64,000 bases of DNA, from contig CDMY01000373.1 in assembly GCA_001179505.1 (NCBI GenBank), positions 1-64,000 of the forward strand, in the 5' to 3' direction. Both the position numbers and the translations under genes were made by a program. Below, piece after piece: positions 1 through 64,000 of the stretch. The DNA comes from Vitrella brassicaformis CCMP3155. Lineage: Eukaryota > Protista > Chromerida. Every line of letters begins with the position of its first letter. Within the stretch, counting starts at the first letter, position 1. The notes under the pieces are model-generated. The model was given only the letters and a program-made list of their open reading frames with translations. It did no database searches and had not been told where the DNA came from.

Positions 1-186
1 GGCTTGAGGGCAAATACCCATCTGCATGAGATGATCTTGGTCGTTCAAAGTTGTTTTTGTCCATGTATGGCATCATGAAGGGTGGTCAACACAGATCTCA
101 CTTCGGTGATGGCTGATAAGATCGTGTCTCCTCAGAATGCTTTCCTTGTCTTTCCTTGTCTTCACCTCTCTCTCTCCGTTACACAG

Positions 187-1002
187 CAATCTACCCTAGC
201 TCACAAGCTCGCAGTGGTTCGTCTTGCCAAGCTGGCAATCCTGACAAAGAAGACCGAGAAGGACATCCACGAAGCCAGGGAGAAGCATGGTGCGTCCGAT
301 CCGTCACCTTCTTCGCCTGATGATGTTCTGCTTCTCAATGTGGGCGGCGCTGAGATGAGTGTCAAGCGCAAGCACATGACGGAGGGAGTAGGGGTGGAGG
401 GCACGCTGCTGGCAGCACTCTTCGCGGGCTGCTGGGACAGCCGATTCATCAAGATCAACGACAATGGCAAGACGACCAAAGAAGCTCCTGTAAGAGCCTG
501 GGAGGGCTGATTAGCTTTGTGGCCATGAGTTCGTGTATCTTTGTGTGTGTGGTAGATTTTCGTCGATATCGATCCTGGTGCGTTTAAGTTCATTCACAGG
601 GCCATATTGGACGCGGAGACCATCTGGAGCGCCACCGTCCGGCTAACAATCAGGCCTCCATCAGCCACCTGCTCGAAGACGCCAGAAGACGCAACTTCAC
701 TGGTGAGGAGGCAAAGTGACAGGAAAAGGTTTCCTTGCTCGTTTGTCCATCTCTCTCTCTGTCTGTCTGCTGGGTGTGTGCCAACAGGGCTTCACGATTT
801 CTGGATCAAGAAGATGCTGTCGCCAATCGACTCGGCTGCTGCAGGGACCACTGGTGCCATCACTAACCCACGGGTGTCGGCCACTGGCACCCCCAATGAG
901 CTAAATGACTTCGTGAAGGCGTTCGCCGCTGAGAAGGCCCGGCTGGAGGGCGAGTGGGACACCGCCAAGCGACGGTATGAGAATCTCGGCAACGAAATCA
1001 AG
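187..1002 (+). pseudogene. Truncated, frameshifted paralog of the BTB-BTB-FKBP family (coiled coil + KCTD-type BTB + coiled coil only; 5' end may lie upstream of the window)
   Basis: Exons read PDDVLLLNVGGAEMSVKRKHMTEGVGVEGTLLAALFAG, FVDIDPGAFKFIHRAIL and LHDFWIKKML...EGEWDTAKRRYENLGNEIK, collinear with the genes at 11.4-13.5 kb and 52.4-54.4 kb. Near 637-642 the frame shifts: the conserved NQASISHLLEDARRRNFTG lies in a different frame from ETIWSAT. Homology to the paralog's intron ends at ~1040, and no downstream BTB2 or FKBP exons were found. Confidence 0.75.
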
Positions 1003-2287
1003 GTGACCGACGATCAGAAAGCAGCGGCAAGAGGACAAGCTACATACGCGTCTCCTATGAAACGCATTAAAATGCATCCATGGAAACGATATAGCAGCCC
1101 TGCAAAAACGAGGCAGGGACCAGGGCGGACGTCCGGCACACCAAGGTTTCCCTTGGCTACCCCTGGGTTTCGTAAAAAGGCCAGTTTGTTTTCACCCTGA
1201 TGGCGCAGGGCCGCCCAGCTTGCATACTCCCCCGGGCCAGGGGAGGTGGTGTGTCAGGTATATGTCGTGGGGGTGCGTGTACGCGTCTGTCTTGTATGCT
1301 CAGTATCCGTGTCGGTGGTGTGTGCACAGGTTCTAGAGGGTCCTGGCCCCCCGTCTCGCATGCAACACACAGACCGGCTTGAAGACGTACTCGGAGTGGC
1401 CAGAGCATGCCTGAGCTTCACCATGCATGTGCAATGTGACCCCGAGTGCCCGTCTTTTGGCCCGTCTCACCTCCTTACATTTTACCTCACTGAAGACGCT
1501 TTCCACCCGTCTCTGGACAGCTCAGAGTCGCTGGAAGGCAGGCACTGCTGCAGCCTCCCCCGCCGAAAGCTTCTCCCACCCCTGCGACGTCACGCTGCCC
1601 ACAGAAACGGCGGTCCATGGGGCAGCCAGGGTGCTCCACATGGTGTTTCAACAGTGGAGTCGACATGCAGCCTGGCGCCTAGTCCGTCGAACTTCCAACA
1701 CACACCTGACAGATATGGGATAGATCAAACACACCATCGGGGAGGAAGGCATAATGCTCGATTCAATCGAACTGTATGGATGGATAGATGGGCTGGCAGA
1801 AACCACATCACGTCATTGAAGACGATGTATTCAGTCCCATGCAGTGTCTCATCACTAGAAAAACACTCGCATCACCACCTGTGTGCTGTGCGCTAGTATC
1901 CCACATGCAAGCGGGACTACCGATATGTCTGATCTCCCCTCAGTCTAATCATCCCTCACTGAGTCGTTCACCTACATGCAGTGTGCGCTCGCACGTATCC
2001 ACACACATAGAAACCATTTGTCTGTCGCATCCCTTCCTCCCTCCCTCCCTCGCTCCCCCATTTCGCCATCTAGCTGGCGCTAGCTGGCTGAACGGTCCGC
2101 GAGAGCTGACTTGGGGTACGTGTGTAGAAAGGCCCTCTTATGTCGAGCTGCTGCGGCCGTTGCCTCCTGCCTGGCCGCCGCTTCCATCAGAAACAGACTG
2201 GAAGGGAACAACCACATAGGCGGCTGCACCAATGCACACACATGCAAGCGCACACATGACGCACCTGATCAACCATCTCTCCCGCAG

Positions 2288-3953
2288 TCAGATTCCTACG
2301 TTGTTTGGATGAAAGTGCGCCTCCAGCCGGTCAGTCTCCTCCTTCTCAAACAGGGCTTCAAGCTCCGTGACGCTCGCACCGTCCCTCTCGAGCACTGCGG
2401 CCCTCAGGTAGGTCACCATTAGCCGCTGTAGATGTCCATGTGATTCCGTCGTGGCCTGGATGGCTTCCAGGACCTGCAGCGCGGAGATGCGACGGCCGGG
2501 CCTTTCCTTCTCAGTGAGATGGTCGCTTCGGTCGTATTGGTCTTCTCCCTCACCCCTTGCACAAGCGTCGAAAGAGACCTGCCGTTGGCAAGGCCGGCGA
2601 GAGACCTGAATGACAGAAAGAGACAGACCGACGGTGCAGAGCATGCTCATCCCGGTGCGTACGTGTGTGTGTGTGTGTGTGTGTGTGGCGTACCTTGTGA
2701 AGGCGACCAACAGCTGGCCCTGTGGCCAGAGGTCCTCAGGCTCTGGGAGAGCCATCACTCCGCCCCAATTGCCAAATCTCGCCTCGACGACATGCTCAAG
2801 TGTCGCATGGGTGTCGGCGAGGTCCTTTACGGTCTCCATACGCTCAAAGTCCGTCTTCTGTTTGACCTCCTGCGCGTAGTGCCGCGCCATGGACGCGTTG
2901 TTGGTGAGCATGCCGATCACAGCCAGGAAGTGATGTGACTGAACCAAAAGGCAGAAATGGCCGTTGATTGCATTCCCTCCTCTTTGTCTATGTGTGGGCC
3001 CTTTCACGGAGGTAATGATACTCGTAGTAGAGAGCGGACAGGCCCTGGCCATTCTGCGAGAAGTAGGCATGGTCAGTGGCGATGGCCCTCAAGTTGGCGT
3101 CGATCGCCTCGTCCCACATGCCCCGCCTCCAGGAGATGTGTGTGGGCATGTGCTCGAAATGAGCGATCCTCCCATCAGAGAAACTCGGCAGCTGCTGCGC
3201 CGCCATCAATCCCAACTCGTCAGTGGTGTTCCTCTCCGTGAGATGGATGTACGTGTGCCAGGCTCCTGGATGGTGGGGATACTCGGGGATGGCACCCCGC
3301 AAGATGCTGATGGCCTGCTCTCGGTGCGACAGGGAGGCGTCGATGGCGTCGGCGAAGAGCATGGCGTCCGTCAACAAAGCCACGATCTCTGCCTCAACGG
3401 CCGGCTGGTCAGCATGGTGCGACCGCAGGTCTTGCAGAGCCGCAATGAGGTACTGCTGGCCCTCGCCTGGCGTCTTCTGCGTGAGCGACTCATGAAGCTC
3501 CTCGATGAGCCGCTTCTCCAAATCGCTGATCTCTCTCTCGCCGCCGGCCTCTTCCGCCTCATTTCGCCGCAGCAACGACACGGACGTCTTGCTGTATGGG
3601 AGGGCCGCTGACGTGAGTGGGTGTCCAGCTTCGATGGCCTCGTGCTTGCGGCAGATGGCGATGCCCCAGTAACACATGGCACACTTCGCGTCATGATGAG
3701 CCGCCAACCGAAACTGCACACCAACAAACACAAGCGATGAGCAGGCACACAGGTGCGTGTTGTGGTCGTTTATCTTTCGTACATGGTGTTCTCCTTCTTT
3801 GTAGGCATACGCGTAGAACCAGAGAAGGCCCCTGTCGAAAGATTTCGCCGCCTGAGCCACACTCGAGACCGCCACAGGAAAGGAGAACTCACCAGCCGCG
3901 ACGTGTGTCACCGCAATAAGGCTGATCAGCGACGGCAGAAGCCAAGAACACAT
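2288..3953 (-). CDS. Secreted bacterial/fungal-type TPR-domain protein, spliced; a further 3' exon to ~2090-2150 is possible
   Basis: Signal peptide MCSWLLPSLISLIAVTHVAA. Removing intron 3714-3782 gives FDRGLLWFYAYAYKEGEHHFRLAAHHDAKCAMCYWGIA. Further motifs are HHPGAWHTYIHLTE, HFEHMPTHI, HHFL, ARFGNWGGVMALPEP and HPNN, matching the CAMxYWG / HPGAxHxYIH / HMPSH family recognised from memory. One junction near 2940-3010 could not be closed in frame with GT-AG. Confidence 0.75.
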
Positions 3954-4307
3954 TGCGAGCTGAGCCGCAACGATAGAATCCGTCAAAAGTTGTCAAGATC
4001 TCCCAGACGAGGTGAGACTAGCATCACGCTCACCATCACATCTCGCCGGCCTTCAGAAATCAGTTCCTTCTTCTCGGTCCAGAAAAGGAAGCGATCCAGA
4101 GAAAGCGAGAGAGCGAGAACGCCGCAGGAGAAGTGAGCAGCACACAGCACTTACGAAGGGTCCACCAAGACAACACCAGGCCTCAGATCTCTGATTTCGG
4201 CTGTCCCCTCAATCCCACCCAACTTGGGCTCGCAATTGCGACGATCGGAAAAGGAAGAAACGCGAACAGCCGAAAACGACGAGAAACAAGCACCAACCGA
4301 TAGAGCC

Positions 4308-5504
4308 ATGACCACACTGATAGTCCTGACCCTCTTGGCCCTCCTGCTCTTCCCCTCAGGTACACTCACGTGGGAGGGGGGGTGTGGGACACTCACATGA
4401 CGTGCGGAGAATGAGACACAACGGAGCGTCTCCCCCTCCCTCTCTGTGTGTGGTGTGTCTGTTCAGTCTTCGCGCAGGAGGTGGCCACACAGAACGAGCA
4501 ACAGGCACACGATGACGACACTCGCGAACTGGCCCCTGTGGATCTCCAGTCGGCACTCGACGCCATCCGCATGGGCGAGCGGGGCAGGATGAGCTTCCAG
4601 AGCCTCCAGCGCCAGCGCATCACGTCCCTGCCCCGTCCCGGCTCACCCATCAGCAGCGGCACCCGACAGCAGGGAGGTGACGTCCCGTCGGGCATGATTG
4701 ACCTGGGAATGGCCGGCGGCACGCGCCAGCTCGAAGACACCGAGGCAGCCATCGACGAGGCACCACGGCTGCTCAATGAAGGTGAGCAACCACTCACAAA
4801 GGGTAGGGAGGGGTGGCCACGAAGGGTGCGAATGCGCATCTGTGTGTGTGTGTGTGTGTGTGTGTCGTGCAGCCGTTGCGCCAGAGAATGACGCCGACGA
4901 GATCGACCCCACAGAGGACGAGTTGCGCGAGCTGTTTGGCGGTGGCGGCGGGCCTGTGGACCTGCAGACGGCACTCCAGAACATCCGCATGGGCGACCGC
5001 GGCCGCATGAGGATCGACCGACTCCGCAACGAGCGCATCACGGCCCTCCCCTCATCGCCCGTCGCCGACCAGATCCGCATCGGCACCCGCCAGGGCGGCG
5101 CCTCCACGGGCACAGGGACCTACAGCGCCCAGGATCTCGCCTCCATGATTCGCAGCTCACGGATGCAGGCAATGCAGAACGCCGCTTCTGCTATGCGCGC
5201 GGCCGCGGGTGGCGGAGGAGGAGGCGGCTCGCGGCAGCTCGAGGAGACCGAGAGTGAGCCAGCGGCTGTCGAGGCCCCTGCTGATGGAATGGGCGACGAG
5301 GAGCCTCGAGAGCTCCAGGTGGACATGACGGCGGCGCTGAACCGCATCCGTGGTGGCGACCGCATGTCACTCGACCGGATGCGCAACGCCCGCATCACCT
5401 CCCTGCCGCAGGGTGGTCAGCGGGTCCCCCCCATGGGCACACCGACGAGCGGCGGCCGACGGCTGCGTGGCGACGCCGCCCAGGAGACAGAGGAGGAGCA
5501 ATGA
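4308..5504 (+). CDS. Secreted three-repeat precursor protein with R-x-L motifs and acidic spacers (novel)
   Basis: Exons 4308-4359, 4467-4781 and 4873-5504 join in frame through two phase-1 GT-AG introns. The signal peptide is MTTLIVLTLLALLLFPSVFA. Three repeats follow the pattern VD(L/M)xxALxxIRxG(D/E)R..M...R..RIT(S/A)LP. Confidence 0.85.
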
Positions 5505-6884
5505 TGGGCTGGATGGATGAATGGGTAGCGAGTCGAGTGTGTGTGCGACTTGGGCTGGATGGATGTCTGTCTGATCGTGGCGGCTCGTGAGGTGAGCCGT
5601 CTTGTATCCATTTGTTGTGTTGTGTGGGGTGGATGGATGGGGCGGGTGGGCTGCCGGCAGATCAGATCTGATGTAGTCTACTGTCTAGTCTAGTCCACTG
5701 CCTGTAGATGTACCGACCGACCTACCACCAAGCCGACCAAACCACTGGACAAGGAGCACACGCACTCACCCTCACACACAGCACAGCACAGCAGACAGGC
5801 TTTTTCCGTGTCTTATCGGATCATCGGATCATCGGATGACGAATCAGGGGATGGGTCGACTGTACATGGCTCTTGTGCACAAGACATAGATACATACCGA
5901 ACACACTGCAACACTACACTGACTGGTGGTGGTGGGTGGATCTGTGTCATCACGTGTGTTTGTCCGCGTGTGGATGTGTTGGGCTGCCGGTGCTACTGTA
6001 GACAGACAGGGGGGGACCGGCAGTTGGCACACGTCCACACGTGTGCCGGTTGCTTTGTCCCGTTGACACCATACCCAGACGTCGCATTCCATCTCTCTAT
6101 CGTACGCCCGCCATGCTGTCTTTCTTTCTTTATCGTAGCGTCATTATTCGTCACACCGTAGTTGCGTTTCCTCGCTCACACTCACATGGGTTCCGCTCTG
6201 TGGTGTGCTGTGTCGCGTTGTGTTGTGTTGTGTTTGTTTGAGTGAAGCTGCGCGTTCATCGCTCGCTTGTGGGTTGAGTGCAAATGTGTACCAAGTACCT
6301 ATTGCTTTATCGCTGTGGTGGCTGCATCGATGGCGTGTGCGTGTCCATGTGTGTGTTTGTGGTATGTCAGCTGCGAGTGATGGACGGGTGGCGGATGCTC
6401 CAAACGTTGACCAGACCGCTACCTACCTACCTACCTACCTTATCTATGGTCGTGTTTGCACCCTCGACTCACTTATCTAACTGTCCACTGACTGACTGAC
6501 TGACTCTCAAGCACTGCCTACTGCTGACATCAGTCAAGACGGACGAGCGAATGGAAGGAACGAACGAGCGGTGTGTACATGTACAGTTGCGATACGTAAA
6601 TTCTTACATACATAGGTGGATGTGTACATGTACATACACATATATACATATACATGTGGATGGAATGGAGCGATCGATCGCCGTACCGTCACAGTGTAAT
6701 TTGCCACTCTATTTTCATTCGTCGCTCATCATGATGACGAGGGCCGGTTCTTTATCAATTCGCCGTGTGTCAGCCATGATGACTGTGGTTTTTGTTTTCC
6801 ATGTATCTTTATACACATGCATGCATATACACGAGTCGACTCACCCCCGTTGTACGTAAATGGATACCTGCCTACCATGTCTGT

Positions 6885-6965
6885 CTGCCTTGCTGGCTGC
6901 CTGTCTGCCTGTCTGTCTGCCTTGCTGGCTGCCTGTCTGCCTGTCTGCCTGTCTGCCTGTGTGTC
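6885..6965. repeat. Compound (GCCT/GTCT)n microsatellite in the ~3 kb non-coding gap between convergent genes
   Basis: Direct reading: ...tgcctgtctgcctgtctgtctgccttgctggctgcctgtctgcctgtctgcctgtctgcctgt... Confidence 0.8.
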
Positions 6966-8670
6966 TGCGTGTGTGCGTGTGGTGTGTATTGTCAGTGGTA
7001 GCACCGTCTCGGTCTTTTTGCGTCTGTCGGCAGCTGAGCTGGCCTCAGCGACTGCTCAGGCGTGAGAAGGGAAGGCATGGTGTGACTGCAATCCATGCAC
7101 CATCCATGTGTGTCGTGGCGTGGAGTGGTGTGAAGGGGGCTCGTGCAGGCAGGGGATTCCCTCTCCTTTCGAGCTCTTTTTTCCGTCATCTGATGTCGCA
7201 TCATGTTGTGTTGTGTGTGCCTATCTAAACCGCTCATTGTGTGCCTGTGAGAGACGCACGATACGATGACTCCCCTGCCTGAGAGCTGTCCCTGGCTGGT
7301 TGCCTTGCCTTGCCTTCCCTTTCTTGGCTGGTGGCGTTGTCGTGTGGCGTGGCCGAGCAGTCGCTGTGTACATGTACCATCTACTCGTAGGTGTCTGTCG
7401 CGTGTGGATTGTGTGGATGTGACGTGGCGAGAGGCGGCAAGAGGGAGGGAGGGAGGGTGGGAGGGGGAGGGGGGAGGGGTGTTGGCGGGGCTTCTGATCT
7501 CACTTTCACATCGACACCATACACACCACGCACCCACATGTGCACACTCACTTAACTGTCTTCTCCTTGATCGACGGATCATCCTTGTGTCAAGAATTTT
7601 CCGTGTGCCTCACTCACCTTCTCACTTACCATCCAATTGCCTGTGTGTGCGCGTGTGGCACAGACTGTCTGACTGTGCCTGCCTGCCTGTCTGTCTGCCT
7701 CTCGTCCGTCACTGTACCCGTAGAGTGCGCCTGGAGAAGAAAGTGTTTCCATTCATTGATTCGTACGTACGCGCTTGCATGTCCCCGCCCCATGATCTGC
7801 ATGTGTGTGCGCCATGGCATGAGCATAGCCGACCGGCTGCAATTGTGTCTGTGTCGTCGCATGTACCGGTGGAGGGATGGATGGATGAGAGATGTGTGAC
7901 CGAACGTAGTGTCGCTGTGGGATGGGGAAAGATTGACCGGATGCTATGGAGGGAGTGGAGAGGGAGGCGTTGTGTGGTGTTTTTCCGGCGTGGTACTGAT
8001 CACGCTGTGTTCGCACTGCTCGTTGCGCATGGTGAGCTCTGGAGGGCTCTCTCTTGCCTCCGTAACGCTCTGCTACTGTAGGATGGGATGGATGGATAAG
8101 GTGGGACGGTCGGTCGCGTTTTCTTTTTGCTCTCTGGGGGTCTCGATCAATTGTGGCATCTCTGTCTGCTGATTTGACTGATTGGTTGCTCGATTGGCCT
8201 TGGTGCATCGCCTTGCTGCTGCCAATGGGTTGTGCTGACTGACTGACCGTCCTGGTAGGCTAGCTGCTTTGGTCTCTCTCCTTTTTAGCTCTCTCGTTCA
8301 TCCGCTCTATCTATCAGTGGGATAATACTCACGACAGCTGTTGCGCAGCACACTGGTGGAAGAGAGTCTCTCTCTCGTCTCTCTGGTGTGTCAGTCATGA
8401 TTGTCCGTCTGTCTGTCTGTCATGTGTGCGAGTGAATGAATGGATGGACCTCTCGCGTAGCGTACGCGGACTACCTACTTTTATCAAGCACTCTTCCACT
8501 CTTCCATTCGCTCACCAGAAATCCATCCATCCATGCATCCATCAAGATGACAACAGATGTCAACACAAAACATCCATCAGGCACTATAAAAACGCCCTCT
8601 GGCCGATACTGAAACCCCAAATCCAATGCTCCTTTGCCACGTTTCAGTCACCACTCGCCACGGGAGCAAA

Positions 8671-10845
8671 CTATGCTCTCTTCTGCTTCTTCTCCGCAGT
8701 GTCATCATGGCGGCGTCCACGGCGCCTCAACAACAGGTCACAGACCATCCGGCAACACGCACTGCACGCAATGCCGCTGATAAAAGCCTGAGAGAGACAC
8801 AGAGATGGGAGAAGAGAAACCATTATATTCTATCAGATGCACTGACAAGCTCGTGGAAATCACCTCACCAGCATAAAGCCGGCAGCAATGAAATCGAGCG
8901 CAAAGGCCGAGATGAAGCCTTCGCGGTCAGCCACAGTCTGCAGTTGAAGGGTATCTCCCCTCAGGAACGCCACAAGCTCAACCAAATCTGCAGAATGAAG
9001 AGAAGGTCAAGCGGGGTCAACGCAGCCTTCCATTCTTCTTCTTCCCTCTCTCTCGCGAACCGGCAGCTCGCTTGACGCCTCCGTACGTGTGGGAGATGCG
9101 GCTCAGCTTCATGGCAGTGTCTCGATAAGAGAGGTTGCTGATGACCTCCGATATGCTCTGCTGGATGCCCTGTGCGGTGAGAGAGGCTACATTCAGGCAG
9201 ACGGCAGCGCCGGCACGCTGTACTCGCAGACAGTTGTCAGGCTGGTCGCCTATACACACGCAGACAGACAGACACAGAGATTAATGACAGCAGTTGGATT
9301 GGACGTCCATGTGCCCACGCATCTCACCGATGAAAGGCATGCCGATGATGGGCTTGCCGATGTGCAGCGACTCGTGCAGACCATTCGCGCCGCAATGGCT
9401 GAAGAAGGCCTTGACGCGAGGGTGGCTCAATGCCGCCGGGGTCGGCACCCTGCACAACATTCAGATGGAAAGGCCGCCATGACAGCCTGCTCTCCTTCCT
9501 CGCTGTCCTTTTCTCCTTCCCATCAGTCGACTTACGTCTGTACCAGGGCAGAATGCGCAGATTGGGGCTGTCCTCATGGCTTGGAAGGTACCGCCAATCC
9601 CTTGCCTTGAGGGCCCACAGGACCCTCCACTCTGACTGGTTGACCAGCCCCTCGAACAAGATCGGCCCGGTGGTCTCGTCAATGCCGAACACCGTGCCGA
9701 GGCTGACGTACACCACTGGCAGGTCGGAGGCGTCGAGCCACTCAAGCAGGGAGGGCTCGAGGCGAGAAAGCTGCGTGCTGTCGTTGCGCAGCAGAGGACC
9801 GGTGTATTGGATCAGGGGCTGCGCGTGGAATGGGTAGTCGATGCCAGGGACTGAGTGGATCATCTTCAGAACGCCATCTGTATATCTGTGGACAAATCGA
9901 CACACACGACAGACGGCAGGAGAGGAACCACGGCTGCCTGTGTGTGTGTGCGCATACTTTGGGTGGATGACTGTGAGGGGGTAGCCTCTCACCGGGACAA
10001 TAAAGTGCCACGAGAAGGCCGCCCAGAGCTTCCTCAGCCGCTGCATGATCGTCGCGCCGACATAGGGCACGCTAGAGCCGACAGGCACGCTGCAAACAAA
10101 GACATAAGAAAGGACTGACCCACCTCTCAGTCTGCCTGACCATCTTGGCGCACCTGTAGGGCATCGTGTTGTGCCTGGGAGCCAGGGCGAGCTCGCACTG
10201 CGAGACCATCACAGGAATGCTGTACTTGGATGCGACCTCCATCGTCGGACTAGTCAGAACCGTCGTCACATACACATCAGGGAGCGACGCTGACGCTGCT
10301 GCTGACGACGCGAAGAGATTGTCAAGGCTGTCAGACATACGAGCCGACATCTCTTCGAAGACCGGTCCCCATACCTTCAAACTCGAAGCCTGCCGAAACA
10401 AAACCCGACGCGCGTGCACATGCAGAGCAGATCCTGCTTCAGCTCCTCCTCAGATCTCTCTCACCCCATGCACAGACGCGCGCGCCTTCTCCGCGACTTG
10501 AGCCTCACTAGCTCCCTCGCCCAAGTTGACAAAGGCCAGGCCGGCCCTCTCAACCTTCTCCTGCACTGACGACAGGCTGGCCACCTGCCATGTGTGAAAC
10601 ACGACACATACCATGCAAACGACAACTTGTCCTTCCCCCCTACTTACCTGGACATCGTGTCCTCGTTTGCTCAGCTCTTTGGCGAGCTCGATGATGGGAT
10701 GCACAGGGGAGAAGGGGATGGAAGAGAGCAGGACCCTCAGGCTGCCCTCTGGCCGCTCTGGAGCCGAAGCTGCTTCCCCAGACACACGATGCGGCCGCCG
10801 CACAAGGACTAGCGCCTCCAGTAGCAGGGCTGCAAGCCACCGCAT
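8671..10845 (-). CDS. UDP-glycosyltransferase (GT1, UDP-glucuronosyltransferase-like) with signal peptide, C-terminal TM helix and KxKxx tail
   Basis: N-terminus MRWLAALLLEALVLV...HPIIELAKELSKRGHDVQV; VVYVSLGTVF; WRVLWALK; signature WVPTPAALSHPRVKAFFSHCGANGLHESLHIGKPIIGMPFIGDQPDN. Removing intron 8788-8868 gives LDFIAAGFMLAFISGIACSACCRMVCDLLLRRRGRRHDDTAEKKQKRA*. Confidence 0.9.
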
Positions 10846-11396
10846 GATTGGACGCCGAATCGATGGCCTCTCTCGATGATATTGTTGAACCGGGTGTCCC
10901 GCAGGGATCTGGATGAGCGCGTGAGGTGAGGGCTGAAGATGGATGTATTTGACATACCTCGTGTCAGATCTCTGCCAAACCGTCTTTGTTTGGTTTCACG
11001 AACCGATCGAATTCATCGCATCACGTGAGTGGTGGGAAGATAGCATTGCGTAACGCGTTTCAGCGAAGTCGACGACACGTGTTAAACGCAAGACGCATTC
11101 CACTACAAATTGAGCGGTCGGTCAAAGCAGAATTGGATACTGTACCACACGACAGATCAGCTAGATTGAACGCACACCCAGCTAGCGCAATGCAGAGCAG
11201 CAAATCAAATTCCATCAGACCAGTCGAGCAAACGACAACGAGCCAAATGGCAAGAGTTCATCACTCACAGTCTCACTCACACAAATCTTTTCCAATGACA
11301 CTCAGTCTGGCTGGCATCTCATCTCACCCACACTCGTATCAGTGGTCTCCCAAGACGAGTGTGGGTGAGATGAGATCGCACACACACCTCCGCCCC

Positions 11397-12624
11397 TTAA
11401 GACGTAATGGACACCAGGGAGGCCAAGAGCCTATACTCAATGTACACGGTTTCGCCAGAGCCGCTCAGTGTGGCCGGCAGGATAAGTCGCCGCACCTCAC
11501 CCACACGCATGTCAGTAAGGACCTCCTGGAGCCACCCAGCACAGCTAGACACAAGATGCTCCGGCCCACGGTGCTCGCCTATCTTGTCTTGTCCGTCGAA
11601 GCCGTCACGCCACTCGATGACGTCGAACTTGACGCGCTGGTTACTTGTCGGTTTGGCTCCACTGCCCTGCTGCACGATCTTGTACTGCACTCCATTCAAC
11701 ATCTGCGCGAAGTCAAACCTGAGCAGTGACAGACAAGACAGTGAGTGAAGACACCAGTGCACTGTGTTGTTGGGGTCTTACTGTCGCTGCCGTGTGGATG
11801 GCACTTGCCCGAGACCACCGCTGAACGACCAACGATGCAGAGAATGAGCACATGAGTGTCGGCGCTTCCGCATCGTGCTACTCACAATGTCTGATGTGCT
11901 TTACTGGCTTTGGGGCTCTCGTCGGTGAGGCCGTACATAAACGCATTGATGTCGAACGCAGCCTGCTCAGTAGCACTGGCCATCTTGAGCACCACAGCCA
12001 TCTCAGCCGGCGACGCGCCGAGCCGTTTGCGGCGGTAGTGGTCGACCATACGGCTGACGTGGTCGGCCTGGACGTCCTCCACTGGTCGCGACCACCTACA
12101 CACACAGGGAAGCAGCCATGGTCCGTCATGCGGCGGGTATCTGTTTGGTGCTTACATGTCAAAACGATTTCTGAGTTTGTCGCTCATTTCGTCGATGGTC
12201 GATTGCGTCGTGGCGATCTTTTCTCCACAGACATCCACGGAACGAATCGATTCGCTGCCATTCAGAGGTCGCAGAAACGGCGTGACCGCCTGATTCATTC
12301 ACACACATACACACGTAGAGCATCGGACATACGTGTAGCTCGTCCTTTGCCGCTGCTTTCTGCTCGTCAGTCACCTTGATTTCGTTGCCAACGTTCTTGT
12401 ATCGTTGTCTGGCGGCCTCCTGCTCGCCCTCCAGCCGGACCTTTTCAGCAGCAAACACCGTGACAAAACAGCCGACCGCCTCGACGAAGTCATTAAGGTC
12501 CTTTGGGTTCCCGCTCAGTCGCATCTTCGGCTCAGCGACGGCACCAATTGTCCCTGCAGCAGCCGACGCGATTGCTGACAGCATCTTCCTGATCCAGTAA
12601 TCGTGAAGCCCTGCACACACCCAG

Positions 12625-12656
<32 letters not shown>

Positions 12657-13528
12657 TGGACAAATGAACAAGGAAACCTCCCCCTCCCACTTTGCCCACT
12701 CACCAGTGAAGTTGCGTCTTCTCGCGTCTTCGAGTAGGTGGCTGATGGAGGCCTGCGTGTTGGCCGTCGGGTGGGTCGCACTGCGGATGGTCTCCGCAGC
12801 CAAGATGGCCTTGTGGATGACCTTGAACGCGGCCGAATCCATGTCGATGACAATCCACTCCTGGTTGTCCCTGTCGGTGAGCTTGATGAAACGGTCGTCC
12901 GAGCTCCCACCGAACAGAGTGGCCAGCAGGGTCCCCTCGACGCCCCCTCCTTGCGTGAGGCGCTGACGCTTCACTCTCAGCTCGGCGCCGCCCACATTGA
13001 GCAGCAGCACGTCGTCAGGCGAGGCCTTTGACGCATCTGATGCGTCGTGTTTCTGCCGCTCTTGCTGGGCGTCATCATCAGCTTGTTGAATTTGTTTGTG
13101 AAGGGATTCGATGGCGTCGCTGGCCTTGGTCGTGGGAACATGGAGCTGGTTGAGAATGGAGATCACACTGAACTTCTGGGCTGACAGCTCGGCCTGCATC
13201 GCTCGCTGCATCAGTCACCGGGTACACACACATCTGCCATTTATTCGTTTAGTGCAGCATTCCTAGGTCCACCTGATTCTCACGGGCCTGTAAGACACCA
13301 CACATAACTCCATCCACACACATTGTCATGCGTTCTGGTGTGGCCACCTACCTTGTGTTCGGGCACTTCGATGAGCCGCTCCTCGGCCATGACACACGGA
13401 CTCCGCGGTGTCTGAGGCGTCGATTGAGGCACCACATTATTGCTCGCCGTCGCCCTGGGAGAGGCCTGTCTGACCACCTTGGCAGCGCGCCGCATCTTGA
13501 CCTTGATCTTGACCGGCATGCCAGACAT
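11397..13528 (-). CDS. BTB-BTB-FKBP fusion protein, copy A (coiled coil - KCTD-type BTB - coiled coil - degenerate second BTB - degenerate FKBP)
   Basis: The exons join in frame: DVLLLNVGGAELRVKRQRL (BTB1); VDVCGEKIATTQSTIDEMSDKLRNRFDMWSRPV...HVSRMVDHYRRKRL...AFDINAFMYGL (BTB2-like); GVQYKIVQQGSGAKP...GWLQEVLTDMRVGEVRRLILP...VYIEYRLL (FKBP fold). The start codon is uncertain (13528 or ~13391). Confidence 0.75.
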
Positions 13529-13875
13529 CCTGACCAGAGGGACACACGTAGAAGCGGATTTCTTGGCAGATCTGCGTCCTCGTCATGTGCACCTCCTCAC
13601 CCACCTGACTCTCGCCTGGGTGCTCCTTCCCCCCTTCTCCAGTCCTTTTGCGAGCTTTAGGAATAGTAAGCACTCTCTTTTCCCCCGCACGTCTACCAGT
13701 GCTTCATGTGAACCAGGTGAAATAGCGCACAAGAAAAAGCAAAAATGACGGAGGCCAATGCTTTCCGTTACTTCAACGCCAATTCATCGCATACATGATG
13801 CGTTCACGGTGGAGTCAACGCACGCACTCAACAAAACGCACTTCATGGATGCACATCGATCATTCGTTCATTCAT

Positions 13876-17156
<3,281 letters not shown>

Positions 17157-17392
17157 CAGACAGACAGACAGGGGCATGAGACCGGCACAGAGATACGAAG
17201 ATGAGGTGCGGGGGACGTTAATGACTTGTTATTACATGAATGAACTATCGCAGCGAGCCAAGCGCTTGATTGCCAAGAGCGCTAACTCAATCGTATGTCG
17301 ACTCTTTTAATGATTCAGTTAGCGCAAGATCATTGCAATTCGGTGTCTCTCAGTCATCTACTTCTGTCTGTCCATCCATCCATCCATCCATC

Positions 17393-20300
17393 TCACTGTA
17401 TCTTCCGCTTCAGCTGTGTCTCCATGTCGGTCTGCCGCTTGTCCATCCTCGCCTGTCGCTGGTCCATCTGCTTCTGCCGCGCGTCTATTTCTACCAGTAG
17501 CTTGTTCACTCCTTGCAAGACTAACAGGAAGAACAAGAGACACATAATGGCTCACTTGCGTTGTGTGAATCAGTGTCCTCTCACCCGCCATGACGTCAGG
17601 AGAAGTCGCGTTGTGGTAATCTGCCGCCCTGATCCGCTCGTCGATGCTCTCACCCGAAAAATCCACCTTTGGAGGATCGGGAGAATAGGAGTCGGCCCGA
17701 GCCTTGATTTGACAGCAGATTCAAAGCAGAATGAATTTGACAAACTTCGTTGTCTTTCCTTCTTTGGTGACTTACTAATAGACACTCGATCTGTACGAAG
17801 AGCATGAAGAAGCGGAGTATGCTGAGTGGCGTGAGAAGGGTGAGTACAATGGCGTTCCACAGTCGCTGCCACAGCCATTCTGCGCGCTGGAAGAGGCACG
17901 GCCAGGGAGCATCCAGTCTATAGGCCCAGTGTTCAAATTGTCGTCCATAGGCCGAGTATTCATAAGGGTCGATATGGAAACAGTCCTTGTCGCGCAGCAC
18001 ACGTGGCAGCCGCTCCAGAGCCGAGAGGATAAATGCGGGTGTGAATGCGACGGTGAAGAGAAGCCCATCGATGATGGCATACAGAGACACCATGCACTCG
18101 CAGGTGTTGCGGCACATTGTCGACTGCCGACGCCGATCTCTGTCGATGAGAGAGGCGAGATGCCGCAAGGGTTCCGACAGAAGGAAAGCTGCAAAACCAA
18201 TGGATGACATGTCTGCATGCGTGTCCGGGCTTGCTCACCGATGAGGTTGAATGGCGGCGGCAGGCGCTCGTGCGGCGGCATTGTGAGATATTCATTCAAC
18301 ACGCGAATGCGGAGCAGCCTGCACAATTCCATAAGCCTCTGCCCTTGTCACTTCCTGTTGGCCTTGTTTGCTTACTGGTACTGCGCGTCCTGTGTGTCCT
18401 CGATCGCCGAGTACGTGGACGCCTGACAGACAATACAGACGTCGGATCGGTCATGTAGCACAATCGATTTGTGGTTTGTGTCTCACCATAATGGCGATGA
18501 GCAAATTGAGCTATTGATGAATGCGGGCAGAGAGAGAAAGGAAAGGGACTTCTCGTATGTGCTCGTCCGTTGACGAATTAGTGACGCCAAGGCTTACGAG
18601 TATGATGGAGGAGAGGATGATGTAGGTGAACAGCAGGACGGCCCCCAGCGTGTCGTGGCCCTCTATGGCGTTGGTCAACGCGTCGTTGAAGTCTCCAAGC
18701 CCGGCGTAGAAACTGCAAAAGCCAAGGATATGACACGACCACTGTCACGCATGCTGACGAGCTCACATACGCACAGTGTGAGCATGGCCCGGCCGTAGGA
18801 GCCGAAGTACTGGTGGTCTTCGTCGGACGAGAGGATGGTGAAGACGCCCGCGAAGACCAGCAGGATGTAGAGGTACAGCAGCAGAAATTTCCTGACGTCC
18901 GACAGCGTCCTCACCACAGCGCTGACACATACACCCATTACACACAGCATGAGACACCTCTGTGTGTGTGTCTCTGTGACTCTCATGGTTCCCTCACAGA
19001 ATGAGCGGTCCGACGTTGGGGAGAAGACTGGCGGCTTGCAGGAGCCGCAGGGCGAACAAGAGCGGGACCACTATACCTGAGGCGACCTCTGCTTCCGGCG
19101 ACCAGCCGAGGAAGTGGATGGCAATGAAGGCGGCGATCGACACGCCCGAGACACAGTCGAGGTAGTTCCTGCATGAAAGCAGGTTGAGATCAAGAGTGTG
19201 ATGAACCTTCCAGGTTGAGATCGGGAAGGTTTATTTACCAGGAGTCCTTCCAATAGTGTGCCTTCAAGCGGAAGAGCTGTGCACATGGCAGAAAACATCA
19301 AGACGATACGGATTCTCTAGTTAAGTTTGTTGTCTCCCTTCTTCCTTACTTGGAACCACTCGACTACAATGAAGCCAAAGCCAAACGCCAGGGCACTCCA
19401 CAGCCACACGGACTGCCCCTCTGCAGCCGCTCTCGTGTTGCCGTCTCCTTTGATGTTTCTCGTGTAGAGCAGCACAGAGAAGACCCTGCCCGACCGAGAA
19501 AAGAATACCATGTCTCTTCCTGGCTGTGGTGGCTTCTCTATGCTCTCTTACATCAGAATCATTGACAGTACGCGGCTGAAGAATGCACTCCGAGGGGAAA
19601 GCCCCGTTCCATGGCTTTTCATCTTTCGCCTGATCTCCTCAGCGGTGTATTCATAAAACAAGTCGAGTGGCCGTCCATAGCTATAAATCTTCTGCCAGTG
19701 GTGTGTGATGAGGTTGATGCAATTGGCTGTCGCAATCGAATGAAAGGCAGGAATGTAAGTCGAATGTAGAAAATGTCGCGGTGGTACCTTGCGTGACCAC
19801 TGTCAGGGGCTCAGCAGACTCCAAGTGCTCAAGAAACTCCTCCTCGCGGCCTTTGATTGAGCGCCGGAAGGCTTTTTCGCGTGTATTGGTGCAGAAGCGT
19901 TTGCAGATAGCCTGATTTATTAAACAGTACAAATGTGCGGAATGAGCGAATGGGATCTCAAAATATATTACATGTACCTCGAGCCACGATGCCACCTCCG
20001 CAATATCACTGCACACTCATCGAAACCACACAATCTGCGGAGATGCTCGACTTTGACCTTACTCTGTGAGAGAGTCCTTCTGTCGCGACTGCATCAACTC
20101 GCGGAAGAATGAGCACCAGCGGAGACTGTCGAAGCCCGACGACTTGGATCGGTGTCGTAGGTACTGAGCGAATCCTTGTTTCAAGAAGGGAATGACTTCG
20201 GGAAGGACGGCCGGCTGCAAGACGCTATTCAGCTTTTCGTTTCACGAGCCACTCCATGGCGATCCCTTTTGCTTCAGGCGCCGCCAGCATCGCACCGACA

Positions 20301-21725
20301 GCTTTGCCACACTTCAGGCGGATGGCGACATCGAAAGGCGTCTCGTCCTTCTGCGCAGCGAAGAGACGCATATAACGCAGAGCAGCTTGGATCATGTACT
20401 GAAGCTTACCGCATTCCACTTCTCCAGTAGGTCGGGGTATTTCGCTATCAGCACTTGAACCACTCCTGGGCTGTTTGCCTCTGAGGAATGAAAGGACAGT
20501 CAGAAATCTCTTTTTCTCCTGCCATTATTTTTGTCGGCGGCTGACTGACCTGCTGCGATGTGAAGGAGAGTGTGTCCCTCCTAGGGATCAAACACAAATA
20601 GTCACTCCGGCAGTAAGGACGTTGGGCCCTGGTATGAGATAGATACCTTATCAGTGACATCCAACAAGTCAGGGGGGGATCTCCAGCATCGTCTCCAACA
20701 TACTTGTACGGCCGGATGCTGCCACACGGCAACACGAATCCTTACAGAAGCCGCACAGTCAATACACCCTACCTGCTGCCTACCTGCTGCAGAGTGCAGA
20801 GGGATGCGACCATCCTGTCAGACAGACAACAATGCCAACCGTCACCCATGATGTGCAGCCGTCAAACGTGTTCATCTTCACCTTGTCCTGAGCTTTCAGA
20901 AGGTCCTTTCCGCCCCACTCGATGAACTTCTTGACAAGATGAGCTCCACCACCTTCCTTCGCAACGTAATGGAGTGGTCTCTCGCCATCCTAGAGACACA
21001 GTATAGAGACAGAAGCGATAAGTGGATCAGCCATAACGGCGAGGATGACCCTGGACCATGAAAGCGGTGTTCGCGACGTGATGGAGTGGCGTCCTGCCAT
21101 CCTAGACACCGCAAGAAGGCAGCAGGGAGTCAGCCACAGCAACGAGGATGACCCTGGACCATGATACCATATCTTTCAGGTTGAGCAGGTGACGCCGGTT
21201 GTGCAGCAGCACCTCGAAGACCTCTACCGTCGCCGGCCTGTATTTGACCCCACTGTGACCTGAGAAGCAGATAGGAGCTTCGCGTCTCCACATGAAAATG
21301 GCGTGAGACGACGATGCATACCTGCAGCCAGGTGGATGGTAGATCCGGATCCCCAACCGGTCGTCAGGATTCTCTCCGCTTCATCAGGCGGCAGACTGGC
21401 AAGATCCTTCCGCAGCTGCTCCAGCTCTGCTGCGTCTGCGTGGCCAAAGACTGCCTTTCCGATCCTGCCGCTGAGTGAATTGGTCGCCTCGTCTTCCTCA
21501 ACGGCAGGGGCACCCACCAGGGGGACCTGCGGATCAAGTGGCACAAGTGACGGCACTCATGAAGTGCTCGAGAACTGGATGGACCTCTTCGAGCCGTCTC
21601 GGGGCAGGGGGGACCTCATCCTCGACATCAGCCAGCTGCAACTCCACGTGCCCCTTTTCCTTGTCCAGCAGAAGGGGAATGTTGTCACTCGAGGCCGACG
21701 CCGCCCGACGGGACATCTCAGCCAT
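17393..21725 (-). CDS. Ankyrin-repeat TRP-type cation channel; the 5' end probably extends to ~22146 or further
   Basis: Ankyrin exons STIHLAAG, DGRTPLHHVA, DGERPLHYVAKEG, DGRIPLHSAA, EGHTLLHIAA and KDETPFDVA. Six TM segments follow, with pore/S6 GLGDFNDALT...LLFTYIILSSIILLNLLIAIM, post-S6 RIRVLNEYLTMPPHERLPPPFNLI and a C-terminal coiled coil. The ATG at 21725 directly follows a splice acceptor. One ankyrin junction has a frame anomaly (see findings). Confidence 0.8.
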
Positions 21726-22535
21726 CTGCAATGGAAAGGACGTGAGAGGAGGATGTAGAGATGCAAGAGCAATACAAGCCGACCTTCTCTCTCTCTGGCT
21801 GTCCGTGAGCGATGGCCTCCTTCTCTCCATCCTCCACTGTCGACAGCTGGACGTAGCCGGGGTCATCAGCGGATGGGCGACTGTTTCCGTTGCTCAAGCT
21901 GCTGCCTTGCGGCCTCCAGACGCCCAGCATTCTTTCTGCAACGCTACTGATATTACCTGGCGGAGACGGGGAGACGCCCGCCACGGCCCCCACTCGATAA
22001 GACTCGGAGTTTGTCCCGCTCGGAGACAGATCTTCAAGCGTCCGCGTGTGTTTCAGACGTCTGCGGAGCCTCGATGATAGGTTTCGGCCTCGCTGCAACC
22101 CTATTGGTTGGCCTGCCGCTGTCTGCATGTTCATGCAGCTTTCCAAGAAAAGGGAGGGAGGTCTGGTATCGGTGGCACACTCACTTCGACACTGCTGCTA
22201 TAACTGTCTGACTCAAGGAAATCCGTTACGTGCTGCAACTCAAGAGACGACACCACAGGCACCGATGAGCCCTCCCTGTGGAACGCAGACAACGAAGACA
22301 TAAATTCGGCAGAACAGGAGGCAGAGCAAGATGATGCTGCAGTGGCCGAAGATCTGCACGCAACAGGCAGATAGGGCAGACAGACGTAGAAATGCGTGTC
22401 TGCTGGACAAACGTATGTATGTATGTATGTACGTGACTCTGTCTTGTCCAGGTAATGGTGATGTCGGTGTTCCATTTTCTGCCTCAGGCCCATCCGTCGG
22501 AGCAAACAATGTCCGGCGTCTGAATGTTGGGAATA

Positions 22536-25500
22536 TCAGCAGCGTCGGGTGGTGATGAAAAGCCTCCTCGTCACCGATCCCTCATCTTCCTCGTCTCGCC
22601 TTTCCTCCGTCTGATACGACACACGAACCCATTTGTCCAACACGTCGTCTTCTTTGTTCTGTGCGCCCGAGAGCGACGGCTCGAACGCCCTGTCTTTCGC
22701 CGGCTTGCTGGCAAGAAGGGGCGAGGGGGCTGGCGATGCTGTGTCTCTGGCGGAGTGCTCGGAGAGGGGGCTCTGGGGTGGGACGGTGACTGGCATGACT
22801 GGCGAGGAACAGTGATGTGGGCTCATTAAGGAGGGCTGCATCAGATGCCGCATGCCAGGCGAGGACGTGGCGGGTGGAGGTTCGCCTCTGTTCTCATGCC
22901 TGCTGTTCTTCTTTCGCATCATGTCGACGATCCTCTCGCGCAGAGCCGCGTCAAGGGCATCCGACGGAAACGGAAACGTATGTGCCTGCCCCTCCTCTAA
23001 TGCTGACAGCGCCGTCCGCATCAGTGGACCTCTGTGTCTCAGCGGCAGGCTCACGTCACTTCTGTCCTGCTGCAGCGGCCCTTTGTTGTGCCGGCTGTTG
23101 GTCATCATAGCAGCAGTCGAAAGAAACGAGCGTCGAGAGTGGATGGGGGACTGTCGAGCTCGTTGAAAGGGATGTGCAAGGAAGGCCCCCGGCGCAGTGA
23201 TCGAGTACCTCACTCTGGGCCGCACACGAGCGGCTGACAAGGCCGTTGGCACAGCGGCTTGGCCTTGGTTGGATGCGCTTGCTTGCGAGGCAGGGAGACT
23301 CTGGGTGTCCCACTCAGGTAGCTCGTTATCAGGTAGGGACGCCGGAGGGATGGAGACACCAGCGGAGTCTCTATCCGCATGCGGGGAGACGGATGACGCC
23401 CGCGAGCGGATGAGGAAGCGGTCGGAAAGGCGACGAATCGGCGCCAACACACTGCGAGACAGGATCTGCAGCGACAACGAGAGGACACATGGTGCTGTCG
23501 ACTGCCAAGTTGTGTGTCTCGATCCATCTGTTGACCTGTGAGAAAGTGGTCTCGGTGAGGGTGGGCTTCCGAAAGACTGACACCCGCCCCGGCCGACTGA
23601 GGTACCCCTGCCCATCAGCAGCCCCATCCTGCGGGCCCTGGCCTGGAACTCCGAGGACGAGGAGGCGGCCGACTCCAGGCAGGGACTTTGAAGCATCGTT
23701 GTCCTGATGGTTTATGGCCTGCTGGCTGCGGTGCTCAATGATGTGCGAGAGAAGGACAGGGTCGAGTCCCTGACAAAGAAGGGACAGCGGAGATGAGATG
23801 GCTCTAGGTCTATGGCTTTTGGTTGCTGTGTCCATTTTTGTGTGGTGTCTCTGATTGGCAGTCTGACCGAGAATAGCTCGACTTGTAGCAGGTCCGCTGT
23901 CTTGAGGAGCAGCCGTCGATCCTTCTCTGAGACACGGCTCCACAATCGGATGAAACGCTCCTCCTGCAATCCACCAGCGACACAGCAGAAAGATACATAC
24001 ATGTGCCACCTTCATGCTCATGCGCCTACATGCCGCAGACAGCCCGACATCGCACGCCACACTTGTTTGGCGTAGTGCTCCTCCTTGGTCGACCGCGGCA
24101 GGAAGGGGAACCTCACAGCCACCTCCTCCAGGAAGCTCCGTGGCGCCTTCGAGAAGCGCCTGGGGTCGGCAGAGAGATGCCCAGCTGCGTTGTCAGCCTG
24201 CATCAGCTTGTTCCGCCGCTGCATATACTCGGACAATGTCGTCAGCCAGATGGTCGCCAGGCGGCAGAAGAAAAATATGAAAAAGGAGGCTGCATGCAAG
24301 GCAGAGCGGAGAAGAGGGCGCTATAGGTGAGAAGGGAGGAGAGAGTGATAGACATACCGGCGACAACGATGGCCGTGAGGATGACGATATCGAGCAGCAC
24401 GAAAGCCCAGCGCCGCTTGTTGGCGTCAGACTTGAGAAGTGCTGAAAGAGAGACACACGTGCGCTCACTTCTCCTGTATGGGTATCTGTATTGTGCCCTT
24501 ACCGAGCATTGTGATCTGAAGAATGATCAGGATCTCATCGTTCCAATTCACATACCACGCACGCCAAGGCCAAAAGTGGGCTTGCAGCAGTGCGCTCGTC
24601 AGCAGGATTCCCTGGACGAGCAGCACTTTGAGGAAAGGATCTTCCACAAAAGTAACCATCACCGACGTCAGCAGGTGGCGGTAGATGAGCACCAGCGACC
24701 ACCAGTAGACATCAGAGTTATAGGGCAGGAAGAGAAAGCGGAATCTCTCCTGGAAGTCCCGGCTGTTGGAGGACTCCCGGGGCGCGATGCGGAGGATATA
24801 TATCCACGAAACGTTCAGACACAGCTGTATGCACACACACACATATAGAGAGAAGTGGCCACCAGTGAGACATGAATATCCATGAAAAGGCGTCTTGTTA
24901 CTCCGTAGAAGAAGAGCCCCACAGCAGCCGGCGTCATGAGTCGCATCCACTCCTTGCTCGAGTAGCAGATGATCTCTGGGTACTGATAGTTGCTGCGGCT
25001 GCCGTCACTGTGGTGGAACGAACAATGGAAGGGCATCAGCATCAGGTGGCTCAACGAGATGTATAGCACCTGCCACACACACGAAACACTTGTACAAAGA
25101 CACCCACACACACCTGTCTCTCTTTGCTCTGACCTCGAAGAGCACGCCACACGAATTAAAAATCTTGTTCCATCGGAGGGGCTTTGAACGATGGTTGAAC
25201 AGCGTCTTCTTGACACGAGCAACCACCCAGGACATCAGCCACAGCACCACAAACCCGCCAGGGATGGCCAGCGGGCACATAAGCACCGTCGTGAACCGAA
25301 GAGTGTAGTTCTCTCCCCACAGGCAGCCGAACTCCGGGATGACAAAGTCCAGAGGGATGACTTCGAGGGCTTCAATCACTTCCTTGGCAAGCTTGGGCCA
25401 GGTCAGATCGATCTTGCCATAGAGCGTGACGCTTTCGAGGAAGAATATCAGGGAGTTGAGGGACGCTGCGAACTCGTAGGCCGGCACCCCGCTGATCTCG

Positions 25501-26182
25501 GTTGTGTCCATGTCAAATGCGAAGTAGCAGAACCAGAGCACGAGCAAGAGTCCCGCTGACGAGGAAAGGAAGACGGGCGTCATCATCGGACACGCACGGC
25601 ATCGGTCCTCGTCAAGCCAATAGCCTGACTCACATTCCTTGTGTGCAAATGGCGATTCGGCCAAGTGTTGATTTCCTTCTCGCATACCGTTCTCGCACGC
25701 CGAGCATGTGCGGCCGTAGGTGTGCTCGCGACATGGCGATTGGTGCGTGGTGTTGACCAAGCCCCCTGGACACAGACCCATCTCCTTGCACTTGTACACC
25801 ACGAGAAGGCCGTCTGTTCTCTGCAGGGCGAGGGCGTGATAGATAGCCCTTGTCGATACGAATGCGACCATCAGCGGAACACCGGGAACCTGTGCGCACA
25901 CGTCCCACTTGAAATGACTTCAATGCACTGAATTCTCTCTTTCTTACCAGAGGGGCAGTCGTGGCACTTGCCATCCAGGTTTCTGTACCGCCCTGCACCA
26001 CACGCCATGCTGCTGGCGCCGCTAGAGCCTTGTAAAGCGCGAAGACTCCCTGCGTCAATAGCATCGGAAGTTGCACTGCGGAAAGCTCTGCTGGGGGAAC
26101 GAAGGAAGCCACTGAACGTCCTGCTGGCCTCACCATTGCTCAGTGCGTGCACAAACAGGAGGAAAAGGCCGAATTTCGTCAT
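22536..26182 (-). CDS. Cys-rich ectodomain + ~9-TM receptor-like protein with a long disordered tail; carries a 4-bp duplication frameshift in exon 2 (possible pseudogene or assembly error)
   Basis: Signal MTKFGLFLLFVHALSNG; CGAGRYRNLDGKCHDCPSG; YKCKEMGLCPGG...GRTCSACE...GYW; TM core including RFRFLFLPYNSDVYWWSLVLIYRHLL and LLQAHFWPW. The exact 3' end (22485-22536) is uncertain. Confidence 0.7.
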
Positions 26183-26284
26183 CGTGACCGGCAGGCTCAG
26201 ATCGCGATCAGAAATGCGCGCGCACAGCTCGCAGCGAAGGACTCCCTCCCCAAGAGCTCCCCAGGGGGCTCCCCCCCAAGCGCA
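26183..26284. promoter_or_regulatory. Candidate compact bidirectional promoter (102 bp between divergent ATGs)
   Basis: The receptor-like ATG at 26182 (-) and the CobW ATG at 26285 (+) face away from each other. Promoter activity is inferred from geometry only. Confidence 0.5.
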
Positions 26285-28868
26285 ATGAGCCTCTTCGTCG
26301 GCATTCTCGCATCGTGTTTGTCGCAGCTTCATGCAATCAGCCCAGATCCAGCACCATGGCGGAGGGGATCTGTCAGCAACGCCTTCATCGCTGGTTCATT
26401 CGGCCCAACGCGCCATCGCTCCGCACCAAGACTGCTGCGTCGCTCGCGTCTTGGTGCCAGTGCTGTGGATCAGCCTGCCGTCCTGGATGGCCTCCTGGCA
26501 AGCCCGGCAGATCTGCCAGTCGACGAAGCAACAAAGGCCAGCCGTGTGCCAATCACGATTCTGAGCGGCTTCCTGGGTGCGGGCAAGACGACGCTGCTCA
26601 AGGTACAAAGCATTGATGAGAAGATCATCACAACGCCATCTGTGATCTTTGCGGCTGTGTGTGTTTCCGTTCAGAACATTCTGGAGAATAAGGAGGGTCT
26701 GCGGATTGGGGTGATTGTCAACGACATGGCGTCGGTCAACATTGACGCCAAGCTGCTGCGGGAACAGACTGACGACGGCAGCTTGGAGGAGGGCAGCTCA
26801 GGGGACCCCTTACAGCAGTATGCCGGGGACATTATGGAGCTGCAGAACGGGTGTGCCTGCTGCACGGCAACCGATGAGTTCCGAGACGCCGTCATCGCGG
26901 TCAGTTTGAGCACACGCACAGAAGCATGTCATGATGTGTTTTGCGTGTGGGGGTCGACAGATTCTGCGGCTCGGTACTCGTCGAGGCACCCAATGGGACC
27001 ACATTGTCATCGAGATGTCGGGCATCGCCGAGCCGAGGGTACGCAGTGCAGCGCAGCACGACTGACACGACACAGCAGGCACCGTGAGCTGATTTGTGCT
27101 GCATACAACCGTCTTTCGATTTTCGTGTCTGTCAGGCTGTGCGCGAGCAGTTCCAGCTGATGGAAGAGGCGGGGTCAAACATCTTCGAAGAGGTCAGAGA
27201 TCTATGTATGCTACGAGCAACACAACACACACGTGTGTCACGCTTCGGGATTGGATGGATGGATGGATGGATTCATTCAGACCGCCCTTGACACGATGGT
27301 GACGGTGGTCGACTCGAGTGCGTTCCTCGATGCGTATGGCACGTCTGAGGAGATACAGAGGGCACCCGCATGGGCATTCCAAGTAAGGACGCCATCCGCA
27401 ATCCCTCCAGCAGGATGCCATTTTCATTTTCATTTTCTCTCCCTATGTCAGGATCCGATGCGGTTTTTGGAGGCCTTGTCGATGAGGCACAGGGGGATCC
27501 AGCGGCCGGTCGTGGATCTGCTGGTGGAGCAGATCGAGGCCGCCGACATCTGTGTCCTCAACAAAATCGACACCATCGAGGCACAGCAGCTGCCCGTGCT
27601 GAAAGCTGTCATCCGGGCGCTCAACGAGCAGGCTCGGGTAAGGCCACACACACTTCGCACCGTGACGCCATGTGTGTGTGCGTATGTGGGTTGGATCTCT
27701 TGTGTATGTGTGTGCAGATTGTGGAGACGGCGTATGGTCGGCTGCCTCTGCGGTCCGTGTTGGGCTGCATGGAGGGCAAAGGGCTGGCGCAGCTGACGGA
27801 CATCACACAACTCAAGGAGACCATCCACAGGGCCAAAGAGCAAGACGAGCACCATCACCACCACCACCATGACGACCATGACGACCATTCCCACGCTCAT
27901 GACCATTCCCACCATCATCACGACCATGACCATTCTCACGGCCATGACCATTCCCACTCCGACTGCACCGACCCCGACTGCACCGACCCAACACACGACC
28001 ACAGCCATGACACGATGACCACAGCCGAGAAGCGCTTCGGCATCAACAGCTTCGTCTACAGCCGCAGGAGGCCATTCCACCCGGACCGCCTGGCCAAGGT
28101 GCTGGCCGCCATGCCCGCAGCAGACAACCCACTTGCAGCCAGCTTTCGGCCAGACGGAGAGCTGGAAACATCCGACGATGGTGTGGCGTCGGTGCTGTCG
28201 CGTCTGTTCCGGTCCAAGGGCTTCCTCTGGCTGGCATCGTCCGACGTCACGTGAGCAGCCCAAGAGCCGCAGACATGCAGACGGTCAATATGAATGTGTG
28301 TGTGTGTGTCTGTCTGTTTGGATGCCTGCAGATGTTGGGAGTGGTCACTCGCCGGCCGTCACCTGGACTTCGAAACTTTCGGTCGGTGGTGGGCCTCTGT
28401 GTCGGCCAAGGACTGGCCAGAGCAGTGGAAGGTAATAAGGCGTGGACGGGCCGACAGACACGTGTGTGACGGTATGTGTGGTGCCCACGCACACAGGGCA
28501 AGATCCTGGAGGACTTTGACGGGGAGTTCGGCGACAGGCGGCAGGAGATCGTATTCATCGGCCGGGAGGTCGCCCAATCAGACAATAGGCAACAGGTGCC
28601 CAGGCCGATCAGCACCCACCTCACACACACACACTCACACACACACCTCCCCCCCCCCTGTGGGTTGCTGCAGCTGGAGTCGGCTTTAGACGACGCCCTG
28701 CTGAGCGATGAGGAGCTCTCGGTCTACCGATCCAACGCCAAGGACGACGCTGAGCTGATGAAGGCCTTCCCCGTGGAGCCGCTGCAGCAGCTGTTATCGG
28801 GGCAGAACAGGCCACCCACCGAGCAGCCAGTGGGACAGGCTCCGTCAGCGCGATTCACCGCTGGGTAG
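26285..28868 (+). CDS. cobW: COG0523/CobW (ZNG1-type) G3E metallochaperone GTPase with a His-rich insert and a bipartite plastid-type leader
   Basis: Walker A ILSGFLGAGKTTLL; VIVNDMASVNID; ELQNGCACC (CxCC); IVIEMSG; VLNKID; His-rich tract ~27849-28010; CobW_C motifs RRPFHPDRL, LFRSKGFLWLAS and GDRRQEIVFIG. Confidence 0.93.
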
Positions 28869-29592
28869 AATGAAGGTGGGAGGCAGGTGCTTTGGATGGA
28901 TGGATGGAGGTGAGGGATGCGTTGATTCTGACGCCTTTAGAGTTTTTCTGCTGAGAGAGGGCTATGGAATTTCTATGGTACAGTGGTGCTGGCCGACAGA
29001 CCGACAGTGGGTGCCGTGTTCGGCAGCCATGACGGACGTGAGTGTGTGTGTGTGTGTGTGCGTGTGTGTCGTCCGCACTTTTCTAGTGGTGCCTTGGTTT
29101 CGTTCGGGGCTGCATGAGCTGCGAGGGGGCGCTCGCACATCGAGGCACTGACTGACGTGTGTGTGTGAGGGGGCGCTCGCACATGTGAAGCGTATAGCTG
29201 TCAGTAAAGATCTTTGGCGAACCAGGCTCGGAACTGGAAAGACCCACTTCCCTTTATCTTTGACCATCTCCCCCTCCCTCCCCCTCCCCTACTGTGACTG
29301 TCCGTCGTCCGTCCACTCATACATCCATCCATCCATCCACTCATCCAGTGCACACGTGCAGCCAGCCATACACAAAGAGACAGACAGACAGACAAATGAC
29401 ACTGAAAAATCGGCGGGTGAAACCGTCCTTTCCTTTCGCTGGCTCGGTCTTCCTCTACTACTTTTTCTGGTACCCACACGCTCGGTACGTGTCAAACACA
29501 CCATCCACCACCCAAACATCCCTCTCCATCCATCCATATCTCCTGCCTGCCCCGGCTGGCTGTCCCCCTTTCTCACTCACTCACTCACTCAC

Positions 29593-32500
29593 TCACTGGC
29601 GGGGCTGCTGCACATAGCCCTGGCCATGCAGCCCTGCTACTCCCTTGACTCGCTCATTCACGCCCATGGCACCCACCGGCACCGCGCCCAGCACACCCAT
29701 TTGCTGTTGCTGCGCCGCACCGGCATTGGGCGACCCAGGGTGCTGCGGCTGCTGATGCATCCCACCACCGTACACGGCATGAATGGGGGGGGCACCGGCA
29801 TACGGCGACGGCACGTTGCCCCCCACGACCGTCGGCTGCTGCGCCGACAGGGACCCCAGCACAACCTTGGCCACACTGTCCTCAGCTGCAGGCACAGCCT
29901 TCGGAGTAGGAAGGGGCAAGTGTGGCCCCTGCGGCTGCGGCGCAAGCACTGGGCGTGGCTGCGATGGGCGGTGGGCGACACCGGGAGGGTGCTGCTTGGC
30001 CAGCCCGCTGCGATGATGGACGTGGGCATGCGGATGCGCGTGTGGCTGGGGCTCTGGCGGAGGGGGCGGCTGAAAGGGCTGGTGGGGCGTCGGGTGCTGC
30101 TGCCTCATCGGGGGGGACAGCTCCTCAATCGCCGACACATCCGTTATCTGCTGCTGCTGCCAGTGCCCCCCGGCCACAGCCTCCGTCGCGTGTGGCAGGC
30201 CCCCCATGCCGCCCCCCTGTGGCTGTGGGCTGGCGGAGTAGTTCCACTGCGGCGAGCCAGTGGAGGGCTCTGGGGTGAAGGCAACAGCCGTGTTGGCCGG
30301 CTCAGGGGTGAAAGGGACGGCAGTGCTGGCCTGCCCGTCGTATACTATGGCCGCTTGGGAAGGGCCATGGGGGCCGCCACCGGCCGGGACATTTGGGCTT
30401 GGGTAGAACGTCGCGCCGCGGCTGTCATAGGGGGCCTTCCCTTGGCTGCGCAGCGGCGCCTGGAGGTCAGGCTCGGAGCTGTTGGTGTTGAAGAGCCCAC
30501 CACCGTCCTCCGGGCCGCCATTCCGACTATGGTGCGGCGTCCGGGAGCGTGTGGCACCGTGGTGGTGGTGGTGCTCCTTTAGGGTGCTGCCGTGCTGCTG
30601 GGAGGTCCTCTTGCCGGCTCGGGTGTCGACGCCTTTGTGGGTGTGTGAGGGGTAGTGCGCGTCGAGGAGCCGCAGCCCCTCCAGCTTTGGGTTGCTAGGG
30701 TCCAAGTTCTTGACGTCCTTGGTCCACATGGTGAGGCCTATGAACCCCTCCGGCACGACGTCCTTTGGCTGCTCGTGGGGCCTTTTGGACTCCCTTTCGG
30801 CCTTGTTGATATGAACCAATCCTGGCGGCTTCGGACCCTGGCTGCCCTCCTCCTGCTGCTCCTGCTGCTCCTGCTGCTGCTGCTGCTGCTGCTCTTGTGG
30901 CGGCTGCTGTGGGTGTTGGTGTGGGTGTTGGTGGTCGCCGATGAGCTGCTGACCATTGGGGCGGCTCCAGTGGGGCTCCATTGTGTCGCGATACTGTCGC
31001 TCAGGGCTGCTGGGGGCGTGGTGCGGCGAAGGCACATGATACTCCATACCCACACAGGGCTGCGGCAGCAAGGGAGGACTTGACAGCCCCAGCGGAGTCA
31101 TGGGCGATGCAGCAGCAGCAGCACCAACAGGTACAGCATTCCAGCTGCAGGGCTGGTGCGCCATGATGTGCATCAGGAATGGCGGCGGCGGCGAATTGGC
31201 CATACAAGTTGGTGGCGAGTGGACAGGCACCACTGCCGGGGACGGCGCGCTCTCCGATGAAGGGGGCGATGGCGACTCGTGCGGGGACCCCTGGTGTAGG
31301 CCAGCGGGCATCTGCACGGCCGCATTGTTGTGCGGTGGGGAATGCTGCCCAACGAAATCACCAAACGACAGCTGGGGCCGTGGCTGCTGCACAAAGATGC
31401 CGATGCCGCCCGCTGGCTGATCCCGTGGATGCTGCTGCTGCTGCTGCTGTTGCTGCTGCTGGCCAAGGGGCTGGTTGAGCCGGTCGATGTCGGCCCACAC
31501 GTGGTCCTGCACCTCCTGGACGACAGCCTGCACACACGGGATGTGCTTGACCGTCGGATGCCGCTGCAGCTGCCTGGCGAAATCCGGCTCGTCCGACGAC
31601 AAGTCTGGCTGGTCGCAGACAGACGGAGGGTCCAGGGCCGGCAGGGGGGCGCAGGGGAGGGAGGAGGGAAGGCTGGCTGGGGAGGCCGACACGGAGGAGG
31701 ACGATGGCACCTCCCCTGACCCACCACCGAGGGCGAAGGCACCACCGACGATGGGAGAGGATGCGGCGGGCGATCGGTGAGGCGGGCTGAGGGCGATGTT
31801 GGGACCGTCCTCGAGGTGCGGGTTGGTGCATGACTCATTGCCGTGCGATGTGGGCACCCGTGGTGTGGAGTTGCTGGGCTGGCTGGGCTGGCTGTCGTCG
31901 ATGTCCCCTTCTGACTCGCTCGCCTCGCCCTCGGGCCCCTTGGGGGCCTTGGGCTTGACCACCCACTCCTTCCGACACCGCGGCCCAGCACCACCACCAC
32001 CACCATGTTTGTCGCCGCCCTTAGCCGCTGATGCATTCGATGGTGGGGTGGGGAGGATGATCGGGGGCTGGTGCTGCTGGGGGGCCGCCGCAACGGGCGA
32101 CGGGGCATGGTCATGCCTCTTGGCGTGCGATCGGTCATGCCTCGTGTCGGCCAGCCGGTGGTCGTCAGCCCCCTCATGATTCAGATGTGCTGCGTGTGCC
32201 CCGCTCTTGCCGCCTGGCTCCAGCAACAGCGGTCGGTCGCCGACGAAGGGTTGTGAGGGCCTGATGGGGAAGGCCGCCTGCCTTGAGCCGTGTGATGGCG
32301 ACTTGTCATCCGATGGGGGCGTGCGGGAGGCAAGGGCACTGTCGAAGGAGGGCGTTGTCGGCGGCCGCTGGCCACTGCTGCTGCTGGGGGCGGGAGGAGA
32401 CACCGGGCCGTCATGCCCAATGGAGCGACCGAAGTTGTGGGGCTGTCGTGGTTGCGGCGGCATCTGCTGCTGCTGCTGCTGCTTCTCGGATCGCTTTTTC

Positions 32501-35500
32501 GGCTGCTTCTCGGCTGCCGAAGTGCCGTTGTGTGCCACAGCAGCAGCAGCAGCAGCAGCAGAAGCCGCCGGTGGTATGGCCGGAGGCGCCTTGCCTTTGG
32601 CCTTGCCGACAGCCGTCTGGACATCCTTGCTGTTGCTTGGGGTGATGGGAAGAGGCGTCTGTGGTGCCGCCTTGGCCTTGCTGGACTCTTTGCCGGTGAC
32701 GGCCTTCTTTGGCGGCTCGAGTGCCGCTTTCTTGGCCTCGGCCGATGGTCGGCCCTTCTTGGGCGGCGCGTCAGGCGGTGCCTTAGGAGCATTTGATTCG
32801 CTTCTGAAATAAGAAGGAGCCAACACATGGATCGATCGAGAGATGACTGCCATATTGCTCACGATTTGGAAGCGGCCTTGTTATCTGGTTTCTTGTCGGC
32901 GGCCGTCGATTTCCTCTTCTTGGTGGTGTCCTCTTCGGGTGGTGGCTGTGGCTGCTGCTCCTTGGCGGCCTTTTTCTGCTGCGCCTCCTTCTCCTTGTCC
33001 TTCTTGTTGTTGTTGTCGGCGTCCTGCTGCTGCTGCTGCTGCTCCTTTTGCCGCTGCTGCTGGGCTTCCATCTCCCTCTGGCGATCGGCCTCCTCTTGGG
33101 CCAGTTTGTCGGCCTGCTCCTTCTTCTGCTGGGCTTCGTGGTCGTCTTGTTTCTTCTTGAGCACCTCTGCCTTCTCCACCTCCTTCTTGCGCTCCTTGTT
33201 CTTCTTGGCCTGGCCGTCAAACTTCCCGCCCGGCATCGGAGCTGCTGACTTCCTGCTCGCCTTGCCCTCACCAACGCCACCACCACCACCACTATTGCCA
33301 CCTTTCCCTCCCCCGCCACCATCGCTGTCACGACTGCTTCCCGCACTGCCCTCGCGCTTCGAAGCCCCCGGGCTCCCATCGCCGCCCTTGCCCTTGTCAG
33401 CCTTGCTGTTGGTCGAGGCCTTCTGTCTGTTGCTTTTGCTGTCGGGCTGCGTGGCGGCCGGCGGGGAGGGGGGAGGGGGCTCGACGCCGTCGATGGCTGA
33501 CTCCCATGCGATGCCGTCGTCGACGTCGTCGAAGGGGTTGGGGGCCGCGGCGCCCATCTGCTCGACGGGCTGGATGGTGGGCAGTGGGGGGATGAACTGG
33601 CCCTTGCCCTCCTGGATCTGGACGAAGATCGTGACCAGCTTGTTGGCAGCCTCTTTGTCCAGCCACTTCGACAAAGTTTTTCGGGGATGGCTCACGCCGG
33701 AGGGCTTCTCCTTGGCGCGGACGCGCCATGAGAACCTGCAGCACCGATGAATGCATCGCATGTGCAGGGAAGGGGCGGTGCATGTTGCAGCTGTGGTTGT
33801 GTATGTGTGTGTCTACTTGAGGCGCAGGCATTCTTTGCGCTCAAGGTGGGCGAAGTCCCTGACGACGTCCTTGACCTCTTGGGGCTCATCGGGCGACCGC
33901 ATCTTGGGCGGCACGAGCTTCGACGCCACCAACCTGCACACACACACACATCACCCATCGCCCGCCACACACACCCAGCTACCGCCCGATGGATCGTACC
34001 TCGGCAGAATGCATTTGTTGAATAGGTCGCCGAGCGTGATGGCCCCCGGGACGAGCATGCAGCCGATGCACTGGTTGGTGCGGTTGGGGTAGCCCTGGTA
34101 GACAAACGCCAACGCATGGACACCCCCGTCTGAACCAATGCATTCATCACACACAGACACACACACAGACGATTGCCGCGTGAACATGTCAGTCTCTCTC
34201 TCTCTCTCTCTCTTGCTGTGTGTGTGGGGGGGGGGGGGGGGGNNNNNNNNNNNNNNNNNNNNNNNNNNNNNNNNNNNNNNNNNNNNNNNNNNNNNNNNNN
34301 NNNNNNNNNNNNNNNNNNNNNNNNNNNNNNNNNNNNNNNNNNNNNNNNNNNNNNNNNNNNNNNNNNNNNNNNNNNNNNNNNNNNNNNNNNNNNNNNNNNN
34401 NNNNNNNNNNNNNNNNNNNNNNNNNNNNNNNNNNNNNNNNNNNNNNNNNNNNNNNNNNNNNNNNNNNNNNNNNNNNNNNNNNNNNNNNNNNNNNNNNNNN
34501 NNNNNNNNNNNNNNNNNNNNNNNNNNNNNNNNNNNNNNNNNNGGGGGGGGGGGGGGGGGGGTACCCATTCCGTGTCGGAGGTATCTCGGCACGGTGGTGT
34601 TGTTGAAGGCCGACGTCTCCGGGATCCCATGTGGCCGCGGCGGAAGCAGCACCAATATCTGTCAGACAAAGAACAGACCATACCCCTTCTCCAACTCCCT
34701 CCCTCCTTGTCCCCTCCCCTGCTGCTTGCTCTCAGCGATCTACCTACCTTGAGTGTGTGTGGCCCGCTGTCCCGGTCGCTGCTGCTCTGCATGATGAGGT
34801 TCTGGGGGTCGCCCGAAGACGGCACATCCACATAGTCTCGCAAAGGACGGTGCCGCTGACTCTCGGGGACGATCGGCATCAACGTGAAACCCCTGACAAC
34901 ACATGAGCCCATCCATTGTGGATGGATGGATGGATGGATGGACGGATGGACTCTTTGTTCTTGACCGAGCTCACCTCTGCTGCTCTCTCTTTCTGTCCTT
35001 TGCCGCTGCGTCGGTCTTGAGGTCTGTGAAGGCGTAGAGCCAGATGCCCTCGGTGCAGGGCCACTCGGGCGATGAGGAGGGGTCGCTCCACTTGAGGTAG
35101 GCGTCCGCCGGCAGGAAGAGCACGAAGAACAGCAGGTGGTACAGATCCTCTACCGTCATCAACATGCTGAGTGAGACCACACGCACACACAGACACACCG
35201 CATCCGTGTCGATCTCCCCCGTGTATGGTATGCCGTTTGCTTACTTTGCGATGATCCTCCTGGTGCTGGTGCACTTGGCGTCAAAGTCCCACTCCTCCAG
35301 CCCGATCATGTCGCTCGCACACAGCAGCATGATCTCCATCCACTGCCCCCGCGGCGGCAGCTGATGGACGGGCTTCCCAGTGTTGTCCGCAAACAAATAG
35401 ATGCGGCTGGGATTCAGCTGCAAGGCGCTCTTCTCGAAGGACGGGATGGAGTAGGCGTAGCGGCAGAAGGCCTGGGCGGAGAGGGGGAAGTACTGCTTGC

Positions 35501-38500
35501 TGATGACGCCCGTCTCGGGGTCGCGGCAGGCTGTCGCCGGCTGCCAGATGTCGCGCGTCAGGTGGAAGAACCAGTCCTGCGAACACGCCGCGCCGGCGAC
35601 GTCACCCCAGGTAACAATGCCCTGCCCAAGACACCACACCAGGCACCCACCACACACATGAGAGACCAATGAGTGGATGTAAGGAGGCTCCCGGTGTGTG
35701 TACCTCCGACAGCCTGCTGGCCCACTTGAGGAAGCGGTCGAGCGCGCCGAGGATGCACGAGTCGAATTGGAATGTCTGCCGCTGGAAGTCCACCCACGGA
35801 TGGACCGACTCGTTGCTGTCGCGGCACCGCTGCATCTCGGCGATGGCCCCGTCGTCGTTGGTGGAGATGTCGTAGGTGCACCTCAGCTCCGCCAAAATGG
35901 TCATGATGAACCGCCTGGCCACCACCCGCACCTCGTTCCGCACCTCGCCCCACTCCCGAGCCACCCTCCTCCCGCGCAAGGCCACGCCATCGGGGGAGGG
36001 GGAGGGTGAAGCCCCCGCGCCCGCGCCCGCGCCCGCCCCCTCTGTGAGCCAGCTGATGCGGCACTGCACCGCCTCCATGCCCTGCTTGAAGGGCCGGGCC
36101 TTGTGCTTCTTATCCTTCTTGCTGCCGCCTGATTGAGATGACGCCGATGGTGACGGGGCGTCATCTGGTGGCTGCTGCGGTGAAGGTGAGGCTGCTGCTG
36201 ATGGTGATGGTGCTGGAGGGGGCGGCGTGACCATACGGGTGCCGTTGGCGGAGAGGGACAGCAGCTCTTGGCGGAGGGAGAGGATGGTCTGGACCATGTC
36301 GGCAATGATCTCGTTGAGATGGATGCGATCGATCCAGAAGCGCTCGCAGAAGGCGCCGACGTAACCTACCGACAAAACACACACACACACACACACACAC
36401 AGGCAGAAAAGTCTCAATGAAATGGAATGAAATGCGAAACAGTGATGAAGGTGTGGACGGACCTATGATAAGCCGCTGCGCATACTCCATCAAGCACTCC
36501 TCAAAGAAGTCCCGCCGCTTCTCCAGCACCGCCCCCGCCGAGCCCCCCGCCCTGCTCCCTGCCATGAAGAGCGACGTGATGCAGAAGGCGAATATGTCCT
36601 GCCATGCGTCCAGTGGCGGGGCGAAGGGGATCGGCGTCAGCCACTGGTACATCGACAAGCCCCTCAAGTCGCGCGGGAGGCTCTGCTCGAGGAGCATGCC
36701 GTGTGTGGAGAGGCCGGGGAGCAGGGGAGGGGGTGAGGCCCGCAGGGTGAGCTGTGTGGCGGATGCAGGGGGCGGGGCGGGGTAGAGGCAGCGGCTGATG
36801 GTCGGGTACAGCTGGGGGAGGGCACTGCACCCTGTCAGCAGACGCATGTGGTGCTGGAACAACCTGGAGAGAGAACACCATGGCCAATGCGTCTCTCTCT
36901 CTCTCTCTCTTTCTCTCTCTCCCCCCCTCTCTCTCTGTCTGTGTGTGTGTGGTGGGATGCACACCCGGTGTTGATGGCTTCTATGTCAGGCGGAGCGATA
37001 GCGATGCGATTCTGCAGACTCCACAAGTCAGCCTGGAAGGAAGACATATAGACAGACAGACAGACAGAAACACACGCGGAGATGTCCCTGTCCCTGTGCC
37101 TGTGTGTCTGTGTCTGTGTGTTTGTGTTTGTGTGCGTACGTTGACGTACACGGCGACGGCGCAGTAGAAGTGTTCGTTCATTTTCCACTCGCTGGGGAAC
37201 ACCCGGTCCTTCACCACACGCAACTCCTCCACACCGCCGTCAAGCACACGGAACCATGGACCATTCTACACACACACACACAGACACAGCACAGACAGCC
37301 GTATTCTCTGCCCTCTTCTTGCTTCCCACGCCTCCCTCTCGCATCCTGTCTGGCACCTGACCTGCACGGGCCTGATGACGACGCTGATATGGGTCTCTAT
37401 CTTGCCCCTCTCGGCCCCATCGACCTTCTTCGTCGGTATCCGCGGCGTCTCCTGCACTATCATCGCAAACAGGTCGTGCGTCGGCTTACAGCCGGCCGCC
37501 GCCCCGCTGCCACCACCACCACCCTTGTCCACGCCGTCAGCGGTGCCATTGCTGTCGGTGGATGCCTCGGCGTCATGCTTGGCAGCACTGCTGGCGGCAT
37601 CGGCGGCTTGTGGCGGCGGGCTGTCCGGCGGGTCGTCCTTGTGCTCGGTGGGCGGAGGCTCGGCAGGCCTGTTGCGTCCCTTGGACTGCTTGCCCTTGCC
37701 GCCGCTGCCGCCACCGCCGCCAGGTGGCTTCTTTGCGGGGGTGGATGTTGCAGATGCCGGTGTTGATGCCGCTGCCGCCTGCTGCTGTGGCTGTGGCTGT
37801 GGCTGTTGGTGCGGCTGTGGCTCCCACTTGGGGTCGTCTGGCCGCGAGGGGCAGGACACGCCGACAGATGATACTGAAGGCAAAGACAGACAAGGGAAGG
37901 GTCTGTCTATTTGTCAGGTGTGTGTGGGCTTCTCACAAAGAGGTGGTACCTGTGGGGGTCTCTTCGATGCCGTTGGCCTCTCCACCCCCATCGGTGTCTG
38001 CGGCCGCCCGCCGCGCCTCTTTGAGTCTGCAGGTCTCCTCCCACCGCCGGAGCGTCCGTGTGTCGGGCGGCCGGTCACCCGCCACCGCCCCACCAGCAGC
38101 AGCAGCTGCTGCTGATTCTGACTCCGCTGGCCTCTCCTTCTCCTTGTCGCCACTGCTGTCACTGTTGTCCTTCTTGCGTAAGAGTCCAGAGAGGTCAGCG
38201 GCCAAGGGTATCTCGTGCAGGCCCTCGTCGCCCTTGGTGAGGTCCTTGTAGGTGGGGAAAAGCAGCATCACGGGCGCCAGACGGTCCAGCTTGCGATCGC
38301 TGTCCTGAAAGGGTGGGTGGGTGATGGATGACATACAAGTGTGGTGTGTGGATGGACGGTGCGCGTGTGGCGATGGTTGCTTACCTCGATCCAGTCGGGA
38401 ATTCTGGTGATTTTGGGTGCGGGTGCCTGCCCACCGGTACCCTTGTCCGGCGTGCGGTCGCGGGAAGGGTGGGACAGCCGGATGGGCACCTTGGCGAAGT

Positions 38501-40799
38501 CATCCAACCCCCTGAATAATGACACACAACAAAGGGCCGACCGACCCACCGACCCACCGACACAAAGAGATCTTCTTTCTTCTTGCGTGCATGTGTGTGT
38601 GTGTGTGTGTGTGGTGGAATGCATCGCACCGCCCCTCACCCTTTGTCATTGTAAGAAGTCGAGAAGAGGTACTTGAAGATGGCCATCACCTGAGCAGACG
38701 AGTCGCGGCTCCCCTGTCCAGTCACACCACACCACACCACAACACACACCGTCGTGGCGTCTGTCCATGTGTCTGTCTGTGTGTGGGTGCCTGTTTGTCC
38801 TGCTTGAGGGATCCGCTGAGTCTAGTCAGCAGGTCTGTCGTCACCTTGCACCAGCTTTTGGCCTTCCCACCTTGACATAACCACACACACACACACACAC
38901 ACAGGGACACACACACAGGGACACACACACACACACACCGATGGTCGGATGGATGGACTGCACGTGGCTGACGTACCGCCTGAGTCACTCCCCCGCTCTG
39001 CGATGATCTCTTCCGCTGGGTTGAAGTTCTCAATGATGTCCTGCACCGCACGCTCAGGCTGATCAGCCGCCAACGCATACCTACACACACCACAACACAC
39101 ACACATACACACACGAAGACGGTGGGCGAGTGCATGTGTGTGTGGGTGTGGGTGTGGGTGCGCCTACAGCAGTGCCGTGGGCGCGGGCATCTTCGGCTGT
39201 GCCATGCCCATCTGTCCCTCCAGGTCCTTCAGGCCCATCTGCCCAGCCGTCTGCTGGTTGATGCTCCGCTCGAACCCCTCCAGCCGCACCAACCCAGCAC
39301 CAGACCCAGCCGCCGCCCGGCCGCAGCTCCTGTCCCTCTCGTCCCGCCACGCCTCCTCCGGCCCGATGCCCTGCAGTGACTGCACCCACACCTGCAGGTA
39401 CAGCTCGGCGAAGAACGACTGAAGCGTCGACATCATCGTGATCCTGTCCTCGTCGCGCGGCAGGGAGGGACCCCCGCCGCTGCTGCTGCTGGTGGCGGTG
39501 GTCTGGTGTGCTGCTGCAGATGGTGCGGCGGTTGTGGCTGAGGCTGCCGTCCATTCCCGCCGCCTGGTGTTGCCCGACGGCGGAGAGGGAGAGAGGGAGG
39601 ATCCTCCGCCAGGAGCACCGCACTGCGCCCCGCGGCTCTTCTGTGCCCGCCACGCCAGGAGATGCAGGGTGATCGGCTTGAGGTGGAAGAGGATGTGCAG
39701 GAAGGCCGTGGCGAAGGTGCAGTCGAAGGGCACCCGCAGCGCAGGGACGATGTACGGGTGATCATCGGGGAGCTGCACGTCGGTGCAGGGGGTGGTGGTG
39801 GTCTGGTTCCCACTGCCGTCGACGGGGTCGGTGGCGGCGAAGATGTTGGGATGCACCGCCCACGCCAGGTAAGGCCGATACCTGCCAAAGGAGTGAGTCA
39901 AGGCCGCAAAGTGGCTGTCGTGCCGTGTCCTTGATGGACGGATGGACGGCCCTTACCGTGGGTCAGGTGTCCAGAGCGTCTGGAAGAGCGGTCTGGCGGT
40001 GCATTTGATCATGATGGTCTTGTCCTCCATGTTGAGCACACCCTCCTTGATGATGCTGCTCGCCTTCAGCAGGGGAGACCACCCGCGCGACAGACTGCCT
40101 GAACCAACGAGAGAGAGAGAGAGAGAGAGAGAGAGGTGCCGAACGACACACAGACAGACAGACAGACAGGGAATTGTGGTCCAGCAGTGTTTGTCATTGT
40201 GTGCCACGTCGACCTTTGAAGAAGCTCCAGCTGCCCGACAGAGTTGCATTCTTGCTCCAGGTGCCGTCTGTGCCCCTACAGGATATCTCAAACGACACCA
40301 CGGGAGCCACCCACCTGACACACACACACACAAGGCCATCAAGCAAACGAAGACCAACTCACTGCCAAATGCCTCGCCCCCCCACCAGTAGTCCTGGATG
40401 TCAGAGGCTCTGACGTCGACGTAGGCGGCTATCTCGACCTCCTTGGGCTGCTTGTCCGCCGTCGCCTCCGCCCCGTGCAGGTCGTTCCAAGTCTTGACAT
40501 ACAACCTGACACACACACACACACCGACACGACCACGACACACAGACAAAGACCGACTGGGCGCTGTTTCTACCACCGCACTCCCTGGGTCACTCCCTGA
40601 CTGACCCGAATTTGAGGTTTGCGATTTGGCCCTCGTCTTCGGCTTTGCTGCGGTCCTCGACGGTGCGGATGCGCGGATTGGGGTTGTGGACGTCCACCTT
40701 GGCGACGTCACCGCCCCCTGCCAGGTTCTTGCCGTACTCGAGCTTGAGCATCGCCTCCGTCTTGTGGTGGTCATTTCGCAAAGGGCCTGGCTGACTCAT
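29593..40799 (-). CDS. Very large MATH + USP-like (USP7/UBP12-type) protein with a degenerate catalytic Cys box and a >1300-aa low-complexity C-terminus
   Basis: MATH-like exons WWVAPVVSFEISCRG...SWSFFKG...GWSPLLKASSIIKEGVLNMEDKTIMIKC. Cys-box-like VPALRVPFDCTFATAFLHILFH; LAPVMLLFPTY...EIPLAADLSGLL; His-box-like ETHISVVIRP and GPWFRVLDGGVEEL. A phase-2 intron joins ORFs 32859-33761 and 29593-32862. Not every junction was checked, and the model crosses the N gap. Confidence 0.6.
34243..34542. other. Assembly gap (300 N) flanked by poly-G runs
   Basis: N run at 34243-34542 with G17 before and G19 after. It lies after a minus-strand donor (ATG G|GTACCC) and so is probably intronic. Confidence 0.95.
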
Positions 40800-41582
40800 C
40801 GGGCCGACCACAGGCCTGACTGGCCCCCTACTGGGCGAGGCAGGCCAGCAGACCGCCCTCTAATGAGTGGCAAGCGATGGGCGCGGCGCAACAGGCCGAT
40901 TGTGGTGCGGGCTGCCGATTCTTCGCACCATTTCCCTTTGCAAACGCAACAATGGCCTGCCTTTAGGCACAATTTCACGCCAACAACCCTCCATTCCCTG
41001 CGAGCTTTTGAGATCGCAAGGCGAACGATTTTCCGCGGCGGTGCGCTCTCATGCACCCCCAGCACTCCGTGCGTGGTTGTTATCAGGGCGTGTTTGTGTG
41101 TGACTGGGCGATCTGCACTGGCTGGCCACCTGGGGATGGGCGGTATCTACGTATGGAGTCATGGTGCCTGACGCACGCACGCACGCCGCCTTCAAGCTGC
41201 TGCTGGGGTGGCGTGTGTGCGACGTTGTGTGCCTGCTTGTATGTGGCCGTCGTTCGCAGCGCATTGCATATCCTCCTGTCTGCTGCATCTGCCCTCTGCG
41301 TGCTGCGTGTTTCGTGTCCGGGTTGCATGTTAGGGTGTGTGTTTTCATGTTGGACAGACGACAGGGGACTTGGCCGTCAGGCCACCTAGGGTGCTCCCTG
41401 AAACCGCTGCTGAACGATTTTCCCCTCACTGCTGCGGCGAGGCATCAGTGAGGCGATAGCGACCTCATCATGCAGCGATGAGCTCGCTGCACATTGCCTT
41501 CATCGGCCGCTGCTGCTGCTGACCCAGCTGCAGGGTGAGAGGACTTGAGAGTGGAGGCAGGCACAGCGCAGGAGCACCCACC

Positions 41583-43906
41583 ATGCAGCGGGCTGACACG
41601 TCACAGGTGAGATGCACAACCGACAGAGGCCCAGCACAGCGAGAAGGAAGACAAGGGCAGATGCCAGATCTTTCAAAGGCACATCACACCCCATCCTCTG
41701 CCCTGCTCTCTCTGTCTTGTGTGGTGCTGTTGTTGTGTACTGTGCAGGTGCCTGGGTTTTTGGCCAAGACTTACGATTTGCTTGAGGAGGGGCAGTGGAG
41801 CGATATGATCTCATGGAACAAAGCCGGGGATGCCATCGTGGTATGTGGGTACCGTACCAGCAGCATGACCCTGCGCTGCTTGTAGACACGACACAGTACA
41901 GTGAGTGGCTGCTGTGTGTTGACTGATTGATTGCACTGGGTGGGGTGTGGTGGTCGGTGGTGGCAGGTGAAGGACTCGACGGCCCTGGCGGAGACGGTGC
42001 TGCCCCGCCTCTTCAAACACAACAACTACACATCGTTCGTCAGACAGGTACACAAGCGTGCAATCACGGGGGGCTTGGGCTCACACAGATGCCGACCTCA
42101 TCTGGCTCTCTCTGTGTGTGTGTGTGTGTGTGTGCTTCTAGCTGAACAACTATGGCTTCACCAAGATCACCAAGACGCGCAACGAGTCCGCGGCCAACGG
42201 CATCGACGAGTTCCGGAACGACCTCTTCAAGAAGGGACAGAGGTACGGTGGGTGGAAGCAGGGCGGGCAGGCAGGGGCACGGCACTCTCTTCATGTCTGT
42301 CTGTCTGTCATTATGCTTATCTGTATGTGTGTCTGATGCGATGCTTAGGTACATGCTGCGGATGATCCAGCGGAAGGTGCCTGACATGGGCGGGGCGGCC
42401 TCACAGGTCACCAAGGAGGTCTCACAGGCATTTGCCCTCATGCAAGACAAACTGGTCAGCACGCACCACAGACAGAATTGATTGCCCACGCGCGGCACTG
42501 CACGTGTGCATCTGTCTGTCTGTCTGTCTGTGTCTGTCAGGTGGAGAGTGAGGAGCGGCTGGCGTCGATGGCGGCGGAGATGCGCAAGTTTCGCAGCACC
42601 GTCCAGGACCAGATCACCCAGCTGTGGCAGGAAAACAAGACGCTTCGGGTGAGTGAGCCATCGATCCGCCAACAGCCAATCCAATGGCAGCCAGCCGTAT
42701 GACTATGACATGTCCGTTCGTTCCTGTGTTTGTTCCCTGCCCTGCAGGATGAGCTGAACCGAATGCGCCGGCAGCAGGGGCTCAACCCGCTGGATGAGAG
42801 CGAGTATGTGATGTTATGTGACCAGAGAGCGACCTTCCCACCCCAGCGAGCTGAGCTCATGTTCACGTGCATCTTATGTTGGTGTGTGTGTCATGTCATG
42901 TGTGCAGGTCAGCTGCAGCAGCAGCACAGGCGGCGACGAGCATCAACTGCGCCAACGTGCTGCTGGAGTGTCTTGCGGATGGCCAGGGCCACATGCCCGC
43001 GCCTCCCCAGCCCTCCCCCGCCGTCATCCACCACCACCACCAGTCGGCACACACGCAGGAGGTGCCCCCCGGCCCCCCCGGGCCGCCATTTCTCCATCCC
43101 GACCTTCTCAGGATGTCATCTCCGGTGCGCGCCGCACCATGACAGACATGACGACGACCGATCACACACAACTGTCAGTCATGTGTGTCATGTCATGTGT
43201 TGCCTGTCGTTCTCCAGATGCCGCCATTCTCTGCTGCTGAGGGAATGAACCCTCCCGCTCCCGGCCAGATGATGGGCATGCCAGGCGCCATTGGAGGCAT
43301 GGGAGGCGCCGCGCACAAATGGGAAGCCATGCAGCAGTCACCTGCACCAGCAGCGGCCGCAGCCACAGACCCGTCAGCCATCTTTCCCTGGGCAGCAGCA
43401 GCAGCAGCGGCATCGGCCACCGGCGTGGGGGTGCACACCACCCACCCCACAGAAGCACCGCCCCCCAAGAGCGACCAGGTCCCCCACCGCCCCCCGCACC
43501 AGGCCCTGCTGCCCTTCCTCAGCCCAGCACTGCCGGGCGCCCCTGTCTCGCCACAGCCCTTCTCTACCGACAGAATGCGCGCCGCCCTCCTCAGTGGTGT
43601 GCTGAGCGCTGGGCTGGCACAGCAGCACGCCCGATCCCTAATGCAGATGCAGCAGATGGCCGGCAGATTTGGGCAGCAAACGGGTCCTGGCGTTGATGCG
43701 TCGGAGGGAATGATGCCTGCGACTCATGCGGCGGCAGCAGCAGCAGCAGCAGCTGCTGCCGGTGGAGGGGGAATGGGCGCCAGCATGGCGGGGCTTATGA
43801 TGCCGCCAGACATGGCAATGCCCGACATGTTCTCACTCGGTACCGATGGGCCGGGGACACAGCGACGCACGCCGACAGACAGACACTCATCTGCTCTTGT
43901 TCTCGG

Positions 43907-43941
<35 letters not shown>

Positions 43942-44845
43942 TGTCTGTGTGCCTGATGCAGGGACCACCCCTCCTCACCCTCCCCCTAGCTCGGAATTCG
44001 CGCATCTGCCAGCCCTGTTTCAAGCGACCAAAAACGAGATCGCTGCTGCCGATGCGCTGCTCGCAAAGGCGCCGGCGACAGCAGCAGCATCTACCGCCCA
44101 CAGCGAGACCCAAGGCGGCTCCCTGGATGAGGAGCGTCCTGATGAGGGGACAGCATCGGTTGCTGGTGGGCGGAAGCGGCCTCAGGATGCCCTGAGAAGC
44201 GGCGGCAGACACCCGAGCAGCAGCAACGCCCTCACCAAGGAGAATTTCCAGTTCGCTGGTGAGACACACAGCACCGCACCATTCATGAGTCGATCGATCG
44301 GTTGCTGTGCTGCAGGTGGCCCCATGGCGTCTCCGCAACGTGGCCTCTCGTCAGTGCCATATGCACCCCGGCCGTCAGGTGCGTGCGAGCAGGACGACAA
44401 GAGTGTCAGCGGCAGCAGCTATAACGGCAGCAACAGCCCCCAGCTCGCCGACAAGCACGACCCTTCCTGTTGGCCCCCCTACGACCAGACCAAGCGGCCG
44501 AGGCGCATGGGGGTGGAGGGAGGGGTGGGGGACGGCTTTGACGCCAGCCATCTTCATGGGCATGGGCCCTCGGCTGCTGCTGCTGCTGCTGCTGGCGATT
44601 GGCCAGGAGGCCACGGAGGAGAGAGGGGATCCGACGACCAGAATGATGCTCTGAAGGTACCTATGGTGTGATTCATTGACTAAGATCTCTCTCTGTGTGT
44701 GTGTGTGTGTGTGCGTGTGTGCGTGTGTGTTCAGGTAGGGTTCGATTTTCGGAGTCTGTTGGAGTTACCTCCTGGGGCCCTCGCTGCAGCCGTAGCTGCT
44801 GCAGCCGCCAACCCGCCATCACTGCAGTCGCCACCGCCCACATAA
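41583..44845 (+). CDS. HSF: Heat-shock transcription factor (HSF DNA-binding domain + HR-A/B coiled coil + P/A-rich activation region)
   Basis: VPGFLAKTYDLL...ISWNKAGDAIV|VKD...VLPRLFKHNNYTSFVRQ|LNNYGFTK...FRNDLFKKGQ|RYMLRMIQRK; coiled coil ...QITQLWQENKTLRDELNRMRRQQ; last exon VGFDFRSLLELPP...PPT*. The start codon and some distal exons are approximate. Confidence 0.92.
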
Positions 44846-47070
44846 TTATTAATGAGGCTGAACGCGGGCAGGGCAGTGAGGCCAAGCAAGGCACTATGGC
44901 CGTGGGGGAGTTTCTTGTGCTGACATTTAGTACTGTCTGTCTGTCTGTCTGCGTCATGAAGTGGGGAAGCCAGCAGAGGGGAGAGGAGGGGAGAGGGGTC
45001 AATTATTGATTTTTGTAGCCAGAGAGAGCTCTATCTATCTGCCCGTCCGTCTGTTCTGTTTTGAGGCTCTGAGGGACGGAAGAATGCAGCCAGCGAGAGA
45101 CGTCTGTCTCTCTGTGTGTGAGAGCGAGTGGATGTACACGAAAATCAATTAGCTATGCCGAGGTGAGCGGGGCGAGGCGGGGCGGGGCGGGGCGAGGAGA
45201 GGAGAGGAGAGGAGAGAGATTGGGCCGATCCATATGTCACCTGCATACACACGCACAGAGAGAGAGAGAGAGAGATTGGGGGCAGCCGTGACTCTGCTGC
45301 ATGTGTGAGCGTCTTGTCTGTGTCCATCACGATGTGTGAGGCATTCTGATAGAATCTGCCGAAGCGTGATGCGTACATGCATGTGATGATGGCATAATGG
45401 CCGTCTGTCTCCCTGCCTCTGACTGACTGACTGACCAAGTGGGAAAATGACTTTGTCCACCGATGGCAGCCAGCTGGTGCCACATCCATCCATCCATCCA
45501 TCCACACGTATTTTTCACCGAGCGATTTTGCTGCATGCGCATGAATGCATGAGCGAACGAATTTGCATGATGTGCGATGAGTGAGTGAGTGGAGATAACA
45601 AATGCACACTAAACGGGTCGGCGGCGAGACAAGCGATGATGGGCGTGTGCGTGCGGCCTTAACGAGATATGGATTGATCGATCTTCGCACAAAATCCATG
45701 ACATCTCGTCCATAGTCAGGAGCTCATGCCGGTTGGTCAGCCTGACTGCATGCGCATGACTTGTGGATGTGCATCAACGTGGTGCGGTGGACAGCGGCCG
45801 ATTGATTGATTCATTGACCTCCCATGAAGTACGTCTGTCTGTCTGTCTGCGACCGTCACACTCACACACACGACACACACACCGACACAACCATACAATG
45901 ATTGTACGGTATACACCCCGTCCGTCCGTCCACCTCCCCCCTCACCTCACCCAGTCACTCCCCATTCCACCCACTGACTGATGCGATGACATGTGTGATG
46001 TGAGGGGAACAATACGCATTAGATCCATCCACACACACCCCCCCACTCACCCACCATGTGTGACGAGTGTGCGCATGCTGTCTGGCGCATCACATCGGTT
46101 GCCCGCCCTCTCTCGTTCTCTCACCATCTCTCTCTCTCTCTCTCTCTCTTTCACTCTCTCGCTCTCATAGCTCACGCACACACGCACGAAAAATGCCCCG
46201 TCCATCGATCGAGCAGCCAACAGGCACCACCACGCCTGGCTGCCTGCCTGATGGACAACAGAAATACACTAGCTAGCTACACCCACCCATTCACTTCACT
46301 TGGACACACCGACGCATCGCATCGACTCAGTCGAGTCACGCGCTGTCTTCTGTTGTGTCCCACCCCATCAGCGATACGGTGCTACCCCCCTCCCCTCCTC
46401 CCTGCCCACAGACCCACAGGCACACTCACACACACGTGATGTGTGTCGGACTGGGAGTGAGTGGGCGTCATCAGGTCAGGTCATGGGAAGTGCGATGTGA
46501 TACGATGAGATGCGATGCCAACACAGTGAGTGGCACAGCACAGATGAGGACTGAGTGAGTGTGTGTGGTGTGAAAAAGGCCCGCTCTCTCGGGAGTCCCC
46601 GACGAGCGGCATCCGGCTCATCATCCCTGACGACGGCCTCAGCCCATCCATCCATCCATCCATGCGACTGCCTGGCCCACCCACCCCACACATGCATCCC
46701 TCTCTCCCCCCTCCTTGGCCGTCTGCATAAAGGTGCACAAATACACACACACAAGGGTGGTGGGTGGTGGCCGGCAGGTACTCTCTCTCTCTCTCTCTCT
46801 CCGCCCTCTCGATAAACAAGCCGTCGGCCGCAGAGAAAGCAAGAAGCAGGAAGCAGAAGAGCGAGTCGCATGGATGGCATGGCATGCGACGCAGCCCTTA
46901 CTTAGGCCCTTACGCATTCGTTCGTTCGACAATAATGGTAATAAACTACACACATAAACTAAAGCGACTGGCTTGACCTAACCGACGGACGCCACACACA
47001 GAGAGGCGGGCAGAGGAGAGCAGAGGAGGGAGGAGATCTCGAATCCCTCAACCAGCCAACACCTGTCTCT

Positions 47071-47334
47071 CTATGCCCTAGGAGTGCCCGCACACACCCC
47101 CGTGACGATGTGCTGGAAGATGCTGCCCAGACAGGCGCCCATGCTGCCCCCCGGCATCCCATCGCGCTTGCTGCCCTTCCCGCCGGGCGACACGGTGTCC
47201 TTCTTCCAGGCTCGGTCCTTGTGCCCGCGCCATCGGCGGAACCCCTGACGCGTCAGCATCCTCTCCACGGCCTTCAGGTTCACCTCGCTCGTCGCGTCGA
47301 TCGGGAAGATGGCGTCTAGGAGACCACAGGGACC

Positions 47335-47369
<35 letters not shown>

Positions 47370-50300
47370 GTGGGGGCATGTGGGTGGGTGTGTTGAGTGG
47401 GGGCGCGTGTACCGAAAGATGAGACGTGGAGGTTGACGGATCGGAGGTTGGGGAAGACCTCCATCACCTGACGACCCAGCTGCGTCGATATCTGATAATT
47501 GACAAACCACACACACACAACGCAAAGAAGACACACACAACAGAGACATACACACATGTACACCAGCCCCCTTCAACTCGATGGCCTGCCTCCCTCGATC
47601 TGTGTCTGTAGGGCTGTACCTACCTCCTGTGTGAAGCCGTCGCTCTCCCTCCACCCGTTGGACGCCAGCAGCGTCTGCAACGCCGGACCGTCCACATGCT
47701 GATCCCTCTCCCTCTCCCTCCCCTTGGCCCCATGGTGGTGGTGGTGGTGATGACGCACACACGCACCGCTGCCGCTGGTGGGGGCCGTGGTGCTGGTGGT
47801 AGTGGCAGCGGATGGGGGTGTCGCGAGTGCGGCCATGCTGGCCCTCCTGGCGGCTCTGTCGCGCGCCCTCTGTTCCTGCAGCTGCCTGGCGGTCTCGATG
47901 AGGGACTCGAGCATGGGTCTGCGGACGGGTGCGAGGATGATCTCTTGGACGGAGAAGAAGGCCGGCAGGTTGTGCAGCACGTGGCCCACCCACTGCTGGT
48001 AGCCCTCCACATAGCTGAAGTCGCCACCTGCAGTAACAACCCAGTCACACCACAGCACATCAATCACATCACATCCACACACACGCCTCTCCCCCTCCCC
48101 CCCCCCGTCTCTCTTGAGGCATCCTGCTTACCAACGGCGAGCGTGGTCAGTTTGGTCAGGTGCCTCAGAAAGGCAAAGTGCGTGTCGATGGTGGCCCTCA
48201 GCCGCGGCGCCAGACACAGCAGCGCCTGAGCGTACAGCGGCGCCAGGCCCTCCACCTGCCCGCCCTCCAGCACCACATCCCACGGCAGGTTCACACACAG
48301 CCGCAGGTCACTCAGGTTGGCGCACTTGAAGGCCGGGTGGAAGGCGTAGAATGGTGGGAAGGTGCTGTTGGCGGCCCAGCCGAGCTCCTCCAGCTTGGGG
48401 AAATCGCACGCGGGGAACACCGGAATGGCTTTCCGGTACACACGCACACGCGTGAGCCTCGTCGACCCCCCGATGAGCGATGACGGCGATGACCCGCCCC
48501 CACTGCCCGTCGGCAGCGGCGCGAAGGTCACCCTCCGCTCCCGGCGGTTTGTTGTGGCTGCTGTGGGTGTGTCGTCGTCGTTCTCCTCTGCCGCTGCTGC
48601 TGCTGCGAGAGAGGATGGGGGCGAGGCCGGTGCGCTGTGGGGGGCGGAGGGGGGCGATGGCGGGGCCGCCTGGGTGACAGACACTCCCACGGCATGAGGG
48701 TCCGCCGGCGATGCCGGTGCATCGTTGACGAGCGAGCAGCAGAGGCACACTCGTCTGAGCGACAGCCGGGACCTCTCGAGAAACCGCTGGCACTCAAGTG
48801 CGTGCAGCTCTGCGGGCGAGAAGAGGAAGATCTCCTCCAGGTGTCGCGCGTCGGCCAGGAGGTGCTCCGCGCCGCCGCAGCAGTGCCTGCAGCTGCTGCG
48901 GCACACGAGGTCCAGCACACGAAGAGACCGCAGGCGCGCGCCAGACGAGAAGGCGAAGGCGCCGTTGCCGCGAGCAGTGGGGGAGGTGGGCGACGGCGGT
49001 GAGCGGGGGGTGGGTGTCAGTGTGGGGCGGGTGGACACCGAACTCGCCGATGCCGCTGATGCCGCTGATGCTGCCGATGACGACGTCGGCTGCTCGTCAT
49101 CATCTTCCTCGCTGCTCGTGTCCTCATCGCTGCCACTGGTAAGCGACTCGGACCTTTCTAACAGGCCCTCCCGCCTCAGCCTCTTCCTCTGCCGCCTCCT
49201 CCTCACGGCGACCACTTTGCTCTCGGAGTCGTTGTCGTCGTCATCGGTGGTGCAGGCCATCGAGCTGGCGGCCGTCTCGTGGGCGAGGGACAGGTGCGTC
49301 AGGTGGGGGAACTCGCGGGCAGGGACGGTGTACGGTGGCGGGGCGGGGCGTGCGAGCAGCATGGGGAAGGGGTGGGATGGCCTGACGGGGTCGCCCAGCA
49401 GCTGCAGCCTCACGCTGGAGAGAGTGGGGGCGTTCTTTGCGAGGGTGCGATTGAAGTCGGAGGGCGGGAGGAGGGCGGGGGGGATGCTCGTGAGGGTCAG
49501 CGTCTGACAGACAGCAACACACAACACAACAAGCAATGCAGTACATGCCCATCAGTCAGTGTGTTGCAGCTGGGGCCGGGCCTCACTCGTTGACTGACTC
49601 ACTCCTTACCTCCAGCTTGTGGAAGTGCCGGATAAACCGTCCCAGCCTCCCCCGGCACTCCCGCATCTTCTCGGCACGGCTAAGCGAACCACCACCACCA
49701 CACACGCCACCAACGCGGTCCTTCGGGCTGGGACACGACCCGCTCCACCGCACCGCTCCCCTGCCGAGCCGCCTCTCCCTCTCCCCCCTGCCCCTCTCCC
49801 CTTCCCTCTCCTTGCCAAGCTCTATGTGCAGCGTCCGCACGGCCAACGCACGACTGAAGCCGCGACCTGGGCCGTCGATGCTTCTCAGTGCGATGGGGAG
49901 GGAGCAGGGTAGCTCGCTGTCGGCTTCTGGCTCCTTCCCCTGCTGCTGCTGCTGCTGGTGGAGGTCAGGGTCATCTGCTGGGGTGTTGGTGGGGCTGGTG
50001 GTGGGAATGGGGTTGGTCGTCTTTAGAGGGAGGCTGGTCCGCTTGACGAATCGCCTGTGCGGTTGTGAGGGCATGGTGAGCAGCCTGTGGAGCTGGTTGA
50101 GGCCCATGATGTGTAGGGTGTGGTAGTTGCGGGAGGCCTCCTCCCACGCCTGGCACACCAGCGCCGCCTTCAAAACCTCCTGGTCCGGACTGGAGATGAA
50201 GTCCAGAATGCTCATCACCACACTGATCATGATACACACACACACAGGCACAAAACCCCACAACGGATGCATGGAGCGTGTCGCGGCTTTGCTCCCTACC

Positions 50301-50415
50301 CAGTGGGGATGGCGTCGAGGTCGGCAGCCCTGTCTGCTGCCGCTGCGCCTTCGTGGACAGAAGGGGGAGTGCCCATCTGCCCCAAGCTGCCTCGCTTGCT
50401 GCACCGGTTGCCCAT
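47071..50415 (-). CDS. F-box / LRR-like protein with predicted N-myristoylation and palmitoylation (MGNRCSK)
   Basis: A phase-2 splice gives LDAIPTGVVMSILDFISSPDQEVLKAALVCQAWEEASRNY (F-box). LRR-like strands are FPHLTHLSL, LRSLRVLDL, HLEEIFL, FPKLEELGW, LSDLRL and HLTKLTTLAV. Confidence 0.7.
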
Positions 50416-50798
50416 GATGCGATCCACAGATGCGATGGACACGACTAGCGCTGCGGGTGGTCACGCGAGCGCGGTGGTTGCGGGTGGGAGGGCACCTCTC
50501 GAACGACAGGAAGGGCTCATGCGATGGGAAGGACGGCTTTGTGTCACATGATGCAGATGCGATGCCGTGGCGATAGCTGTGAGATGCCGAACGTCTCTTT
50601 CTTTGGTGTCCAGATCTGCGCGAATGGAGTTAGGGCTCCCTCTCGCCAAAAAAAAGCCGCGAGCTTGGCGGAGGACCGAAGGAAGCCTCACAATCGGTGG
50701 TTCGGTGACTGCTGAACACGTTTCCATCCAAGATCTGCTGGATCCCGGCACCATGTGTGGAATTATTCTATGAGGATGCGAGAACTTCAAGCAGCGAT

Positions 50799-52016
50799 AT
50801 GAGGAGGGCCTTTCCATCTCGGCAGCATCAGCATCAGCATCGCAACCAGAGTCAGCGTGGCTCGGCCTCATTCATCCTGAGGACTCTCTTCCTGTTCGGC
50901 TTCCTCCTTCCGCCGCTCCGTGTGACGGCCTTCACCGCACCTCATCGGCCAAGGCCTCCACTGATAGATGCGTATGCGTCTTCATCACAGAGCCCCTGTG
51001 CGTCACACGTCAGCCCGTGCCTCGTTGTGAGGATGATGGCCCTGCCGCAGCTGCAGCTGCCATGGTCGATACCTGAGCTGCTCGAGAGGGCCTCGACTGT
51101 GCCCGTGCCCTGCTATTTTCTCTATCTCATGGCTGCGGGAATCGGGTGAGAAGGGGGCTGGGTGGCCCAGGGTGGGAGGGCAGACGAGGACGGAGCAATG
51201 GGTTGATGTCGTGTGTGTGTTGGCCATCCTCAATTGATTGCAGGATCCCTGTGTCTGAGGATGCGCTGTGCATCTTTGTGGGGACGCTGCTGCCACAGCC
51301 AAGCTCGTGGAGCAAACGGGTCGCGACCGTCGCCACACTCTACGCAGGCACACACACACACAACCACACAACAAGAGAAAACGGGCGGACAGCCCACCCA
51401 CGTCACGTCCGTCTGTTGACGTCAGGTGTGACTGTGAGCGACATGCTGACCTACTCCATCGGCGTGGCGCTCGAGAGGGGCCTTCTGGAGCCCATCAAGC
51501 ACCGCATATTCCCTCACCATGGCGACGGCTGGCCGCCCAAGAACAGCCTCTGGGAGAGGGCTTTGCGGCGGGTGCAGTCGTCTGGCGGCGCCGTGGGCTT
51601 CGTGCAGCGGTGGATGGTCGGCGTCAGGTGCGCTTAGACGGGCGCATCAACCAGATGCATGGACGAGGCGAGAAGCAATGTGTGTGGTGTTGTGGCAGGT
51701 ATCCGATAGCCCTTGTGTGTGGCTTCACTGGTGTGCCCTTCCGGTCGTTCGCCAGTGGTGTGCTTGGCGGGGCTGTGGGGACGCTGACCGTTCAGCTGGC
51801 GATAGGGTATGCGCTCCGGAACAACCCCAAGGCCACTGGCGTGATTGCCGCGGGCATTGCCACTTATTACATGGTCAGTGACTGATATCAGTCCATCAAG
51901 GGAATTACCGCGCACAGTGCGAACACACATCTGTCTGTCGTGTGTCGCTATCTGTGCAGCTGGGGGCGCCTCTTGCTGCGTTGGCGTCATCTGTGGTGTT
52001 GTATTTTGACTTCTGA
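50799..52016 (+). CDS. DedA/VTT (SNARE-associated) family membrane protein with a bipartite plastid-type leader
   Basis: Hydrophobic leader ending VTA|FTAP; IPVSEDALCIFVG, GVTVSDMLTYSIG and FVQRWMVGVRYPIALVCGFTGVPFRSFASGVLGGA are DedA motifs. Confidence 0.8.
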
Positions 52017-52410
52017 GAGAGAGGCTGGCGCCAAGCAGCAGCCGGGGCGACGAGAGAGCAGGGGAGGGGACAGAGAAGGACAAGGGGCAGTGAGTGAGGG
52101 GTGTCTGTGTAAGCTATATAGTGCTGCCGTGTATATGCGTGTGCGGTGTGTAGTGTGTAGTCTGTGTGTAGTGTGTGTAGAATCCTCTTCTTGAGATTTT
52201 GGAGCATAGGTTTTGTGGTTTTCGATCGAGATCGATCGATCTTCACATTTTGACGTCCGTTGTCCTTTGTGCATACACATGAATCAAAACACTCAATGAA
52301 GGGGCTGGCCTCCACAGAAATCCATCACCGCAAAACTGAGGGCATGTAATCGATAAAAGGCAAGAAAGCAGAGGAAAGGACACAAACGGCAGGTCCATCT
52401 TACACACGAG

Positions 52411-53268
52411 TCACTCAGATGATAGCCAGCAGCCGCAGATGATAGCCAGCAGCCGCAGCTCGATGAACCTGTCCTCCCCAGCGGAATACACCTTGCCCGG
52501 CACCAGCAGACGCCGCACCTCCCCCACACACATCGACAGGATCGCCTCCCGACGCCACTCGTTCATATCCCCCATGTCGCCCACGCGGCCCTCCTGGCCC
52601 AGCCCCTCGCAAATCTTGTCCTCGCCGTCGAACCCATCGGCCCACCCCACTATGTCGTACCTCACCGTCTGCTCGCGAGACGGCGGTTCGCCGCTGCCCC
52701 GTGCGACCACCTGGTGGCGCGTGCCGGACGGGAACCGGATGAAGGCAGCGCTGCATATGAAAAGGAACAAACATAGCAGGCACAGCACGACGGAGCGTTT
52801 GCAGTTAAGGCGGGAGCCCTTCTCTCTCCTCCCTCTCACTTGGTCTCGACGAGAAGAGCGGTGGGTCTGCCGTCGGTCTTGACGCCATACATGTCGGCGT
52901 TGATGCTAAAGGCCCTCTGCGCCGCCACAGTGTCGGTCATCGTCAGCGGCACACCCGCCTCATCGGGCGAGGCGCCGAGCCGTTTGCGGCGATAGTGGTC
53001 GACCAGCCGACTCATGTGGTCGGGCGGGACGTCCTCCACTGGCCTGGACCACCTGATACCACAGACACACACGCGCGCAGCATATGTGCCTGGGTGCTCT
53101 GTCTCTTTCCAAGGCTTGCTCACATATCAATGCGGTTCCGAAGTTTGTCGCTCATTTCGTCGACGGTCGATTGTGTGGTGGCTATTGTCTCTCCGCACAT
53201 CTCCACGGAGCGAATCACTTCATCGCCACTCACAGGTCGCAGAAACGGCGTGACTGCCTGATTACACA

Positions 53269-53308
<40 letters not shown>

Positions 53309-54359
53309 CAAAGAGAGAGATGTAGAGATCTGCCTGTTGCCTTCCGTTTGAGCACCCTTGTCATGTCACCTCTGCTTCGGTCATGAGCTGCTCGTATCGG
53401 ATCTTCTCTGCGCCAAGCTCTCCCTCGAGCTTGCTCTTCTTGTCGTGGTAGGCCTTGAGCACGTCATTGAGGGCCGTGACGAGTCCGCTGGCCGTGCTGG
53501 GGATGCCCTCCGCCGGCACCGATGGCGGCTGCCTGACCGCCGGCAGCTGCTCACCCTTGCCGGCAGGTGTCTGGCTGAGGTTGATGGACGAGAGGAGCTT
53601 CTTGATCCAGAAGTCATGCAGACCTGCTCGCACACACACACACACACACATGCAAGATCCCGATACGAGCACTTTGGCCCTGGACTTTGGCTGTCCATCG
53701 TGCCTTTGTGTTGACGCTTCTCCGCCTCGGTGAGCAGATGAGAGATCCAGAACCCATCCCGCCCGCCATCGCGTGTCGCCTGCTGGACAGCCCTCCCCTC
53801 CAAGATGGCCTTGTGGATGATCCTGAAGGCATCCGCGTCCACATCAAGGAACATCCGCTGACTGTCGTCTTCGATGAATAAGCCATCCCATCTCCCAGAG
53901 AACAGCGCCCCCAGCAGAGTCCCCTCCACGCCCTCTCCCTCCGTCAGGTGCTTTCGCACAAACCGCCGCTCGGTGCCGCCCAGACTCAGCTGCAGCACGT
54001 CGTCAGGCGAGGCCGCTGATGGGTCAGCGATGCCGTGAGTGTGCATGCAGCCTTCGACGCTCTCCTGCATTGCGATGATCTCCTGCTCCAGCGGCTTGAG
54101 GCTCTCGCACAGGCGCACCACTGGCACGTGCAAGTGCGACAGAATCGAATGCTCGGTCAGGCTGTCGCTGTCCATGTGCCGACAGCGACGCCCCAGCTGC
54201 AGAAAGACAGATTCTGAAAGAGCAACACATGCATGCGTCAAGCGGCTGCACTTGCGTGCGGCTTACCTGCTGATGATCTCCCGGTCTGTTCTCGCCTACA
54301 CAACAGACGATTGCAGGCCGTGCGTCATCTGCCGACAATACAGCAACAAAGCCATTCAT
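52411..54359 (-). CDS. BTB-BTB-FKBP fusion protein, copy B
   Basis: Same exon order and intron phases as copy A: PDDVLQLSLGGTERRF, FLDVDADAFRIIHKAIL, AVTPFLRPVSG...TTQSTVDEMSDKLRNRIDM|WSRPVED...DHYRRKRL, then the FKBP exon RHQVVARGSGEPP...EWRREAILSMCVGEVRRLLVP...IELRLL. Confidence 0.75.
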
Positions 54360-54572
54360 AAAGATTCACTCAGGTCAGTGTTGAGGGCTTCATTGTCACG
54401 TGTTCTACCTTCTGAAGGCATGAAAGGTCCTGATTTCCTGGGACTTTTTCCTGCGCCACTTGCGAGCTCAAGCCCGCAACGAAGTGGGAGAGATCTGGCG
54501 CAAGGAGCTCCTCCAGGGTCCCCTCTGTACCCCACTACTGCCTCTATCTTTCTTTTGACCATCTCGGCCACC

Positions 54573-56040
54573 ATGCTGACGGCCGTCCTCATCCCCTCTC
54601 TGCTGGCCCTCTTTGTCGCGCTCTTTACCCTCCCCGGCAGCCGAGCATTCATCCACAACGCCGCCCGCCACCCCCTCCCCACACACGACAGCAGGCGGCC
54701 CTTCCGCAGAGACCTACTGAGGCATCCCACATCTCACTCGCGTGTCGCTCTCAACGGCATTCGGTGGCCCGGCTCCACCAAGCCGCCCGCCGACTCGTCT
54801 GGCGGCGAATCCGACGCCAATAAGCCCAATCCCAGGTGGTTTGGAGGCGGTCAGCACCAGGGCGGCAGCAACGGCGCAGGCAGCCAGGCCAACGCGCAGA
54901 GCAAGCAGCTGTTCGTGCCGGCCATCAACCCGTCCACTTCTGACTGGCGAGAGTTTCGGGCGCGGCTGGTGGCTGGGTCGCAGGGGCGGTTCGAGCAGAA
55001 CAGCAAGAACATGCAGCTGATGAAGGGATCGGGGTGGATCCATTCTCTGGAGAATGTGGAGAAGGGGTGCTTGCTGATGGCCTCGCCGCGAGCCCGCTTT
55101 AATGGCGACTGCTTCGACCACTCGGTCGTGCTGGTGCTTTCCCATGACCCCGACCTGGGCAGCGTCGGCGTCATACTCAACTACGTGAGCCTTTCTTCCC
55201 CCCCCTCAGGCACACACACATGCCGATGCATGCACGCGTGCATCCATGTGTTGTGTGTGATGCTTGGTTGTCTTGTTCAGCCTCTGTTCCAGCTTGGTCA
55301 CCAGACAGACGCGCCTCGCGAGTTCCAGGACTGCTGGCTGTGCTATGGCGGGCCTGTGGGGACCAATGACGTCATCCTGCTGCACAGCTGCAAAGACATT
55401 CCTGAGGCCAAGGTGCGTATGTGCGTGGCGGGCGGGCAACACATCCATCCGTGTGCCGCGGACGTGTGTGTGCCCGTGCGTGCAGGAGGTTGTCAAGGGC
55501 ATCTATCAAGGCGGCGATCCTCATGCGTGTGCCGAGAGGATCAGGAACCAAAAGGCGTCTCCCAACGACTTTAGATTCTTCCTGCAGTTCGCCGCATGGT
55601 CAGCCACACGCACGCAACCCACACACGAATCAGGCGCGTTCCAATTCATGTGCCCATGTGTATTCCACTGCAGGGCGCCCGGTCAGCTGGAGCAGGAAGT
55701 CAATCTGGGATGGTGGGTGGTGGCCGCCCCCTCCACCGACCTCATTTGGAGCCTTCCCCCCGGCCCAAAACAGCCCTCCTCCTCCGACAAGTCTCCAGCC
55801 ATATGGAAGCTCTGTCTGCAGCAGCTGGGCGGCGACAACGCCAACCTCGCGGCCAAGTCGGTCTTGGACGCCCCGCCAGGCGCGCTGGAGGCCGCAGAGG
55901 CAAGGGCTGCTTCTGCGACCCCCGCTGGTGCGCTGAGCGTGGGTGAGGGGCTGGAGGGTCCTGGTGGGGCGAGGGGAATATCGTTCTCATGGGATGGGCT
56001 GTTTGATAGTTCGGAGGGAGATAAGGAGGAAGAGTCATAG
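54573..56040 (+). CDS. DUF179 (YqgE/AlgH-like) protein with a bipartite plastid-type leader
   Basis: Signal MLTAVLIPSLLALFVALFTLPGSRA|FIHN; DWREFRARLV; EKGCLLMA...FDHSVVLVLSH...GSVGVILN; YGGPVG; FRFFLQFAAW|APGQLEQEVNLGWW. Confidence 0.88.
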
Positions 56041-57170
56041 TGTGTGGTGGGTGGTGGGTGGGAGGGGCGTTTAAATCCCTGTGTGGCCGGCTGATTGTCA
56101 CAAACAACAGATTGTTTTGTTTTGTTTGTTGGCGGCTGACCGGCTCACTGGGTTGGTGATTGAGTGCTTGGTGGGGTGTTTTCTGTGCGGTGGTGCTGAG
56201 AGGGAGGGGGGCGAGGGCTTGCTGGTGCACGTGTACAATACATGCAATGCCATGCGTAACTAGACAGGCAGGCAGGCAGGTGTCCTTTTTCGTGAACGGC
56301 CTGGCCTGCTCAATGAAGGAGACAAAAAGAAATGCTGGATGACGCCCTTGTGCCACGGCTGTTTATGGTCCTTTGAAAGGACACACAGGCTCGGCTGCGT
56401 GCGGTGGATGCTTTGCGTGTGCGTGCCTTGTAACATACTTGTACATGTCTGCTGTGTCAGTGCGTGTGTCCATCCCTCCCCGCCCACCACTCACTCACTG
56501 ACTGACGCCCCTCCCTGCTGTCTGTGTGCCTCTCGCCCTTTGGTTTCGCTTTTTGGCTGTTCCATGCACACGTGGGCGTTTTGTGTTGTCGCTGGCTAAG
56601 GACAGATAGAGCAGCATCCGTCTTCGACTTTGCATGGGGGTTTTGCGGATGTGACCGTTCTTCATCCTCCTTGGAACGCTGCAGCGATGCGGGCAGCCAC
56701 CTGCGTAGGCGAGCTGCGTTGCCTGGAGGCTGGCGAACGGTCACATCCGGGAGGCACTGAGATCCTCCGCTGTGGCATTTTTCCAGTCGGCCACACGACG
56801 CCCACAGACACAACGTACACACGGTCTTTCTAATTTGACTGTGTATTGTTCCCACCCCTATCGTTCAATTTACATACGAGAAGAACTGTTCTCAATGACA
56901 TTGTCGAGAATCGAGAACGACGGAGACGGCGAGACGGAGAAAAAAGAAAAAGAACTAGCAATCCCTTTCCACGCTGCCCTTTTCCCCGCGTTCCCGCTTT
57001 CGCTCCTGCGGTTCCCACCGCCGCGACTCACGTGCGCAGCCGATAGCGCAGCCATCACCCACGCCGACAGGAAAGAAGCCCGTCTGTTTCCGCCGTTTCT
57101 TGTATCTGAGTCGGCCTCGGCGCCACCGCGCCGTTCCCATGGCGCCGTTCCCCTTGTTCGAGCTTCCGCC

Positions 57171-57350
57171 TGCAATTACGCTGAGAACCACATCGGCCTT
57201 CAGGGCTGTGTCAATGATGTTCTCTTCTGGAGGGAAGCGCTGACCGAGAAGTTCGGATTTGACGCTGCCAACGTCAAGCTCCTCGTTGAAGAGGAGGGTC
57301 ACCAAAAAGGCGACGTGAAGCCGTTCCGACCCGCGAAGCCTCCCCTAAAG
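57171..57350 (+). pseudogene. Metacaspase N-terminal fragment 1 (5'-deleted)
   Basis: CNYAENHIGLQGCVNDVLFWREALTEKFGFDAANVKLL matches the metacaspase GINYxGxxxxLxGCVND motif. No His/Cys catalytic dyad region was found downstream. Confidence 0.7.
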
Positions 57351-57688
57351 TAAGTGATGGACAAATATGTCCATGGCCTGTGCAGAGAACCTCTGCCATT
57401 TCTGTCATTTGTACGGACCAGTCGGAGCAGCAGCGGCAGGAGGAGCAGCAGCAGGCCACGAGAGCCATCCCGCCAGCCGTAAGTGGTGGATCAGATCCGA
57501 TTCGGAATTGTACAACTGAAATGACAACTTGTATCACACATCAGGACGAGGGAGGCCAAGAGAAGGAGGAGAGGCTCACCTCCCTCTCTTTCCCGCAGCT
57601 CAAGAAGCTGCAGAAGCAGCACCTGGAGAATCGAGAACGACGGAGACGGCGAGACGGAGAAAAAAGGAAAAAATTAAAAATCCCTTTG

Positions 57689-57870
57689 GGCAAGGGCTAC
57701 ACCCTCACCGCCGACCACTGGGCACTCGGCGTGTGTCTCTATCACTTCATGTAAGTATGCATGCGGCCGTACAGTACGGTCGATTTCTGGGTGCTGACAC
57801 GGACGGCTTTGCGTGTCTGTAGGTGCGGTCGGCTGCCCTTCGGCAACGACGCTGACGGGCAAGCTGGACA
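57689..57870 (+). pseudogene. cGMP-dependent protein kinase (PKG)-like C-lobe fragment with its intron retained
   Basis: GKGYTLTADHWALGVCLYHFM|CGRLPFGNDADGQ across intron 57751-57822 resembles the alveolate PKG subdomain IX region (GKGYxxxxDxWALGxxLYEFxCGPLPFGND), recalled from memory. Confidence 0.7.
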
Positions 57871-57957
57871 TTCCTCCAAACATGGCCGACACAGATGCGG
57901 GCAACGACGCTGACGGGCAAGCTAAACATTCCTCCAAACATGGCCGACACAGATGCG
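57842..57957 (+). repeat. 58-bp near-perfect tandem duplication
   Basis: ggcaacgacgctgacgggcaagct(gg/aa)acattcctccaaacatggccgacacagatgcg occurs twice in tandem. Confidence 0.9.
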
Positions 57958-58262
57958 GGCAACCTCCATCACCCAGAAAAAAGGAACGGCGCCACCGCGC
58001 CGTTCCCCTTGTTCGAGCTTCCGCCTGCGCAATGGAACGCCTGAACAATTACCCCTGCTCAGGCTCGCCTCCCCTTTCAGTTACTACTTCCCAAAAGTAA
58101 AAGAAAGCTACTTCCTGTGTCGGAGAGAGAGCCTCTTCCTAAGAAAGAGCGACCCCACGACGCGCACGTGCTCCCACCCGTCCGCCTACCCACCCACCAA
58201 CCCCCCCCACCCCTTTACGACTCGGAGAAACTTCGTGTCTGTTTCTCCCCGACTGACTGACG

Positions 58263-58440
58263 ATGCCTGGCAAGAAGGCCGTGGTTTGTGGATGCAATTA
58301 CCCTGGCACCCACATCAGCCTTAAGGGCTGTCTCAATGATGCTCTCTTCTGGAGGACAACATTCACGTGAAGCTCCTCGTTGATGAGGGTGACCACAAAG
58401 CGACGTGAAGCCGTTCCGACTCCGCGAAGCCTCCGCTAAA
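58263..58440 (+). pseudogene. Metacaspase N-terminal fragment 2 (prodomain-less start, premature stop)
   Basis: MPGKKAVVCGCNYPGTHISLKGCLNDALFWRTTFT*; compare the type-II-like start MxKKAVLIGINYPGT...LxGCxND. Confidence 0.75.
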
Positions 58441-58472
58441 GTAGGTGATGGAGAAATATATGGATGGACCAG

Positions 58473-59170
58473 CATGGCCTGTGCGGAGAACCTCTGCCAT
58501 TTCTGTCATTTGTACGGACCAGTCGGAGCAGCAACAGGAGCAGCAGCAGGCCACGAGGGCCATCCCTACAGCGGTAAGTGGTGGATCAGATCCGATTCGG
58601 AATGGGACAGGAAGGCACTGAAATGACAACTTGCATCACACTTCAGGACCAGGGAGGCCAACAGACGGAGGAGAGGAGGAGAGGCTCATCCCCCTCTCTT
58701 TCCAGCAGCTGCAGGAGCTGCAGAAGCAGCACCTGGGCCGGACGGAGATCGGCCAACTCGACGACGCCCAGTCAGCAGACTCAGACTGTCTCGATGAACA
58801 CCTTAATGTTGTTTGGCTGTGGTTTGGTTGTGTTCAGGGTGCTGCTGAAGCTGCGGGGCCGCCCAGAGGGGATCCGGTCGGCGAAAGCCGTACTGAATCT
58901 GCTGCTGTTGGTAGGACTACAAGACGGCAAGAAAGCATGCTCACGCTCTGGATGTCTCCTCTTTGTGTGTGGGTTGTTCGTTTGACTTCTGCCCAGGACA
59001 GCGCCCTCGTCACCATTAACCCCCCAGTCAGTCGGCCTGGCAAGGGCACCAACACATCTCAAGAAGAGCCCATGGATATAACATGACTTATTTATGCTTT
59101 GTTTGTGTGTCGTCCTCTGCAGAGGACGATAGAGTTCCTGACGACCGGAGTAGAGCGAAGATTGCTGCCT
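58473..59170 (+). pseudogene. Internally deleted copy of the Q-rich/KH-like/MSP (VAP-like) gene
   Basis: The exons ERLIPLSFQQLQ..., VLLKLRGRPEG and DSALVTINPP are followed by RTIEFLTT fused directly to the terminal gcgaagattgctgc.tacattttatat segment, so the MSP body is missing. Confidence 0.7.
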
Positions 59171-59379
59171 ACATTTTATATTTGAGAGTTTCTTTGGCAA
59201 AGCAGATCCGTGTGTGGCTGAGGTGGGGGCCGAGGTGATTCAGAAGCAGGAGGCAGCCGCCGACCCACCAGACGCCAGCCACCCACGTGCTCCCGCCTGC
59301 CCACTCACCCAGCTACCCACCCCCTTAGCCACCCAGCCACCCAGCCAGCCACCCACCAGCCAGCAAGCCGATGGGGACG

Positions 59380-60708
59380 AAGCAGCCGCAGGAGCAGCAG
59401 CAGCGGCATGAGCAGCAGCAGCAGGCCATAAGGGCCACCCCCCTCGCGTAAGTGGTGGATCAGATCCGATTCGGGATGGGACGGGAAGGGACCCAAATGA
59501 TAACTTGTGTCACACTTCAGGACCAGGGAGGCCAACAGACGGAGGAGACGCTTGTCCCTCTCTCTCTCGAGCAGCTCGAGAAGCTGCAGAAGCAGCACCT
59601 GCGCCGTGCCACGGAGATTGGCCAACTCGACGACGCCCAGTCAGCAGACTCAGACTGTGTCGATGAAGACCTTAATGTTGTTTGACTGTGGTTTGGTCGT
59701 CTTCAGGGTGCTGCTCAAGCTGCGGGGCCGCCCAGAGGGGGTCCAGAGGGCGACAGACGTACTGGATCTGCTGCTGCTCGTAGGGCTACAAGACGCCAAG
59801 AAAGCATGCTCACGCTCTGGATGTCTCCTCTTTGTGTGTGGGTTGTTCGTTTGACTTCTGCTCAGGACCTTGCCCTCGTCACGTTGGACCCGCCGGTCAG
59901 TTTGTCCGCATATTGTGTGTGAAGGCATCCATATGATACATCCTGCTGTATTTGTGTGTTGCAGAGGACACTGGACTTTGTGGCAAGCGAGGGGGGTGCA
60001 CCGGGGACGGCTGCCCTGAACATCACCAATGTCTCCGCCGGCTATCTGGCCTACAAGCTGAAGGCCACCGCTCCCAAGACGTATGCCAACACAGATGCAC
60101 AGGCAACTATTCATAAGAAGTTTGCATGCATGGAGGTGTGTGTGTGATGTAGGTACACCGTGCAGCCGAGGTCGGGAATCATCGCCGCTGGGGGCCACGC
60201 CAAGGTGCAGATCACCTTGAATCCCGACGCCGCCAGTGAGCCAACACATACCACTCACATACCACAACCACCACACACATATCCGTCCCTTTGTGTGTCT
60301 GTCCGTTGTGTTGTGTGTGTCTGGATGCATTGCTGATGTAGGTGGACCCAACGACAGATTGCTGGTGCAGGTCACCCCCCCCAGCAGCAGCCAGACCCCC
60401 GCCTACGACGACTGGCCCACCATCCCCCGGGAGGTGATCCAAGACCACCATCTCCATGTCGCCGTCCTGAGACCGCCGCCATGCAGCCGCCGCCACCACC
60501 CGCCGAGGACACGTATGCATATAGGTTGGGTGTTGAGAGTCTGGTGGTTGCCTGTATGCTCACATAGGTGTCCTCTCGTTGTCTGTATTCCATATACAGC
60601 TTCTGGAGCTGGCTGGGGAAGTTGTGCTGCTGCGGACCGAGAATGAAGCCGGTATGCAAGATGCATGATGATTGTATGGATGCTGTCTTGGATGCACGTC
60701 TATCTCTA

Positions 60709-60744
<36 letters not shown>

Positions 60745-61000
60745 CATTTACATATGTATATTTGTATGTCCAGCGCACGCCAGCCCACACCAGCCCACTT
60801 ACGAGACAGCAGAGCGGCGCAGACATGGAGATGATGAAGAGTGCCCTGAAGGACAACTTGGGGTGCGAAGATTGCTGCTTACATTTTATATCGGAGAGTC
60901 TCTTTGTCGAGCTATACAAGCGTCGCCGAGAGCTGTCTGCTGCTCTGCTCGTTGCTAAGTATGTGCTGAACACATACGAGACTCATAGAGTCAGCGCCTT
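59380..61000 (+). pseudogene. Frameshifted copy of the KH-like/MSP (VAP-like) gene
   Basis: MSP exons RTLDFV...LNITNVSAGYLAYKLKATAPKT|YTVQPRSGII...|NDRLLVQV, coiled coil LLELAGEVVLLRTENE and a TM-like end. There is a frameshift near 60465 and an exon-phase mismatch near 59447. Confidence 0.7.
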
Positions 61001-61439
61001 CTGGTCCATGCCGCACGCGGTGAGAGTCAAGCACACTGGTCGGAGGCAAAAGACTGAAGCGATAAAAGCACTTTCTTGTCTCATGACATTCCCTGTCAGG
61101 GGATGCGGCTGCCTCGGTGAGTGGGGCGGTGTCACTCTATCGGCGCTACGTTCTTTCATATGTATGAAGTGTCTCTGAGGATCACGGGGCTTCGTGGATC
61201 ATGCAAAGGGACATGGACGACAGCCTCGACTTTCTCGATGGTGAGGTGCGGGATACACGGGAAAAAGGGGAAGAGAAATCCTGTGTCTCTTAGGCCTAGT
61301 GGTGGGTCTCAACGCGTACCTGTGGCGAGGACCAGAGGCGGAAAATCTAACATCTTAAAGAAGGGCGCACTATGATACATCTCTGTGACTTTGTTTGTGT
61401 TGTCCTGTGTGTCGTCCTCCAGAAGACAAAAGTCTTTCC

Positions 61440-62010
61440 ATTCAGAAAGAGTTTGCATGCATGGACGCATGTGTGTGTGATGTAGTTACACCGTGCGGCC
61501 GAGGTCGGGCATCATCGCCCCTCGGGGCCACGCCAAGGTGGAGATCATCTTGAACCCCGACGCCGCCAGTGAGCCAACACATACCACTCACATACCACAA
61601 CCACCACACGCATATTCGTTCCTTTGTGTGTCTGTTCGTTGTGTTGTGTGTTTCTGAATGCATTGCTGATGTAGGTGGACTCCCGATCAACGACCGATTC
61701 CTGGTGCAGGTCACTCCCGCCAGCAGCAGCCAGACCCCCGCCTACGAGGAGTGGCCCACCATTCCCCGAGAGGTGATTCAGGACCACCATCTCAATGTCG
61801 CCTTCGAGGAGACCCCCAGCCCCTCAGGAGGCTACCACCACAGACAGCCGCCAAGAGGTTGGGCCTTGAGAGTCTGGTGGTCACCTGTATGCTCACAAGC
61901 GGTGTCCTCTGGTTATCTGTATTCCACACACAGTTTATGGAGTTTAGTGGAGTTGGTTGGGAAACTCTTTCTGCTGCGGGCCGAGAAAGCTTTAGCCGGT
62001 ATGCAAGATG
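61440..62010 (+). pseudogene. Partial MSP (VAP-like) copy, 3' half only
   Basis: YTVRPRSGIIAPRGHAKVEIILNPD and NDRFLVQVTP exons are near-identical to 60152-60470, and are frameshifted before the coiled-coil exon. Confidence 0.7.
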
Positions 62011-62068
62011 GACACATGCATGTGATGTCTCTCTCTCTCTATCTCTCTCTATGACCATTGTATTACAC

Positions 62069-63746
62069 TTCAGGACGAGGGAGGCCAAGCGACGGAGGAG
62101 AGGCTCATCCCCCTCTCTTTCCAGCAGCTGCAGAAGCAGCACCTGGGCCGGACGGAGATCGGGCAACTCGACGACGCCCAGTCAGCAGACTCAGACTGCC
62201 TCGATGAACACCTTAATGTTGTTTGGCTGTGCTTTGGCTGTGTTCAGGGTGCTGTTGAAGCTGCGAGGCCGCCCAGAGGGGATTCAGACGGCGAAAGCCG
62301 TCCTGGATTTGATGCTGGTAGGGCTACAAGACGGCAAGAAAGCATGCTCACGCTCTGGATGTCTCCTCTTTGTGTGTGGGTTGTTCGTTCGTTTGACTTT
62401 TGGTCAGGACCGCGCCTTTGACACCATCAGCCCTCCGGTCAGTCCGTCCGCATACTCTTCGTGTGTGAAGAGGGCATCCATATGATACATCTGTGCGTTA
62501 TCCTCGCGCAGAAGACGATCGAGTTCCCGACGAGCCGTGTGGCGGTGTTGAAGCTGACGAACGTGTCTGTCGGCTACCTGGCATACAAGATCAAGACGAC
62601 TGCCCCACGCAGGTACGCACACACGCACACACAACCATGCAAGGCAACAGCGGTGTGGTGGATGCAGTGCAGTGCACGTGGTTGGTGTGGTGGATGCAGT
62701 GCAGTGCAGTGCACACGTGGTGTGTGTCATTCATGCAGCTACCTGGTGCGGCCGAGCTCGGGTGTCATCAGCCCCCGGGGCGATGCCATCGTCGAGATCA
62801 TCATGCAACCCAAGGCCACAGGTGAGCACACACACACACCACTCACATACACCACAACCAGCACACGCGTATGTGCCCCTTTGTGCGTCTGTCCGTTGTG
62901 CAGCTGAGGGCGGTCTCCCCACCAACGACCGGTTTCTGGTCCAGGTGACCCCCACGACGAGCAGCCAGACGCCTGCCCGCGACCTGTGCTCCACCACCGC
63001 CAAGGAGCACATCCAGGACCACCGACTCAATGTCGTCGTCAAGGACACAGCCGGCACCTCAAGGGAGGCCACGCCAAGCGCCATGCAGCCGCCGCAGCCC
63101 ACCGAGCAGCCGCCGCAGCCAACCGAGACGACTAGCACGTTGGCTCTTGAAAGTCTGGTGGTTGCCTGTATGCTCACATGAGGTGTCCTCTGGTTATCTG
63201 TATTCCATATGCAGCTTCTGGAGCTGGCTCGGACGATTCTGCTGCTGCGGACCACGAAAACCAGAGCCGGTATGCAAGATGCATGATGGTGTGGATGCAT
63301 CTCTCTCTCTATGCATGTGGACACATACATCTGTATGCACAGCGCGCACCGGCCCACAACAGCCCAATCGGAGAAGACGCAGCGGACGCGGCCACGGAGA
63401 CACACCTCCTTTCGTCACGGCAGAGACATGCGGACCACGAGATGATTCAGCGTGCGTTGAAGAACAACCTGGTAGTCAGCAGCCTGCACGAGAGCGGTTG
63501 CGGTCACGGAGACACATCTGTTTTCGCGACGGCAGAGAGTTGCAGAGTGCAGGTGGGGGCGGTGTGTCTCTATTTATGTGTGTGTGTGTCCCAGGGCCTC
63601 GGCCAATGTTATCGTTGCCTGCATTTTATATTCGACATGTCCGTGTCGTCTCATATCTGACCAGTGCACTCTGCTCATTCATCGATCAAAGACTAATATT
63701 AATGCTTGCCTTCTCGTACGGTCCTCTTAGCGAATTAATGGCGTGA
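62069..63746 (+). CDS. Least-damaged KH-like + MSP/VAP-like copy; lacks a recognisable first exon and may be a pseudogene
   Basis: In-frame splice path: DEGGQATEERLIPLSFQQLQKQHLGRTEIGQLDDAQ|VLLKLRGRPEGIQTAKAVLDLML|DRAFDTISPP|KTIEFP...LKLTNVSVGYLAYKIKTTAPR|SYLVRPSSGVISP...|NDRFLVQV...|LLELARTILLLR|... Confidence 0.55.
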
Positions 63747-64000
63747 GCGGCACGGCACTCACCCACACCACACAAACACAAACCCTGCCTGTGCAACTCA
63801 TATACATATGCATGAGACAGCCTGTCTGCGGGTCTGTGCAATTCATACATTGGAGACAGCAAATTATATGCTGGCAGACATATAAGACATCAACGTGTCC
63901 TGACGCAAATTGCTGAATTGACCGAGGAATGATGAATGAGGATGAGCCCTCACTCTCAATGTTTGATGGTGGATTCATTGATTCACTCATTCAATCACTC

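Follow-up and report, generated by a model that had tools for sequence, protein, structure and literature searches.

Does a free-living chromerid make a secreted precursor protein that is cut into several peptides at R-x-L motifs? The question is raised by a gene near the start of contig CDMY01000373.1 of Vitrella brassicaformis CCMP3155 (assembly GCA_001179505.1); the window analysed here is the opening 64 kb (64,000 nucleotides) of that contig. In apicomplexans, the parasitic relatives of chromerids, the RxL motif is cut in the ER by the PMV/PEXEL system and in the Golgi by the ASP5/TEXEL system (PMC8540915). The lineage with the PEXEL pathway has a free-living relative in Vitrella (PMC8540915, PMC4501334), and the gene bears on how PEXEL/TEXEL cleavage arose in apicomplexan parasites. 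For diatoms, it has been suggested that RXL serves as a general motif for endopeptidase cleavage (PMC5525289). A sequence-only reading of the locus had described a signal peptide followed by three related basic repeats that alternate with acidic spacers, each repeat being fenced by R-x-L, and had proposed that the protein releases three Arg-rich amphipathic peptides.

The gene is transcribed, and it is spliced as that reading had assumed. Positions 4308-5504 of the + strand are the coding span, from start to stop, of a single three-exon gene (Table 1), and the strand is assigned on the grounds that both introns read GT..AG in that orientation. Evidence for splicing comes from four public runs, two flagged as RNA, and both introns are backed by spliced contigs that were assembled from each of the four. 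The contig pieces are placed on the window at 4230-4355, 4463-4781 and 4873-5900. The first joint, 4355|4463, has a 4-base ambiguity that puts its true position at 4359|4467, while the second lies at 4781|4873, where the pieces stop and restart in each of the four runs. RNA contigs begin at 4230, 4235 and 4264, and in the cDNA contig L003 the reading frame opens at base 79. Both L003 and the second cDNA-type contig, L002, carry an uninterrupted 999-nt frame. The spliced translation is 332 residues long and is identical to a deposited Vitrella brassicaformis CCMP3155 protein (P0001) that is present in NCBI, in UniRef under the name "Secreted protein", in MMETSP and in EukProt. The G+C content by codon position (GC3 0.80 vs GC2 0.52) is as expected for coding DNA in the Vitrella genome. 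The genes that neighbour the locus in the window give no functional context.

Table 1. Coordinates of the transcript, the repeat cores and the RxL sites in the 64,000-nucleotide window.
Feature	Position	Strand	Residues	Remarks
5′ untranslated region	4230..4307	+		no ATG upstream of 4308; transcript contigs start at ~4230
Exon 1	4308..4359	+	1-17	ATG, signal-peptide residues, first base of codon 18
Intron 1	4360..4466	+		107 nt, GT..AG; interrupts the signal peptide; 107-nt skip in 4/4 runs
Exon 2	4467..4781	+		end of signal peptide, acidic pro-piece, unit 1, first half of spacer 1
Intron 2	4782..4872	+		91 nt, GT..AG; (GT)n run; directly 3′ of RLLNE
Exon 3	4873..5504	+		second half of spacer 1, units 2 and 3 with spacer 2 in between, acidic C-terminal tail, stop
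RxL site 1, REL	4523..4531	+	37-39	end of acidic pro-piece; Leu 19 residues past the predicted cut
Core repeat 1	4535..4633	+	41-73	direct repeat families D1, D2; predicted helix 44-70
RxL site 2, RQL in RQLED	4724..4732	+	104-106	end of unit 1; family D3
RxL site 3, RLL in RLLNE	4766..4774	+	118-120	inside spacer 1
RxL site 4, REL	4926..4934	+	141-143	start of unit 2
Core repeat 2	4953..5051	+	150-182	direct repeats, core alignment; predicted helix 153-177
RxL site 5, RQL in RQLEE	5232..5240	+	243-245	end of unit 2; family D3
RxL site 6, REL	5307..5315	+	268-270	start of unit 3
Core repeat 3	5316..5408	+	271-301	two residues shorter than cores 1 and 2; predicted helix 274-298
RxL site 7, RRL	5457..5465	+	318-320	end of unit 3, just upstream of the 12-residue acidic tail

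The encoded protein begins like a secretory protein. The sequence-only reading had placed a signal peptide at the N-terminus, and residues 1-20 do resemble one: behind a hydrophobic core, V-F-A occupies positions -3 to -1 relative to the cut that is predicted after residue 20 (VFA|QE). This call was made by inspection and agrees with the name given to the protein in the database. A bipartite plastid-targeting sequence was considered and rejected, since the stretch past the predicted cut is strongly acidic, unlike a transit peptide. Three diverged copies of a single module, arranged in tandem, make up the remainder of the protein; in each, an acidic spacer is followed by R-E-L, a core of 31-33 residues, a Pro/Gly/Ser/Thr-rich tail of variable length and a closing GG-x-R-x-L. 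SP and TP dipeptides occur in these tails. The three-module layout described earlier holds at the DNA level, where the repeats are real, and an RxL lies at every junction between acidic and basic blocks; as an observation, a predicted secreted repeat protein fenced by RxL motifs is thereby confirmed.

The three cores share 71-76% nucleotide identity and 55-56% protein identity. Over the cores and their short flanks, the alignment has 17 invariant columns, three of which are the R-E-L upstream of the core, and the invariant pattern reads V-D...A-L..I-R.G...R-M...R-I-T.L-P, the cores being rich in Arg and Met and ending in RIT[SA]LP. The ratio dN/dS between cores is 0.55-0.86, values that reflect invariant and free positions in mosaic and point to constraint that is weak overall. 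Between units 1 and 2, the best-conserved DNA stretch lies outside the cores: it is the unit-end junction GG[TS]RQLE[DE]TE, for which the copies at 4715-4744 and 5223-5252 (family D3) are 87% identical. The composition of the protein is also unusual, the 332 residues including 35 Arg and 16 Met, with 6.6% Ser and neither Lys, Cys nor Trp. Against a crude background of 2.5% Lys, taken from neighbouring long ORFs, the probability of finding no Lys at all is ~2e-4.

The sequence-only reading had named a match of the repeat to a known folded domain as an outcome that would speak against a precursor, and searches of Pfam and PDB returned no such match. In Pfam, exon 3 has no match and exon 2 reaches only DUF4398 with an E-value of 0.028, below the cut-off, while the best E-value among PDB sequences is 0.15. 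Structure prediction is in keeping with this: an AlphaFold2 model made with no alignment (mean pLDDT 51.6, pTM 0.19) has one helix per core, an additional helix at residues 208-234 in the tail of unit 2 and no tertiary fold, and the ESM Atlas model (pLDDT 0.40, pTM 0.15) gives a similar picture. The protein is predicted to be largely disordered and probably enters the secretory pathway. A word-indexed search of exon 3 against 5.8 billion clustered proteins and an exhaustive phmmer search of 1.84 billion representatives both returned the self-match only, and a pattern search and tblastn of JGI metagenome contigs with the three-core alignment found no relative; in such large libraries, short repeats of ~30 bits fall below significance, and distant relatives at the level of motifs could escape. 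To judge from these searches, which yielded no homologue for a comparison of the RxL positions, the gene is an orphan restricted to the Vitrella lineage.

One resemblance of the core was followed up and discarded. The segment A-L-x-x-I-R-x-G resembles the signature of the WH2 actin-binding helix (LLxxIxxG, then an LKKV/T-type motif). No WH2 match appears in Pfam even at E-values up to 10, the positions corresponding to LKKV read RGRM or DRMS, and a signal peptide is present.

The case for processing is carried by the R-x-L motifs. All seven RxL sites listed by the sequence-only reading are present, and RQLED, RLLNE and RQLEE match RxLx[E/Q/D]. Seven sites are found where 3.0 are expected, a marginal excess (shuffle p = 0.026), and cuts after each Leu would give fragments with net charges of -5, +3, -4, -9, +7, -9, +6 and -4, a summed absolute charge of 47 compared with 27.5 +/- 5.5 for seven random cuts (p ~0.001); the p-values for both count and placement are too favourable, since the three units arose by duplication. 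The placement of the motifs is a stronger signal than their number. Raw RxL enrichment makes none of the 326 ORFs of the window stand out, exon 3 included.

What goes beyond the duplication caveat is the nature of the junctions. R-E-L is invariant before all three cores, where the residues that flank it vary. At the other edge, GG-x-R-x-L ends all three units (GGTRQL, GGSRQL and SGGRRL), 20-60 residues away from the core and within tails that are otherwise unconserved. The two types of junction are non-homologous; both contain R-x-L, and each has been kept in three of three copies. In the AlphaFold2 model, the predicted helices leave five of the seven sites free, and confidence is moderate or low at all seven. 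Since REL directly adjoins the conserved core, it could also be part of the core motif.

The single most likely mechanism, to which we would give somewhat less than an even chance, is that the protein is a proprotein cut after R-x-L. The signal peptide would be removed first, after which an R-x-L-recognising endoprotease in the ER or Golgi would cut after each Leu. The first product of such processing would be an acidic pro-piece of 19 aa and the last an acidic tail of 12 aa; from between them, three acidic spacer fragments would be released along with three mildly basic peptides of about 67, 102 and 50 residues. In the intact chain, the basic segments would be neutralised by the acidic spacers. 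The released products would probably act as extracellular matrix or wall material, or in signalling. Cleavage itself is what we infer here, by analogy with the systems compared below. This reading is favoured because RxL cuts strictly alternate acidic and basic blocks and because junction types that are not homologous both carry R-x-L. It is weakened because four of the seven sites have no E/Q/D at PEXEL position 5, because RRL, which ASP5 needs, occurs just once among the seven, because the core dN/dS of 0.55-0.86 indicates weak constraint and because REL touches the conserved core.

The precursor interpretation that had been put forward for the locus is partly supported. Its splicing, signal-like N-terminus, modules, RxL junctions, PEXEL-like pentamers and precedents all hold up, while its account of the peptides as amphipathic and antimicrobial-like does not. 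The repeats are basic, as claimed, although only mildly so, with net charges of +3, +7 and +6 over 67, 102 and 50 residues. Their supposed amphipathicity is not borne out by the maximal 18-residue helical moments of the cores, 0.43-0.51, values that 19-46% of shuffles match. With this combination of weak charge (+3 to +7) and chance-level helical moment, a precursor of cationic amphipathic antimicrobial peptides finds no support.

The precedents cited in support of processing are found in the literature, both for RXL processing in diatoms (PMC4557024, PMC5525289) and for the PMV/PEXEL and ASP5/TEXEL systems (PMC8540915, PMC4764566). In the diatom Cylindrotheca fusiformis, Sil1p carries a signal peptide and an acidic region, and its basic repeats close with RRIL or RRNL, residues that are absent from the mature peptides (PMC4557024). 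In diatom silacidins, cingulins and frustulins, RXL is found past the signal peptide and also closes repeats (PMC4557024, PMC5525289). The Vitrella protein shares several features with such diatom precursors (Sil1p, the Thalassiosira pseudonana silacidin, cingulins, frustulins and Sin1). It has a signal peptide and, behind it, a short acidic pro-region with RxL at its end, in this case 19 residues with a net charge of -5 and a terminal REL; each of its repeat units ends in an RXL-type motif; and its pro-region and spacers are opposite in charge to its peptides. In contrast to this common layout, there is no sequence similarity, and protein searches found no diatom relative. The Vitrella units are 50-102 residues long, each with its own acidic spacer, whereas diatom units have 15-33 residues. 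Unlike silaffins, the Vitrella protein contains no Lys, which leaves no place for the polyamine-modified lysines by which silaffins are defined, and unlike silacidins it is not rich in Ser, Asp and Glu. To our knowledge, Vitrella, an alveolate, is not silicified.

Comparison with the apicomplexan systems likewise gives a mixed picture. As in Plasmodium PEXEL substrates, there is an ER-type signal sequence, recognised by inspection, with an RxL 19 residues past the predicted cut, and the complete pentamer RxLx[E/Q/D] is matched by three sites. However, the first site reads RELAP, with Pro at position 5, and the canonical pentamers occur deeper in the chain (residues 104, 118 and 243). PEXEL is a single N-terminal element, while the Vitrella sites are multiple and internal and fence repeats; and Vitrella, unlike Plasmodium, has no host cell into which proteins could be exported. 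With the TEXEL/ASP5 substrates of Toxoplasma, the Vitrella protein has in common that it is predicted to be secretory and has putative cuts at an Arg/Leu motif. ASP5 is reported to process its substrates at N-terminal as well as C-terminal positions (PMC4764566). ASP5 needs a "highly constrained" RRL, yet the Vitrella sites comprise three REL, two RQL, one RLL and one RRL. In the papers searched, neither Vitrella nor Chromera is linked to RxL processing or a PMV/ASP5 orthologue, and no secretome or wall proteome of Vitrella turned up. For an aspartyl protease tree that includes Vitrella, the paper is silent on chromerids in clade D, which holds PMV and ASP5.

Looser parallels exist outside these two groups. 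In oomycete RxLR-dEER leaders, as in the Vitrella protein, an R-x-L motif past the signal peptide comes before an acidic stretch, and the RXLR and EER motifs of oomycetes are both proteolytically processed (PMC11754927). The last Vitrella site reads RRLR and is followed by an E-rich acidic tail. Unlike the oomycete motif, this RRLR is found at the C-terminus instead of an N-terminal leader, no WY or other effector domain is present, and the organism is a free-living phototroph. Insect apidaecin precursors, together with comparable antimicrobial or neuropeptide polyproteins, also share with the Vitrella protein a signal peptide and acidic spacers that alternate with related basic peptides, and the nearest neighbour in ESM feature space is an apidaecin multi-peptide precursor cluster, at 0.61, a score that shuffled proteins also reach. 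In precursors of this kind, the cuts fall at dibasic and dipeptidyl sites. Such sites do not fence the Vitrella units, whose peptides are long, have charges of +3 to +7 and are amphipathic at chance level only. Altogether, the architecture appears analogous to that of known RxL-processed precursors, with no homology to them.

Other explanations of the same architecture need to be weighed against cleavage after R-x-L. The protein may instead be secreted whole, as an uncleaved blocky polyampholyte in which charge blocks would bring about self-association or attachment to wall polymers; it would then be a component of the matrix, the sporangium wall or an adhesive, with R-E-L and GG-x-R-x-L kept as an interaction motif. 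The strong blockiness of charge, the disorder broken by isolated helices and the position of REL next to the conserved core all suit this explanation, as do the SP/TP-rich tails, which could bear O-glycans, and the lack of Lys, Cys and Trp, which suggests a compositionally specialised structural protein. It leaves unexplained why the same R-x-L stands at two non-homologous junction positions and why the junction at the unit end is better conserved than the core, and neither Pfam nor the protein searches showed similarity to known wall or matrix families. We consider a protein that acts uncleaved possible, but the less likely case. A different function for the motif would be that R-x-L in an acidic context is a luminal sorting signal that directs the protein, for instance, into a dense secretory organelle in the zoospore, any processing being limited to the first site past the signal peptide. 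Site 1, with its Leu 19 residues past the predicted cut, resembles the diatom RXL pro-region of ~30 residues, and the motif is tied to protein trafficking in Plasmodium and Toxoplasma. A single copy would be enough for sorting, yet seven have been kept, one at each module junction, and a literature search found nothing on secretory organelles or their cargo in Vitrella. We regard sorting as the least probable of the explanations weighed here.

The orphan status of the gene also invites the view that it is a young, fast-evolving, low-complexity sequence with little specific function, in which triplication copied the edges of the unit and the RxL pattern is an inherited coincidence. That no relative turned up among the 5.8 billion clusters, the 1.84 billion representatives or the JGI metagenome contigs speaks in its favour, and so do the dN/dS values of the cores, the RxL count with its p of 0.026 and an enrichment that is unremarkable among the 326 window ORFs. 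Against it stand transcription and correct splicing in four data sets, the clear coding periodicity seen in GC3 and GC2, the 17 alignment columns that have stayed invariant despite divergence to 55-56% protein identity and the junction motif, whose DNA is better conserved than any other segment. Chance inheritance seems improbable on this balance, although a shade less so than sorting. A proprotein cut after R-x-L remains the preferred reading.

It is conceivable, if rather unlikely on present evidence, that an R-x-L-specific protease of the secretory pathway is a general maturation system in Vitrella, acting on many unrelated secreted polyproteins among which the product of this gene is one substrate. 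If so, the PEXEL/TEXEL pathway of parasites would descend from ordinary proprotein processing in a free-living ancestor, and that ancestral system would possibly be shared in kind with diatom RXL and oomycete RxLR processing. A single gene cannot carry the claim that RxL cleavage pre-dates parasitism, because this one is an orphan known from its sequence and RNA. A culturable, free-living chromerid with RxL-fenced secreted polyproteins would nevertheless permit a direct test of that claim. For such a test, the gene offers a clean and well-expressed substrate, with seven sites, no lysine and predictable fragment sizes.

A minor observation concerns the third RxL site, which lies inside spacer 1. 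It may be a relic of a junction of the DEEP-REL type, a tentative suggestion prompted by a weak 22-nt match (family D5) to positions 5294-5315.

The second intron of the RxL gene is placed immediately 3′ of the RLLNE codons (window 4766-4781), midway through the long acidic spacer that separates unit 1 from unit 2. In this spacer, the DEAP-RLL stretch has a weak match, 73% identical over 22 nt, in the DEEP-REL junction of unit 3. Given the mid-spacer position of the intron and this weak match, the spacer may be two spacers joined after one unit was lost. The intron also contains a (GT)n microsatellite, which appears to be a break point for read assemblers; when the RNA contigs were aligned to the window, repeats at 4827-4872 were skipped, covering this microsatellite. 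Within the deposited 332-residue protein P0001, the tail of unit 2 carries an extra predicted helix, the most confident internal segment of the model (pLDDT 76-78); neither unit 1 nor unit 3 has an equivalent helix.

At the 5′ side, the start of the divergent neighbour lies about 270 bp from the RxL start codon, and both genes are spanned by a single assembled transcript contig, L002 (5031 nt), which suggests either that they have a bidirectional promoter region in common or that their 5′ ends overlap. Past the stop codon (5505-5900 and beyond), RNA contigs run on a long way: the cDNA-type contig L003 reaches about 1.9 kb past the reading frame, and contig X1 about 1 kb past 5900. Either the 3′ UTR is long or the transcript overlaps another one further downstream.

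Features of the window, in order of position
Feature	Window position	Strand	Location or product	Basis
Divergent neighbour gene	2988-4036	-	called product 301 aa	no Pfam family
(GT)n microsatellite	4843-4866		inside intron 2 of RxL gene	
Predicted Met/Ala-rich helix	5127-5207		P0001 residues 208-234, tail of unit 2	structure model
UDP-glycosyltransferase-family gene	8671-10845	-		Pfam match
Spermine/spermidine synthase-family gene	13876-15240	-		Pfam match
Long reading frame, DUF179/AlgH-like match	54039-55574	+		Pfam, E = 4e-6, 27.3 bits (narrowly over cut-off)

Genes of the spermine/spermidine synthase and UDP-glycosyltransferase families are found 3-10 kb downstream of the RxL gene. In diatoms, RXL-processed peptides work jointly with polyamines; the closeness of these two genes to the RxL gene is probably a coincidence.
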